This document shows, one piece after another, positions 1 to 55,146 of a stretch of DNA of 55,146 nucleotides. The position numbers were made by a program, and so were the translations under genes. The DNA is from an archaeon. Its GTDB lineage: Archaea; Micrarchaeota; Micrarchaeia; CAILAH01. The stretch lies in NCBI GenBank assembly GCA_024274875.1, contig JAJSAH010000018.1, positions 1-55,146 on the forward strand. The letters are read 5' to 3'. Numbering within the stretch: position 1 is the stretch's first letter; each line of letters starts with the position of its first letter. The notes beneath the pieces were generated by a model that worked only from the letters and a program-made list of their open reading frames with translations, made no database searches and was not told the origin of the DNA.

Positions 1-564
1 AGCAAGATTGCTTATCTGTGAAGCAGTTAATCCAGTTAATAATCCACCGTTGCCTATAAAGTATGTTGCAGATACATTTCCACCAACAGTCACATTATTC
101 TGGAATGTAAAGTCACCTACACCAAATGTGCCTGCAGTTACCTTAGACGCTGATACTGCAGAGATTTTTGCATCGGTCACGGCCCCATCTGCAATGTATT
201 GTGAGGTTATGTTCGAACCACCAAAAAACTGGAATGGTGCTCTCTCGTTTCCATTGAAGTCCTGATCAACGCCATTGACATATATCTCCATGTAATAAAC
301 ACTACCATACTCTAAGTTAAGGGGATTTGATACGTTCGATCCTAAGAGCACATCATACGTTCCGCTTGATATCGCACCAATCAAATCAGCAGTTGAATTC
401 CATATAAGCGTGCCCCCTGTCGCACTGTCCCATATCTCAACAACAAGATCACCACTGTTTAATGGCTGATTGTTATCATAGACATTGCCCTGTAATGCCA
501 CCAGATCGGCATTAACAAAAGATATGCAAGATAAGAATAGCATTAAAGCCAATACTTTTTTCAT
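1..564 (-). CDS. Secreted surface/adhesin-like protein (5' part; runs off the left edge, missing from the ORF track)
   Basis: Manual translation: MKKVLALMLFLSCISFVNA|DLVALQGNVYDNNQPLNSGDLVVEIWDSATGGTLIW...ITSQYIADGAVTDAKIS...; open to base 1; GGGGGAG SD upstream; signal peptide. Confidence 0.8.
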   Translation of the reverse strand, partial: MKKVLALMLFLSCISFVNADLVALQGNVYDNNQPLNSGDLVVEIWDSATGGTLIWNSTADLIGAISSGTYDVLLGSNVSNPLNLEYGSVYYMEIYVNGVDQDFNGNERAPFQFFGGSNITSQYIADGAVTDAKISAVSASKVTAGTFGVGDFTFQNNVTVGGNVSATYFIGNGGLLTGLTASQISNLA

Positions 565-604
565 AATATCTCCCCCAACTATATCGATCGAAAATATTAT
601 AAAT

Positions 605-1165
605 TTATACCTGAGAAATAAGCCATTGATTCATCAAATATTCGTTTTGCGCGCGGCTATGGATAGATAATTTATGAACTGCTAATCCAGCATAATTTTT
701 TACCACATCTAGTTCTGAGTTTTCAGAAAGCAGTACTAACGATTGAATAAATGATAATTTGTACAACCCCCACACTGCTGCGATCCCAACCCCATCTTTT
801 CGCGTTTTCATTGCAATATCATACAACCGTATACCTTCACCAACTTCTGCAAGAAACCCAATTACTGTTCTCGCATCATCTATTCTTACCTTATCAAAAT
901 CTGATGCGCGCACATCTAAATCATCAATCAGTATTTTTCGTATTTGATTGGTTAGCAATTCTGCATCATCAACAAGATGCATTTTCAGCTTGAATGAATC
1001 AATCAACCTTACGCAAGATAAAAGTTTAAGCCTCCTGTTGCTTGATATGATGTTTGCTATGTGCTCATCCTGAATGAACTTGTCAAAATCAACATACACT
1101 ATATTCTTCCTTCTCTCCTTCTTCTTATCATATATGCGCCTCAAATGCATCGCTTCTCTTTGCAT
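605..1165 (-). CDS. Hypothetical protein with a helical-repeat-like C-terminus
   Basis: Long ORF; probable start MQREAM at 1165; C-terminal VVKNYAGLAVHKL resembles the repeats in 16320-17147. Confidence 0.6.
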   Translation of the reverse strand: MQREAMHLRRIYDKKKERRKNIVYVDFDKFIQDEHIANIISSNRRLKLLSCVRLIDSFKLKMHLVDDAELLTNQIRKILIDDLDVRASDFDKVRIDDARTVIGFLAEVGEGIRLYDIAMKTRKDGVGIAAVWGLYKLSFIQSLVLLSENSELDVVKNYAGLAVHKLSIHSRAQNEYLMNQWLISQV

Positions 1166-1202
1166 AATACCACTCCAAATAATATATGAAAAAAATAATA
1201 AA

Positions 1203-1547
1203 TCATTGGAATGTCTCTTCATTCACATCAATATTCAGCTCGTCTTCTGAAAACAGGCTTTCGAGATCATCAAGCTCATTAATCGCATCCTGTAATTCAG
1301 AGCTCTCAGGAACCTGTTCTTCAAGCGCGCTGAGGTCATCGCTTACATTATCAGCACCGAACATGTCCTCATCTATCTGAAGATCTGATGATGCAATTTC
1401 ATCCAATTCTCCTGTCTCGTTTAGTTCCTGCTCAAGCAGTTCAAGTTCATTCATCTCTCCAATACTTTCGCTAGTTGACGGGCCTAAAGACACGCAACCA
1501 AGAAATAATGCGAAGAGCATTATTGCCACCAGTATTTTGCAATCCAT
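1203..1547 (-). CDS. Small acidic lipoprotein
   Basis: Hydrophobic leader ending in lipobox LFLGC; very Asp/Glu-rich mature part; AGGTGA SD. Confidence 0.7.
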   Translation of the reverse strand: MDCKILVAIMLFALFLGCVSLGPSTSESIGEMNELELLEQELNETGELDEIASSDLQIDEDMFGADNVSDDLSALEEQVPESSELQDAINELDDLESLFSEDELNIDVNEETFQ

Positions 1548-1560
1548 TTACCAATCACCT

Positions 1561-2595
1561 CTACTCTTCAGTTTCATCCGCAGGCTCGTTCTCACTCTCT
1601 GTTTCGTTCTCCTCTTCTGGCTCAAGTTCAGAGTCGGTAGGATTTCCTTGTTGGAGCACATTTCTGAACGCTTCTCTCACATCTTTTATTGCATCTACCA
1701 GATCTTGTCTAACATCTCTTATAAGCTTATGGCCCTCTCTGAACAACTTGTCAGCATCCTTTACATCTTCTATGCTGCTGAATATATCCTTTGCTTCTTC
1801 ATAATCTGCCCGCGCTTGCGCAACCTTCTCCTCTGCTCTGCTCAAAGCCTCTCTTATTTCGCTTACATCATATCCTTTTTCTTCAAGCGCATCTGCTCTC
1901 TCTTCCAGCTTATCAAGAACCATCTCAAACTTATCCAACACATTTTCCATCTTAGCGGCCAGCAGCATTCCTGCATGCTTCTTAACCGCTGCTCTCGATT
2001 CCATCCACTTCTCCCTAATCTCTCTGGCAATTTCCCTGAGATCGCTCATTGATTCAGCTGATTCAACTTCAGATTTCATGTCTTCCAAATCATTTATGTT
2101 ATCTTCCAGTTCTTCAATAATCTCCGCCTTGTCCTCATCGCTCAATGAATCCTGGTTAGAAATCCTATCCTCAAGAACCTGTATATGCGAAATCATAAGG
2201 TCGATGCTCTTATCTATAAAGAGTTTCGCGCGCTCGAACCTCACTTCCGAAGCATTGTTTCTCATCTCTTTAGCGACCATCCATTCTTCTCTAACCTGTT
2301 TATACTCCCTTTTCACTTCTCTGTAATGTTCTGTTGCATTGCGAACTCTTTCTCTAAATCTTTCCCTAACCTGCTCCCATCTTTCTCTGGGACTCATTTC
2401 ATCATTGTTGCTTGCATTGCTATCATCCACCTCTGCATATGCCTCACCATTCATCTCTCCCGCAATTGCAGTTTCAGCAACCTCACTCCCATGGCTCTTT
2501 CCAGCCATATCCGAGCCTGCCATTCCAACGGCAAACGCCACGCCAGACAACAGCCCTACCATCACAAGAGCTGCAAACATTTTATACACATTCAT
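1561..2595 (-). CDS. Secreted long helical/coiled-coil protein
   Basis: Signal peptide (MNVYKMFAALVMVGLLSGVAFA), heptad-rich E/K/R body, acidic tail; GGTGA SD before ATG 2595. Confidence 0.75.
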   Translation of the reverse strand: MNVYKMFAALVMVGLLSGVAFAVGMAGSDMAGKSHGSEVAETAIAGEMNGEAYAEVDDSNASNNDEMSPRERWEQVRERFRERVRNATEHYREVKREYKQVREEWMVAKEMRNNASEVRFERAKLFIDKSIDLMISHIQVLEDRISNQDSLSDEDKAEIIEELEDNINDLEDMKSEVESAESMSDLREIAREIREKWMESRAAVKKHAGMLLAAKMENVLDKFEMVLDKLEERADALEEKGYDVSEIREALSRAEEKVAQARADYEEAKDIFSSIEDVKDADKLFREGHKLIRDVRQDLVDAIKDVREAFRNVLQQGNPTDSELEPEEENETESENEPADETEE

Positions 2596-2657
2596 GGTAT
2601 CACCAAACAACTTGCATGGAAACTATATATAATTATATCTGGAAACTTTGGAAACTA

Positions 2658-3410
2658 TTATTCTCCCTTAAAATATTCCCCGAGATACAGCTTGATTACT
2701 CTGCCGTACCTTTCTCTCCTTACTAAATATCTTGCCTCCATTCTTCCAAGCAATTTGCTCAAATGTGATTTGTTAAGATTAAGCTTAACTGCAACATCTC
2801 TCTGCCTTATACCTGGCGTTTCAAAAATTGCACGCAGCACATCTTTTTCATACTCGCTTAATCCTGCAATCTGCTTCTCAAAAATTTCCTTTGCAATTCT
2901 AAAATGAACATAACGCCTATGAATAAAATAAATAACTGCCAAAAAAATGATCAAAGCAAACATAATGAGTTGAAAATCATATTCGTCATGAGTATTTACT
3001 GAATATTTTACTGCGTATATGCTGCTGTTTTCATGCCATCGTATAGGGTTGACTGATGAATATGTTTCAGGATATGCATTGATCAAGGTGCTGTTATCTG
3101 GGAGATATACTTTAAATTCCGTTATATCAAACCCTGGATTGTAGAATGTGAATTCCCTTACATTACCTTTATTGAGAGAAGGTCTTGTGAGTTTAATTAT
3201 GTAAAATGATTGATTATTGCCATGCAAAATCAGCATTCCATCTTGAACTTCATATTCAATATCTCCTTGGTCTGAGATTGCATAATCTACTTCTCCATCA
3301 ATCATAGGAATTTGAACGATTGATTCATTCGTTTTGAGAACATAAACTGTGCTTACATCACCATCAAGATATGCCGTAAGAGATGCAACTAAAAGAAGAA
3401 GATGAAGCAT
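2658..3410 (-). CDS. Membrane-anchored winged-helix transcriptional regulator (COG2512-like)
   Basis: Signal peptide, extracellular beta-rich domain, TM helix (LIMFALIIFLAVIYFI), C-terminal wHTH (LSEYEKDVLRAI...QRDVAVKLNLNKSHLSKLLGRME...VRRERYGR). Confidence 0.75.
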   Translation of the reverse strand: MLHLLLLVASLTAYLDGDVSTVYVLKTNESIVQIPMIDGEVDYAISDQGDIEYEVQDGMLILHGNNQSFYIIKLTRPSLNKGNVREFTFYNPGFDITEFKVYLPDNSTLINAYPETYSSVNPIRWHENSSIYAVKYSVNTHDEYDFQLIMFALIIFLAVIYFIHRRYVHFRIAKEIFEKQIAGLSEYEKDVLRAIFETPGIRQRDVAVKLNLNKSHLSKLLGRMEARYLVRRERYGRVIKLYLGEYFKGE

Positions 3411-3439
3411 AAAGCATATTCTATTTTAAAATATATAAA

Positions 3440-4111
3440 TCAACGCCTGCGCATACTGGCAACCTTGCGCATTAATGCATCTTTTTTCATTATGCGATGT
3501 TCTAATTTTTTAGCAACTTCTTGGGAGATCACCGAAACATTCCTTGCATTAACTGGCCTGAAATCTATGCATTTTACGCTCATTGTTGGCACTATCGAAG
3601 CGTACAATGAGACAAGAGCAATCGAGGCAGCAGCTACCAATGCAGATGCTTTTCTCACGGTATTCCTTAAAAATTGCGAAACCCTGCGCCTGCGATGCTC
3701 AGCAAACACTCTGTTGGCATTTTCAAGCGCAATCTTAAGCTCCCGCTCCTTTCTAACAACTGGAAACATGCTCAATCCCATTCTTGAAGCAATCTTCCTA
3801 AGGTTCTTGTACTCCACATCCTTGCCAGAGACAATAAGGCTGACTATCTTATGAGCTAGCTTATGGGAACCTTTGCTTCCTACATGGCCTTTCAAACATT
3901 CCCTAAGTATCGTTTGAATTCCAACATAAGAAATCCATTCATTCGTATAATTCTGCGGAGCAAAATTGTTAATGTTTCCATTCTCAGAAATAAAATTGCT
4001 TTTTATGAATCCTAAAAAGAACTGAGTATTCGCAAAACTAACCTTAATCCTGCTATCACCCGCATGCCATAAGCGCTGCGTTCTGGCATAGAACATATCT
4101 TCAGCTACCAT
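3440..4111 (-). CDS. Hypothetical basic protein with one hydrophobic segment
   Basis: 223-aa ORF with GGAG SD; TM-like ASALVAAASIALVSLYASIV. Confidence 0.5.
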   Translation of the reverse strand: MVAEDMFYARTQRLWHAGDSRIKVSFANTQFFLGFIKSNFISENGNINNFAPQNYTNEWISYVGIQTILRECLKGHVGSKGSHKLAHKIVSLIVSGKDVEYKNLRKIASRMGLSMFPVVRKERELKIALENANRVFAEHRRRRVSQFLRNTVRKASALVAAASIALVSLYASIVPTMSVKCIDFRPVNARNVSVISQEVAKKLEHRIMKKDALMRKVASMRRR

Positions 4112-4173
4112 AACTCCACTTATTAAATTATATACAAAAGAAGTTTATATATTTTTCTATGCCTTAAAAAAGC

Positions 4174-5100
4174 ATGAAAATCGTTGTAGGACACAAGAAT
4201 CCGGATACAGATACAATCTGCTCCAGCATAGTTATGGCATACTTTATGGATGCAAAACCTGGCAGGCAGGGCGAACTCAATCCTGAAACAAAATATGTGC
4301 TTGAGAAATTTGGTGTTCCGGAACCAGAACTGATAACTTCTGCGGAAGGGCATGAGATTATAATGGTTGATCATACAGAAGAATCTCAGGCGCTGGACGA
4401 CTTTGATAAAGGCGAGGTGATCACAATAATTGATCACCATAAAAACGGCATGATTACAAGCAAGCCAATAATACATTTGACTAAACCAGTTGGTGCGACC
4501 GCTACAATCATTGCTGAACTGTATTTCAACAATAGTTTAGGGTTCATAGGCGCAAAGAATAAAGAGTTAACTCCGAAGATGGCAGGGTTGCTTTTATCTG
4601 CAATTCTCTCAGATACAGTGCTGTTTAACTCGCCTACTACAACTGAACAAGATAGAGTTATGGCATACAAATTGGCAGATGCAGCAGGAATTGATGATAT
4701 AGAAGCGTTTGGGAAAGAGCTCCTTAAAGCAAAATCGACGATAGTTAAAGAAAGCCCCGAGAAAATCGTACAGTACGATTTTAAGGAATTCAACATGAAC
4801 GGAAACAAAATAGGCATTGGGCAAGTTGAGGTTGTTGATGCTGCCGACCTCGAACAAAAAGAAAAAGAAATTGTTGATATACTTAAGAGAAAGGTTGTTG
4901 ATGAAAATTACAGGATGATAGTTTTTGCGATTACAGATGTGCTCAAAAAAGGAAGCAAGGTATTGGTTTTAGGGAATTCTGAGGATTTTGAGAAAGCGTT
5001 TAATATAAAATTGGAGAACGGGGCAGCATTCATGGAAGGCGTAATGTCTAGAAAGAAGCAGCTTGTCCCTCCTTTGGAAGAATTTTACAAAAATGCTTAA
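4174..5100 (+). CDS. ppaC: Manganese-dependent inorganic pyrophosphatase (family II, DHH/DHHA2)
   Basis: GHKNPDTD, MVDH, IIDHH, AILSDT and SRKKQ motifs. Confidence 0.95.
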   Translation: MKIVVGHKNPDTDTICSSIVMAYFMDAKPGRQGELNPETKYVLEKFGVPEPELITSAEGHEIIMVDHTEESQALDDFDKGEVITIIDHHKNGMITSKPIIHLTKPVGATATIIAELYFNNSLGFIGAKNKELTPKMAGLLLSAILSDTVLFNSPTTTEQDRVMAYKLADAAGIDDIEAFGKELLKAKSTIVKESPEKIVQYDFKEFNMNGNKIGIGQVEVVDAADLEQKEKEIVDILKRKVVDENYRMIVFAITDVLKKGSKVLVLGNSEDFEKAFNIKLENGAAFMEGVMSRKKQLVPPLEEFYKNA

Positions 5101-5104
5101 TTTT

Positions 5105-5725
5105 TTATCTTAATTCTTTGAAGAATAGCTTCCATGCTAATAAATGCTCATTTGTTGTTCCAAGAGCAATCATCTGCTGAACATCTATTCCTCGTATAGA
5201 TAGCAAAGGATATGGAGGTATCTCGCTAAGCATATACCATCCTAAATATTCGTGTATGTATTGCGAATGTAAATTTTGGGTCAGGATTTCAGCATACACG
5301 CAAGAGATGCCTTCAAGGCTGCACAAAAAAGTGCTTTGATCAACCATTCGCGAGTATATTCCTATATGCCTTGCAGAATCATCAATGCAGGTCTGCAACA
5401 AGTATGCAGAATCGCTTCGTATGCCAACATCATAATCAGACAATTCATACTGCATGCTTACTCCAAACGCATCCTCAAATGTTGCGTATTTTAGCATTAT
5501 CAAATAGCCTAATAGATGCTGCGGATCTCCGAATACGCCTACGGACAACCTATCTTTCAGGGCGTGCATAATCACATCTTCATTGTATAGGGTGCATATT
5601 GCCCCTTTTTCATCAACTTCAGAATGCTTAAGATTAGTGAAAAAATACTTTGACGCGAGCCTACGCACCTTCTTAACATGTTCATCTGTTGGTTTTAGTG
5701 CGCTTAAAACAACACCCCCAGGCAT
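5105..5725 (-). CDS. GNAT-family N-acetyltransferase
   Basis: Motif A-like QTCIDDSARHIGIYSRM; motif B-like NLHSQYIHEYLGW. Confidence 0.6.
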   Translation of the reverse strand: MPGGVVLSALKPTDEHVKKVRRLASKYFFTNLKHSEVDEKGAICTLYNEDVIMHALKDRLSVGVFGDPQHLLGYLIMLKYATFEDAFGVSMQYELSDYDVGIRSDSAYLLQTCIDDSARHIGIYSRMVDQSTFLCSLEGISCVYAEILTQNLHSQYIHEYLGWYMLSEIPPYPLLSIRGIDVQQMIALGTTNEHLLAWKLFFKELR

Positions 5726-5787
5726 GGAATTTCTTTAACTGCATTTATTTAATAAATATTTTCTAATCATAACCTATAGGTGGTTAA

Positions 5788-5943
5788 ATGGTGCTAGTAG
5801 AATATGAGGAATTTAAGGGAAACAAGCTAATCGTGCTGAAACGAGATGAAAATGACCGATTTCCGTTTAAGTTTGGGAAGCGGAAGGCAAAAATGATTGT
5901 CGATAATATTGAGGCAATAAAAAAGTTTGCTGAGGAAGAGTAA
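5788..5943 (+). CDS. Small 51-aa protein (below the ORF-track cutoff), directly upstream of Ku
   Basis: AGGTGGT SD; MVLVEYEEFKGNKLIVLKRDENDRFPFKFGKRKAKMIVDNIEAIKKFAEEE*; stop 3 nt before the Ku ATG. Confidence 0.8.
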   Translation: MVLVEYEEFKGNKLIVLKRDENDRFPFKFGKRKAKMIVDNIEAIKKFAEEE

Positions 5944-5946
5944 TGC

Positions 5947-6702
5947 ATGAGAGCGTTATGGACCGGAAATATCCGGTTTGGAATGGTGAGCATGCCTGTT
6001 AAAATGTACAGCGCAAGCAGAGAAAAACTGGCAAAACTGAAACTTTTATGCAAAAAACATCATACGCCTGTGCATCATAAAAATGTGTGTGATAAGGGGC
6101 ATGAGCTTAAAAATAATGAAATAATGCATGGCATTGCATACGGAAAATCAGTTGTTGGAATTCCAGATGAAGATTTGAAACGGATTATGCCATTCAATGA
6201 AAAATTAATCTCAATAATTTCATTCACCGAACCGTATGAGATAGATGAGTTATATGAATACAAGAAATACTACTTAGTTCCTTTTAAAAGGACGCGCGAG
6301 TTTGCAGTATTAAAAAAAGCTATGGAAAAAAGCGGATTGGTTGCGCTGGGAAAGATGATATATAGAAATGCAGAGAGATATGTGATTCTGAAACCATACA
6401 AAAGAATTTTGATGATGATTTCATTGCATTATCCTGCTGAAATTAATCAGATTAAATTGATTGCGCCAAGAATCTCTTCAAAAGCAAGGCCTGAGGAGAT
6501 CGAATTAGCAATGGAGCTGATTGAGCGCATGAAATCAAACTTTGATCCATCAATTATGAACGATGAATTCTGCGATGCATTGGTTACATATGCAAAACTC
6601 AAGAAAAATGGCAAGAAGATAGGTATGCGCAAAATTAGCCCACCTGTTGCAAGAGGCGGGTTTATAGAGTTGTTGAAGAAGAGTTTAGGAATGGTTAAAT
6701 GA
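5947..6702 (+). CDS. ku: Non-homologous end-joining protein Ku (prokaryotic type)
   Basis: Hallmark N-terminus MRALWTGNIRFGMVSMPVKMYSA; YYLVP, ELAMELIE..FDP and ELLKKSL motifs. Confidence 0.9.
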   Translation: MRALWTGNIRFGMVSMPVKMYSASREKLAKLKLLCKKHHTPVHHKNVCDKGHELKNNEIMHGIAYGKSVVGIPDEDLKRIMPFNEKLISIISFTEPYEIDELYEYKKYYLVPFKRTREFAVLKKAMEKSGLVALGKMIYRNAERYVILKPYKRILMMISLHYPAEINQIKLIAPRISSKARPEEIELAMELIERMKSNFDPSIMNDEFCDALVTYAKLKKNGKKIGMRKISPPVARGGFIELLKKSLGMVK

Positions 6703-7923
6703 GGTTTTTTCATTTTTGCAATAGGCTATGAAATTCTGAATTATTTGCGCGGATGCGCTTATGGCGTTAGGTATTAAAACTGATGCCTGTTTGTAGCACT
6801 CATCATCACTTAGTTTCCCTTTTCTTCTCTCATGCTGTCCTGTGCCATGCGCATCAACGCTTCTAAAAAATTGCGTCTTCGTTGCTATGCGTTCAACAAA
6901 CTCTTCAAGTTTTTCATCTATGTTTTGCGGATTCCAAGAAGCATCGGCAAATGGTGGATTTAGAGGACCGCTGTCCCAAATCGTAATGTTCATCTTCCCC
7001 TTGCCTCGTTTTAAATGATTGTAATCACTCTTCATTGTCCATTGTTCAAGCGAATCAAGTTTTCCCAACAATACTGTCGGTCCATGTATATCATTGTGCA
7101 CATGCGCAGGCACATGCAAATCAGAAATAAGATGCACTATATGCCCCAACGCATAGTATGCCCTGCTCTTTTTGCCGTTTGCATAAAATCTATAAGCGAG
7201 TTTCCAGTAATCCTTTATGCGCTGCAAAGCGCTCTGAAATTTTATTTCTCCAGATGCAACATTTAATCCTTGGTCATTCTTATCGCGAGTAGGATCATAA
7301 AAATGCGCCATATATGGCCTATTTATTGCATCATCTTCAATTGAACCTGTAATTCTCCTCCATATCCTAGCAGTTACGGTGAATAATCCCTGCAAAAAAC
7401 TGGGGACCTCCATTTCATCGCGCGGAACAATTAATGCAGCATATTCATCTCTGCTTCTGAATGCTCTTTTTGGGGCTTTTGCATACAAATCTTCAAGCGA
7501 TTCGCCGGGCTTGAATACGTAATCTTCGCAACATGCGCCTAACATTATATTTCCGGTATACTCAGTCACTTCTGCATCATTTATCAGTTTTGCCGCTTCA
7601 TATGCAATATATTCATGGCAAGCGCCTTTATTGTTAAGCATTTCGCGGACAAGCATTTGCGCTTCATTAAAATCCATTCTAACCTCATCCCATTCAGCAA
7701 TTTTTCTGCCAGGAGTGCCGCGGGAAGGGAGTTTTCCTGTATTAAAATGCATAACTTGGTTTTTTGAATCATTGGAATAATGCAAATACGATGCAAGCGT
7801 GCAAGCATAAGCGTATGCAGGTTGCATGCATAAGTTTTCAGGAGGCATAAAATATTGCGAAAATAATTCGCGCGCGCGTTCTCGCATTTTTCTAAATGCT
7901 CTCTTCAATTTACCGCGTTTCAT
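6685..7923 (-). CDS. Zinc-dependent phospholipase C / S1-P1 nuclease superfamily protein
   Basis: WDE...CHEYIA, GACCED, HFYDP, YYALGHIVHLISDLHVPAHVHN and DSLE match the Zn-ligand series of PLC/alpha-toxin-like folds. Confidence 0.75.
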   Translation of the reverse strand: MKRGKLKRAFRKMRERARELFSQYFMPPENLCMQPAYAYACTLASYLHYSNDSKNQVMHFNTGKLPSRGTPGRKIAEWDEVRMDFNEAQMLVREMLNNKGACHEYIAYEAAKLINDAEVTEYTGNIMLGACCEDYVFKPGESLEDLYAKAPKRAFRSRDEYAALIVPRDEMEVPSFLQGLFTVTARIWRRITGSIEDDAINRPYMAHFYDPTRDKNDQGLNVASGEIKFQSALQRIKDYWKLAYRFYANGKKSRAYYALGHIVHLISDLHVPAHVHNDIHGPTVLLGKLDSLEQWTMKSDYNHLKRGKGKMNITIWDSGPLNPPFADASWNPQNIDEKLEEFVERIATKTQFFRSVDAHGTGQHERRKGKLSDDECYKQASVLIPNAISASAQIIQNFIAYCKNEKTSFNHS

Positions 7924-7949
7924 GCTATGAATAGGACTTATAGCAATAT

Positions 7950-8747
7950 TTAAACATTGCCCTGTTGCTTAAGTTCCCTAATAGCGCTTACCAGGTGCTT
8001 TACTCTTGCTCCTGAAACCTCCGCTCCGTAATATTCGCAACCATCAACATTCATCACACATTTAGTTGATATGTCAAGTGCAAGAAATGCAGGAGATACA
8101 TCTGTCAAGTTTTCCAGATTGTTGTCCTTAACAAAGAGCATGAATTTCTGCTTATCTGTAATAAGCATCAAATCATATTTTTTATTTCTTGCAGAGATGC
8201 TTATTTTTTTCATCTTTGCGTTTTCGTTGAACATGCTTTTCAGCGAAGTCCTCCAATTAGCGTTGATTGCACGGACATCAGCATCAAGCAAGCCCGCAGG
8301 CCTTGTTTCAGTTTGTTTTTGTTCTGCAGGTTCGGTGATTATGAACGAACTTGCAACAGGCACAATCCTAAATACATGCCTATCATTAATCACTATGTCA
8401 TAGGTAGCGACTTTTGCATACGCATTTGAATCCTCTATATTCTCATCAAGGTCAAATACTAACAAATGCTTGCTTCCTTTCACATCTGCAATTATCTGGT
8501 ATGGCATCTCGCAATCTCTCTGCCTCAACAGCAAATATTTAGGCATACTCGATTTATCTCTAAATAGCAAATATGCCTTAATACTTAAATCATTAAGCGA
8601 TTTTTCATTATGGAGGGGGACATTGGAAAGCTCTGCGCGAACTCCCTTAAAACCTCTTAATGGCTCTAAGAGAGGCGCAAGCGCCTTTGCAATTCTTTTC
8701 CGCTTTTTCTCTTTTTTTGGAGATTTCTCAATTTCCAACCTATTCAA
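7950..8747 (-). CDS. Hypothetical protein
   Basis: 265-aa ORF, TTG start with AGGTGGT SD; basic N-terminus. Confidence 0.6.
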   Translation of the reverse strand: MNRLEIEKSPKKEKKRKRIAKALAPLLEPLRGFKGVRAELSNVPLHNEKSLNDLSIKAYLLFRDKSSMPKYLLLRQRDCEMPYQIIADVKGSKHLLVFDLDENIEDSNAYAKVATYDIVINDRHVFRIVPVASSFIITEPAEQKQTETRPAGLLDADVRAINANWRTSLKSMFNENAKMKKISISARNKKYDLMLITDKQKFMLFVKDNNLENLTDVSPAFLALDISTKCVMNVDGCEYYGAEVSGARVKHLVSAIRELKQQGNV

Positions 8748-8816
8748 CTTTTACCACCTATTATTTATTACGAATTGCTCATATAAAAATGTTTCGTAAA
8801 AATGAGGGGATATAAA

Positions 8817-8873
8817 TTAGATCCAATAGGGTTTTTTTACACTCTTCTTGAATAAAGGTTCATCTCCAAACAT
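8817..8873 (-). CDS. Putative 18-aa small ORF
   Basis: TTTAAATA box, GGTG SD, then MFGDEPLFKKSVKKPYWI* in an otherwise empty 190-bp gap. Confidence 0.3.
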   Translation of the reverse strand: MFGDEPLFKKSVKKPYWI

Positions 8874-8941
8874 AGCACCACAATTAGATATTGCTTATTT
8901 AAAATATGGGTATTTCGCAACCAGTTTTCCAACAATTCCAG

Positions 8942-9631
8942 TTAACGCTGAAGATACTTAATGCACTTCCTTGAATACATTATAACATATCTTCCTCCAG
9001 CATTCCTCGATATTACTCTGCCATCTGCTACTAAACAAGTGTTTTTGCTCGCAGACACAATAATTTTTTTGCATTTTGTTGTTGCAGGTGATGCGCTCCT
9101 AAAACACGGAGAGATGGGAGTTATGCACAGCATCTTAGAACGAAGAGATAAAGATGCGCCTCCAGCTGAATATGAATATGCAGTTGAACCGAAAGGAGTT
9201 GCGATTACCAATCCATCTCCTCTAAACTCAATTTTGTTTCCATTGAATAAACACTTAATGCGGGCAACGCAATAGTTATTAGAATGAAATACAGCATCAT
9301 TCATAAAATGCGTAAGCACCCTATTTCCTTTTTTAATCTGCATTACAGGCAGAGGAATGTATTTCGCATGAAGCAACTTTAATATGCCTTTCCGCCAGTT
9401 TTTGCGATTCAATTGCGCGCGGTAACTGCTCTCTGACCCAATTAGCAGAACCTTCCCTTCCAATTCATCTAAATAATAGTATAAAGTTCCATCACCGCCA
9501 ATCACAATAGTATATTCAGGGTTAGCGCTATCCCACGCAAATCCCCTGCTCTGCAGAAACTTTTTTACTGCATCCCGCAATCTCACTGCCCACCTTTTCT
9601 TGAGGTTGGCTAACACATTAAAGCTGGTCAC
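8942..9631 (-). CDS. nadK: NAD(+) kinase
   Basis: GGDGT, ND and GDGLVIATPFGSTAYSYSAGG motifs. Confidence 0.9.
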   Translation of the reverse strand: MTSFNVLANLKKRWAVRLRDAVKKFLQSRGFAWDSANPEYTIVIGGDGTLYYYLDELEGKVLLIGSESSYRAQLNRKNWRKGILKLLHAKYIPLPVMQIKKGNRVLTHFMNDAVFHSNNYCVARIKCLFNGNKIEFRGDGLVIATPFGSTAYSYSAGGASLSLRSKMLCITPISPCFRSASPATTKCKKIIVSASKNTCLVADGRVISRNAGGRYVIMYSRKCIKYLQR

Positions 9632-9653
9632 ATTAAAAGATTAAAAACAATAT

Positions 9654-10067
9654 TTAAAAAACTGCCTTAACAACTGAAAAAGGAAATTTCGATGCATCTT
9701 GATAAAACTCAAGAGATACTGAACGTTCATCAATACTCATAACGCATTCTCCAATATTCAACAACGCACCAACATTTCTCCCAAACATCTTTTCCAGCAT
9801 CGCTTCTGTCAGCCCTATTGCAAACGGATCAAAATAGAATGCATCACCCGTGCAATATCCTACTAATTTGCCTGTGCGCTTATCAAGTATGGAACCATCT
9901 GATTGAACAGCAATTTTAATCGATGCGTTGGGATTAAGCTGCATTATCTTTCGACCCGCTTCATAAAGATTTGACCTTAGACCTTCCGAAAGATCTTTCA
10001 TGCTTGTGAACTCGCTTTTCCTTGGCGATTTAGCTTTTGCATCTTTAAATTTATTCAAAAATGTCAT
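9654..10067 (-). CDS. Hypothetical protein
   Basis: 137-aa ORF filling the gap; no recognisable motif. Confidence 0.55.
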   Translation of the reverse strand: MTFLNKFKDAKAKSPRKSEFTSMKDLSEGLRSNLYEAGRKIMQLNPNASIKIAVQSDGSILDKRTGKLVGYCTGDAFYFDPFAIGLTEAMLEKMFGRNVGALLNIGECVMSIDERSVSLEFYQDASKFPFSVVKAVF

Positions 10068-10128
10068 AGCATAACATATTTTTAAAGATGTTTAAATAGT
10101 TTATCATTAATTATGTTATGGTGGTAGT

Positions 10129-10668
10129 ATGGCAAAAGCGGTAATGATAATTGCCCCGGAAAATTTTAGGGATGAGGAACTCTTCGTGCCTAAAAAAATT
10201 TTGGAAGAAAACGGGATTGAAGTAGTTGTCGCAAGCACAAAAAAAGGCACTTGCAAAGGCATGCTCGGAGGAACTGTAATCGCTCAGGCAACGCTTGATG
10301 AGATAGATGTTGATAATTTTGATGCAGTGATGTTTGTTGGCGGGAGCGGCACTCCAATTATAAGAAAAGAAGAGAGAGCGCTTGAGATCGCTAAAAATGC
10401 AGCGAGCAAAGGGAAAATTGTTGGAGCAATATGCTGGGCTCCAACAACATTGGCAAAAGCAGGGATTCTCAGAGGTAAAAAAGCAACTGTATGGGTTGGT
10501 CCTGACCTCGAGTACGGAAAAAGCACAGATAAAGTTTTAGAGGAGTACGGCGCAGAATATGTTAATCAGGGAGTAGTTGAAGATGGAAGCATCATAACTG
10601 CTGATGGACCCAACAGCGCAGATTTATATGCAAGGAAAGTGCTCGAAAAAATTATGGTTAAATCATAA
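10129..10668 (+). CDS. pfpI: DJ-1/PfpI family protein
   Basis: FRDEEL, FVGGSG, nucleophile elbow GAICWAP, ITADGP. Confidence 0.9.
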   Translation: MAKAVMIIAPENFRDEELFVPKKILEENGIEVVVASTKKGTCKGMLGGTVIAQATLDEIDVDNFDAVMFVGGSGTPIIRKEERALEIAKNAASKGKIVGAICWAPTTLAKAGILRGKKATVWVGPDLEYGKSTDKVLEEYGAEYVNQGVVEDGSIITADGPNSADLYARKVLEKIMVKS

Positions 10669-10678
10669 ACAAACGCTG

Positions 10679-11761
10679 TTAAAAAATGCCGAACTTCTTC
10701 TTTTTTATACCTGCAAATTTTCTAAGAAGCTCTTTTTGTTCTCTGTTTAAATTAGTAGGCGTCTCAACAAAAAATTCAACTATATGGTCTCCGTATCCGC
10801 TCGCCCTAAAAATGGGCATGCCCTTATTACGTATTGTGTGCTTGTCTCCTGTCTGGATGCCAGGTTTAATATTGATTTTTTGAGTGCCATGCAGAGTTTT
10901 AATTTCGACCGCGCCTCCCAGAGCAGCAGTCACCATATCAAGTTTCACCTTTGAGAATATATTGTTGCCTTCCCTGGAAAATTCATTATGCGGCTGAATG
11001 TAAACATTAACATACAAATCGCCAATTCCATCCTTGCCAAATTCCCCTCCCTGCGGAACTCTCAACGAGATTCCATGAGGAATGCCTCGCGGAATTTTTA
11101 ATTCAATTTTCTCATATTTATTCTCATAACCTTTTCCGTTGCATTTTGCGCACGGATGTTTAGGAACCTTGCCTGCGCCGTTGCACGCGTTGCATGGCCG
11201 TTCGCTGACCATCCTTCCAAAGATGGTGCGGTTAATTGACCTCACATAACCTCTGCCTCCGCATTCTCCGCATGAGACAAACCCTTTGCCATCTTCTGCT
11301 CCTATGCCTTTGCACGCGTTGCATGGCGCATTATGATAATAAGATATTGATTTCTTAGCGCCTTTGAACACCTCCTCTAAACTAACTTCTAAATCATAAC
11401 TAAGATCGCTGCCATAGTCCTTCCTGCGCCGCATCCTTCCAAAAAATGAGGAAAATATATCGGCAAAAGGAGACCCTGAAAAAATGTCCTCAAAATCTGA
11501 GAAATCTGCTCCCCTGAATATATCTTCAGCAGAATACCCTGAGAATGCAGACGAGCCGTACATATCGTATTGCCTTCGTTTTTCATCATCGCTAAGCACA
11601 GCGTATGCTTCGGAGATTTTCTTAAATTTTTCATCAGCTCCAGGATCTTTATTACGGTCCGGATGATATTTAAGAGCCAGTTTTCTGTAAGCTTTCTTTA
11701 TCTCTTCCTTCGTTGCATTCCTTTCAACTCCTAACACTGAATAATAATCATCTAAATCCAT
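10679..11761 (-). CDS. dnaJ: Chaperone DnaJ
   Basis: J domain with HPD, G/F region, four CxxCxGxG repeats. Confidence 0.97.
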
Positions 11762-11763
11762 GC

Positions 11764-13584
11764 TCACTCCTTCTTTTCATACTCAGCATCATAAGATTTC
11801 TTGCTGTCTTCATTACCTGATGGTTGGGATTGGGTATTTGCATTTTCATACATCTTGCTTCCAACCTTCTCCAGCTCCCTTTTAATCTCATTCATCTTTT
11901 CCTTTATCTTTCCTAAATCATCAGCGGTAAGCAATTCACGAAGTTCATCAGAATGTTTTTTAAGGTTGGTTTTTATGCTATCATCGATCTTTTCCCCAAA
12001 CTTATCCAATGTGTCAGACACAGCATAAACAAGCGATTCTGCCTCATTTTTTGTTTCAGCAAGCTCTCTCCTCTTTTTGTCCTCTTCCTCGTATTTCTTC
12101 GCCTCATCCATCTTTTTCTTTATATCGTCCTCATTCATTTTAAGCGGTGCTGTCACTCTTATTTTTTGTTCTTTGTTGGTTGCCAAATCCTTTGCTGATA
12201 CATTGAGTATGCCATTCGCATCAATATCAAAAGTTACCTCTACTTTTGGCACGCCGCGTTTAGCGGGAGGTATGCCATCAAGCGTAAATGTTCCTAACAA
12301 CACATTATCTGAGGCCATTGCTCGCTCTCCTTGGTACACTTTAATGTCTACGCTGGTCTGAAAATCGGCGGCTGTGCTGAATATCTGAGATTTCTTTGCA
12401 GGAATAGTTGTATTACGCTCGATGAGCTTTGTGAATACCCCTCCAAGCGTTTCTATGCCTAATGAGAGAGGAGTTACATCAAGCAGTAGCACATCTTTCA
12501 CTTCGCCTGATATGATCGCGCCCTGAATAGCTGCTCCCTTAGCAACAGCTTCCATAGGGTCGACGCCGCGCTCGATTTTCTTCCCAACATACTCCTCAAC
12601 AAACTTTTGAACAATAGGCATTCTTGTAGGGCCTCCTATTAGGATTATTTTTGTTATATCATCCTTAGTCATCTTCGCGTCATCAAGCGCGCGTTTTATA
12701 GGATCCCCGCATCTCTGAACAATTGGACGCACTATATCCTCAAGCTTTGCGCGCGTAAGCTTATGCACAAAATTCACTGGCTGGCCGTTGCGCATTGCAA
12801 GGTATGGCAGGTTTATTTCAGTGTCCAAAACAGTTGATAATTCAATCTTCGCTTTCTCAGCTGCTTCGCGCAATCTTTGCATTGCTGCAGCATCCCCTGA
12901 TACATCCAAATCATGCTCTCTCTTAATTACAGATAATAAATATTCAATTATAGCATTATCCATATCATGTCCGCCAAGTTGTGTATCACCGCTCGTTGAC
13001 TTTACTTCAAAAACTCCATCACCGAATTCCATCACTGTAACATCCAGCGTGCCTCCTCCAAAATCAAACACAAGTATTTTGTGCTCCTCATTGCTCTTAT
13101 TTACTCCATACGCAAGACAGGCCGCGGTCGGCTCATTAACAAGGCGGATCACATCTAAACCTGCAATTTTGCCGGCATCTTTAGTAGCCTGCCTCTGGTT
13201 GTCATTGAAATACGCTGGAACGGTAATTACAGCTTTTTCGACAGTATCTCCTAAAAATGCCTCTGCATCTTTTTTGATTTTTTGCAGTATGAATGCAGAA
13301 ATCTCTTGCGGAGAATACTCTTTGCCGCCAGCCTTAAATTTGTAATCAGTGCCCATTTTGCGCTTTGCGCCTATTATGGTATTCTTAGGATTGGTGATTG
13401 CCTGCCTGCGCGCCGGCTCTCCAACCAACAATTGTCCATCATTCGAAAAAGCAACAACGCTTGGAAATGATTTTCCATACTGTGATGCACCTTCAGCGCT
13501 CGGCACAATAGTTGCAACGCCTCCTTCCATTACAGCTGCTGCTGAATTGGAAGTGCCTAAATCAATCCCGATTATTTTTCCCAT
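11764..13584 (-). CDS. dnaK: Chaperone DnaK (Hsp70)
   Basis: [25 protein letters not shown] and DVTPLSLG motifs. Confidence 0.98.
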
Positions 13585-14022
13585 TTAATCAACCTCCTTA
13601 TGCTTTCCTACAATTACCTTAGGATACCGAATAATATTTCCGTTGAGCGTATATCCTTTCCTGACTACCTGAACAATTCTGCCATCATGATCAGGGTCAT
13701 CAACATCAACAACCTGTATCGCCTCCGCAATCTCTGGTGAAAATTCCTCACCATCTGGAGATAATTGCCTTAATCCATGCGAACTGAGAATCTTTCCTAG
13801 CTTTTTAGCAATAAGTTCAACTCCTGAATCATCAGAATGCTCAAAGTATGAGTCAAAATCATCCAATACTTCTATCAGATCCTTTATTATGCTCTCGCCT
13901 GCGCGACTCTCCATCTCGCTCTGCTGTTTTGCAATTCTCTTCTTATAATTCTCAAAATCTGCATACAATCGCTTATACCTGTCTTCAAGCTCAGAGAGAT
14001 CTTTATCAGAATTAACCGGCAT
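13585..14022 (-). CDS. grpE: Nucleotide exchange factor GrpE
   Basis: RLYADFENYKKR and VVRKGYTLNG..IRYPKVIV; first gene of grpE-dnaK-dnaJ. Confidence 0.95.
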   Translation of the reverse strand: MPVNSDKDLSELEDRYKRLYADFENYKKRIAKQQSEMESRAGESIIKDLIEVLDDFDSYFEHSDDSGVELIAKKLGKILSSHGLRQLSPDGEEFSPEIAEAIQVVDVDDPDHDGRIVQVVRKGYTLNGNIIRYPKVIVGKHKEVD

Positions 14023-14070
14023 ATCTGCACACCTTAAGAATTAAGATATGTTTATGAAATATTAAAATTT

Positions 14071-14096
14071 AAAAACGCATCGCTTCCTGGCGATGC
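14071..14096 (-). terminator. Hairpin plus U-tract intrinsic terminator after the DEAD-box helicase gene
   Basis: Minus strand GCATCGC-CAGGAA-GCGATGC followed by GTTTTT, 14 nt past the stop codon. Confidence 0.6.
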
Positions 14097-14110
14097 TCAA
14101 AAATAAGGAA

Positions 14111-15217
14111 TTAATAACCTCTCTCGATATAATAATTTATGCCATGAAATTCCTTTGGTCCTGACGAATGCGGACCTGCGCCGCTTGAATCATCCAAAAA
14201 TGTGATAGCGTATCCTTTGTTGCCCATTCTTCCAGTTCTCCCTATCCTATGCTTATGCGTATCAGCATCGTTAGCAGCATCATAATTAACAACGCATTCA
14301 ACATTATCTATCTGAAGACCTCTCGCAGCAACATCTGTTGCAACCAACACTCTCTTGCGGCCCGACTTAAACTCTCCAAGCGAAATTTCTCGCCTTTTCT
14401 GCGAAAGATCACCGTGTATAGCAACCGCTCTGTACCCTCTTCGGTTAAGCTTCTCAGTTAATATGCTTGCATATCTCTTAGTTGATACAAAAACCAATGC
14501 TCTGTTCTTTCCAAACTTATTAATGCAATTTATAAGTTCTCTAAACTTGTTCTTTCTCTGAACAATTAGGTTCTTTTCGATGATATTATTGCCTAAAAGG
14601 TTGTCCTTAATAGTCACAGTTTCATAATCCTGCACATAATCTTTAATGAGCGAAATCACATTCTCTTCAAGCGTTGCAGAAAACAGGTGAACGCTCTTAG
14701 CGTTCGCTTTCGCAAGTATTCTTCTAACATCATCTACAAACCCCATATCAAGCATTCTGTCCGCCTCATCGAGCACAACTGTATCAAAATCTCTTAAGTT
14801 AATTGTCCCGCGCTCAATGTGGTCTAAAAGCCTTCCGGGAGTCGCGCACAGCATATCAACTTTTCCTTGAAGAATTTTAATTTCCCCTTCAATTCCATGC
14901 CCTCCATACACCGCAAATATCCTTAATTTAGTGTATCGGTTTATATTCCGCAATTCTTCTTTTACTTGCACTACTAATTCACGGGTTGGTCCAACAATCA
15001 ACACAGATTTCTTCTTTCCATCAGCAATCAAGCTTGACAGAGGTATGCCAAATGCAGCGGTCTTGCCGCTTCCAGTATAACTCTTTGCAGCAACATTATA
15101 TCCATCAAGGATTAATGGGATTGTGCGTAATTGCACTTCTGTTGGATTTCTGTAATCCATATCTTTCAACGCCCTCTTTATCTGTGGGCTAAACTCAAAG
15201 CTTTCAAATTCATTCAC
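14111..15217 (-). CDS. DEAD-box RNA helicase
   Basis: Q motif, TGSGKT, PTREL, TPGR, DEAD, SAT, ARG and HRIGRTGR motifs; GTG start with AAGGTG SD. Confidence 0.95.
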   Translation of the reverse strand: MNEFESFEFSPQIKRALKDMDYRNPTEVQLRTIPLILDGYNVAAKSYTGSGKTAAFGIPLSSLIADGKKKSVLIVGPTRELVVQVKEELRNINRYTKLRIFAVYGGHGIEGEIKILQGKVDMLCATPGRLLDHIERGTINLRDFDTVVLDEADRMLDMGFVDDVRRILAKANAKSVHLFSATLEENVISLIKDYVQDYETVTIKDNLLGNNIIEKNLIVQRKNKFRELINCINKFGKNRALVFVSTKRYASILTEKLNRRGYRAVAIHGDLSQKRREISLGEFKSGRKRVLVATDVAARGLQIDNVECVVNYDAANDADTHKHRIGRTGRMGNKGYAITFLDDSSGAGPHSSGPKEFHGINYYIERGY

Positions 15218-15359
15218 TTAAAACACCTTTGTTATAAACGTACTCCAATTCAAAATCCGAACCAGAATACACCTATTGTGGGTTTATTATGTATGGCAGG
15301 GTTTATATAGTTTTCTGGAAACCAAAAAGTATATATCTAATCCCTGTCCATTTATGTGC

Positions 15360-15875
15360 ATGCCTGCAGCAAAATTAATCGTGCTCGAAGGAGGAAAAAA
15401 CAAAAATGAATTCCGCAATCTAAATGTTAAAAGCTATAACAAGAATTTTTCTGGAAAATTTTACTTGCAATCTGCAAGGTACAAAATACAGTATGATGGA
15501 AACAGCACGCTATTTATCGGCAGAAGGGATAACTTGCTGAAAATCGCATACCAGAGCACTTATGATCCAGAAATCATCGAAATGGCGCGCAAGATGGTTG
15601 AGAACGACCTGCCCTCCTCCAGCATTGTTAAGCAGGCAGTGAGATTGGGGTGCAGCACTGCGATCTGTTTCGATATATTTGATAACCGCATAAATTTGGC
15701 GATGACGCGCAGTGTGTTCCTAAAATATATCCAGGATGCAGATAATGTGATGCAGATGGATGCGGAAAAAAAATTATGGACCGAACACTGTGAAATAACA
15801 ACACAGTTTCAAAACTTGTTTGAATGCGAAGTATCATCATTCTATTTCTTGATAAGAATTATTGCAAACAGATAG
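15360..15875 (+). CDS. Hypothetical protein
   Basis: ORF with probable start MPAAKLIVLEGGK downstream of a TATA-like TATATA. Confidence 0.5.
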   Translation: MPAAKLIVLEGGKNKNEFRNLNVKSYNKNFSGKFYLQSARYKIQYDGNSTLFIGRRDNLLKIAYQSTYDPEIIEMARKMVENDLPSSSIVKQAVRLGCSTAICFDIFDNRINLAMTRSVFLKYIQDADNVMQMDAEKKLWTEHCEITTQFQNLFECEVSSFYFLIRIIANR

Positions 15876-15887
15876 AATGAACCATAA

Positions 15888-16292
15888 TCATAAATCATTA
15901 ATGCGCATTTCCATTGCGCAGGAATTTGCAATAACTTCCAACCCATTGCGCGCTGCAAATTCATACGCTTCCTTATTATACGCGCCCGGCTGCATCCAGA
16001 TTAATTTCAAACTATTATGCATTTTTTTAAGTTCAACCGCCTGCTTAACTATCCCTAAAACTGCAGCTGCATGCACAAAAATATCGACCATATCTATGCT
16101 CTTAGCAATATTTTCTGGCAGAGCAATCAATGAAGGATAGCACTTAACTCCTTCAATTGAATCATACTTTGGAGTTATGGGGATCACTTTGAACCCATTC
16201 TTAATAAAGTAGCGCATAACCGCATTGCTGGGCCTGTTTGGGTTAGGCGACGCGCCTACTACTGCAATCACGCGAACATCATTCCAATTCAT
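15888..16292 (-). CDS. CoA-binding protein (YccU-like)
   Basis: IAVVGASPNPNRPS, VDIF, IWMQPG and NSC motifs. Confidence 0.9.
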   Translation of the reverse strand: MNWNDVRVIAVVGASPNPNRPSNAVMRYFIKNGFKVIPITPKYDSIEGVKCYPSLIALPENIAKSIDMVDIFVHAAAVLGIVKQAVELKKMHNSLKLIWMQPGAYNKEAYEFAARNGLEVIANSCAMEMRINDL

Positions 16293-16319
16293 AATAAAAA
16301 TATGATGCATAAGATTTTA

Positions 16320-17147
16320 TTAAGTAGTATGCTTTCTCTTGCGCACTGCTTCCGGCCTAATAAGATCTTTGGTGATATTAAAGTCATCTTGACTGCGTTC
16401 AGCAATCTCATTGATTGCATTCGCAACAATATTCTTCAATATTCCAGGAATCCCATCACTACGCAACAATCTGTTGAGCAAGTAATACTTCCCATCAAAT
16501 ATGCAATTCTCCACAAGCTTAACCCCAACAATTACCCTATTCTCCTCTGGAATAAGCGAATTTGAGCATACCCCAACCAAATCGTTGAACTCATTTTCTG
16601 TCAAACTCGGCCCTACCATCCGCATATCATTAACGCTGATGTGAATGCTTGCAGCATTCCTAACCTTTCTCGGCAGCGCAATGTTCCTGCACATTTTAAC
16701 CAACATAACTTTATCGCCGCGCGATGCAAAATTATCCACTGCGCGCATTCCCACTTTTTTTAGGTCATTTTTTGCCATTAACTTGATGTTTCGCGGAATG
16801 TTGCAACTTATGCTAAGCCTCGATAATTCGAAAATATCATCAGTGATACAACAATTTTCTATGGCTTTCATTCCGGAATATTCGCGCACTTTCATGAGAT
16901 ATCCCTCATTCTCGCAGATGGAAACAAGCGATTCATAATCGCACATCGATGAGTATATCTCGCACAATTTCATGCCTGCATATTCCCTTACCTGAGGATG
17001 TTGATATGAATCCCTGCCTATAACCTCCAAGTAATCAAGCCTACTGTTTGAGATGCATCTGCGAACCAGCTCCATGCCACACCGTATCCGTTCGCTTTCA
17101 TCTTCGGAAAACCGCGCTGAATACATAAGTTCATTCATGCTACTCAT
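16320..17147 (-). CDS. Helical tandem-repeat protein (~34-aa units)
   Basis: Recurring VREYAGMKLCE / VREYSGMKAIE / KVGMRAVD / IVGVKLVE units. Confidence 0.6.
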   Translation of the reverse strand: MSSMNELMYSARFSEDESERIRCGMELVRRCISNSRLDYLEVIGRDSYQHPQVREYAGMKLCEIYSSMCDYESLVSICENEGYLMKVREYSGMKAIENCCITDDIFELSRLSISCNIPRNIKLMAKNDLKKVGMRAVDNFASRGDKVMLVKMCRNIALPRKVRNAASIHISVNDMRMVGPSLTENEFNDLVGVCSNSLIPEENRVIVGVKLVENCIFDGKYYLLNRLLRSDGIPGILKNIVANAINEIAERSQDDFNITKDLIRPEAVRKRKHTT

Positions 17148-17222
17148 AACCCATCACTCTGCATGCATGTAAGATAAGAATTATTATTAAAAAATATAAA
17201 TGAAAAAATGTAACCTATTCTA

Positions 17223-19025
17223 CTATTCAACAGTGACCGATTTTGCGAGGTTGCGGGGGCGGTCGACATCAACCCCTTTTAGGTCCGCTATGTAATACGC
17301 CAAAAGCTGCAAAGGTATTACATTAATTATAGGAGAAACTAACGGGCTTGTTTTTGGAACCTCTATAATATAATCAGCAACCTGCCTGACATTCTCATCA
17401 ATCTCATTAATCACTGCAATTACAATTGCTTTGCGAGCTTTAACCTCTTCCATATTGCTGACTACCTTATCATACAACCCATCTTTTGGAGATATGAATA
17501 CTACCGGAAACCCTTCATCAATCAATGCAATCGGCCCATGCTTCATCTCGCCGGCAGGATAACCTTCTGCATGTATGTACGAAATCTCTTTCAATTTAAG
17601 AGCGCCTTCAAGCGCCACTGGATAATTAATGCCTCTGCCTAAATACAAAAAATTTCTCTTTTGCGCAAGATCTTCTGCAATGCGTTCAACTATCTTTGCG
17701 TTATCGAGCACTCTATCGACCATATTGGGCAAATCTGTGATCTCATTAAGCAATTGGTTATCTGCAACTCCTCCACGGGCTTGGCGCGCGTATAAGGCAA
17801 ACAGCAGCAGCGCAAGAACCTGGCTCGTGAACGCTTTGGTGCTCGCAACGCTTATCTCTGGACCTGCACGAAGATAAATTCCTCCGTCAACCTCGCGCGA
17901 AATCGTTGACCCAACAACATTTACAATACCTATAACTCGCGCGCCTTTCTGCTTAGCAGCGCGCACTGCGCCTATCGTATCCGCAGTTTCGCCCGACTGC
18001 GAGATCGCAATAACTAAATCTCCTCGCCCAATGATTGGGTTTCTATACTTAAATTCTGATGCATAATCAACTTCCACCGGAACGCGAATCAAGTTCTCTA
18101 TAATGTATTTGCCGATTATTGCCGAATGCCAACTTGTTCCACACGCAATGATGATAATACGGCTCACCGAATTTAAGTTCACATTAAGCGTGAGTTTTAC
18201 TGAATTGCCCCTTACCCTGCCTCTTATCAAATTGCTCAGAGATTCGGGCTGTTCAAATATTTCTTTCAGCATAAAATGCTTAAACCCACCTTTCTCAACA
18301 TCTGATAATGATGCATCAAGGCGTTTAACTTGTTTGTTAACGCTCTCGCCGTTAAGTTTTCGAACATGTATTCTATCACACATCACTGATGCGATCTCTC
18401 CATCGGACAAATATACTACTTTATTTGTATTGCCAACTAAAGCAGCCGCATCAGATGCAATGAACATCGCCCCATCTCCAAAACCTATGACTATGGGAGA
18501 GCTTTTGCATGCAACCACTATTCTGTCCTCGCTCTTATGGATCGATGCAATTGCATAGGCGCCTTCAATAGATTTCACTGCCCTTGCAACCGCAGATTCT
18601 AAATCACCATCATAAAATTCCTCTATCAGATGCGCAATAACCTCAGAATCCGTGTCTGATTTGAATGCATGGCCTTTGTCCATCAACATCTTTTTAAGCG
18701 TTTTGTAATTTTCGATTATTCCATTATGCGCAATAGCTATCTCATCTTTGCAGGATGTGTGCGGGTGCGCATTTTCATCTGTGGGTTCTCCGTGAGTGGC
18801 CCACCTTGTATGGCCTATTCCTAATTTTGCATCCTTAAATTCAACCTTTTCAAGTTTTTTCTCAAGTTTTGAGATATTGCCCCCGCACTTTACTGTTGAT
18901 ATCAATCCGCCAGCAATCAATGAGATGCCTGCACTGTCATATCCTCTATACTCAAGCCTTTTTAGGCCCTTGACTAAAAACTCTGCAACATCCCCTTCTC
19001 CAATATACCCTATAATCCCGCACAT
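17223..19025 (-). CDS. glmS: Glutamine--fructose-6-phosphate aminotransferase
   Basis: Ntn start MCGIIG at 19025; GHTRWATHG, SQSGET and C-terminal PRNLAKSVTVE. Confidence 0.98.
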   Translation of the reverse strand: MCGIIGYIGEGDVAEFLVKGLKRLEYRGYDSAGISLIAGGLISTVKCGGNISKLEKKLEKVEFKDAKLGIGHTRWATHGEPTDENAHPHTSCKDEIAIAHNGIIENYKTLKKMLMDKGHAFKSDTDSEVIAHLIEEFYDGDLESAVARAVKSIEGAYAIASIHKSEDRIVVACKSSPIVIGFGDGAMFIASDAAALVGNTNKVVYLSDGEIASVMCDRIHVRKLNGESVNKQVKRLDASLSDVEKGGFKHFMLKEIFEQPESLSNLIRGRVRGNSVKLTLNVNLNSVSRIIIIACGTSWHSAIIGKYIIENLIRVPVEVDYASEFKYRNPIIGRGDLVIAISQSGETADTIGAVRAAKQKGARVIGIVNVVGSTISREVDGGIYLRAGPEISVASTKAFTSQVLALLLFALYARQARGGVADNQLLNEITDLPNMVDRVLDNAKIVERIAEDLAQKRNFLYLGRGINYPVALEGALKLKEISYIHAEGYPAGEMKHGPIALIDEGFPVVFISPKDGLYDKVVSNMEEVKARKAIVIAVINEIDENVRQVADYIIEVPKTSPLVSPIINVIPLQLLAYYIADLKGVDVDRPRNLAKSVTVE

Positions 19026-19078
19026 GAGAAATATTGCAAAAAATACCTTTAAAAAATTAGTATGCGATTTCATAGCGC
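19026..19078. promoter_or_regulatory. Shared divergent promoter region glmS/pta
   Basis: 53-bp gap; TTTAAAAAA at 19048-19056 is centred 27 nt from both ATGs, consistent with back-to-back leaderless transcripts. Confidence 0.5.
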
Positions 19079-20080
19079 ATGAAAGCCATCGAGTTGGTTA
19101 TGAAACGGGCTGTTGGTGCTGAAAAAAGAATTGTCTTCCCTGAAGGGTCTGACATTCGAATTATAGCCGCTGCAAGAAGATCTCTTGATAAAAAAATTGC
19201 TAAACCAATTCTTATAGGGAATGAAAAAACTATTATAAAGAATGCTAAAAATGCAGGGGTAGGATTAAAAGGGATTGAAATTGTTGATCCAGTAAGGAGC
19301 GATAAAATATATGAATACGCTAAGTTGTACTCTAAGATTACCAAAACCCCTGTAAAAACATCTAAACTAATCGCTCGCCAGCCAATATTTTATTCTGCGC
19401 TTGCTCTCAAAAACGGAGATGCTGACGGAATGATTGGCGGCTTAGTGTACACATCAGGAGATTTCATATCCGTATGCAAAGGCGTTGTGGGATTAAAAAG
19501 AGGCATTTCTGTTCCATCGAGCTATTTCATAATGGATGTCCCAGGATATGATGGCGGCGAGAATGGCGCTTTGCTGTACGCAGATGCATCAGTCAACCCT
19601 AACCCTACTGCGAAAGAACTCGCTGACATCGCGGTTACCACTGGTTATACTGCAATCAACCTACTTAAATGGAAACCGCGCATAGCTATGTTATCTTTTT
19701 CAACAAAGGGCAGCGCTGTGCACCCGGATGTTGAGAAAGTTGTAAATGCAACGCAGATTGCTATAAAAAAAGCAAGGAATATGAATATTGATGGAGAATT
19801 GCAAGCTGATGCTGCGCTCATCAAATCAACTGCAAAAAAGAAGATTAAGGGAAATTTAGGTTGCGTTGCCGGAAAAGCTAACATACTCATATTCCCGGAT
19901 TTAGATGCAGGAAATATTGCGTATAAGCTTACGCAGATTCTCGCCGGCGCGCATGCATACGGCCCAATACTGCAGGGATTCTCAAAACCTGTAAGCGATC
20001 TATCGCGCGGTGCAAAAGTTGATGATATACTGGGCGTTATCGCAATTGTGTGTGTTATTGCGAAGGAGATGAAAAAATGA
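19079..20080 (+). CDS. pta: Phosphate acetyltransferase
   Basis: IVFPEG, AMLSFSTKGS, DGELQADAA, FPDLDAGNIAYK and DLSRG motifs. Confidence 0.95.
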   Translation: MKAIELVMKRAVGAEKRIVFPEGSDIRIIAAARRSLDKKIAKPILIGNEKTIIKNAKNAGVGLKGIEIVDPVRSDKIYEYAKLYSKITKTPVKTSKLIARQPIFYSALALKNGDADGMIGGLVYTSGDFISVCKGVVGLKRGISVPSSYFIMDVPGYDGGENGALLYADASVNPNPTAKELADIAVTTGYTAINLLKWKPRIAMLSFSTKGSAVHPDVEKVVNATQIAIKKARNMNIDGELQADAALIKSTAKKKIKGNLGCVAGKANILIFPDLDAGNIAYKLTQILAGAHAYGPILQGFSKPVSDLSRGAKVDDILGVIAIVCVIAKEMKK

Positions 20081-21258
20081 AAACCATTCTCGTACTGAAC
20101 TGCGGGAGCTCATCAATCAAGTATAAATTATTCAACTCAAAAATGCGCGTGGTTGTTCACGGATTGGTGGAGAAGATAGGTGAGGAGGGTTCGAGAATCC
20201 TGCATTGGAAAGGGATTAAGCGCATGGCAGTCAACATTAATATAAACAATCACAAACAAGGGATACAGGAGTTGCTGAAAATTATTTTAAATAAGGAATG
20301 GGGCGGCATTAAAAATATTAGCGATATATCAATTGTCGGGCATAGAGTTGTTCACGGCGGTGAGATGTCAAAAACTGTGTTTGCATCCAAAAAAACGCTC
20401 AACAGAGTTAAAAAATACGAAGCGCTCGCCCCATTGCATAACCCCCATAATCTTACAGGCATAAAAGAATGCATGAGAATTATGCGAGGCACGCCTCAAG
20501 CAATGGTATTTGATACTGCATTTCATCAAACGATGCCCAAGAAAGCATTTATGTATGGCCTGCCATACGAGTATTATGCGCAGCTAGGCATAAGAAAGTA
20601 TGGATTCCATGGAACTTCGCACAAGTATGTATATGAGCAGGTGCGAAAACTGCTCAGAAAACGCAAATGCAATGTGATCACATGCCATCTCGGCGCAGGG
20701 TCGAGCATCACAGCGATTAAGAAAGGCATCTCGGTAGATACAAGCATGGGACTGACTCCGCTTGAAGGAGTCATGATGGCTACGCGCACTGGAGATCTTG
20801 ATCCTGCCATTGTTCAGCATTTAATTCGCAATTGCAAAATGAGCATCGATGAAATATTTTATGTTATGAATCATAAAAGCGGGCTGCTTGGCATATCAGG
20901 AGTGAGCAGGGATGTAAGAGTTATTGAGGAAAAAGCTAAGAAAGGCAACAAAAGATGCAAATTATCGTTGCAGATGTTTTCATACAGAGTTGCCAAATAC
21001 ATCGCTGCATATTCTGCTGTTCTTGGAGATGTCGATGCGATCGCATTTGCCGGAGGAATAGGAGAGAATGATTGGAAGATTAGAGAAGATATCTGTAAAT
21101 ACCTAAATATTATCGGGGTAAAAATAGACCGCACTAAAAATAAAAAATCAAAAACGCTTATCAGCGCAAAAAATTCAAAAATTAAGGTGTTTGCAATCCA
21201 TACTGATGAAGAAGTTATGATTGCAAAAGAAGCGTTAAATGCATTAAGGAAAAGGTGA
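20077..21258 (+). CDS. ackA: Acetate kinase
   Basis: LNCGSSS, GHRVVHGG, APLHNP, FDTAFH, YGFHGTSH, TPLEG, GGIGEN and TDEE motifs; ATGA overlap with the pta stop. Confidence 0.96.
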   Translation: MKTILVLNCGSSSIKYKLFNSKMRVVVHGLVEKIGEEGSRILHWKGIKRMAVNININNHKQGIQELLKIILNKEWGGIKNISDISIVGHRVVHGGEMSKTVFASKKTLNRVKKYEALAPLHNPHNLTGIKECMRIMRGTPQAMVFDTAFHQTMPKKAFMYGLPYEYYAQLGIRKYGFHGTSHKYVYEQVRKLLRKRKCNVITCHLGAGSSITAIKKGISVDTSMGLTPLEGVMMATRTGDLDPAIVQHLIRNCKMSIDEIFYVMNHKSGLLGISGVSRDVRVIEEKAKKGNKRCKLSLQMFSYRVAKYIAAYSAVLGDVDAIAFAGGIGENDWKIREDICKYLNIIGVKIDRTKNKKSKTLISAKNSKIKVFAIHTDEEVMIAKEALNALRKR

Positions 21259-21262
21259 ATAT

Positions 21263-21619
21263 GTGAACATTGCAAATATAGGAATAGATGTTGTTGATAT
21301 TGAAAGGACAAAAAGAATACTTGCATCTAAAACAGGCAGTAATTTTATCGCGAGCACATACACTAAAAATGAGATCGAGTACTGCAATGGATGCCCGGTA
21401 AAATTGTCAGGGCATTTTGCGGTTAAAGAGGCAGTTTACAAAGCACTTGGAACTGGATGGATTAACGGGCGCGAAGTAGAAGTGCTGCACGGGAAGGATG
21501 GAGTTCCAATAGTTAAACTGCATGGAAAAACAAAAAAAATCGCAAAAAACAAAAAAATCAGCGCAAGCATCGCGTATGCAAGCGAAATTGCAATCGCAGC
21601 AGTTGTCATTTACGAGTAA
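21263..21619 (+). CDS. acpS: Holo-[acyl-carrier-protein] synthase (AcpS-type PPTase)
   Basis: 118 aa; IGIDVV and FAVKEAVYKALGTG motifs, G.P motif. Confidence 0.92.
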   Translation: MNIANIGIDVVDIERTKRILASKTGSNFIASTYTKNEIEYCNGCPVKLSGHFAVKEAVYKALGTGWINGREVEVLHGKDGVPIVKLHGKTKKIAKNKKISASIAYASEIAIAAVVIYE

Positions 21620-21848
21620 GCTTCTTTTTTATGTATGCAATCGCCTGGCCCACAGTCTTGTTGCGGTTGGCATCTTGAGAAGGAACCTTTATGCCAAACT
21701 CATTCTCAGTGGCAGCTATTAATGCGATTATATCCATGGACTTTGCATTTAAATCCTCTACAAACCTCGTGTTATTTTTTATTGCTGACGGCTTGACTCT
21801 GAATATGTCTGAGACAATGCTTTTGAACCTATCCTCGATGCTTTTCAT
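21606..21848 (-). CDS. acpP: Acyl carrier protein (basic variant)
   Basis: 80 aa, colinear with E. coli AcpP (IEDR..., FVEDLNAKSMD, ENEFGI.VP, TVGQAIAYI); Ser37 at the phosphopantetheine position. Confidence 0.9.
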   Translation of the reverse strand: MKSIEDRFKSIVSDIFRVKPSAIKNNTRFVEDLNAKSMDIIALIAATENEFGIKVPSQDANRNKTVGQAIAYIKKKLTRK

Positions 21849-22250
21849 TCATTTCACAACCCTGAACAAGACAACATTGATGCCTGCTTTCTTCGATACT
21901 TTTGCTCTAACTTTTGCTGGAAGATTTTCATTGCCCTCCTTGATTTTCTCAGGAGTCGATGCATCCAATCCTTCAATCATCGTAAGGAATGTTGGGCCCT
22001 CCTCCAACTCAACCAAACCGTATGCATACGGAGAATACTTTGCAAACTTCTTTGGAGGAAGTATGCTCGTTGAATAGTAATGCACTATGCCTTTTCCTGA
22101 AATTTTCTTATAAGATATATTCCTGCTACCGCATTCCCTGCATGCTGCCACGGGAGGAAAGGTCCATTTCCCGCAATCCTTACAATGCGCGCCAAGTATC
22201 TTGCCTTTTGCAAGATTTCCATAAAACATTTTTGCGATTTTATCAACCAT
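21849..22250 (-). CDS. DUF35 Zn-ribbon/OB-fold protein (thiolase partner, acyl-CoA binding)
   Basis: CKDC...FPP...CREC ribbon followed by the OB fold G.VHYYS...PYAYGLVELEEGP. Confidence 0.92.
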   Translation of the reverse strand: MVDKIAKMFYGNLAKGKILGAHCKDCGKWTFPPVAACRECGSRNISYKKISGKGIVHYYSTSILPPKKFAKYSPYAYGLVELEEGPTFLTMIEGLDASTPEKIKEGNENLPAKVRAKVSKKAGINVVLFRVVK

Positions 22251-22254
22251 GCAA

Positions 22255-23523
22255 TCACCTCTTTTTAAACACAGTTACAGCAGTTTGCATGCCATACCCA
22301 TGGTTATGCTGAGCAGCAACCTTAATTTCCTTTTTAACCTGCCGCCTTCCTGCTTCACCTCTCATTTGCTTCACGATTTCATATGTTTCTGCTCCTGGAG
22401 ATGCAGCAAACGCATGACCCTTGCCGTGCCTGCCTCCTGAAGTATTCATCGGCTTGTCATGGTTGTACAATGTACGGTCCTCCAAGAACGCCTTCCATGC
22501 CTCGCCTTTCTTGAAGTATCCAGCAATTTCTGAAAGTATTAACTGATAGATCTGCATGCAGTCATGCACAGATAAATAATCTAAATTCTTTCCGCTCACT
22601 TTCGCCATCCTGTACGCATTCTTGAATGCAACCTTGTCAATGAACCAATTTGTCGGGTCCTTGTCATGCCATGGGTAATTGCTCGCTGACCAATGGAACC
22701 CGATTATGTCAATAGGCTGATCACTGAACTTGCGGGCTTTATCCGGTCTTGTAACTATGTATGCTGATGCGCCATCAGCAGTGTTAAGAGCGCTTAACAA
22801 TCTTGTAGGGTATGCAAAGAAAGGATTATTCCTTGATTTCCAATAATCATACGTTGTCCTAAAACGCTTTCTTTTAGATGATTTCTCCAAACTCTCAGTC
22901 ACGAATGCTTTAGGATTAAGCGATGAATGCTTCCTTACCGCCTTATGCACATGATACATCACCCTATCCATTTCATCCAATGGAATATTATTCTTCCGCG
23001 CATAACCTAATGTTGGTATTGCGCCGTAGGCAGTTGCAATGTCATAGCAATGATGGTATGCATAAATCTGATCCACGCCAAAATCAGTCCAATACCATAA
23101 CTGCTGCGGCCCGATGGCTTTCCTCTCAACAGGGTTGTCATTGGGATATGATGACAGAATCTCAGCGCCAGCCACCAATACTGTATCAAATTTTCCGGAA
23201 GATACTGCCATAGCAGCCAAACCCAACCCTGTATTTAATGTTGAGCATGCAGTTGCAAAATGCAACCCAGGTTTAAGATTAAGCCCAAGCCAATCAGCAA
23301 GCTGTGTATGATGGCTGTACACATGAGAACTATGGCTGAGCATGCTTCCTATGTAAAATGCGTCTATGTCCTTCCCTGTCATGCCTGCATCATCCATCGC
23401 TTCAAACGCCGCCTCAGCAATAAGCTCGTGGAATGTTTTTCCCTTAAGCTCAGGAGTTTTAAGAACGCTCCCAAACTTAGTGCATCCCACACCTACAATA
23501 GATCCTTTGGGTTTTGCGGTCAA
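22255..23523 (-). CDS. Thiolase (archaeal/SCP2-type acetyl-CoA C-acyltransferase)
   Basis: GVGCTKFG, Cys93 (TACST), DGASA, HDC, NTSGG..GKGH and HNHG motifs; TTG start with AGGTGA SD. Confidence 0.9.
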   Translation of the reverse strand: MTAKPKGSIVGVGCTKFGSVLKTPELKGKTFHELIAEAAFEAMDDAGMTGKDIDAFYIGSMLSHSSHVYSHHTQLADWLGLNLKPGLHFATACSTLNTGLGLAAMAVSSGKFDTVLVAGAEILSSYPNDNPVERKAIGPQQLWYWTDFGVDQIYAYHHCYDIATAYGAIPTLGYARKNNIPLDEMDRVMYHVHKAVRKHSSLNPKAFVTESLEKSSKRKRFRTTYDYWKSRNNPFFAYPTRLLSALNTADGASAYIVTRPDKARKFSDQPIDIIGFHWSASNYPWHDKDPTNWFIDKVAFKNAYRMAKVSGKNLDYLSVHDCMQIYQLILSEIAGYFKKGEAWKAFLEDRTLYNHDKPMNTSGGRHGKGHAFAASPGAETYEIVKQMRGEAGRRQVKKEIKVAAQHNHGYGMQTAVTVFKKR

Positions 23524-23586
23524 ATCATCACCTACTAAGAACTCAGGGATAAAATTTAAATTACTTGCTGAACTGAAGGATTAGAA

Positions 23587-24114
23587 TTAATATGCATATT
23601 CTTCTTTTTCACCGGAACGTTTATTAGAGTATCTCGAAAGTATGAACAATAAATCAGACAATCTGTTAAGATACTTCAATTCTGTTAAGAACTTCCCCTC
23701 ATTCTCATATAACAAAGATATGATGCGCTCTGCCCTCCTGCAAACTGCCCTCGAAACATGCAAAAACGCAGCAAGCCGCGTTCCGCTGGGCAGTATGAAT
23801 GAATTAAGTCCAGGGAGATCGCCCGCATACTTGTCTATTTGATTTTCAATGTATGAGATGCGGTTTTCATCTATGCTCTCGTCCGAGCCGGCCACATGCC
23901 CCGCAACCTTATACAAATCCTGCTGAACCTCTTTTAACAAACTATTCAACTGATAATCTTCCTCGCAGTGAGCCCTGCACACACCTATGAATGAACTTAA
24001 CTCATCAAGCGTTCCACAGGCACCAACTAATGGAGATTTCTTCTTTATCCTGCCACCGCTGAATATAGAAGTTTCGCCATAATCACCTAATCCTGTATAA
24101 ATCTTATCACTCAT
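23587..24114 (-). CDS. pduO: ATP:cob(I)alamin adenosyltransferase (PduO type)
   Basis: KIYTGLGDYGET, GTLDEL, FILPSG, CRRAER and YLNRLSDLLF motifs. Confidence 0.93.
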   Translation of the reverse strand: MSDKIYTGLGDYGETSIFSGGRIKKKSPLVGACGTLDELSSFIGVCRAHCEEDYQLNSLLKEVQQDLYKVAGHVAGSDESIDENRISYIENQIDKYAGDLPGLNSFILPSGTRLAAFLHVSRAVCRRAERIISLLYENEGKFLTELKYLNRLSDLLFILSRYSNKRSGEKEEYAY

Positions 24115-24145
24115 GCATAAATTAAGCCGAATATAATATATAAAA

Positions 24146-24430
24146 TTATATCTTTGAATAACCTCTTTTTAACCTATTTTCAGGCCTGTTAAGAATCCGT
24201 CTTCCATAAACCACGCATGCAGAATTATCTGGCAGTTTGAACTTGAACACTTGTCCATCCTTAGGCACTTTTTTTATTGAGCTGTCTTCCGCTCTGAGAA
24301 TTAATACATTGCGCGTCTCATCAATTACCTCGCCCTTCAGTCCTACATGGGGCTTTGAACGCGAACCACTTACAACCTCAACCTGCAAACCGATTAACTC
24401 ATGAACAATGATATTGCGTTCAGTGATCAT
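24146..24430 (-). CDS. rnp1: Ribonuclease P protein component 1 (Rpp29)
   Basis: HELIGL, G.VIDETRN and RPENRLK motifs; canonical position after SUI1. Confidence 0.92.
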   Translation of the reverse strand: MITERNIIVHELIGLQVEVVSGSRSKPHVGLKGEVIDETRNVLILRAEDSSIKKVPKDGQVFKFKLPDNSACVVYGRRILNRPENRLKRGYSKI

Positions 24431-24450
24431 AGTACACGCCAAGCGAAAAA

Positions 24451-24756
24451 TTACCTTATGAAGATGTCAGTTTCCTTAAACCCTAGTTTAATGAGCGCAT
24501 TCTTTGCATCATCCTTGCGGTTCCCCTGCAGCATAATCCGCCCATCCTTATGCGTGCCGCCAGTTGACAGCATATGCTTCAGCTCCTTTGCAATTTTGGA
24601 AATTTCCTTATCATCTAAACCGTCAACAATAGTAACTAATTTTCCAAAACGCTTTTTATCTACATAAATAGTTATCCTGTGAGGCTCCTCCTTCTCAAGA
24701 GCCTCGCATACGCAGATATCCTGCGGCAGACCACATTTAGGACAAATGCCAGCCAT
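24451..24756 (-). CDS. Translation initiation factor aIF1 (SUI1/YciH)
   Basis: CPKCGLPQDICVC, RFGKLVT, GGTHK and LQG motifs. Confidence 0.93.
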   Translation of the reverse strand: MAGICPKCGLPQDICVCEALEKEEPHRITIYVDKKRFGKLVTIVDGLDDKEISKIAKELKHMLSTGGTHKDGRIMLQGNRKDDAKNALIKLGFKETDIFIR

Positions 24757-24758
24757 CT

Positions 24759-24962
24759 TTACGATACACCTCTTTCCCTGAGGACTGTTAAAAGCCTTGC
24801 AATAGCCTTCCTCAATTCTTTTATGCGGCCAGTATTTATATTCTTTCCGCCGCGCCTGGATGTTGAGTTCTCCTTGACAAGTTCAGCCCTTAATTGATAT
24901 ATGCGCTCCTTTATCATCCTGTCATCCATATCACGAATTTCATTGATTTTCAGCACAGCCAT
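24759..24962 (-). CDS. rpl29: 50S ribosomal protein L29
   Basis: NTGRIKELRKAIARLLT; operon position. Confidence 0.95.
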   Translation of the reverse strand: MAVLKINEIRDMDDRMIKERIYQLRAELVKENSTSRRGGKNINTGRIKELRKAIARLLTVLRERGVS

Positions 24963-25784
24963 TTAATCACCTTTGCTTTTCTTTTTCTTCTTGGCAGTTT
25001 TCTTCTTGCTCGCTGATTTCTTCTTCCTTGTTCCTTTCTTTGCCTTGCTCGTTTTTTCAGTTTTGGGTTCAGCATCGCTCTTCGTCTTAGATCTTCTGGA
25101 TTCAGAAGATTCATCTGGTTTTGGCTCTTTGCGTTCTGCTGGTTTCTGCTCTTTCATTGCTTGATCCAAAACAGGTTCTACTTCACTTTCAGAAATCTCA
25201 ACCTTCTTATCTGGGAACTCCACATCTGGAGGAGCGATGCTCACAAGAACGCCAATAGCGCCCGCTTTTGGGTATGCGGTCACATGCGCGCGCTTCACCC
25301 ACCTCGCAGGCTCGCCGGCCTTTGGGAGATAACCTGCCATGGCCCTAAATGTGCGCGCCCTGCCGCCTTTAGCCGCCAATTTGCCGCTTATAACTATCTC
25401 GCACCCAACTGCACCTGCATCCATAATTGATTTTATCATGAAATGCATCATCCTGCGCGGGTTCTTGCCCATCTCAATCAATCTTCTCAGCTTATCAGCA
25501 ATCACCTGCGGCTCAAGGTTGGGCGATGACACCGCAGATATGTTAATCTTTGGATTATCTATTCCAAACTCTTTCTTAAGTCTCTCAGTAATTTCATTTA
25601 TCGTTCTTCCCTTTCTGCCTATCACTCTTCCAGGATTAGTAACTTCCGCAGTGATCAGAGTAATCAAGGGGGTTTTCTGTATAGTTAGGTTGGAGAACCC
25701 TGCTCTCTGAAGCTGATTTTTCATAAAATCAGCTATCTTAAATCGCAATACGGAATCTTCTATAAACTTCCTTTCAACAGTCAT
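24963..25784 (-). CDS. rps3: 30S ribosomal protein S3 with Lys-rich tail
   Basis: KH domain PGRVIGRKG; GCEIVISGKL. Confidence 0.96.
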   Translation of the reverse strand: MTVERKFIEDSVLRFKIADFMKNQLQRAGFSNLTIQKTPLITLITAEVTNPGRVIGRKGRTINEITERLKKEFGIDNPKINISAVSSPNLEPQVIADKLRRLIEMGKNPRRMMHFMIKSIMDAGAVGCEIVISGKLAAKGGRARTFRAMAGYLPKAGEPARWVKRAHVTAYPKAGAIGVLVSIAPPDVEFPDKKVEISESEVEPVLDQAMKEQKPAERKEPKPDESSESRRSKTKSDAEPKTEKTSKAKKGTRKKKSASKKKTAKKKKKSKGD

Positions 25785-25787
25785 TCA

Positions 25788-26462
25788 TTACACCTTCTTC
25801 TTTGATTCTTTGAGCTTTTTAGATTTGGGAACATGCTTGCTTTTTTCCTTTGGCTTTGACTCCTGTTTCTCAGCGGATTTCTTCGCAGGTAATCTTTCTT
25901 TTGCAACATCGTCCGCCTTCTTCGCCTCCACAGAGGGTTGTTTCTGCTTATTAGATTCAACTGCCTTCTCTTTCTTTTTCTTCTTTTCTGGCAAGCTAAC
26001 TTCTGCAATCTTGCGAGGTTCGCCTTTCAAAACAATCTCTACACGAGCTGTCTCATAATCCCATCGCATCCTTCTTCCTTTTGGAGCAAGTCTCGGAAAC
26101 ATGCTCTGCTTATTCGCCGCCGCGTGAACAACCACCAAGGTATCCTCTTCAAGCTGTTTAACGCGAGCATTATTGATTGCGTTTGCAAGCACCCTCTTCA
26201 CAATCCTAACCGCCTTTACAGGATACCTGCCTTTCTTACCACCTAACTGCCTTCTATGCCCAAGCTTCTTGTTATGTCTTCGATATTCAATGGGAATCTC
26301 CATGCGCTCAGCCTTGCCTAAAAGAGCCATCGCATCATTTACTGGTTTGTTCCGTATATTCCTGCATACTTCGCACAAATCCTTGTAAGATGCATCTAAA
26401 TCATACCGCTGCGCACGCGCAAACTCTTCGCCAGCTTTGCCAAATGAATATCTCATGTGCAT
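25788..26462 (-). CDS. rpl22: 50S ribosomal protein L22 with long Lys/Glu tail
   Basis: GRYPVKA and LANAINNA motifs; operon position. Confidence 0.95.
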   Translation of the reverse strand: MHMRYSFGKAGEEFARAQRYDLDASYKDLCEVCRNIRNKPVNDAMALLGKAERMEIPIEYRRHNKKLGHRRQLGGKKGRYPVKAVRIVKRVLANAINNARVKQLEEDTLVVVHAAANKQSMFPRLAPKGRRMRWDYETARVEIVLKGEPRKIAEVSLPEKKKKKEKAVESNKQKQPSVEAKKADDVAKERLPAKKSAEKQESKPKEKSKHVPKSKKLKESKKKV

Positions 26463-26480
26463 ACCTTATCACCAACTAAC

Positions 26481-26879
26481 CTACTTCAACGGAACAAATT
26501 TGCTTCCTCTCGTCGCGCCAACACCAGGTCCTGAATGTTGCACCCTCTTTGTTGTGTGCGCGAAATCGCCTAACCTTCTTCCAACCATCAACGGAGATAT
26601 CTGAACATTAACGAACTCTTTGCCGTTATGAACTCCAAACTTCAACCCAATCCAACTGGGCAAAATGACCGCTTCGCGCACATGTGTCTTTATTACGCCA
26701 CCCTTTCCAGAAGATTTAACTTTCTTAACCTTCTCGACAAGTTTGCGATATGAGACATTCTCAGATATGCGTTTGTATGATCTGCGCGCGCGGGATTTTG
26801 CATATTTTGATATAAACTCTTCATCGCCAAGCTCAGATAATTGTTCTGAATCTTTTCCATATATGTCAATCTTAGCCAT
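26481..26879 (-). CDS. rps19: 30S ribosomal protein S19
   Basis: KTHVRE, VHNGKEF and GVGATRGSKFVPLK motifs. Confidence 0.97.
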   Translation of the reverse strand: MAKIDIYGKDSEQLSELGDEEFISKYAKSRARRSYKRISENVSYRKLVEKVKKVKSSGKGGVIKTHVREAVILPSWIGLKFGVHNGKEFVNVQISPLMVGRRLGDFAHTTKRVQHSGPGVGATRGSKFVPLK

Positions 26880-26883
26880 TCAT

Positions 26884-27639
26884 TCACCTCTTTTTCTCCT
26901 TGAGCCTCTGCTTAAGCGAGGTCTTTCTACCAGTAGTGCGAGCGGCAATATGGCCAACTTTCTGGCCAGCCGGCGCGTTGCGCGCAACAGCTGTCCCCCT
27001 TCCACTGTGATGCTGTTTGCCTCCAAATGGATGGTCAACCGCATTCATTGCCACGCCTCTCACCTTTGGCCACAGTTTGTTCCTCGCGCGCATCTTATAG
27101 TACGCAACGCCAGCTTTCATAAGCGGGAGCTCTTCCCTGCCCCCCATTGAAAGGCATCCCAACTGCGCCCTGCATTTTGGATTAATTGTGACAGTCCTTT
27201 TAGATGGCAATCTTACATGCACGCCATCCTCATCTTTGGAGCGAATGTATGCTATGCCCCCTGAAGAACGCACGAGCTTGCCTCCATCACCAGGCCGCAA
27301 CTCAATGTTGAATACAGGAGCTCCCTCTGGAATGCTCGAAAGCGGGAGCACACTGCCTAAAGTGGGAGATGCATTAATGCCTTCTTCAATCCTATCGCCT
27401 ATCTTAATCCCCTCTGGAGCAAAGTATACGCGCACTTCATTATTTTCAAATAATACTTTCATCAATATTGCTGAATGAAGAGGATGCCTAAGCAATTCAA
27501 CAACTTCACCAATTATGCGGCTCCTCTTCTCCTTCGCATCGAAAGACCTATAAGCAACCTTGTAAACATACTTATGCGAGGGCGCAATATACCTCGGAGA
27601 CCCCCTTCCACGCCTTTGCGATATTAACCGTTTACCCAT
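26884..27639 (-). CDS. rpl2: 50S ribosomal protein L2
   Basis: MGKRLISQRRGRG and RGVAMNAVDHPFGG motifs. Confidence 0.98.
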   Translation of the reverse strand: MGKRLISQRRGRGSPRYIAPSHKYVYKVAYRSFDAKEKRSRIIGEVVELLRHPLHSAILMKVLFENNEVRVYFAPEGIKIGDRIEEGINASPTLGSVLPLSSIPEGAPVFNIELRPGDGGKLVRSSGGIAYIRSKDEDGVHVRLPSKRTVTINPKCRAQLGCLSMGGREELPLMKAGVAYYKMRARNKLWPKVRGVAMNAVDHPFGGKQHHSGRGTAVARNAPAGQKVGHIAARTTGRKTSLKQRLKEKKR

Positions 27640-27651
27640 TAAATCCCCTCA

Positions 27652-27900
27652 TCATACAACTAAACCGAATTTCGTTGCAATCTCATCAGGAGTATGCTCT
27701 TTAGACAAAGTGATTATTGCCTTCTTAAGCCCCCTTGGAGTGTACATAATATTAATCTTCAAAACTTTAAGGCCATATATGGTCCTCAACTCCTCATGCA
27801 GTGAATCTTTATCTGTGCTTTTATCAACAATAACCTCAAATTTATTCTCGCGCTCAAGAAGCCTGCTCGCTTTTTCTGAGTTAACAACTTTAACAATCAT
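27652..27900 (-). CDS. rpl23: 50S ribosomal protein L23
   Basis: SEKA..L.E.EN and KKAIITL motifs; operon position. Confidence 0.92.
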   Translation of the reverse strand: MIVKVVNSEKASRLLERENKFEVIVDKSTDKDSLHEELRTIYGLKVLKINIMYTPRGLKKAIITLSKEHTPDEIATKFGLVV

Positions 27901-28688
27901 GCCAATTCACCCATCTTGATAAATGCGCTTTTGCTCCAAACAACCAATCTGCCTGCCTTGCCGCCAGGAGCAATGTCGCGAACCTTAATCTTGCCCACCT
28001 CAACAACATCAACGCCAGGAATAGATGACGCGCTCTTAAGAATATTGCAATCTTTCGATACTATGAACAAAACCGACTTCCTAACCCTGTACGCTCTGCC
28101 AAGCCTCTTCCTCCTAACCCCAGTTATGCGCTTTTTGCTCGCAACAGACTTTTTAACATCATCTAAAAGGTTAAGGTTTTGCAACAGCTTAATCACATCC
28201 TTTGTCTTGGAGATAGATTCCAAATCATCTACTATAATATAAGGAACATTGTACTCCGCGCCTGTGCGATCTTTTACGGCATGCTTTGAAATTGTTGCAG
28301 CGAGCCCCGACCACAGCGCTTTTGCATATTCTTTCTTATTTATTTTCTCCTCAACAACCTTCTCAACTTTCGGGGGATGCGCCCTGCGTCCCGTAACTGC
28401 AAATGGAATCCTCCTTACTCTGCCATACCTACCCTTAGGAAGTTTTTCATGAGGCAGCATGGCGTGACCGCGATTTTTCATCGTGCGGTATGCATCCTTG
28501 TTTCCTATATAATCCGCGCTTGTCTCCATGCCAGCCCATCGGTAAGGCGATTTTGGCTGGTATGTTTTGGATAATTCAGACCGCACTGCGCGCACGATCA
28601 AATCCTCACGCACCTCGACATTAAACTGAGGCGGAATATCAACCTCCTCAACTTTTTCACCTGCAATTGATAAAACTTGAGCCTTCAT
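27897..28688 (-). CDS. rpl4: 50S ribosomal protein L4
   Basis: GRRAHPPK, KINKKE and APGGKAGRL motifs. Confidence 0.96.
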   Translation of the reverse strand: MKAQVLSIAGEKVEEVDIPPQFNVEVREDLIVRAVRSELSKTYQPKSPYRWAGMETSADYIGNKDAYRTMKNRGHAMLPHEKLPKGRYGRVRRIPFAVTGRRAHPPKVEKVVEEKINKKEYAKALWSGLAATISKHAVKDRTGAEYNVPYIIVDDLESISKTKDVIKLLQNLNLLDDVKKSVASKKRITGVRRKRLGRAYRVRKSVLFIVSKDCNILKSASSIPGVDVVEVGKIKVRDIAPGGKAGRLVVWSKSAFIKMGELA

Positions 28689-28699
28689 TCAATACACCT

Positions 28700-29665
28700 T
28701 CATACTGCTTTGGATTTATAAGTTACCTTAAGCTCCCTCTTTGAATCGGGCTTGCGCAACGCCCTTCTCAATTTGATCAAACGCTTCTTAGCTCCTGGTA
28801 TAGAACCTTTTATTACTACATATTTTGTTTTTACAACGCCATAATGCAAAAGACCGCCTTTTTGGTTTATATCAGAGTTCTCGCCCAAATCAACGATTAA
28901 ATTATTGAGCACTGTGCGCTTGTGGTACCCAACTTGGCCGGCCTGCAAAGCAGTGTACTCAACCACGGGAGGATGCCACGAGCCAAGATTTCCAACATGT
29001 CTGCGCACGCCAGTAGCCTTCCTGCGCTGTATGGCCACTCCAAACCGCTTAACAACACCCTGCCATCCTTTGCCCTTAGTCACTCCAATCACATCAACAT
29101 AATCGCCTTTGCTGAACACATCGCCAACATTGATCTCCTTGCCTACGATCTGCTTAACATACTCAACCATTTCATCAATCTTGCTGCCCCCAACTCCTAA
29201 CTCAATTCTCTCACCGCGCTTCTTGCCAGTAGTTGTCAAAGACGGATTCGTAAGCGCGAGAACCCTCAATTCACATATCTGCTCCTTATGCTTATCCAAT
29301 TCGTCAACCATTGATTTTGCTTTTTTTACGCCCGCACGCTTCAATACCGCATCATCCTTCGCAAAAAATGCTCCAATAAGCTTCTTTCCATAAGGCGTAT
29401 GTTTGTACGCGCGAACGCCGTATACAAGCAACGGAGGTGTCTCCACAACCGTGCCTGCTATCATAACCTCTTTGCCTTTGTTCGGTGAAGTAGGATGCGT
29501 TTCGTTGTAAATCACATGCAGCATGCCTGCTTTATAACCTGCAAACCCAAGAAGGCACGGCTTAGAATAGCCCGGCCAAGTGCGTATCCTCCCATTATGC
29601 GTGCTTGCACGCTTGCGCGGCCTGAACGCAAGCGACCCTTTTCGCGACGAATGTGCTTTTGGCAT
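28700..29665 (-). CDS. rpl3: 50S ribosomal protein L3
   Basis: GSLAFRPRKRA, GYKAGM and TKGKGWQGVVKRFG motifs. Confidence 0.97.
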   Translation of the reverse strand: MPKAHSSRKGSLAFRPRKRASTHNGRIRTWPGYSKPCLLGFAGYKAGMLHVIYNETHPTSPNKGKEVMIAGTVVETPPLLVYGVRAYKHTPYGKKLIGAFFAKDDAVLKRAGVKKAKSMVDELDKHKEQICELRVLALTNPSLTTTGKKRGERIELGVGGSKIDEMVEYVKQIVGKEINVGDVFSKGDYVDVIGVTKGKGWQGVVKRFGVAIQRRKATGVRRHVGNLGSWHPPVVEYTALQAGQVGYHKRTVLNNLIVDLGENSDINQKGGLLHYGVVKTKYVVIKGSIPGAKKRLIKLRRALRKPDSKRELKVTYKSKAV

Positions 29666-29733
29666 ACAACCACTTTTTTAAACGTTTTATTTGCGTGCCT
29701 TTATTCAGAAGGCTAATATTTAAAAAAGTATTT

Positions 29734-31305
29734 TTAAGAGATATCCAACCTCTCAACTATTGCCGCATACGCTGGCCTGGATATCGCAAGGCCGAGCAAC
29801 GCGCCTAGAATTGTGGATGTTGCAAACCCAACTATCTCTACGATCCCAGAGAAAAACAACGGAAGCATCGCAACAACGGCTATGACAACATTGCGAGTGA
29901 TTATGTAAAACGCGCTCTTCACTCTCTCATGAATTTCTTCTTTAGAAATACCATGCTCTCCTCTTCTGAATATTTCATCTGTAATTATTATCTGCGCATC
30001 AAGGCTCACTCCCATTGCCGCTATGATGCCAGCCATCGCAGCAAAATCAATCGTTCCAAACCCTCCTATTATAGCCACCAATATAATGATTTCTGCTATA
30101 GAAACAACTATTATCGGCAGAAATAATTTTGGCTCCCTATACCTAAGCGTAACAAATAAAATAATCATAAGAAATGCCGCAGCAGCGCCAACTAAACTCA
30201 TATGCAAAAACTGCGCGCCCAACGGAGCAGGCACGCTAATGGTTGAACCAACGATTGCATTCACAGGAAGCCTGCCTCCGCTCAATACGCTCCTTATTTC
30301 CTTAGCATTCAGTTCTGCCTGCTTAACTGTCTGAGAAGTTCCGCTAACACTAACAAGACGCGATGGAGTGCCTTTTGCAAGACCTTCGGAGAGTATAGGG
30401 GCAGACAGCAATCCCATCGCTTTCCATCGCGATAACGCGAGCCCGTTCGTTTTGGCATTGAATGTTATCACGGGTGCAAGTTCATCATCGGGCAGCTCCT
30501 TAACATTAGAGGTTAAATTTTTAAGATCATCTAAATAGGATGATGTTTGCGATGCAATCACAACCTTAGTTGCATTCGTCATGTTTGCGCCATTATCTCC
30601 GTATAACTCTTTCAGAACAAGCGGCTTCTTGACTTCCCAATCATCAATAATTATTACTTTTATGTCGCTCCCTTCTATGTTATTGAGGTCTGCAATCAAT
30701 GGAAGAACTTCGCTTATGCTGATATCCTTCTGAAAATGCCTTGGCTCAAGCAGAATCAATGCTGACTCAGGCCTGTCAAGGAACATGTACACCGGTTTGT
30801 TGGCCTGCCCATAAGCTACTGCAGCAAACTTGCTTGCGCCCTCCTCAGTAACAGCAAAATCCACTTCCCATCTGTATGCATCTCTCGAAAGAGGACTTAT
30901 CCGACCTTCACCTATGCTGCCAGGCAGTATATCCTTTCCCGTTATCGCAACCTTGCCGTTTATGATTGCCTCAAACTTTCCCTGCTGCTGCAGGATTTTT
31001 TCAACCTGTTTTATCGATGTTTCATCGCCTTTGGCAAGCTCAATCTGGACCTCTCTGGGTGGCAACGGGCGCACGACCACCTGAGAAAGACCAAATTTAG
31101 ATACTCTCGTTTTGAGTATATTAACAATATCGTCCATTTGAGAGGGAGATAAATCCTTATCAAAGGTTATAGGTATTCGCACGCCGCCTTCAAACTCAAT
31201 GCCATAGTTGATGCCTTTTACAAATATAATTAATAATGATATAAGAATAACTGCTGCCAAAAATAATATGCGTTTATCGTACAACAAATCCTTCACGTTT
31301 AACAC
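29734..31305 (-). CDS. secD: Protein translocase subunit SecD
   Basis: GIEFEGG, large extracytoplasmic loop, SG.LP, DAQIIITDE; multiple TMs. Confidence 0.9.
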   Translation of the reverse strand: MLNVKDLLYDKRILFLAAVILISLLIIFVKGINYGIEFEGGVRIPITFDKDLSPSQMDDIVNILKTRVSKFGLSQVVVRPLPPREVQIELAKGDETSIKQVEKILQQQGKFEAIINGKVAITGKDILPGSIGEGRISPLSRDAYRWEVDFAVTEEGASKFAAVAYGQANKPVYMFLDRPESALILLEPRHFQKDISISEVLPLIADLNNIEGSDIKVIIIDDWEVKKPLVLKELYGDNGANMTNATKVVIASQTSSYLDDLKNLTSNVKELPDDELAPVITFNAKTNGLALSRWKAMGLLSAPILSEGLAKGTPSRLVSVSGTSQTVKQAELNAKEIRSVLSGGRLPVNAIVGSTISVPAPLGAQFLHMSLVGAAAAFLMIILFVTLRYREPKLFLPIIVVSIAEIIILVAIIGGFGTIDFAAMAGIIAAMGVSLDAQIIITDEIFRRGEHGISKEEIHERVKSAFYIITRNVVIAVVAMLPLFFSGIVEIVGFATSTILGALLGLAISRPAYAAIVERLDIS

Positions 31306-32413
31306 CTTCTACATGATGAATCATGATTACCGCATTAAGCATCCATGTGGCTATAAGATCCCCTACTAAACCAGCAAGAACTATTTTTGATATAGATTGA
31401 TAAACAGCGATGTTAGTAATTTCACCAACCAAAAACAATGCAACAAATGCAAGTATTGCTGTGAAACTCATTGTAACTCCAGTAAGCATTGCTTCATAAG
31501 CGCTCTTGCGCGGGTTCCTGAACCCTCTTTTAAGTATGCGCACGGTCAGCAGGATATCAGTATCCAACGAGAAACCTATCAACATGAGTATGGATGCTAT
31601 CGCGGCAAGGGATAGAGGGATGTTGAGCAATCCCATAACTCCCAATGCAAACAACACATCGCATGTCGCGCCTGTAAGCACTGCTATGGATGGAACAAAA
31701 TCCCTGAATATCACAAACACTGCGATAGCGCTCAGCACTGCTGCTGCAAGCATAACGCCTTCAATTTTTCCAACGAACACTTCGCTAAGCGATGGGTTTA
31801 TCAGCTTAAAAGAATACGACTCATAATCAATTCTCCCAGAAATCCTCGATGTAATGTCCTCGCGGTACGCAAGCGTCACCTTGGAGAACAAAGACTCAAC
31901 CTCGGGCTTAAGCTTATCGACATCTTCTGTAAGCGTTATGCGCTTTCCTAAAACTGATGAAGAACTCTCCATCAGCTTCTGCCTAAGATCCATTAAATGC
32001 TGTTCCAGTTCAGCAGCTTCCGTCTCCTGAACTGTTGTGCTGCCGTTCGAACCTTTTAACACAAGGATTTCATATCTCTTCTTAGCATACTTTTCATATG
32101 TATCTAAAAAATCCCTGTATGCGCTTTCCAACTCAACGATCTCTGGAGAATGCGCAATCTCAATCTCTGCGATGTTCGAATCGCCAAGTTTATACGAGCG
32201 CACACTAAAATCTGTAAATCGCGCATCATGCAGTTGGGATGATATCTCATCCTCTGAAAGCGGTTTATCAAGTTCAAGAGTGACAAGGACGCCTCCCTTA
32301 AACTCTAAGCCTGGCTCAATCTGCAGCACAAAATATATTGAGATCAAAACCAATGCCAAAGGGATTATTGCAAGTTTTTTGTAATCTCCGCTGTATATGT
32401 CCGGAAGTTTCAT
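31274..32413 (-). CDS. secF: Protein translocase subunit SecF
   Basis: GLEFKGG and LMLIGFSLDTDILLT motifs; adjacent to secD. Confidence 0.9.
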   Translation of the reverse strand: MKLPDIYSGDYKKLAIIPLALVLISIYFVLQIEPGLEFKGGVLVTLELDKPLSEDEISSQLHDARFTDFSVRSYKLGDSNIAEIEIAHSPEIVELESAYRDFLDTYEKYAKKRYEILVLKGSNGSTTVQETEAAELEQHLMDLRQKLMESSSSVLGKRITLTEDVDKLKPEVESLFSKVTLAYREDITSRISGRIDYESYSFKLINPSLSEVFVGKIEGVMLAAAVLSAIAVFVIFRDFVPSIAVLTGATCDVLFALGVMGLLNIPLSLAAIASILMLIGFSLDTDILLTVRILKRGFRNPRKSAYEAMLTGVTMSFTAILAFVALFLVGEITNIAVYQSISKIVLAGLVGDLIATWMLNAVIMIHHVEGVKREGFVVR

Positions 32414-32439
32414 CTAATCATCTTCTCGCAGTTTTAACA

Positions 32440-32513
32440 TGGGCCAGGAGAGATTTGAACTCTCGACCTCCCGATTATCAGTCGGGCGCTCCACCAGGCT
32501 AAGCTACTGGCCC
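32440..32513 (-). tRNA. tRNA-Ile(GAT), intron-less, CCA not encoded
   Basis: GGGCCAG acceptor stem; CCCGA-CTGATAA-TCGGG anticodon arm; GAGAG-TTCAAAT-CTCTC T arm. Confidence 0.97.
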
Positions 32514-32626
32514 GCATGCGCGCGCTAAAACTTTGAGATAAGAAATTTTAAAAATTGATTTCTATTATTGAGCAAATGTTGAATTAATGGAAAGATTTAT
32601 ATATGAACTAAAAACATAAATATTGC

Positions 32627-33283
32627 ATGAAATTGAAAGCGGCAGTTGCTGCCACGCTAATTGCATCATGCATTGGATTCGGGGGGATTAACAGGGCAAG
32701 CGCATTCATAAAATTCAAGCGAGCAGCAATAAACTCGCCAAGAACTCTGCATAATAACAGTATAAAACCAGAATTTAAAGAACAAGGAGGAGAGTACTAC
32801 TATAAGTATAACGGAAAGTATGTTAAAGTGTTGGATGAGGATATTAAAGACCTGTTGGGATGCAAAGATTGCAAACCAGTCCTATCAGCATACAACGAGC
32901 ATGTATATGCTATGCTAGAGACAGGCAAATTCTTATTGCATTATAATGTTGAAATTCATAAAAAATCTGCAGTAAACATCGGAAATGTGAAAAAGATGGA
33001 TGGCTCAGAAAACATAAGATTCATATCTATTGTTGCGACTGCCAATGGCGTATTCTTCATTTACGACGGTGCAAAAAATTTATATTACATTAATAAAGAT
33101 GATGTGAGCAGAGGAGAAGTGCAAGCAATACCCTTGAATGATTATATCTCAGGAAATTCAGTGTTCCTCCCGCGCATTGAATTAATAAACCCACGCAGTG
33201 ATGTAGTAATCCTGAGGTCCCCCTCGCTTAAATGCAACATATATGTTTCGCTTCGCGACAAAAGAATAAAATGTGCAAAATGA
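32627..33283 (+). CDS. Secreted hypothetical protein
   Basis: Signal-peptide-like N-terminus ending ASA; upstream TTTATATA box. Confidence 0.6.
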   Translation: MKLKAAVAATLIASCIGFGGINRASAFIKFKRAAINSPRTLHNNSIKPEFKEQGGEYYYKYNGKYVKVLDEDIKDLLGCKDCKPVLSAYNEHVYAMLETGKFLLHYNVEIHKKSAVNIGNVKKMDGSENIRFISIVATANGVFFIYDGAKNLYYINKDDVSRGEVQAIPLNDYISGNSVFLPRIELINPRSDVVILRSPSLKCNIYVSLRDKRIKCAK

Positions 33284-33327
33284 TTAAAAATGATGCATGA
33301 GATATAGGAACGGTGTATTTGATGGTA

Positions 33328-34074
33328 ATGGCGCAAAAAAGTAAACGTAGAGATAATGTGGTGGATTATACAGTAACCGCAAACCTGTTAAGGTTTGAAA
33401 AGCCAAATCCGCGTTATTTTAGAAATCCTGAGATTATTATCAGCGAAGATGGAAAAGAAGCATACATAAGAATTGGGTTGAGGGACAAAAAGCATGTAAT
33501 TGAGATGCGATTGAAGTTTAATAAAAAAACAGATATAAAAAGAATAATGGAAGTTCTTAAAGAAACTACGAATGAGATGGGGGAATTTTACAAGGGAGCT
33601 ATGGTAGATATTGAAAAAGAGCTTAAAAGAGAGAAAGGCAGAGGGTACAAATTGTCAGGCAGAGGGCTTGCTGCTGCAATACGCTCTGCAGTAAAGAACA
33701 ATTGCTATGTCTACAATAAAAAAATTGGGAATTCAGTACTGGCAAGTGACTATTTAAAATACGGGACAGTTGTAGATGCAGTCGCAGCGAAAACAGGAAA
33801 GTACCCTAAAAATATGCCTGTTCAATATGTAGAATTCAAGGAAAGCGATGTTGAAGTTCAGCCCATTATTGCATACAGATCAAAACCTGCAAATAAACAA
33901 AAAATAACTATTGAGGTTGGTGAGATTAAAATAGAACGAGGAGGAAGAAAGAAGGAGAGGCGTGAAGTAAAAATAAGCGTTGGCAAAATAAAAATAAGAA
34001 AGCTGTCGGATGAGGAGTATGCAAAACTGCTCAAAACGCCTAAAAAAACCAATAAAAAGAAGAGTAGGAAATGA
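33328..34074 (+). CDS. Hypothetical basic protein
   Basis: K/R-rich ORF; duplicated C-terminal motif ITIEVGEIKI / VKISVGKIKI. Confidence 0.6.
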   Translation: MAQKSKRRDNVVDYTVTANLLRFEKPNPRYFRNPEIIISEDGKEAYIRIGLRDKKHVIEMRLKFNKKTDIKRIMEVLKETTNEMGEFYKGAMVDIEKELKREKGRGYKLSGRGLAAAIRSAVKNNCYVYNKKIGNSVLASDYLKYGTVVDAVAAKTGKYPKNMPVQYVEFKESDVEVQPIIAYRSKPANKQKITIEVGEIKIERGGRKKERREVKISVGKIKIRKLSDEEYAKLLKTPKKTNKKKSRK

Positions 34075-35463
34075 TTACAAGCCAAGGAAAAATCTGCGGT
34101 TAAGATGTTTAGTGAACACATCAGCAGATGAGGCGAATATGCAATCCTTGCCATAAAATACAGATGAAGATTTTATTTCTTTCAGCAAACCTTTGCTTAT
34201 GCCATGCTTTATTGGATTTGCCTGTATATCTTTAACCAACTGTTTCACATCAGAAAATTTGCGTTTGCGCACAGCGCATAACCTTTCCCCGCATACAAAC
34301 AAATCAACATTATTAATCTCTTCTCTTATAAAACTCTCCAAATGCCGCCCCATGCGCACATAGGGCCCTTCTTGCACAGAAATGTTTGGCAACTTAGAAA
34401 ACATCAACTCAAACAGCAGAAAACACTCATCCCCACTAACCTCTGCTGTTTGATGCACGCATTCAAAATGTTCGCACTCAAATGAGATTCTTATGTTCTT
34501 CAAGGTTCTTCTGAGTTCTCCCCATAATATATCGTTAACTTTATCTGGCTTCGTGAACTTGAAAAGGATAAAATGCGTGCCGCGCGCCCTGGTATTCTTG
34601 CGTATATCTTGCAAACTCATGGGCTTCAATGTCTCAAAAAACGCCGATGTGGATGGCTTCATGAAAAATATATGCGAAGCAGCAACGAATCTTGCGAGCG
34701 ATTCATCGCTCACTGGAGCTGCAACATTGCGCCGCTTATCAACAGGGTCTATAACTATAAGCGCATCTCCTTTGAATAATGTTGAAAGTAAGCGACTGCT
34801 TTTCCTGCCAACCATATCTATCGCCACAGGAAATTTCCACTCGCGCGATGATTTAATTAAATTGTAAAATGACCCGCTATGCATCACAAGCAATTCGCAT
34901 AAATACCCAGAAAAACCTCCTGTGCGAATCTCAGCGCCGTATATACCAAGCCGTTTTAAAAACACTTTAAGAATGCGCACATCATCTTTTTGAGATTCAG
35001 TTATGTTGCTTAAAACATATTTTGTATGAAATTGCGTTCGATCCACTGCGCTTTTAAGATGCGCAATATCTTTCCCCTTAAGTTTATAGCTTGGCACTAT
35101 ATCTACTCTGTGTCCTTTGTATGTGCCTCTAAGGTAAGGATGCTGCGCATACGCAACTTCCCATGTTTCAAGAACTTGTTTTCCCCACTCAAATGCCATT
35201 GATTCAAGCTCATCTATGGAATACGATTCTGGAAATAATATGAACACATCAAAATCCACATCATCTTTTATGTATGTGCCTTTCGCAAACGATCCTGTCA
35301 GCATCACTTCAATATTATCAGGGGACAGCGAATTAAGTTTTTCAACAACATCATCAGCAGTCTTCTTTACTGAGAGATGGAAGCGGGTTGATGGTTTAAC
35401 CCTTTTAAGGATTTCTTTACGCATTTTATTCCATTCCCTCTCATCGAGATCTCCGCTAAGCAT
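34075..35463 (-). CDS. cca: CCA-adding enzyme (archaeal class I)
   Basis: GSFAKGT..DFDVF, AQHPY, SAVDRTQFH and GGFSGYLCELL motifs. Confidence 0.95.
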   Translation of the reverse strand: MLSGDLDEREWNKMRKEILKRVKPSTRFHLSVKKTADDVVEKLNSLSPDNIEVMLTGSFAKGTYIKDDVDFDVFILFPESYSIDELESMAFEWGKQVLETWEVAYAQHPYLRGTYKGHRVDIVPSYKLKGKDIAHLKSAVDRTQFHTKYVLSNITESQKDDVRILKVFLKRLGIYGAEIRTGGFSGYLCELLVMHSGSFYNLIKSSREWKFPVAIDMVGRKSSRLLSTLFKGDALIVIDPVDKRRNVAAPVSDESLARFVAASHIFFMKPSTSAFFETLKPMSLQDIRKNTRARGTHFILFKFTKPDKVNDILWGELRRTLKNIRISFECEHFECVHQTAEVSGDECFLLFELMFSKLPNISVQEGPYVRMGRHLESFIREEINNVDLFVCGERLCAVRKRKFSDVKQLVKDIQANPIKHGISKGLLKEIKSSSVFYGKDCIFASSADVFTKHLNRRFFLGL

Positions 35464-35473
35464 CAAGATTCAC

Positions 35474-36397
35474 CTATTTTATTGGATACGCTTGATAACC
35501 TTTTAACTTTAAAACATTCGAGAATTGCTCTGAAAACGGCCCAAATACATATACTCTCTTTGGATCGCTGTGCTCAACATACTCAATCAAATCATTATAC
35601 CCTGCATGGTCGCTGAAAGGCAGAGATAAATCATAATACGGATTATTGTATTTTACATTCCACCCGCTTAATGAAGCAAAATATGCTGGTTTTCTGTAAT
35701 GTTTAGTTAATCGCATTTTCAAATCCATGCTAAACATGGATTTAGGTATTATTCCTACAAAATTGTCCCTGAACATATCGGACGCTTCATCCGAATCTGA
35801 TGAGACATAGGATAATGCACTGCCAAGCTTTGCATACCTTCCATTTATCTCAGCAATCTGCTTATGAACAACCGGAGTTATTCCGCAATACTCATTCAAA
35901 ATTTTTGTGAGTTCCTGCGATTTGCCTTTTGGATATACAGTGAATATCACATTGCCATACCTAAGCTTGGTCAACACTTCTCTTTTTATAACATCAGCAA
36001 GCGCTTCTTTCTTGGGAAAGTTGTATTCGGGTGATCCATATGTAGCTTCAATCAACAGCCTATCTGACTCAACTATTTCAGCGCCATCGTATGTGAAGCC
36101 ATCTTCAATACTCATATCACCAGTATACACAAAATTTCCGCCATCTCCGGCAATCTCAATCTGTGTTGCGCCGAACATATGCCCTGCTGGATGAAGCTTC
36201 ACGCTATCCAAGCAAACCCTCTCATTGTATGTTATGCCTGCTATACCTATTGTCTGCGGGGACGCAATTATCCTATCAACTTTACTTCTCCGCGCATGGT
36301 CGGAATGCGCATGCGACACATAAGAAATGTCGCCATTAACATCCAAACCAAGCGTAGCTCCATCCATCTCAAAACAAGCAACCTGCTTAAACAGCAT
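35474..36397 (-). CDS. MBL-fold/beta-CASP-type nuclease
   Basis: SHAHSDH, AGHMFG, YTGD, EATYG and SDHA motifs. Confidence 0.85.
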   Translation of the reverse strand: MLFKQVACFEMDGATLGLDVNGDISYVSHAHSDHARRSKVDRIIASPQTIGIAGITYNERVCLDSVKLHPAGHMFGATQIEIAGDGGNFVYTGDMSIEDGFTYDGAEIVESDRLLIEATYGSPEYNFPKKEALADVIKREVLTKLRYGNVIFTVYPKGKSQELTKILNEYCGITPVVHKQIAEINGRYAKLGSALSYVSSDSDEASDMFRDNFVGIIPKSMFSMDLKMRLTKHYRKPAYFASLSGWNVKYNNPYYDLSLPFSDHAGYNDLIEYVEHSDPKRVYVFGPFSEQFSNVLKLKGYQAYPIK

Positions 36398-36447
36398 AAT
36401 ATCATATCGAAGAGATATTTTTAATTGTTAATCCTCTATATTGCGGC

Positions 36448-37515
36448 ATGCCGCATATTAAAGAGGGGCTTGCAGAGATAAATGCAAGGGAGGGGGTGTT
36501 CTACAACCCAAACATGGAAATAAACAGAGATTTGCTGGTTTCAGCATTGAAGTGCCTTAATGTAAAGGATTTTTGCGATGGGCACACGGCTACAGGGATA
36601 AAAGCAATACGCGCAGCGCTCGAAGCTGGAGTTGAAAACGCATGCGCTGTTGATCTCAGCAATAATGCATGCGAAAACGCGACAAGTAATGCAAAAATGA
36701 ATAAAGTTAAAGTGAAGGTGATTCATTCAGATATAAGAGAGCATCTTATGCGGCACAATCACGAATTTGTTGAGATTGATCCTTTTGGGTCTCCTGCTCC
36801 ATACATGCACTTCTTAGCAGAATCGTTCTCATGGAGAAAATGCGGATATTCATCTCTCACTGCAACTGACACAGCCGTCCTATGCGGTGCAGAGCGCAAC
36901 GCATGCAGAAGGATTTATGGAGCCATCCCGCTCCATGATGAAATCGTTCATGAAATCGGGCTAAGGATACTTATACAAAGAACGCAGGCAACGCTTGCAG
37001 AAAAGAACATCGCTGCAACGCCCATTTTATCATTATCGCACAGGCATTACTTAAAGGTGTTTTTTAGGATTGAGAGAAGCGCTAAGAAATGCGATGATGC
37101 ATTAAAGTTAATTGCATACTTCGCATACTGCGCGAAATGCAAGCACCGCAAATACATTAATATTGGAGAAACATCGACTTGTGAACATTGCGGTTCAAAA
37201 ATGATGGTCGCAGGACCTGTGTGGAAAGGTTTGACGCATGATTCAGAGTTTGTAAAACAATGCGCGAATCATATCAAAAATATGGAGTATAAACAGATGA
37301 AAGAGGAGATAAAACTGCTCACCGCATGCATAGATGAAAATTTTGATGGAATGTGCTATGACCTTCACAGCATATTCAAAGGAGGAAGCATTCCAAAAAC
37401 AGATAATATAATGCGCAGGTTAAAAGAGAATGGGTTTAAAGCAGAAAAAACGCATTATAAATCATGGATTATAAAAACGGACGCAAGCGCAGCGCAAATT
37501 AAAGCCTTAAGTTGA
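36448..37515 (+). CDS. trm1: tRNA (guanine-26-N2)-dimethyltransferase
   Basis: VFYNP.M.INRD, IDPFGSP, TATDTAVLCG, Zn finger, GPVWKG. Confidence 0.93.
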   Translation: MPHIKEGLAEINAREGVFYNPNMEINRDLLVSALKCLNVKDFCDGHTATGIKAIRAALEAGVENACAVDLSNNACENATSNAKMNKVKVKVIHSDIREHLMRHNHEFVEIDPFGSPAPYMHFLAESFSWRKCGYSSLTATDTAVLCGAERNACRRIYGAIPLHDEIVHEIGLRILIQRTQATLAEKNIAATPILSLSHRHYLKVFFRIERSAKKCDDALKLIAYFAYCAKCKHRKYINIGETSTCEHCGSKMMVAGPVWKGLTHDSEFVKQCANHIKNMEYKQMKEEIKLLTACIDENFDGMCYDLHSIFKGGSIPKTDNIMRRLKENGFKAEKTHYKSWIIKTDASAAQIKALS

Positions 37516-38491
37516 GTTCGCGCGCAATCTCTTTGTACCTATTCCTTATCGTAACTTCGGTCACGCCCAAAGCGTCTGCAATATCCTTCTGCGTGCGTTT
37601 CTCGCCCGTAAGCTCGCACGCAATGTAAACTATCGCTGCAACAACTCCCTGCGGGCCCCTGCCTATAACCAAATCCTTCCTCAGCGCTTTTTTATACAGC
37701 TCTTTTATTTTGCCCGCAGTTTTCTGGCCCAGCTTCAATCTTGAAACGGCCCTCGGCACGAGCTGTTCGGGACCTCCCAAAGGAACCTTAATGCCTAATT
37801 CATTTGTTATGAACCTAAATGTCCTGCCTATCTCTTTCCTGTCAACTCCAGATACCTTTGCTATTTCATCAAGAGTACGGGGTATGTTATGCTTCCTGCA
37901 TGTTGCGTATAAAACCGCGCTAACAACATTCTCTATAAGTCTGCCCCTCACAAGCCCTTTCTCTGCAACCTGGCGGTACAGCAAAGCCGCATCTTCTCGA
38001 ACATCTTTTGACAAGCCAAGATATGATGCAATCCTATCCAACTCATTCAATGCAATCATCAGGTTGCGCTCAATAGATGTTGATACGGATGTGCGTTTGT
38101 GCCATTTGCGCATCCTAGATATCTGCGCGACTTTCTTGCCAGAAATCTTTATGCCTCGTATATCCCTATTATACATATCTATTTCTGTAGTCAATCCTTT
38201 ATCAGGCCTTATATACTTAATAGGCGCGCCTCCGCGCGCTTTGCTCTTTATCTCCTCAGATGAAAAAGCGCGCCACTCAGCGCCTAAATCAACTAAATGC
38301 TCCTCCAAAACTAAACCGCAGTCGGCGCATATTAGCTCTCCCCTCTCATAATCCTTAACTATCCTCCTGCTGCCGCAATTTGGGCAAACTGCTGGTTGAG
38401 ATGAAAAACTTTTCGGAGCAGATGCTATATTCTTGGCCTTTGCGGATTTGCTGATTTTTGCAGTGCCGGTTTTGCGGCGTTTCTTCACCAT
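37499..38491 (-). CDS. tfb: Transcription initiation factor IIB
   Basis: CPNC..CADCG ribbon, EWRAF, two cyclin repeats, VTEVTIRNRYKE. Confidence 0.97.
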   Translation of the reverse strand: MVKKRRKTGTAKISKSAKAKNIASAPKSFSSQPAVCPNCGSRRIVKDYERGELICADCGLVLEEHLVDLGAEWRAFSSEEIKSKARGGAPIKYIRPDKGLTTEIDMYNRDIRGIKISGKKVAQISRMRKWHKRTSVSTSIERNLMIALNELDRIASYLGLSKDVREDAALLYRQVAEKGLVRGRLIENVVSAVLYATCRKHNIPRTLDEIAKVSGVDRKEIGRTFRFITNELGIKVPLGGPEQLVPRAVSRLKLGQKTAGKIKELYKKALRKDLVIGRGPQGVVAAIVYIACELTGEKRTQKDIADALGVTEVTIRNRYKEIARELNLRL

Positions 38492-38612
38492 ATGCATTAA
38501 AAATAATAGCAAACTTTATAAATATATTTCCACATTCTGGACAATTGCGGACAACGCATAACTAATTTTAATATGTTATTTGCATAATACAAAACGCAAA
38601 AAAGGTGTTGTA

Positions 38613-40517
38613 GTGAAATATGTGAATGTTGATACTAGCGAAATAAAAATTCCCTCTAAGCTTATTGAGCAGGTTATCGGGCAGAAGAAAGCTGTGGAAA
38701 TCATCAAGAAAGCGGCAAAGCAAAAACGCAATGTGTTGTTGGTAGGGCAACCTGGCACAGGCAAAAGCATGCTCGCTCAAGCGATGTCGGAACTTTTGCC
38801 AGCTGAGGAGCTTGAAGATGTGCTAATATACCCTAACCATATTGATGAGAACAATCCAAAAGTGCGAGTAGTTAAAACATACAATAATATTGAGGAGCTG
38901 AAGCAGGGAAAACCTGGCAGAGGAAGAAGGATTATTGAGGAGTATAAAAAGAGGGCTATGCTGTATGCAACTAAAGGCATTATATCCCCATTCAAGCTCT
39001 TGATTCTTATAGCAATATCTTTCCTGCTTGCAGGATTGGCTTATGAATATTTCGGGGAAGGCGCTGCAAACATTATCGCAGCGGGATTGCTCGGATTGTT
39101 CATTATAGGCGGAGTGTGGATGTTCGTCTCGCAAATCGCAAAACGCGTAGGTCCTGCCGCCTCTTATGAGGGCCCTAAGCTTATTGTAGATAATACGCTT
39201 AAAAGCACTGCGCCGTTCATAGAAGCGACAGGTTCAAAAGCAGGCGCGCTTTTTGGAGATGTTAAGCATGACCCGTTGCAAAGCGGCGGTCTTGGAACGC
39301 CTGCGCACCTAAGAGTTGAGGCAGGAGCAATCCATAAAGCAAACAAAGGTGTGCTGTTTATAGATGAAGTTTCCCTTCTCAGCGCAAAATCGCAGCAGGA
39401 CCTGTTGTCTGCAATGCAGAACAGAAAATTCCCCATAACCGGCCAAAGCGAGCATAGCTCCGGAGCGCTTGTCCGAACTGACCCTGTGCCATGCGATTTT
39501 CTCCTCGTAGCCGCAGGGAATTTGCAGGATGTTGCGAAAATGCATCCGGCGCTGAGATCCAGAATAAAAGGTTATGGATATGAAGTTTACATGGACGATG
39601 TGATTGAAGATACAGAAGAGAACCGCAAAAAATATGTTCAGTTCATTGCGCAGGAGGTTGCAAAGGATGGCAAGATACCTCATTTTGACAACGGGGCAGT
39701 CGCGGAAATAATCAACATGGCACGCAAGATGGCCGGGAGAAAAGGAAAACTTACATTAAGGTTGAGGGAATTAGGAGGAGTTATACGAGCTGCAGGTGAC
39801 ATCGCTGTGGAGAACGATGCAAAAGTGGTTACAAATGAGCATGTGTTAATTGCAGTAAAAATTGCATCGCCGCTTGAACAGCAAATTGCATCAAAAATCA
39901 TTGATTATAAAAAAGAATATGAAGTGTTCAGCAATAAAGGCAATGCAATAGGCAAAGTGAACGGTCTTGCTGTTCTTGGCGAAGGTTCCTCTGGACTTAT
40001 ACTCCCTATCGAAGCCGAGGTTACGCCTGCGAGTTCCAAGCAAGAAAACAAAATTATAGCAACAGGCAAACTTGGGGAGATTGCAAAGGAAGCTGTTGAG
40101 AATGTATCAGCAATAATCAAAAAACATTTGGGAAGCAGCACTGCAAACAAAGACATACATATACAATTCCTGCAGACATATGAAGGCGTAGAAGGCGATA
40201 GCGCAAGCATAAGCATTGCAACAGCGGTTGTGTCTGCGCTTATGAATATCCCAATAATGCAGAATATTGCGATGACAGGTTCGTTGAGCGTGCGCGGGGA
40301 AGTGCTGCCGGTTGGAGGAGTTACTGCAAAAGTAGAGGCGGCGATTGATGCCGGCATGAAAACCGTTATCATACCATACAACAATAAAGAGGATGTGATT
40401 ATTTCAAAGAGGAGAATTGCAAAAATAAAAATAATACCTGTTAAAACGTTTAAGGAAGTGCTAAAATACGCATTAAGAGACTGCATAGAGAAGAGAAAAC
40501 TGCTCGCAAAGCTTTAA
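38613..40517 (+). CDS. lonB: Membrane-anchored ATP-dependent protease LonB
   Basis: GQPGTGKS, two TMs inside the AAA domain, FIDE, EGDSAS (Ser) and GGVTAK (Lys) dyad; GTG start with AGGTG SD. Confidence 0.96.
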
Positions 40518-40522
40518 GCAAA

Positions 40523-42085
40523 TTAAATCGCTTTGGACATGTATGCGCCTTCAAGCGCATAACCAAGTTTTCTGTAATAATTTCTCACACCAACGCCGCT
40601 TATTACAAGAATTTTGTTTGCATCATACTCCTCCTTAGAGATGCGTTCTGCAACTTTTAGCATGCTCTTGCCAAACCCTTTATGCTGCGGCGATTTTTCA
40701 TTACGCAATCCAATCTTTAACATATCTCCATAGACATGGAGTTCGCGCACGCCCATGCTCTTGCCGGTAATCTCCTTCCTGAATGGATTCCATGGTTTCC
40801 GCAATCTCAAAAATCCAAATAGTATGTTATGCCTGCGGTCCTCATAGCTTATAAAAACTTCTTCTCCTTGCGATGCATCATACTTCCTTACGACTAATTC
40901 TGGATTCAAATCATCTATGCATATGCCTTTCCTCAAAACATTCAATCCAACCTCGCGCAACCTGATCTCATTAGATGAACCTATCCTGCTTTCGACCATC
41001 TCGCGGAGATTGCTTTTCTTAACGCCGTCTTGTATAAGGTATGCTGGAATATCTCTCTGGACTCTCATAACACGCACATAATACGGAAAATGGCGATACG
41101 CGCGCACAATTACATCAGCCGCCTCATCGCTTGAGTATGGCTTCACTAAGCCGTTTTTCCATTCCTCATACAGTTCAGTATTCTTCATTATAAGGAGCGG
41201 ATAAATTTTTAGCATATCTGGCTTGTATTTATCGTTCGAGAACAGCTCTTTAAACATATCCTCATCTTGCTCAGGAGAGGAATAAAGGCCGGGCATCATA
41301 TGGTAGCACACTTTTAGCAACGAATCTTTTGCAAGTTGCGTTGCCTTCCAAACATCTTCCAAACTGTGCCCACGCTTAGTTCTTGCGAGCACTTCTTGAT
41401 TTAATGTTTGCACACCTATCTCTACGCGAGTCGCTCCAAAACTTAGCATATCATTTATATGAGTTTCAAAACACCAATCAGGCCGAGTTTCTATTGTCAG
41501 CCCTATGCACCGATGCGCTGATAACTCATTTTTCTTGATTGCATCACCAACAGATGGTGATTCAAAGCCATTGAGCGCATTATACATCCCCAATACAAAA
41601 TTTTTCTTATATTCAGCGTTCTGCGCAAGAAAAGTGCCGCCTTGTATAATCAACTCGCATTTATCTGTTGGATGCCCTATCTCTTCAAGCTGGGAGATGC
41701 GAGCGGCAACCTGAGAATATGAATCAAACTTGTTCTGTATGCCACGCATTGTGGCAGGCTCAAAACCTGTGTATGAATTAGGGGCATAATCGCCTTTCGG
41801 GCAATATGTGCATCTTCCGTGCGGGCAACTGCTTAGAGACATTATAGCTATATTAACTATGCCGCTTGCGCTGCGCATAGGCCTCTTGCGAAGCAGAGGA
41901 ATTAAATAAGATAAATTCAATTGCCTGGCGCGAGCTACCAACTCAGAATTCCTAATAAATGAACATCCCCTGCGCTTGCAAACTTTGCGCTTGATTCGTT
42001 CAACATCATCCTTGGACATTGAGGAATTTACAGAGTATTCTGCGTGTATCGCTTCGAGCACAGCATCAAGCATTTCTTGCCGCAT
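40523..42085 (-). CDS. elp3: Elp3 tRNA U34 carboxymethyltransferase (radical SAM + KAT)
   Basis: CPHGRCTYCP, ETRPD, RVQRDIP, RELHVYG, QHKGFG and VISGVGVRNYY motifs. Confidence 0.96.
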   Translation of the reverse strand: MRQEMLDAVLEAIHAEYSVNSSMSKDDVERIKRKVCKRRGCSFIRNSELVARARQLNLSYLIPLLRKRPMRSASGIVNIAIMSLSSCPHGRCTYCPKGDYAPNSYTGFEPATMRGIQNKFDSYSQVAARISQLEEIGHPTDKCELIIQGGTFLAQNAEYKKNFVLGMYNALNGFESPSVGDAIKKNELSAHRCIGLTIETRPDWCFETHINDMLSFGATRVEIGVQTLNQEVLARTKRGHSLEDVWKATQLAKDSLLKVCYHMMPGLYSSPEQDEDMFKELFSNDKYKPDMLKIYPLLIMKNTELYEEWKNGLVKPYSSDEAADVIVRAYRHFPYYVRVMRVQRDIPAYLIQDGVKKSNLREMVESRIGSSNEIRLREVGLNVLRKGICIDDLNPELVVRKYDASQGEEVFISYEDRRHNILFGFLRLRKPWNPFRKEITGKSMGVRELHVYGDMLKIGLRNEKSPQHKGFGKSMLKVAERISKEEYDANKILVISGVGVRNYYRKLGYALEGAYMSKAI

Positions 42086-42111
42086 ACCTGAAATTTGCGA
42101 ACAACATATTT

Positions 42112-42513
42112 TTAATCATTGCTGACTATCGTTGAAATTATATGACGAGTCCTTGGCCCATCAAACTCGCACAATAATACTCTCTGCCAGGATCCAATCA
42201 TCAACCTCCCATTCCGTACAGGCACTGCCACAGAAGGTCCAAACATTCCTGATAGGAGATGAGCTGAAGCATTATTATCTATCGCATCATGCTTCCATTG
42301 CGCGTCTTGCGGAATAACTGCTTTGAAAAAAGCGATGAAATCCTGCTCAAGATTGGGCTCAAACTCATTAATGATTAATGCGCAAGTGGTATGAGGAGCA
42401 TAAATTAAGCATACGCCATCATCAATCCTCTTGGCACCTGCAATCTCAAACACATGGTCAGTAATGTCATGAATGGAGATGCCACTGCCAGTATTTATAG
42501 TGAAACTATGCAT
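42112..42513 (-). CDS. yjbQ: YjbQ family protein
   Basis: HTTCALIINE, NASAH and GSWQRVLLCEFDGPR motifs. Confidence 0.92.
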   Translation of the reverse strand: MHSFTINTGSGISIHDITDHVFEIAGAKRIDDGVCLIYAPHTTCALIINEFEPNLEQDFIAFFKAVIPQDAQWKHDAIDNNASAHLLSGMFGPSVAVPVRNGRLMIGSWQRVLLCEFDGPRTRHIISTIVSND

Positions 42514-42520
42514 GAGAATA

Positions 42521-43747
42521 TTATAAGATGAATTGATATATAGCTAATGCGCCTATGCTAAGAGCAGAAACAAACAAAGATACAAGCATGGCGCGTTTCA
42601 TAATATCATTGCGGCAAGCCAACCCAACAAGAGAATTGGCGGTGATTGTGCCAAGCAGAGAACAGACAACTGCAATTGAGGTTGTTGTTAGGTCGTGCGT
42701 GCCATTTGCATTCATGGAGAGAAGAGATGCGATCGTTGCAATCGTGCTGAAAACTCCTCCTACAAAAGCAACTGCATAGTATCCTGCTGTGGATGTTGAA
42801 ATAACTGTATCAAGAAGCGCAGAAATGATGAGAAAAACTAACGCAAGCTCAACTGCCTTGGTGATTGTAAAAGGATGGTTCATTTTGAGCACTTTTATCT
42901 TTACTTCGCGCGCTGGATTGAAATACTGCGCAATTAAGTGAACTGCTATTACTGCAACAAAATACGGCCACACTTTAAGGAACACTGGAAGCGAAATAAT
43001 GAATATGAAGAGCAAGTTCCTAATAGAACTGGCAGCAATTGCGCTGCTGTACGCTCTATACAATGATTTTTTTATTCTGGTGGCTTCCTCGGATAGAAAG
43101 AAGATCACAGAGGTGCTGTTTATGAGTCCGCCTAAGAACCCCATAACATACAATGGAAGTTTAGGGTAAACACGATGCAAAATAAATGCAAAAAAGCTGA
43201 TCGCCGACACATAATATATCATATTAAAAAACATGTCCAAATTGAAAGTCAAACCATGCAGAGTATATGTTTGCGGAGTGATGGGATAGAGAACGAATAT
43301 GATTATCGCAAACCTTATTATATCGCTCCATTCAGCATCAGTAAGCTTCTGCGTGAATTTTACTGAATATTTCTTTGCGTACAGTATCGAAGTGATTACC
43401 ACCGACAATGCAACCGCTTCAACATAAAAATAATAGGATACAAAAATCCCAATTATAAACACAAGCGGAAATAGAACTAATGTAGTCAATCCGCCAGTAC
43501 GCGTTTCAGATGAAATCCTGTAAAAATAGTATGAAATAAAGAGAATGCATGCAAAAGATATAAGAGGAAAATAAGTTAGGTTTCGATCAAGAACTGACAA
43601 CTCAGCAGAAAGCATCCCTAACAACGCGATGAAAAAAAATGTTCGCGCACCGAACATATGTTGTTTTTTTGCGTACTCCCTCTCTATCCCTACCAATGCG
43701 CCTAACGCACCGGCCAACCCTACTTTTATGAGAAGGTTTAGCATCAT
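42521..43747 (-). CDS. MgtC/SapB + DUF4010 membrane protein
   Basis: GALVGIERE, GARTF, GLTT and GGLINST motifs; many TMs. Confidence 0.85.
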   Translation of the reverse strand: MMLNLLIKVGLAGALGALVGIEREYAKKQHMFGARTFFFIALLGMLSAELSVLDRNLTYFPLISFACILFISYYFYRISSETRTGGLTTLVLFPLVFIIGIFVSYYFYVEAVALSVVITSILYAKKYSVKFTQKLTDAEWSDIIRFAIIIFVLYPITPQTYTLHGLTFNLDMFFNMIYYVSAISFFAFILHRVYPKLPLYVMGFLGGLINSTSVIFFLSEEATRIKKSLYRAYSSAIAASSIRNLLFIFIISLPVFLKVWPYFVAVIAVHLIAQYFNPAREVKIKVLKMNHPFTITKAVELALVFLIISALLDTVISTSTAGYYAVAFVGGVFSTIATIASLLSMNANGTHDLTTTSIAVVCSLLGTITANSLVGLACRNDIMKRAMLVSLFVSALSIGALAIYQFIL

Positions 43748-43755
43748 ATAATTAC

Positions 43756-44526
43756 CTACCTGCTACCCACTGCATCATTAATCGTCTTTGAAAAAGATTC
43801 CACTTTTTGTTTAACATCATCGATGTTCTCAACAACTGTTCCAATCTGTATCATATCAGCGCCTGCTTTGATGATATCGCGAGCCTCATTTAAAGTTCTG
43901 ATGCCGCCCGCAACCATGTAAGGAGATTTAGTCGCCTTTCTAACAGCGCGCACCATCTCCGGAGGAACTGGACCTAACTCACTTGCTGACCCTGCATCTG
44001 TGAAAATCAAGTGATTGCCAGCAAGCTCTCCTGTGAGCGCAAGCGCAGCTGCAAGTTTTGGCTTGTTGCGAGGCATAAGTTTCGCATCGCCTACCCAACC
44101 TACTGTACCGCCTGGCTCAACAACTATGTATGCAGTTGGGATAGATTCAATTCCAAAGGATCTTATGAGCGGCGCTCCAAGCATCTGTGCCTGCCCAAGC
44201 CAATAAGGATTCCTCGAATTAAGCAATGTGAGAAAGTATATTGCATCTGCATATCTAGTAATCGTGCCGACATTTCCCGGAAAAAGTATCATTGGGACAG
44301 AAATATCTTGTTTGATCTGTTTTGCAACCATATCAAGCAATTCGCCCTGAACGCTCGTCGAGCCACCAATCGCTATCATATCCGCTCCAGATTCCGCTGC
44401 GGCGACTCCGGTCTTGATTGCAACTTCAGGAGAAACATAATCAACCGGGTCAATCACAATGGATAGAATCGCCTTTCCTTTATCGATTTTATCCAACAAA
44501 TACTGCTCAACCTTTCCTGGATTCAT
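43756..44526 (-). CDS. Geranylgeranylglyceryl phosphate synthase (PcrB family)
   Basis: IDP, IGGS, LFPG, LLNSRNP, DAGS, GGIR and GT motifs; start MNPGK with GGTGA SD. Confidence 0.93.
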   Translation of the reverse strand: MNPGKVEQYLLDKIDKGKAILSIVIDPVDYVSPEVAIKTGVAAAESGADMIAIGGSTSVQGELLDMVAKQIKQDISVPMILFPGNVGTITRYADAIYFLTLLNSRNPYWLGQAQMLGAPLIRSFGIESIPTAYIVVEPGGTVGWVGDAKLMPRNKPKLAAALALTGELAGNHLIFTDAGSASELGPVPPEMVRAVRKATKSPYMVAGGIRTLNEARDIIKAGADMIQIGTVVENIDDVKQKVESFSKTINDAVGSR

Positions 44527-44573
44527 CCAATCACCAAATATGCAATATATGTTATACAAATAATATTTTAAAA

Positions 44574-45227
44574 TCAGTAATATATTGCATTTATAAGATG
44601 TTCTGATTCGATGCGGTTAAGCAACCGTACTGTATACAGGTAGCGAACTATTGATTCGCTTGCAATCCTCATCAAAAGATGCAACGGCAATTCTGAAAAA
44701 CGATTAACCCTGAACTTAATCCTTATATCGCCTATGGAAGTGAACAATACTGCAACAGAACGCTCAACATCCAGCGCGAACAACTCATCATTCATAGAGC
44801 TCGGTTCATAGCGCTTCGCAAGCGCCGAAATGTCTTTTCCGGTTATTCCAATTGCGCGCGAACTTAACGCGCGCACATACATCACGCGGTCCTTTCCTGC
44901 CGGTATTAAAGATAATTGGCCATTCCTGTCTGCCCTAAGCGCTCTCGAAGACCTTTGCACATACTCTTTCATAGATAGCAAACGATTTTTTCCGTATATT
45001 ACCGCTAAACACGCCTTGCTTAATGTTTTCTCCAAGCCGCTTCTAATTAAAAAGCTCCTGCCAGAAATTTCGTGCCTCTTTGCACTATGAGCTGAATGAC
45101 TCTCAACTGTTGACATTTTGCCCGCAGAACATCCCATTATTGGGCCAGATGCGAGAACTGCAATGAAAGCGAATTTTGCAGGAGCACTGCGTTTCACAGC
45201 AACCTTACATTCTTTTCTCATGCGCAA
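44574..45227 (-). CDS. Hypothetical protein, possible lipoprotein
   Basis: Basic N-terminus, hydrophobic stretch and lipobox-like IMGC. Confidence 0.5.
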   Translation of the reverse strand: MRMRKECKVAVKRSAPAKFAFIAVLASGPIMGCSAGKMSTVESHSAHSAKRHEISGRSFLIRSGLEKTLSKACLAVIYGKNRLLSMKEYVQRSSRALRADRNGQLSLIPAGKDRVMYVRALSSRAIGITGKDISALAKRYEPSSMNDELFALDVERSVAVLFTSIGDIRIKFRVNRFSELPLHLLMRIASESIVRYLYTVRLLNRIESEHLINAIYY

Positions 45228-45636
45228 TCAACCTGCTCTTAGGGATTAATGGTTTTAAATATGTTCCTTTTTTGAGAGATATGCCTGCCCCTTTGCCATC
45301 AGTAGTTTTTAAAATAACAAGACCATCGCTGCAACTCTCGCAATTAGTTTGAATAGGAATGTTTGAGTATGCTTTATGCAAATCGCGCATGCCAACATCA
45401 ATAAAATTCTTTGAGGCAAGATGGCCAAACTGCAGAACAAAATTCAAAGATGGTTTTATGCCATACAGAGTGTTCAGCTTCCCAGCAAGCATGCCCTTGC
45501 GCTGCATCCTCCCATAATCAACTTTAAGGATATCTGAGCAGAGTATGTATACATTGTTCTTCCGCTCTTCAACGCAAAACCCCTTAGGAAGCGCAATGCC
45601 AAACCGGTGATTAATAAACTCTACAAACTTACTCAT
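45205..45636 (-). CDS. NIP7/pre-PUA-like partner of RNA m5C methyltransferase
   Basis: KPSLNFVLQFGHLASKNFI and C-terminal LIPK; overlaps the NOP2/RsmF gene stop. Confidence 0.6.
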   Translation of the reverse strand: MSKFVEFINHRFGIALPKGFCVEERKNNVYILCSDILKVDYGRMQRKGMLAGKLNTLYGIKPSLNFVLQFGHLASKNFIDVGMRDLHKAYSNIPIQTNCESCSDGLVILKTTDGKGAGISLKKGTYLKPLIPKSRLIAHEKRM

Positions 45637-46450
45637 CGTTACTCCCCTTAACAATCTTAGCCACAAAAAATGCTTCATCAAGTTCATAACGCACAACATT
45701 CTCGTTTATATGCGCATCTTGACCGCAACCGCGAGCATAATCAAAAACAATATCTGAGCCAGCATCAGCGATAACGGCATTCGGCCTCTTAGCAAGCAGA
45801 TGCGCTACAACATCCTCATTCTCATCTATGGTTGTTGTGCATGTTGAATATACAAGCACGCCACCATCATCAAGCAAGTCAAATGCGCGCAAAATTAACG
45901 ATGTCTGCAACCTCGCCAAAGAGCGTATGCGATTCTCACTGTGCGAGATGCAACCTTTTCTTGAACCAATGCTGCTGCAAGGCGCATCAACCAAAATCTT
46001 TGTAAATTTAATGCCTGAGGGAAACCGTCGCCCATCATAATTAGTTATGCATGCGTTCAACACGCCTAACCTATCTATATGGCTTCCCAAACTTTTCAAT
46101 CTCATATATGACGAGTCGTTAGCAACTATGACGCCTCTGTTTTGCATGTGCATGCTCATTTGCGTTGTTTTACTGCCTGGAGCTGCCGCCAAATCAAGCA
46201 CGATATCATTAGGTTTTGGCGCAAGAATCATAGCGGGAACCATCGATGAGAGAGATTGTATATAATAATGGCCTAATTGATACTCAATTGTCCTGCCAAG
46301 AGATTTTTCTTCGCGCCCAGACACAGTATACGCGCAATCATACCAAGAAACCTTATCAACCGCGTAGCCCTGCGATTCAAGCGCATCATGCAACTCGCGC
46401 GGTTCTGTGCGCAAACAATTCACTCTGATGCTAACCCTGCTAAAATCCAT
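45629..46450 (-). CDS. RsmB/NOP2-family RNA m5C methyltransferase
   Basis: YYIQ..SSM, DLAAAPGSKTT, DAPCS and VYSTCT motifs. Confidence 0.95.
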   Translation of the reverse strand: MDFSRVSIRVNCLRTEPRELHDALESQGYAVDKVSWYDCAYTVSGREEKSLGRTIEYQLGHYYIQSLSSMVPAMILAPKPNDIVLDLAAAPGSKTTQMSMHMQNRGVIVANDSSYMRLKSLGSHIDRLGVLNACITNYDGRRFPSGIKFTKILVDAPCSSIGSRKGCISHSENRIRSLARLQTSLILRAFDLLDDGGVLVYSTCTTTIDENEDVVAHLLAKRPNAVIADAGSDIVFDYARGCGQDAHINENVVRYELDEAFFVAKIVKGSNDE

Positions 46451-46513
46451 ATGGGAATATGAGGAGCATATAAATAATATATTTTTAATCCATCTATTAT
46501 ATTGAGTTAATAT

Positions 46514-46602
46514 GGACCCGTAGTCGAGTGGTTAAGACGCTCGCCTCACAAGAATTCTGCTGGGAACGCGAGAGATCCCCCGTTCGATCCGGGGCGGGTC
46601 CA
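46514..46602 (+). tRNA. tRNA-Val(CAC) with a 16-nt intron at 37/38 (46551-46566)
   Basis: GGACCCG/CGGGTCC acceptor stem; CTCGC-CTCACA|intron|C-GCGAG; central BHB helix CUCA:UGGG. Confidence 0.93.
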
Positions 46603-46603
46603 C

Positions 46604-47545
46604 TTACCGGCATTCGCCCGAATCCTTAAGGTAGGTTATGAATTCGCGTATGCCTTCCGCAAGAGTCGTGCGGGCTCTAAACCCTAATTCGCGCCTTGCC
46701 TTCTCTGAACTCACAACACGATCATACATAAGCATCTGAACAAACTCATACGGCACCCCCTCTTTCCCTTTTATTCTACGGTACGCATTATACAACGCAA
46801 GGAACGGCCGCGACATAAATCTGTTGATACGAATATATCTTCTTTGGGCGCCAAGAAGATCAGCAACATACTCTACAAGCTCAAGCAAAGTCATTTCATC
46901 ATCGCAATTTATATTGTATACGCCCTCAGCGTTTTTATGAACTGCAAGCAGCATTGCGTTTGACACATCTCGCGCATGAACCATCGGAATATGATTGCTG
47001 CCGTCGCCAAATATTGGCATTCTCCCTTCTCTAATCAATCTGCACGCCATTCCAAACCCTTCGCCAAATCCGCTGCCATATATCATAGATGGCCTAAGTA
47101 TGCACACGTTTCCAAAGTAATTTCTGCATAATAACTCCGCTTCAAACTTGGTACGCGCATATGGAGTATCAGGATTAAGGGGCGTGCTCTCAGTTATGTT
47201 CTGATTATCTAACTTTCCATACACAGAAATTGAACTAACATATAAAAGATTCTTGATGCCCGCCTGCTCGCATCTCTCCAAAAGCGATTTGGTCCCTTCA
47301 ACATTAACATTGTAAAGAGTTGAGTATTTTCCAGACATATCAGTATTAGCTGCTAAATGAACTACCCAATCGCATCCTTTAATTTCATTATAATCAAAAT
47401 CATGCAAACTGCCGCGAACCATTTTACAGCCATCAATATTCACTGAACGGCTCAACGCCACAACATCATAATTGTTTCGCAAAAAAAGAGGCAAAACATG
47501 CCTCCCTAACCTGCCTGTGCCGCCCGTTATGAAAATACTGGTCAT
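46604..47545 (-). CDS. NAD-dependent epimerase/dehydratase (extended SDR)
   Basis: TGGTGRLG, HLAA, NVEGT, SSISVYG and YARTK motifs. Confidence 0.9.
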   Translation of the reverse strand: MTSIFITGGTGRLGRHVLPLFLRNNYDVVALSRSVNIDGCKMVRGSLHDFDYNEIKGCDWVVHLAANTDMSGKYSTLYNVNVEGTKSLLERCEQAGIKNLLYVSSISVYGKLDNQNITESTPLNPDTPYARTKFEAELLCRNYFGNVCILRPSMIYGSGFGEGFGMACRLIREGRMPIFGDGSNHIPMVHARDVSNAMLLAVHKNAEGVYNINCDDEMTLLELVEYVADLLGAQRRYIRINRFMSRPFLALYNAYRRIKGKEGVPYEFVQMLMYDRVVSSEKARRELGFRARTTLAEGIREFITYLKDSGECR

Positions 47546-47556
47546 GCGATCACTGT

Positions 47557-48009
47557 CTAATACATGCCTTTGAGCTTGGTTATTGCCATCCTAATTTTAT
47601 CCATGGCGCTGCTGTACCTTTGGTCATATGATTTCAGCATCGCTTCCAAACCTGCGTCATCAGTATCAGAAATAACGAATGAGTATTCCTTATTATTCCT
47701 CTGCAAAATACCTCTCTTCTCAAGCCGCAGCAAATGATATCTCACTGTTTTTTCGCTGCAAATAGTCCCTTTCTTTTCCAGCAAATTCATTATCTCACTT
47801 ACTTGCACGCCCCTGTGTTCTCTTAATTGCATGTCCAACATCACTTCTATCAAATCAATCAAATATTTTCTCGATTCATTAGGGTTTATTAGGCCTAATG
47901 CAAGAGCCAACCATCTAATCAATGATGCACGCGTCAGCGTCACATCAGGAGGAAGCCTCATATCCCTTACAACTAATGTGTTGAGGATGTGCTCTGATTC
48001 AGGAATCAT
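47557..48009 (-). CDS. Winged-helix DNA-binding protein
   Basis: SEKTVRYHLLRLEKRGIL recognition helix and wing. Confidence 0.65.
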   Translation of the reverse strand: MIPESEHILNTLVVRDMRLPPDVTLTRASLIRWLALALGLINPNESRKYLIDLIEVMLDMQLREHRGVQVSEIMNLLEKKGTICSEKTVRYHLLRLEKRGILQRNNKEYSFVISDTDDAGLEAMLKSYDQRYSSAMDKIRMAITKLKGMY

Positions 48010-48018
48010 AATATCACA

Positions 48019-49236
48019 TCATACCAAAGATACTTTGCCATTTATATCGCGCACCCTGTTATAATCGCATGATTCGCGCTTCTTCCAAGGGTTAACATAC
48101 ACAAACACTTTCTCGTCATCATCCACGCTAACAACCTTCCCAAGATAATTGCCAGAAGATGAATACACTTCTTTGCCAAGCAAATCTACGCCGCGCACCA
48201 TATCCATTTTCAAATAATGAACCACTTCCATGGACAGCGCGCCAAGCACAATGCTGAATATAAACACATTCACCAACTCGCCAAAGAACATATCAGAAGT
48301 TACCCAGCTTGCAAACGCCCAAATTATATACAGTATGATTGCAGTCAGCACTGAGTAGAACAGCATGCGGAGAGTTGCAAGGTTCTTGGATGCGCGTATA
48401 TTGTCATACAATCTTCCAACATAGATTAAGAACATTGGGGGAACAAAGGAAATCACTAAAGTGCGCAGAGCATAACCTACTGATTCAAGAGCATCGTATG
48501 TTTGGGATGTTTTTATGTACTGGTCTATGCTCATCCACACTGCTAGCACGAATAACGGAAAGGCTATCACATAAGCAATAGTGCTTACCTCTTCTGAACT
48601 GAACTTAAAATGAGATAATGTGTATAGCAACCTATCTTCAATCCCAAATCCTTTTGCAAGAAGATAAACGCCAAGCAATGCAGCTACCGGCCTCCATTCA
48701 AATCCCAAAGAATAACTTATTACCAAGCCGAGAAGAATCAATGCAGGAATACCTATAAAAATTCTGGCAAAGTAAGGTTCCTTCAACTTATCAAGAATGA
48801 GAAGGTATGTCCTCTCAAGCTCCTTGGATTGCTTCATCGAAACCTGCTTTACTGCATCTAATTTCATGCGAGAATTGATTATGGGGAGTATTTGCTCATC
48901 ATCACCGCCATCGCTCACGAATATGCATGATTCGGCAGGAAACTGAAGCAGAACTTTATCTAATTGTGATGAAATCTCCCTGTCAGCGATATAACCTCTT
49001 CCCGGATCGCCTGTGAGCGTAGCTATTTCAACATCCTCGCCTTTACTCCTCATTAAATCATATATCCTTATTGCTTCAAATATGGTGTTGCCGTCAACTT
49101 CCTCAGGGTCCTTGAGCAACAATTTATTGGCGGCGTTCAAATTCATCGATTTGCCTATTATAGGACCGCTTATGCCAACTTTTTCCTTTAAATCTGCATC
49201 CCTGTCAACGCACAACACTAAAATCTTTTTAGGCAT
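48019..49236 (-). CDS. DUF373 membrane protein with C-terminal PRC-barrel-like domain
   Basis: VLCVDRDADL, DPEE.DGN and VSDG.DDE motifs, TMs; GKEVYSSSGNYLGKV tail. Confidence 0.85.
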   Translation of the reverse strand: MPKKILVLCVDRDADLKEKVGISGPIIGKSMNLNAANKLLLKDPEEVDGNTIFEAIRIYDLMRSKGEDVEIATLTGDPGRGYIADREISSQLDKVLLQFPAESCIFVSDGGDDEQILPIINSRMKLDAVKQVSMKQSKELERTYLLILDKLKEPYFARIFIGIPALILLGLVISYSLGFEWRPVAALLGVYLLAKGFGIEDRLLYTLSHFKFSSEEVSTIAYVIAFPLFVLAVWMSIDQYIKTSQTYDALESVGYALRTLVISFVPPMFLIYVGRLYDNIRASKNLATLRMLFYSVLTAIILYIIWAFASWVTSDMFFGELVNVFIFSIVLGALSMEVVHYLKMDMVRGVDLLGKEVYSSSGNYLGKVVSVDDDEKVFVYVNPWKKRESCDYNRVRDINGKVSLV

Positions 49237-49289
49237 GCTTATGAATGCTCTTATAAAACTTTTAAAGTTAATAATGCCTAAGTGTAATC

Positions 49290-49859
49290 ATGAAAGACGC
49301 TAAATTTCCAGGTGATGAGATCAGCGAAGAAATTGAATATGCCGCGGGGGAGGGTGCATATTCAGAAGATGGTATAGTTAGAGCGGAGCAGTGCGGCTGG
49401 CCCTGCGCAGATGATGGATCGAGAACTATCAGCGTAGAACCTATGTTCTCCACACCAGTGAAGCTTAAAGTTGGGCAGGAGATGTATGGGATAGTAGAAG
49501 ATGTGGGGGATACGCATGCCACAATAACGCTCTCATACGATAAATCAAAAGGAGTAAGGTATGACTTATCAAATGATTATTCTATGCTCAGGATTGAGAA
49601 TGCTAAGCAAAAAGGGCAGTATGTAAAGTATATGAGGGACCTTATCAGAATAGGCGATGTAGTTAAAGTGAAAATATTGAAGTTTGTCAAGGGTGCAATA
49701 GATGTTACAATGAATGGCAAAGGGCTTGGAGTAGTCAAAGCGTTCTGCACGCAGTGCAGGACGCCGATGGCGCTTAAGAATAATAAGTTATACTGCCAAA
49801 AATGCGATAGGAGCGAAACGCGTAAAATTGGCAGCCCGTATTTAGAGGTGATTGATTGA
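49290..49859 (+). CDS. csl4: Exosome RNA-binding protein Csl4
   Basis: S1 domain plus CTQC..CQKC ribbon and ETRK; canonical position before rpoL. Confidence 0.9.
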   Translation: MKDAKFPGDEISEEIEYAAGEGAYSEDGIVRAEQCGWPCADDGSRTISVEPMFSTPVKLKVGQEMYGIVEDVGDTHATITLSYDKSKGVRYDLSNDYSMLRIENAKQKGQYVKYMRDLIRIGDVVKVKILKFVKGAIDVTMNGKGLGVVKAFCTQCRTPMALKNNKLYCQKCDRSETRKIGSPYLEVID

Positions 49860-50122
49860 AACTGAATTATGTTGTGGATGAAAAAAATCACATAGAAGTG
49901 CAGTTTATTGGAGAGGATTACAGCATACCTGCAATTCTCAAAGATATATTGGCAGATATGAAAGATGTTGAGTTCGTAACATACATTGTTGGCCATCCTA
50001 GCAGAGATCCGCCAAAGCTGGTTCTGAAAACAAACAAAAAAGATGCAAAAGAAATATTTAAAAAAGCTCTTGCAACCGCAATTCAAACGCTTGAAGGTAT
50101 GAAAAATGCGTTCAGCAAGTAG
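49856..50122 (+). CDS. rpoL: RNA polymerase subunit Rpo11 (L)
   Basis: GEDYSI..L...V.F..Y..GHP pattern; TTG start with GAGGTGA SD. Confidence 0.9.
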   Translation: MKLNYVVDEKNHIEVQFIGEDYSIPAILKDILADMKDVEFVTYIVGHPSRDPPKLVLKTNKKDAKEIFKKALATAIQTLEGMKNAFSK

Positions 50123-50642
50123 CAGTAGCTTAAAAAAAGGCATTAGAGTTATTGGGATAGATGAAACTCCGTTCAAAAAGGGAGATGAATTCACAACGCT
50201 CGTGGCAGTCGTTGCAAGGAAGGGCAGGCTGGAGGATGTGATTACATCAAAAGTTCATGTAGATGGCGATGATTCCACAGATAAAATTATACGCATGATT
50301 AGGAAGAAATACCTGAAACAAGGAAAAGTTATAATGATTCACAGCATAACAACCGCAGGCATGAATATTGTAGATATTGAGAGAGTAAGCAAAGAACTTA
50401 ACTGTCCTGTGATAAGCATAACTGAACGGCGCGTGCATGGAAACTTGATTAAGCAGGCCATAGAGAAAAAATTTAAGCATAAGTTAAGTTTGGTTAAGGA
50501 AATGCATAAAATTGGCAAGTATTATGTTTCATACGCTGGCGCAAGCGAAGATGTCGTGCGCAGGCTGGTTAAGGCAATAGGATTCGAACCTATTCGGTTA
50601 GCGCATGTGATTGCAAGAGGGATTAAAAATGGAGATGGATAA
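50106..50642 (+). CDS. DUF99 family (endonuclease V-like) protein
   Basis: VIGIDE.PF, VDGDDST, G.NIVDI and EPIRLAHVIA motifs. Confidence 0.88.
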   Translation: MRSASSSSLKKGIRVIGIDETPFKKGDEFTTLVAVVARKGRLEDVITSKVHVDGDDSTDKIIRMIRKKYLKQGKVIMIHSITTAGMNIVDIERVSKELNCPVISITERRVHGNLIKQAIEKKFKHKLSLVKEMHKIGKYYVSYAGASEDVVRRLVKAIGFEPIRLAHVIARGIKNGDG

Positions 50643-51543
50643 AAAAAACAAGGTATTGGCAATATATGCAGTTGCTGCCGTATTTGCAGTATTATTTATT
50701 CTGCTTAGAATGGATTTTCTTGCAATCGCAGGAGCGCTTATGTTCATCATAGGAGTTGTATATGAGAGCATGGTAAGCGCTAAAGAAAAAGGGTTCAAAA
50801 ATGAAATAAAAGAGATTATTATCGCAATTATCGTTGCCGTCGTGCTATGGAATGTTAGCGCATTCGCGCTCAACACGAGCTCGCCGTTCAACGCAGTTGT
50901 TTCGTGCAGCATGCTCAACGCATTGCAAAGAGGAGATGTTATTGTGTTGTATGGAGGAGAAGTGAACACAAATGAAATCAATATTACTGAACATGATTTT
51001 GAAACTATGATTAACAACAGAGAGGAGCATTATGTATGCGGGTTCTGCAAACAAGGAGAATCTTATGAACCATGCTCAATCAACCCTGCAACAGGCATGA
51101 AAGCTGAGGGAGATGTGCTGAAATACGACTGCGGAGCCTGCATTCAAAAATACTTCAACGAAGAAAAAATTGTTGCATGCACTAAGGGAGTGTACATAAA
51201 CAACGAGTATTTTGACGCAACGAAAAAAGAGGGAGATATCGTGGTGTACAGGCCTAAAAAAGCCGACCTGTTTGCATCAATTGGTGATATTATACACAGA
51301 AGCATCGTAAAAATCAATGTAAACGGGGAGCAGTATTACCTCATAAAAGGAGACAATAATCCAATGTTTGATGTGCAGGCATTCGATGCATCATTGTCAA
51401 AAACAAACAGCTTGGTTAATTCATCGCAACTGCTCGGCAAATCTATACTAACCATACCATACATAGGGTATATAAAACTCGTTGCAACAGGGCAATTCGC
51501 GAACCCAGAAAACTGCAATACGCTGATGATATACAAAAACTAG
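50629..51543 (+). CDS. Signal peptidase I (S26, Ser/His type) with Cys-rich insertion
   Basis: N-terminal TMs; VVSCSM..QRGD, GDIVVY, IIHR, KGDNN and IPYIGY motifs. Confidence 0.85.
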   Translation: MEMDKKNKVLAIYAVAAVFAVLFILLRMDFLAIAGALMFIIGVVYESMVSAKEKGFKNEIKEIIIAIIVAVVLWNVSAFALNTSSPFNAVVSCSMLNALQRGDVIVLYGGEVNTNEINITEHDFETMINNREEHYVCGFCKQGESYEPCSINPATGMKAEGDVLKYDCGACIQKYFNEEKIVACTKGVYINNEYFDATKKEGDIVVYRPKKADLFASIGDIIHRSIVKINVNGEQYYLIKGDNNPMFDVQAFDASLSKTNSLVNSSQLLGKSILTIPYIGYIKLVATGQFANPENCNTLMIYKN

Positions 51544-51600
51544 CAGGACACATTATACTATTAATGTTGGAAAAAGTAAATTTATTGCAAAGGTGCCTGA

Positions 51601-52635
51601 ATGAAATACGATGTGCATGTGGTCGGAGGAGGCGTAAGCGGGGGAATGGCGGCATACCTGCTCGCTAAGAAAGGATACAATGTGCTAATAAGTGAGGAAG
51701 ATATGAAAATTGGTGTTCCAAAACATTGCACAGGAATCATCTCTGTGAGAGGCCTCGAAGAAAGCGGGTTTGATTATAAAAGCGCAATAGTGAATGAGCT
51801 CTCAGGATCATACATCATAGGACCTGATAATACAACGCTGTTTGCATCGAGGAATAAAACTCAAGCGTATCTAGTTGACAGGGTTATGCTAGACAGGATT
51901 TATGTAGACATGGCTGTGAAAGAAGGCGCTGATATGCATTTGGGCGAGAGAATAAAACAAAGGAATGATTACAAAGCGCCAATAATAATAGGCGCAGATG
52001 GCGCAGCGTCAACAGTCGCGCGCATTGAGCAGTTTGAACCTATAAAAGAATATGTGAGAGGATACCAAGAAGTAATACATTCCCCTGACATTGAAAACGA
52101 CCACTGCGTCAGAGTGTATTTATCGCAAAGGCTGTTTCGGGGATTTTTTGGATGGACAGTGCCAATAAGAGATGGAGAAATGCTATGCGGATTCGGGATA
52201 ACAACAACTGCTAGTGCGCACGTGATTATGGAAAGGTTCCTTAAATTGATAAAACTTAATAAATGCAAGAGAGATCAGGGGTTCGGAGGGCTAATTCCCA
52301 TAAGCTATAGAAAAAGAAATCAAAAGGGCAAAGTCATGCTTATAGGCGATGCAGGAGGATATGCAAAAGCAACTACGGGCGGAGGAGTTTATTTTGGAAC
52401 GCTCTCAGCGAAGGCCGCAGCAAAATGCATAACTGAAAACCGAATTAATGATTATGATTTGGTTATGCAGGAACACGCTAGGGAGCTTAGAATGCATCGA
52501 ATATTAAGAAAATTATACAATAAATCGAATGATTTAATAATTAGAGCGTTGCTTAAATTAGGCAAAGCAGCAGGTATTGAGAAACGCTTACAGAAGAAAG
52601 GTGATATAGATTATGTCTCATCATTCATCAAGTAA
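51601..52635 (+). CDS. Geranylgeranyl reductase family flavoprotein
   Basis: VVGGGVSG, PKHCTG, GADG, FGW.VP and GDAGG..TGGG motifs. Confidence 0.85.
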   Translation: MKYDVHVVGGGVSGGMAAYLLAKKGYNVLISEEDMKIGVPKHCTGIISVRGLEESGFDYKSAIVNELSGSYIIGPDNTTLFASRNKTQAYLVDRVMLDRIYVDMAVKEGADMHLGERIKQRNDYKAPIIIGADGAASTVARIEQFEPIKEYVRGYQEVIHSPDIENDHCVRVYLSQRLFRGFFGWTVPIRDGEMLCGFGITTTASAHVIMERFLKLIKLNKCKRDQGFGGLIPISYRKRNQKGKVMLIGDAGGYAKATTGGGVYFGTLSAKAAAKCITENRINDYDLVMQEHARELRMHRILRKLYNKSNDLIIRALLKLGKAAGIEKRLQKKGDIDYVSSFIK

Positions 52636-53359
52636 TCAAAAAATTGAATATCTGCCCAACCATATAGCGATTATACCAGACGGAAACAGAAGGTGGGCTA
52701 GGGAAAGAGGGCTTTATGTGCTGAAAGGGCATGAGAAAGGAATTGATAAAATAGGGGAAGTCCTTAAATGGTGCAAGGAATTTAAGATAAAATATGTCAC
52801 CATGTGGGGATTCTCTACAGAAAACCAAAATAGGAGCAAGGAAGAAGTGAAAGGTTTAATTAAACTATTCGAAACTAAACTCACAGAAATAATAAATGAT
52901 GCAAAAGCAAAAAGGAAGGATGAGAGCAATCACCCCAAGGTGAGGATAAGGTTTTATGGAGATATAGATAAGCTGTCATACACGCTGAAGAAATACATTG
53001 AAAAAATTGAGAACCAAACAAAAAATAATGATGAATTCTTCGTCAATTTTTTGCTCAACTACGGAGGAAGGCAGGAATTAGTTAAATGCGTTGCAAAGGC
53101 CGCTGAGGATTATAAAAAGGGCAAACTGAAAAACATAGATGAAAATGCAATAAGGAAATACTTCACAACCGGCGACCTGCCAGATGCTGATATAGTCATA
53201 AGAACCTCAGGAGAATACAGGCTTTCCGGATTAATGCCGCTGCAAAGCGGGTATAGCGAATTATTTTTTGTGAAAAAATATTGGCCTGATTTCAGTAAGG
53301 AAGATTTTGTTAATATACTCAAAGAATATTCAAGGCGCGAAAGAAGGTTTGGAAGATGA
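52613..53359 (+). CDS. uppS: cis-Polyprenyl diphosphate synthase
   Basis: HIAIIPDGNRRWA, FSTEN, NYGGRQE, RTSGE.RLS and RRFG motifs. Confidence 0.96.
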   Translation: MSHHSSSNQKIEYLPNHIAIIPDGNRRWARERGLYVLKGHEKGIDKIGEVLKWCKEFKIKYVTMWGFSTENQNRSKEEVKGLIKLFETKLTEIINDAKAKRKDESNHPKVRIRFYGDIDKLSYTLKKYIEKIENQTKNNDEFFVNFLLNYGGRQELVKCVAKAAEDYKKGKLKNIDENAIRKYFTTGDLPDADIVIRTSGEYRLSGLMPLQSGYSELFFVKKYWPDFSKEDFVNILKEYSRRERRFGR

Positions 53360-54714
53360 CCGATTGGATAGGTTGGAAAGTATTGGATGAAGGAGCGTAC
53401 AAGATCAATCTGCCGAAACTAAGCGATGAAGAACGCGAAGTGGTCAACATCGTGTGCAAGGAATACAGCGATACTGCAAAAGATGAAATAATTGAAAAAG
53501 ATGAGGTCGCAAAGAAAATAATTAACAAGCTGCTCATGCAGCATCTTAAAAACAACAGAATGCTGGCGGATGAAGAGCAAGTAAATTACCTAACTGAAAC
53601 AGTATATATAATTAGTTATGGGTATGGACCGCTGTCATACTTATTAGAAGATGATTTATTGGAAGAGATTGCAGTGATAGGGCTTGAAACACCCGTATAT
53701 GTATTCCATAGGGAAAAAGGATGGCTAGATACAAATATAACGATTACATCGCGCGAATCTCTCATAGACATCATAAACAAGATGGCGCGGAAAGTAGGCA
53801 GAAGGATAACAATACAAAATCCTAGGCTCAACGCAGTGCTCCCTGATGGTTCAAGGCTGCACGCCACTATCGAGCCGATTTCTGAACTCGAACTAACAAT
53901 CAGAAAATTCAGAAAAAAGCCGCTGACTATAAAAGACCTAATTAAAACAGGATACAGCTTCGAGTTGCTGGCATTTCTGTGGATGGTGTTCCAAAACGAT
54001 AAGAATGTGATAATCTGCGGGAACACTGCCGCAGGAAAGACAACTGCGCTAAATGCGCTGTTTTCATTCGTGCCGCGCAATGAGAGAATTATTATACTGG
54101 AAGAAACTCCGGAAATAGTAGTAAAACACAAGCACCAAATAAAAATGAAATGCGATCCTGCAATGAATGTGGGAATGAAGGAATTGATTGAGGATAGTTT
54201 AAGGATGAGACCTGACAGAGTAATCATAGGGGAAGTGCGATCAAGAATGGAGATACTTGCAATGATTGAGAGCATGAATGCTGGGCAAGCAAGAGGATGT
54301 TATGCAACTATGCACGCGCACAGCGCAAAAGAGCTTGTGTCAAGAATGAGATATAATGGGGTTATCCCATCAGATATAAATGCAATTGATTTAGTGCTTG
54401 TGCAAAAAAGATTCCTTAGGTTTGGCAATGGAAAGTCAGTTAAAGAAATGCGTAAAATCATCGAGGTATGCGAGCTTGAAGAACGCAGGAACTCTGTGCT
54501 GATTAAACATCTTTACAAATATGACCCTAAAAGGGATTGCGTTGTTAAAACAGCTGCGCGCTCTAAGATAATCAGCGATATTGCATTCGCGAACGGAATG
54601 GATGAATCTGAAATACTCAGCGAAATCGAAAACCGATCAAAGTATTTAAAGAAAACACTATCCAAAAGTATAGATATTGTGGAAGCAATTCAAAACTATG
54701 GGGCTGTGGGCTAG
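53356..54714 (+). CDS. Type IV pilus/secretion ATPase (TadA/CpaF/FlaI-like)
   Basis: LPDGSRL, TIRKF, Walker A GNTAAGKTT, LRMRPDRVIIGEVR and TMHA motifs. Confidence 0.92.
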   Translation: MTDWIGWKVLDEGAYKINLPKLSDEEREVVNIVCKEYSDTAKDEIIEKDEVAKKIINKLLMQHLKNNRMLADEEQVNYLTETVYIISYGYGPLSYLLEDDLLEEIAVIGLETPVYVFHREKGWLDTNITITSRESLIDIINKMARKVGRRITIQNPRLNAVLPDGSRLHATIEPISELELTIRKFRKKPLTIKDLIKTGYSFELLAFLWMVFQNDKNVIICGNTAAGKTTALNALFSFVPRNERIIILEETPEIVVKHKHQIKMKCDPAMNVGMKELIEDSLRMRPDRVIIGEVRSRMEILAMIESMNAGQARGCYATMHAHSAKELVSRMRYNGVIPSDINAIDLVLVQKRFLRFGNGKSVKEMRKIIEVCELEERRNSVLIKHLYKYDPKRDCVVKTAARSKIISDIAFANGMDESEILSEIENRSKYLKKTLSKSIDIVEAIQNYGAVG

Positions 54715-54837
54715 CCTGGTATGCTACCAGCTTCGGGCACTGCAGAGAGGAGATAAAATACTTTGCGCCTCTCAATTGTAGGATAAGCTGGAGACCCCAG
54801 TTCAAAAGCAATAGTTCTGGAAATCTGGGCAGCCCCA
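54700..54837 (+). tRNA. tRNA-Pro(CGG) with two introns: 48 nt at 37/38 (54738-54785) and 17 nt at 59/60 (54807-54823)
   Basis: GGGGCTG/CAGCCCC acceptor stem; CCAGC-TTCGGG|..|A-GCTGG; CCCAG-TTCAAA|..|T-CTGGG with BHB helix UUCA:UGGA. Confidence 0.88.
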
Positions 54838-54885
54838 TTCTAATTATAATTTTTTAATCATTAGCAGCCTAAAAACATCAATCCT

Positions 54886-55030
54886 GCGGCAGTAGTCTAA
54901 CCTGGTTAGGACATGGGCCTTCCAAGAACCTTTTCTCTGGTGCGCAGGAATACCTGCTTTCCAAGAAAAGCTTCGCCAAAAGAAGGCATGAGGAAAGCCT
55001 ATGATCCGGGTTCAAATCCCGGCTGCCGCA
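54886..55030 (+). tRNA. tRNA-Gly(TCC) with a 71-nt intron at 37/38 (54925-54995)
   Basis: GCGGCAG/CTGCCGC acceptor stem; TGGGC-CTTCCA|..|A-GCCTA; BHB helix CUUC:GAGG; CCGGG-TTCAAAT-CCCGG T arm. Confidence 0.92.
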
Positions 55031-55146
55031 TTCATTATGTTTCTGCGCCAGCCTTGCAAATCAAAGATTTGCCACTCTCGCTTTGCTTCGCAAACCTCGA
55101 TCCCGGCTGCCGCATTCATTATGTTTCTGCGCCAGCCTTGCAAATC
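55016..55146 (+). repeat. Direct repeat (47 nt or more, period 84) beginning in the tRNA-Gly 3' end
   Basis: ATCCCGGCTGCCGCATTCATTATGTTTCTGCGCCAGCCTTGCAAATC at 55016-55062 and 55100-55146; the second copy is cut by the window end. Confidence 0.9.

What the first reader, a model, noticed from the sequence alone, without database searches (positions are those of the whole stretch)
19079..23523. Archaeal ACP-dependent acyl module: pta-ackA-acpS >< acp-DUF35-thiolase
Seen: two tightly coupled three-gene units converge and overlap by 14 nt. One encodes Pta, AckA and an AcpS PPTase; the other encodes a thiolase, a DUF35 protein and an ACP. No FabB/F/H/D/G, PKS, adenylation enzyme or HMG-CoA synthase is in the window. 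Established: archaea generally lack ACP/AcpS. Archaeal thiolase-DUF35 pairs normally act on CoA esters, either with HMG-CoA synthase in mevalonate entry or in CoA-based acyl metabolism. Inference: this is a self-contained pathway in which acetate becomes acetyl-CoA, and the thiolase/DUF35 complex then loads or condenses acetyl units on a phosphopantetheinylated carrier protein. That would be malonyl-independent and ACP-dependent. I know of no description of this combination. It is the best candidate for the novel system.
Basis: partly seen in the sequence, partly recalled or inferred. Interest (0 to 1): 0.92.

Follow-up and report, generated by a model that had tools for sequence, protein, structure and literature searches.

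The report
ACP-linked thiolase–acetate kinase gene module
Six adjacent genes in a tiny archaeal genome (a thiolase with its helper protein, a private acyl carrier protein with its activating enzyme, and the two enzymes that link acetyl groups to ATP) recur together in very different microbes, which points to an undescribed carrier-protein-based way of handling two-carbon units.

Summary
Six tightly packed ORFs at 19079-23523 encode Pta, AckA and AcpS on one strand, converging with a 14-nt overlap on ACP, DUF35 and a divergent thiolase on the other.

The same six genes lie together in 18 other loci, in every locus where the contig reaches far enough, and in at least six different gene orders. 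The hosts include Micrarchaeota, Patescibacteria (CPR), other anaerobe MAGs and a 2.2-Mb high-GC archaeal genome. None of 62 loci with ordinary thiolases has ACP, AcpS, Pta or AckA nearby.

The block is accessory and mobile. In this genome it sits between two genes that abut directly in a same-family relative.

A three-chain model docks the ACP, with Ser37 foremost, onto thiolase inserts and a DUF35 loop: ipSAE 0.68, best control 0.00. This genome has no FabD, FabG/I-type, FabA/Z or adenylating enzyme, and HMG-CoA synthase has its own thiolase/DUF35 elsewhere.

My reading is a self-contained ACP-dependent thiolase node coupled to acetyl-phosphate and ATP. The direction of flux is unresolved, and I slightly favour the ATP-yielding one. 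Ten literature searches found no description of it.

The parts
19079..20080 (+). Pta, phosphate acetyltransferase (333 aa). It is the only PTA_PTB gene found in this genome.
   Evidence: PF01515 scores 329.7 bits and NF007233 scores 312.5 against a cut-off of 310. The equivalents of the M. thermophila catalytic residues Ser309, Arg310 and Asp316 are kept, while the Arg133 equivalent is Ser. It is the sole copy by tblastn of the genome.
20077..21258 (+). AckA, acetate kinase (393 aa). Its ATG overlaps the Pta stop codon (ATGA).
   Evidence: PF00871 scores 449.5 bits and TIGR00016 scores 463.5 against a cut-off of 293.4. The best solved relative is 2IIR at 397.5 bits. The start codon was read. 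It is the sole copy in the genome.
21263..21619 (+). AcpS-type 4'-phosphopantetheinyl transferase (118 aa, GTG start). It is the only ACPS-family gene in the genome.
   Evidence: PF01648 scores 50.7 bits and TIGR00556 scores 61.8 against a cut-off of 45.35. TIGR00516 scores 56.7, just under its cut-off of 59.8. There is one match in the genome.
21606..21848 (-). Acyl carrier protein (80 aa) with attachment Ser37 in an unusual A-K-S-M-D motif and a calculated pI of 10.0. It is the only PP-binding gene in the genome.
   Evidence: PF00550 scores 35.4 bits and TIGR00517 scores 73.7 against a cut-off of 70.45. Ser37 is invariant in 60 of 60 sequences and Lys36 is present in 98%. pI comes. There is one match in the genome. 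The best solved relative is the bacterial AcpP 2EHS.
21849..22250 (-). DUF35 protein (133 aa) with a Cys4 zinc ribbon and an OB fold.
   Evidence: PF12172 scores 47.9 and PF01796 scores 37.1 bits. Cys23, Cys26, Cys37 and Cys40 are invariant in 17 of 17 sequences. The best solved relative is the DUF35 chain 6ESQ_E. Residues 63-74 touch the ACP in the model.
22255..23523 (-). Divergent archaeal-type thiolase (422 aa, TTG start). It carries subfamily-specific inserts at about residues 19-24, 130-144 and 226-231.
   Evidence: PF22691 scores 97.9 bits. It falls below every NCBIfam equivalog or subfamily cut-off. Cys93 is invariant and H320, D321 and H370 are at least 90% conserved in 87 sequences. 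It forms a 100/100 clade apart from canonical thiolases. The inserts were located.
17223..19025 (-). Left flank, not part of the module: GlmS. The ORF can be read from 19073, but the Met-Cys start expected for this enzyme is at 19025.
   Evidence: Pfam finds GATase and SIS domains. The start was read; the expectation of a Met-Cys start is recalled knowledge. In same-family genome G003 this gene directly abuts the right-flank gene.
23587..24114 (-). Right flank, not part of the module: cobalamin adenosyltransferase. An archaeal RNase P p29, SUI1 and ribosomal-protein row follows it.
   Evidence: PF01923 scores 165.8 bits. RNase_P-MRP_p29, SUI1, S3 and L22 were also found. The same gene order occurs in same-family relatives.

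Best explanation
The six genes form one self-contained, horizontally mobile metabolic module. The steps below are marked as inferred, modelled or speculative.

1. AcpS primes the module's private ACP on Ser37. This is inferred from family membership and the invariant serine.
2. The holo-ACP docks through helix II on a composite surface. That surface is built from subfamily-specific inserts of a divergent archaeal-type thiolase and a loop of its DUF35 partner. Docking places the pantetheine arm at the thiolase active-site entrance. This step is supported by a model only.
3. The thiolase keeps its Cys/His-Asp/His catalytic motifs. It would then make or break the C2-C3 bond of an ACP-bound 3-oxoacyl thioester (acetyl-S-enzyme + acetyl-S-ACP <-> acetoacetyl-S-ACP). 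It can also exchange acetyl groups between CoA and ACP. This step is inferred.
4. Pta and AckA connect the acetyl thioester pool to acetyl-phosphate, acetate and ATP. This is established for both families. Pta may act directly on acetyl-S-ACP, in the manner of PlsX. That last point is speculative.

The net direction is not shown. I favour thiolysis leading to acetyl-phosphate and ATP over acetate-driven condensation, at about 55:45. The reason is that no conserved seventh gene could pull the uphill condensation.
For: Conservation:
- Of 18 loci whose thiolase is at least 56% identical to the window's, 15 extend beyond the thiolase.
- All 15 carry DUF35, ACP and AckA. 14 of 15 carry Pta; L010 ends inside ackA. 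14 of 15 carry AcpS; L008 ends inside ackA.
- Three further loci with 49-53% identical thiolases also carry all six genes.
- None of 62 loci with thiolases 28-40% identical has ACP, AcpS, Pta or AckA nearby.
- No other gene is conserved across the loci.

Gene order: the order is shuffled but the six genes stay together. Arrangements seen include convergent, fully colinear (L015, L016, L019, L008), and ACP translationally coupled to pta by a 4-nt overlap in G757.

Private parts:
- The module ACP is the only PP-binding gene, and its Pta the only PTA_PTB gene, in 5 of 5 module genomes searched and in this genome.
- Two larger module genomes carry further PP-binding genes besides the module's own ACP: 2 matches in G714 and 5 in G715.
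- This genome also keeps an Acd-like ATP-grasp_5 gene, so Pta-AckA is not simply its only acetate/ATP route.

Docking model: thiolase + DUF35 + ACP gave ipSAE 0.62, 0.68 and 0.70, with the best of 3 controls at 0.00. That mark was reached by 58 of 80 solved complexes and 2 of 110 mismatched pairs. The runs share at least 93% of contacts and partner pLDDT is at least 88. ACP Ser37 touches thiolase residues 139, 142, 143, 245 and 248, and DUF35 residues 63-64 touch ACP helix II. Twelve of the 20 thiolase contact residues lie in segments absent from the genome's canonical thiolase.

Catalytic motifs: Cys93 is invariant. HDC(M) at 320-323 and GH at 369-370 are kept. The motif definitions come from a passage in PMC12960953.

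No elongation cycle: no FabD, adh_short_C2, FabA/Z or AMP-binding match in this genome. The three CPR genomes searched show no HMGS and no second thiolase.

Pta detail: the equivalent of M. thermophila Arg133 is Ser, Thr or Ala in 15 of 15 module Ptas. Arg133 lies in CoA site 2 and affects Km, per a passage in PMC6461089.
Against: - There is no biochemical or expression evidence of any kind.
- The docking score is a model's own confidence. Solved ketosynthase-ACP complexes exist, so part of the pass may reflect likeness to them.
- Predicted contact columns are not more conserved than average: thiolase 0.65 against 0.72 overall, ACP 0.74 against 0.73, DUF35 0.71 against 0.65.
- Loss of the Arg133 equivalent is not unique to the module. 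Two of 5 non-module CPR Ptas also lack it. The Arg87 equivalent is kept in 6 of 14 module Ptas.
- By sequence, Pta and AckA look like ordinary acetyl-CoA and acetate enzymes.
- Either direction leaves a gap. A catabolic reading lacks a loader for 3-oxoacyl-ACP, and an anabolic reading lacks a consumer.
- ACPs are overwhelmingly biosynthetic, which argues against my preferred direction.
Confidence: 0.55

Rival explanations
1. AckA and Pta activate acetate to an acetyl thioester. Thiolase/DUF35 condenses two acetyl units to acetoacetyl-ACP without malonyl. The product feeds a biosynthetic consumer, for example mevalonate entry in the archaeal hosts or an unknown product.
For: - Carrier proteins and AcpS are typically biosynthetic (established knowledge).
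- The nearest solved relatives are the archaeal thiolase and DUF35 chains 6ESQ/6ET9. [quoted passage not shown]
- No loader is needed in this direction, because the thiolase can take acetyl groups from acetyl-CoA.
- This genome has a POR-type oxidoreductase and an Acd-like gene, so Pta-AckA is not needed for ordinary acetate formation.
- A reduced-genome bacterium that uses acetate for its mevalonate pathway appears in the literature. I saw only the title and abstract listing of PMC3364977.
Against: - Condensation of two acetyl thioesters is thermodynamically constrained. I saw only the abstract listing of PMC5432608; the rest is recalled.
- No conserved consumer gene accompanies the module in any of the 18 loci.
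- The three CPR genomes show no HMGS and no other thiolase.
- This genome has no reductase- or dehydratase-type fab genes.
- The archaeal hosts already have a complete HMGS-thiolase-DUF35 operon.
Confidence: 0.25
2. There are two independent functions that merely travel together. Pta-AckA would be an ordinary acetyl-CoA fermentation pair. Thl-DUF35-ACP-AcpS would be a separate small pathway with no shared intermediate handled on the ACP by Pta.
For: - By sequence, Pta and AckA are canonical. They pass the phosphotransacetylase and acetate/propionate kinase family cut-offs, and their catalytic residues are conserved.
- In this window the two trios are separate, convergent transcription units.
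- Pta and AckA are paired without any ACP in non-module CPR loci. AckA was adjacent in 3 of 5.
Against: - The six genes stay together through at least six rearrangements and across two domains.
- AcpS is embedded in the pta-ackA unit in most loci. ACP lies directly upstream of pta or ackA in L008, L016, L019 and G757, with a 4-nt overlap in G757.
- No locus with enough sequence has one trio without the other.
- Module Ptas form their own clade, with support 97, apart from non-module CPR Ptas.
Confidence: 0.2
3. The segment is a chimeric assembly or a bacterial contaminant, not part of the archaeal chromosome.
For: - ACP, AcpS, Pta and AckA are bacterial-type proteins.
- ACP was not found in 60 relatives.
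- No sequencing run could be listed to check read continuity.
Against: - Both flanks are syntenic with same-family genomes. In G003 the two flanking genes abut directly.
- GC content across the block (0.405-0.431) matches its surroundings.
- Junction spacers are 53-63 nt.
- The same block occurs on other contigs named Micrarchaeota by their sources, including a 1.2-Mb record titled as a chromosome. It also occurs in 19 of 400 other genomes of the phylum.
Confidence: 0.03

Closest known systems
Archaeal acetoacetyl-CoA thiolase / HMG-CoA synthase / DUF35 complex (PDB 6ESQ, 6ET9)
   Same: - These are the best solved matches for both the thiolase (E 4.6e-35) and the DUF35 protein (E 3.6e-15).
- The pairing is the same: a thiolase gene followed by a DUF35 gene.
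- The catalytic Cys, the HD and GH motifs, and the Cys4 zinc ribbon are kept.
   Different: - Identity to this genome's own canonical thiolase is only about 27-30%, and the clade is separate with 100/100 support.
- Extra segments sit at about residues 19-24, 130-144 and 226-231.
- There is no HMG-CoA synthase partner. Instead the module has an ACP, AcpS, Pta and AckA.
- The canonical complex acts on CoA esters. That the HMGCS belongs to this complex is taken from a passage in PMC12960953 and from recall.
ACP-independent archaeal fatty acid synthase complex of Sulfolobus acidocaldarius (bioRxiv 10.1101/2024.07.05.601840; passages read)
   Same: A DUF35 protein scaffolds a ketothiolase with partner enzymes, and condensation does not use malonyl.
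   Different: - That system is explicitly ACP-independent and works on CoA esters.
- It includes a reductase, a dehydratase and an enoyl reductase.
- Here an ACP and AcpS are integral to the module, and no reductive enzymes were found.
Bacterial type II fatty acid synthesis initiation (AcpP, AcpS, FabH/FabB/FabF)
   Same: - The ACP is a clear AcpP homologue: 2EHS at E 2.1e-16, and TIGR00517 above its cut-off.
- The transferase is AcpS-type.
- An ACP docks by helix II on a thiolase-fold condensing enzyme (the comparison with solved ketosynthase-ACP complexes is recalled).
   Different: - No FabD or malonyl supply was found, nor FabG, FabZ or FabI types.
- The condensing enzyme is a thiolase, not a decarboxylating ketosynthase.
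- The ACP motif is A-K-S rather than the acidic D-S-L, and the archaeal copies are basic, with pI 9-10.
PhlABC / MucABC-type acyltransferases (thiolase-like + DUF35 + HMGS-like; PDB 5M3K; PMC12960953)
   Same: A thiolase-like protein is paired with DUF35 and repurposed away from mevalonate entry. The match to PhlC has E 2.9e-17.
   Different: Those thiolase-like subunits lack the HDxF motif (passage), whereas this one keeps H-D-C-M. They also need an HMGS-like subunit, which the module does not have.
Acyl-phosphate / acyl-ACP exchange by PlsX with fatty acid kinase, and the acetyl-S-ACP cycles of citrate lyase and malonate decarboxylase (all recalled, no call)
   Same: These are conceptual precedents for a kinase plus phosphotransacylase feeding or draining an ACP thioester, and for catabolic use of an acetylated carrier protein.
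   Different: - The enzyme families differ: the module has Pta, not PlsX.
- Citrate lyase and malonate decarboxylase ACPs carry a different prosthetic group.
- No evidence yet shows that this Pta accepts ACP.

Membership tests
Thiolase superfamily, archaeal-type acetoacetyl-CoA thiolase (ACAT) | Catalytic cysteine in the CxS motif | tested here: met
   Cys93 is invariant in 87 of 87 sequences. The motif reads C-S-T, with Thr95 at least 90% conserved, rather than C-x-S. The motif definition comes from a passage in PMC12960953.
Thiolase superfamily, archaeal-type acetoacetyl-CoA thiolase (ACAT) | HDxF and GHx motifs | tested here: met
   His320 and Asp321 are at least 90% conserved, Cys322 is invariant, and Met323 stands in place of Phe in the window protein. 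Gly369 is invariant and His370 is at least 90% conserved.
Thiolase superfamily, archaeal-type acetoacetyl-CoA thiolase (ACAT) | Score above the curated cut-off of the thiolase models | tested here: inconclusive
   Pfam Thiolase_C_1 scores 97.9 against 28 and Thiolase_N scores 40 against 26.4, so both are met. All NCBIfam thiolase models fall below their cut-offs, for example NF004720 at 196.7 against 420 and NF053570 at 179.7 against 600. The protein belongs to the superfamily but not to any named equivalog.
Archaeal mevalonate-entry complex (thiolase/HMGS/DUF35) | HMG-CoA synthase encoded with, or acting with, the thiolase-DUF35 pair | tested here: not met
   HMGS is on contig C10 with its own thiolase and DUF35. 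No HMGS lies in any of the module loci. No HMGS was found in the 3 CPR module genomes.
DUF35 (ChsH2-type zinc ribbon + OB fold) | Cys4 zinc ribbon and OB-fold domains above the cut-offs | tested here: met
   PF12172 scores 47.9 against 23.2 and PF01796 scores 37.1 against 27.1. Cys23, Cys26, Cys37 and Cys40 are invariant in 17 of 17 sequences.
Acyl carrier protein (AcpP type) | PP-binding fold with a conserved attachment serine | tested here: met
   PF00550 scores 35.4 against 20.8 and TIGR00517 scores 73.7 against 70.45. Ser37 is invariant in 60 of 60 sequences.
Acyl carrier protein (AcpP type) | Acidic D-S-L motif and an acidic helix II surface | tested here: not met
   The motif is A-K-S-[MI]-D, with Lys36 in 98% of 60 sequences. 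10 of 16 copies have pI 9.2-10.1 (9 from archaea-labelled contigs plus L016, labelled Oleimmundimicrobium); the other 6 have pI 4.8-6.4. The alignment to 2EHS shows several acidic residues replaced.
Acyl carrier protein (AcpP type) | Actual 4'-phosphopantetheinylation | not testable with these tools
   This needs mass spectrometry of the protein expressed together with AcpS.
AcpS-type phosphopantetheinyl transferase | ACPS domain above the cut-off, about 120 aa, single domain | tested here: met
   PF01648 scores 50.7 against 25 and TIGR00556 scores 61.8 against 45.35. The equivalog-domain model TIGR00516 scores 56.7, just under its cut-off of 59.8.
Phosphotransacetylase (Pta) | Family score and catalytic residues (M. 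thermophila Ser309, Arg310, Asp316) | tested here: met
   NF007233 scores 312.5 against 310. The S-D-L-S-R-G...D-D stretch aligns with those residues and is conserved in all module Ptas. The roles of the residues come from a passage in PMC6461089.
Phosphotransacetylase (Pta) | CoA site-2 arginines (M. thermophila Arg87, Arg133) | tested here: not met
   The Arg133 equivalent is Ser, Thr or Ala in 15 of 15 module Ptas. The Arg87 equivalent is Arg in 6 of 14. Among controls, Arg133 is present in 3 of 3 solved Ptas shown and in 3 of 5 non-module CPR Ptas.
Acetate kinase (AckA) | Family score and acetate-pocket residues | tested here: met
   TIGR00016 scores 463.5 against 293.4. Residues aligned with M. 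thermophila Val93, Leu122, Phe179 and Pro232 are identical in the alignment. The role and numbering of these residues are recalled, not taken from a call.
Bacterial type II fatty acid synthase | FabD, a ketosynthase, FabG, FabZ/A and FabI together with ACP | tested here: not met
   There is no match for PF00698, PF13561 or PF07977 in the genome. The only PF00109 match in this genome is the C10 thiolase; in the 5 other module genomes the single match is the canonical thiolase (archaea) or the module thiolase (CPR). The genome is 89.7% complete.

The most novel reading that the evidence does not exclude
The module is a carrier-protein-based energy device, and Pta works on acetyl-S-ACP rather than, or as well as, acetyl-CoA. 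Thiolase/DUF35 would cleave 3-oxoacyl units onto the private ACP, or move acetyl groups onto it. Acetyl-phosphate and then ATP would be drawn directly from an ACP thioester. That would be the first ACP-dependent thiolase and the first substrate-level phosphorylation fed from an acyl carrier protein. It would be packaged as a six-gene cassette exchanged between DPANN archaea, CPR bacteria and other anaerobes.
Probability: 0.2. Interest if true: 0.9.

Novelty: new variant of a known kind. Interest (0 to 1): 0.78.

Why it matters
- Thiolase/DUF35 systems are described as acting on CoA esters, and the proposed archaeal fatty-acid pathway as ACP-independent. Archaea are described as almost always lacking ACP and its synthase (passages of bioRxiv 10.1101/2024.07.05.601840). 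Here a private ACP and AcpS are welded to a thiolase/DUF35 pair and to the acetyl-phosphate/ATP enzymes, and the set is kept intact across archaea and bacteria.
- If the ACP is the working carrier, this is a new branch of thiolase chemistry.
- It is also a compact metabolic cassette that ultra-small symbionts exchange across the domain boundary.
- The proteins are small and soluble-looking. The predictions (mass shift on Ser37, acetyl- or acetoacetyl-ACP formation or cleavage, Pta activity on acetyl-ACP) can be tested directly in vitro.

Tried and rejected
- **Assembly chimera.** Rejected on synteny, composition and recurrence of the block. A read-level check was not possible, because the look-up of sequencing runs listed no run for window:16500-26000. 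None was listed, which is not the same as none existing.
- **Mevalonate entry.** Rejected as the module's role, because HMGS has its own thiolase/DUF35 on C10. HMGS was also not found in 3 CPR module genomes.
- **Full fatty-acid synthesis.** Rejected.
- **ACP for lipid salvage in CPR.** Weakened. PP-binding genes were found in only 18 of 151 genomes of G409's phylum, and two larger hosts carry further PP-binding genes besides the module's own ACP.
- **AckA activating acetoacetate instead of acetate.** Made unlikely by the conserved acetate-pocket residues (residue roles recalled).
- **Loss of the Pta CoA-site arginines as proof of ACP use.** Only a weak lead, since controls also vary.
- **Conservation of the modelled interface.** Contact columns are not more conserved than average.
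- **Neighbourhood of the ACP-less distant relative L024.** It holds a phosphate ABC transporter, PhoU, Hsp20 and MurJ, which told me nothing.
- **Direction of the inter-domain transfer.** Not resolved. The thiolase tree nests a bacterial clade among archaeal copies, while the Pta tree nests the archaeal copies among bacterial ones. L023 was left out of the Pta tree as truncated.
- **ESM Atlas look-up of the thiolase.** It gave only generic thiolase clusters.
- **Literature.** Searches found no description of the module. Supplementary files were not consulted and might hold gene tables that list these genes.

Full report
**What is there**

The stretch 19079-23523 holds six ORFs in two convergent trios.
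- Plus strand: Pta (19079-20080), AckA (ATG at 20077, overlapping the Pta stop as ATGA) and an AcpS-type transferase (21263-21619).
- Minus strand: a thiolase-like protein (23523-22255), a DUF35 protein (22250-21849) and an 80-aa acyl carrier protein (21848-21606).
- The two trios overlap by 14 nt at their stop codons.
- All six pass Pfam cut-offs. In NCBIfam, the ACP passes the AcpP model TIGR00517 (73.7 against 70.45), Pta passes NF007233 (312.5 against 310) and AckA passes TIGR00016. The thiolase falls below every named thiolase model.

**Genome context**

- The window is contig C18 of an 833-kb genome in 24 contigs, 89.7% complete.
- The same contig carries an archaeal RNase P p29, SUI1 and ribosomal-protein row right next to the block.
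- Sources name the closest homologues of the module proteins Micrarchaeota or Woesearchaeota. I therefore take the host to be a DPANN-type archaeon, probably Micrarchaeota. That is an inference.
- The genome has exactly one PP-binding gene and one ACPS gene, both in the block. Pta and AckA have no second copy.
- There are two thiolases. The second one, on contig C10, sits in the ordinary HMG-CoA synthase-thiolase-DUF35 operon.
- No match was found for FabD, adh_short_C2 (FabG/FabI type), FabA/Z or AMP-binding enzymes. The only ketoacyl-synt match is the C10 thiolase.
- A POR-type 2-oxoacid oxidoreductase and an Acd-like ATP-grasp_5 gene are present.

**Conservation, the decisive test**

A scan of one genome per prokaryote species with a profile of the thiolase subfamily returned 80 loci.
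- Eighteen loci carry a thiolase at least 56% identical to the window's. Three of these end inside the thiolase.
- All the other 15 carry DUF35, ACP and AckA within a few kb. 14 of 15 carry Pta; L010 ends inside ackA. 14 of 15 carry AcpS, found by tblastn in 12, by blastp in L016 and by clustering in L017. L008 ends inside ackA.
- None of the 62 remaining loci, whose thiolases are 28-40% identical, has ACP, AcpS, Pta or AckA in its flanks.
- An all-against-all comparison of the ORFs of these loci found no seventh conserved gene.
- A second, more divergent module type, with a thiolase 49-50% identical, has the same six genes in G110 and G313.
- G757 also has them. It is a 2.2-Mb genome with 64% GC locally, and was the only hit among 401 genomes of another archaeal phylum.

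Gene order varies while the set stays together:
- Convergent trios in the window and most Micrarchaeota contigs.
- Pta-AckA-AcpS-Thl-DUF35-ACP in L015.
- Thl-DUF35-ACP-AckA-Pta-AcpS in L016.
- Thl-DUF35-AcpS-ACP-Pta-AckA in L019.
- Thl-DUF35-ACP facing (AcpS)-Pta-AckA in three CPR contigs.
- ACP-Pta-AckA-AcpS with 4-nt overlaps facing Thl-DUF35 in G757.

Linkage that survives this much shuffling, across both domains, is the strongest evidence that the six products work together.

**Distribution and mobility**

- The subfamily thiolase was found in 19 of 400 other genomes of the window's phylum. 14 of those were among 76 genomes of one family, and none among 5 of the window's own family.
- The ACP was not found in 60 relatives.
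- In a same-family genome (G003), the cobalamin adenosyltransferase gene directly abuts glmS. In the window the six genes sit exactly between these two. Other relatives carry an unrelated BacA/flavodoxin cassette in the same slot.
- GC content does not differ from the flanks.

I read this as an inserted accessory block in a real archaeal chromosome, not a chimera. No read-level check was possible.

Trees:
- Module thiolases form a 100/100 clade on a long branch from canonical archaeal thiolases. A bacterial clade (CPR, one actinomycete-labelled MAG and two 0.6-Mb 'Gammaproteobacteria'-labelled MAGs) nests beside archaeal copies.
- Module Ptas form a clade, with support 97, apart from five non-module CPR Ptas. 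There the archaeal copies nest among bacterial ones.
- The module therefore looks like a chimera of an archaeal-type thiolase/DUF35 and bacterial-type ACP, AcpS, Pta and AckA. The direction of the inter-domain transfer is unresolved.

**The parts are private to the module**

- In five module genomes (two Micrarchaeota-named, three CPR of 0.4-0.6 Mb), the module ACP is the only PP-binding match and its Pta the only PTA_PTB match. The CPR genomes have no other thiolase and no HMG-CoA synthase.
- In G409's phylum, Pta was found in only 6 of 301 genomes and PP-binding in 18 of 151.
- Two larger module hosts carry further PP-binding genes besides the module's own ACP: 2 matches in G714 (1.5 Mb) and 5 in G715 (3.4 Mb).

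**Protein features**

- *Thiolase.* It keeps the catalytic signature given for archaeal thiolases in a passage of PMC12960953. Cys93 is invariant, H-D-C at 320-322 and G-H at 369-370 are conserved. Its closest solved relatives are 6ESQ and 6ET9. It carries extra segments at about residues 19-24, 130-144 and 226-231 relative to the genome's canonical thiolase.
- *DUF35.* It keeps its four zinc-ribbon cysteines.
- *ACP.* It is a clear AcpP homologue (2EHS) with an invariant Ser37 in 60 of 60 sequences. The residue before the serine is Lys in 98% of them, where AcpP has Asp. 10 of 16 copies, mostly from archaea-labelled contigs, are basic, with pI 9.2-10.1.
- *Pta.* It keeps the equivalents of the catalytic Ser309, Arg310 and Asp316 of the M. 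thermophila enzyme. The equivalent of Arg133, a CoA site-2 residue affecting Km (passage of PMC6461089), is Ser, Thr or Ala in 15 of 15 module Ptas. This is only a weak lead, because 2 of 5 non-module CPR Ptas also lack it.
- *AckA.* It is canonical. The residues aligned with the recalled acetate-pocket positions are identical to those of the M. thermophila enzyme.

**Docking model**

One complex job was run with thiolase, DUF35 and ACP, each supplied as an alignment and with ACP as the scored partner.
- ipSAE was 0.62, 0.68 and 0.70, against 0.00 for the best of three controls.
- That mark was reached by 58 of 80 solved complexes and 2 of 110 mismatched pairs in the tool's calibration.
- The runs agree in at least 93% of contacts, and partner pLDDT is at least 88.
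- The ACP interface is helix II and its surroundings (residues 30-31, 34-42, 44-46, 49, 56-58, 60-61). Ser37 touches thiolase residues 139, 142, 143, 245 and 248. DUF35 residues 63-74 form part of the site.
- Twelve of the 20 thiolase contact residues lie in the subfamily-specific segments.

Caveats:
- The score is the model's own confidence.
- My own alignments were used, which differs from the calibration.
- Solved ketosynthase-ACP complexes may contribute by likeness.
- Contact columns are not more conserved than average.

**How it most likely works**

- Shown by sequence: the identities of the six proteins, their conserved catalytic or attachment residues, their exclusive linkage, and the absence of malonyl-dependent or reductive partners.
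- Model-supported: ACP docks on thiolase/DUF35 with Ser37 at the interface.
- Inferred: AcpS primes the ACP. The thiolase forms or cleaves acetoacetyl-S-ACP (or a longer 3-oxoacyl-ACP) and can shuttle acetyl groups between CoA and ACP. Pta and AckA tie these acetyl units to acetyl-phosphate, acetate and ATP.
- Speculative: Pta acts on the ACP thioester itself. In favour are ACP lying directly upstream of pta or ackA in four loci (overlapping pta in G757), the module-specific Pta clade, and the missing Arg133 equivalent.

On direction:
- Condensing two acetyl thioesters is uphill (abstract listing of PMC5432608, plus recall). No conserved consumer exists, so a truly self-contained six-gene set is energetically coherent in the thiolytic, ATP-yielding direction.
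- Against that, carrier proteins are usually biosynthetic, and the catabolic reading lacks a loader for the 3-oxoacyl-ACP.
- I put the split at about 55:45 in favour of ATP-yielding. Overall confidence that the six products act together on ACP-bound acetyl or 3-oxoacyl units is 0.55.

**Comparison with what is known**

- The module resembles the archaeal thiolase/HMGS/DUF35 complex and the Sulfolobus DUF35-scaffolded synthase in its thiolase-DUF35 core. Both of those use CoA esters, and the Sulfolobus system is described as ACP-independent.
- It resembles bacterial type II initiation in having AcpP, AcpS and a thiolase-fold enzyme, but it lacks malonyl chemistry.
- Ten full-text searches found no paper describing thiolase-DUF35-ACP-AcpS with Pta-AckA. 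Supplements were not consulted, and much of the subscription literature is not covered by the library.
- I class it as a new variant of a known kind. If the ACP proves to be the working carrier, and especially if Pta uses it, it would deserve more.

**Verdict**

Interest is 0.78.

Noticed in passing
window 24963-25784 (-) and 25788-26462 (-): Ribosomal proteins S3 and L22 carry long lysine-rich C-terminal tails. These lie beyond the Pfam domains, which end near residues 183 and 146 of 273 and 224 aa.
   Followed up: no
window 15888-16310 (-): A stand-alone 140-aa CoA-binding protein (PF13380, 123.2 bits) lies about 2.8 kb from the module. It is also present near the DEAD helicase in module-less relative G003, so it is not part of the insertion.
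   Followed up: partly
window 19020-19073 (-): The glmS ORF can start at 19073, only 5 nt from the divergent pta start. A Met-Cys start at 19025 fits the N-terminal cysteine expected for this enzyme (recalled knowledge). That start leaves a 53-nt divergent spacer.
   Followed up: partly
L096 5560-8937, L099 2668-6977, L098 5218-9844 (same-family genomes G004, G008, G006): The slot between cobalamin adenosyltransferase and glmS is variable. In G003 the two genes abut. In G004 and G008 (genus g5) the slot holds a 3.4-4.3-kb cassette with BacA/UppP, a flavodoxin-like protein and ORFs without a Pfam family. G006 has a 4.6-kb stretch there whose ORFs were not annotated.
   Followed up: partly
G000 contigs C17:117960-118367 and C14:1-225: The Acd-like ATP-grasp_5 match is split over two contigs. 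One piece lies at a contig start, so the gene may be broken by the assembly.
   Followed up: no
P0028 and P0115 (both on a 60,124-nt contig), P0019 and P0110 (both on a 23,768-nt contig): Thiolases of the two module types (about 78% and about 51% identical to the window's) are listed on contigs of identical length. Some genomes may therefore carry two copies of the module or of its thiolase. The contigs were not fetched.
   Followed up: no
L009 2071-4804: In this locus about 2.7 kb separates the ACP from AcpS, unlike all other loci. The content of the insert was not examined.
   Followed up: no
L024 6971-8648: A distant relative labelled Syntrophomonas has a thiolase 40% identical plus DUF35, without ACP, AcpS, Pta or AckA nearby. 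It groups with the Anaerolineaceae-labelled module thiolase (98/99) on a long branch. It may represent an ACP-less form of the subfamily.
   Followed up: partly
window 16320-17147 (-): A 275-aa ORF with no Pfam family lies between the CoA-binding gene and glmS.
   Followed up: no
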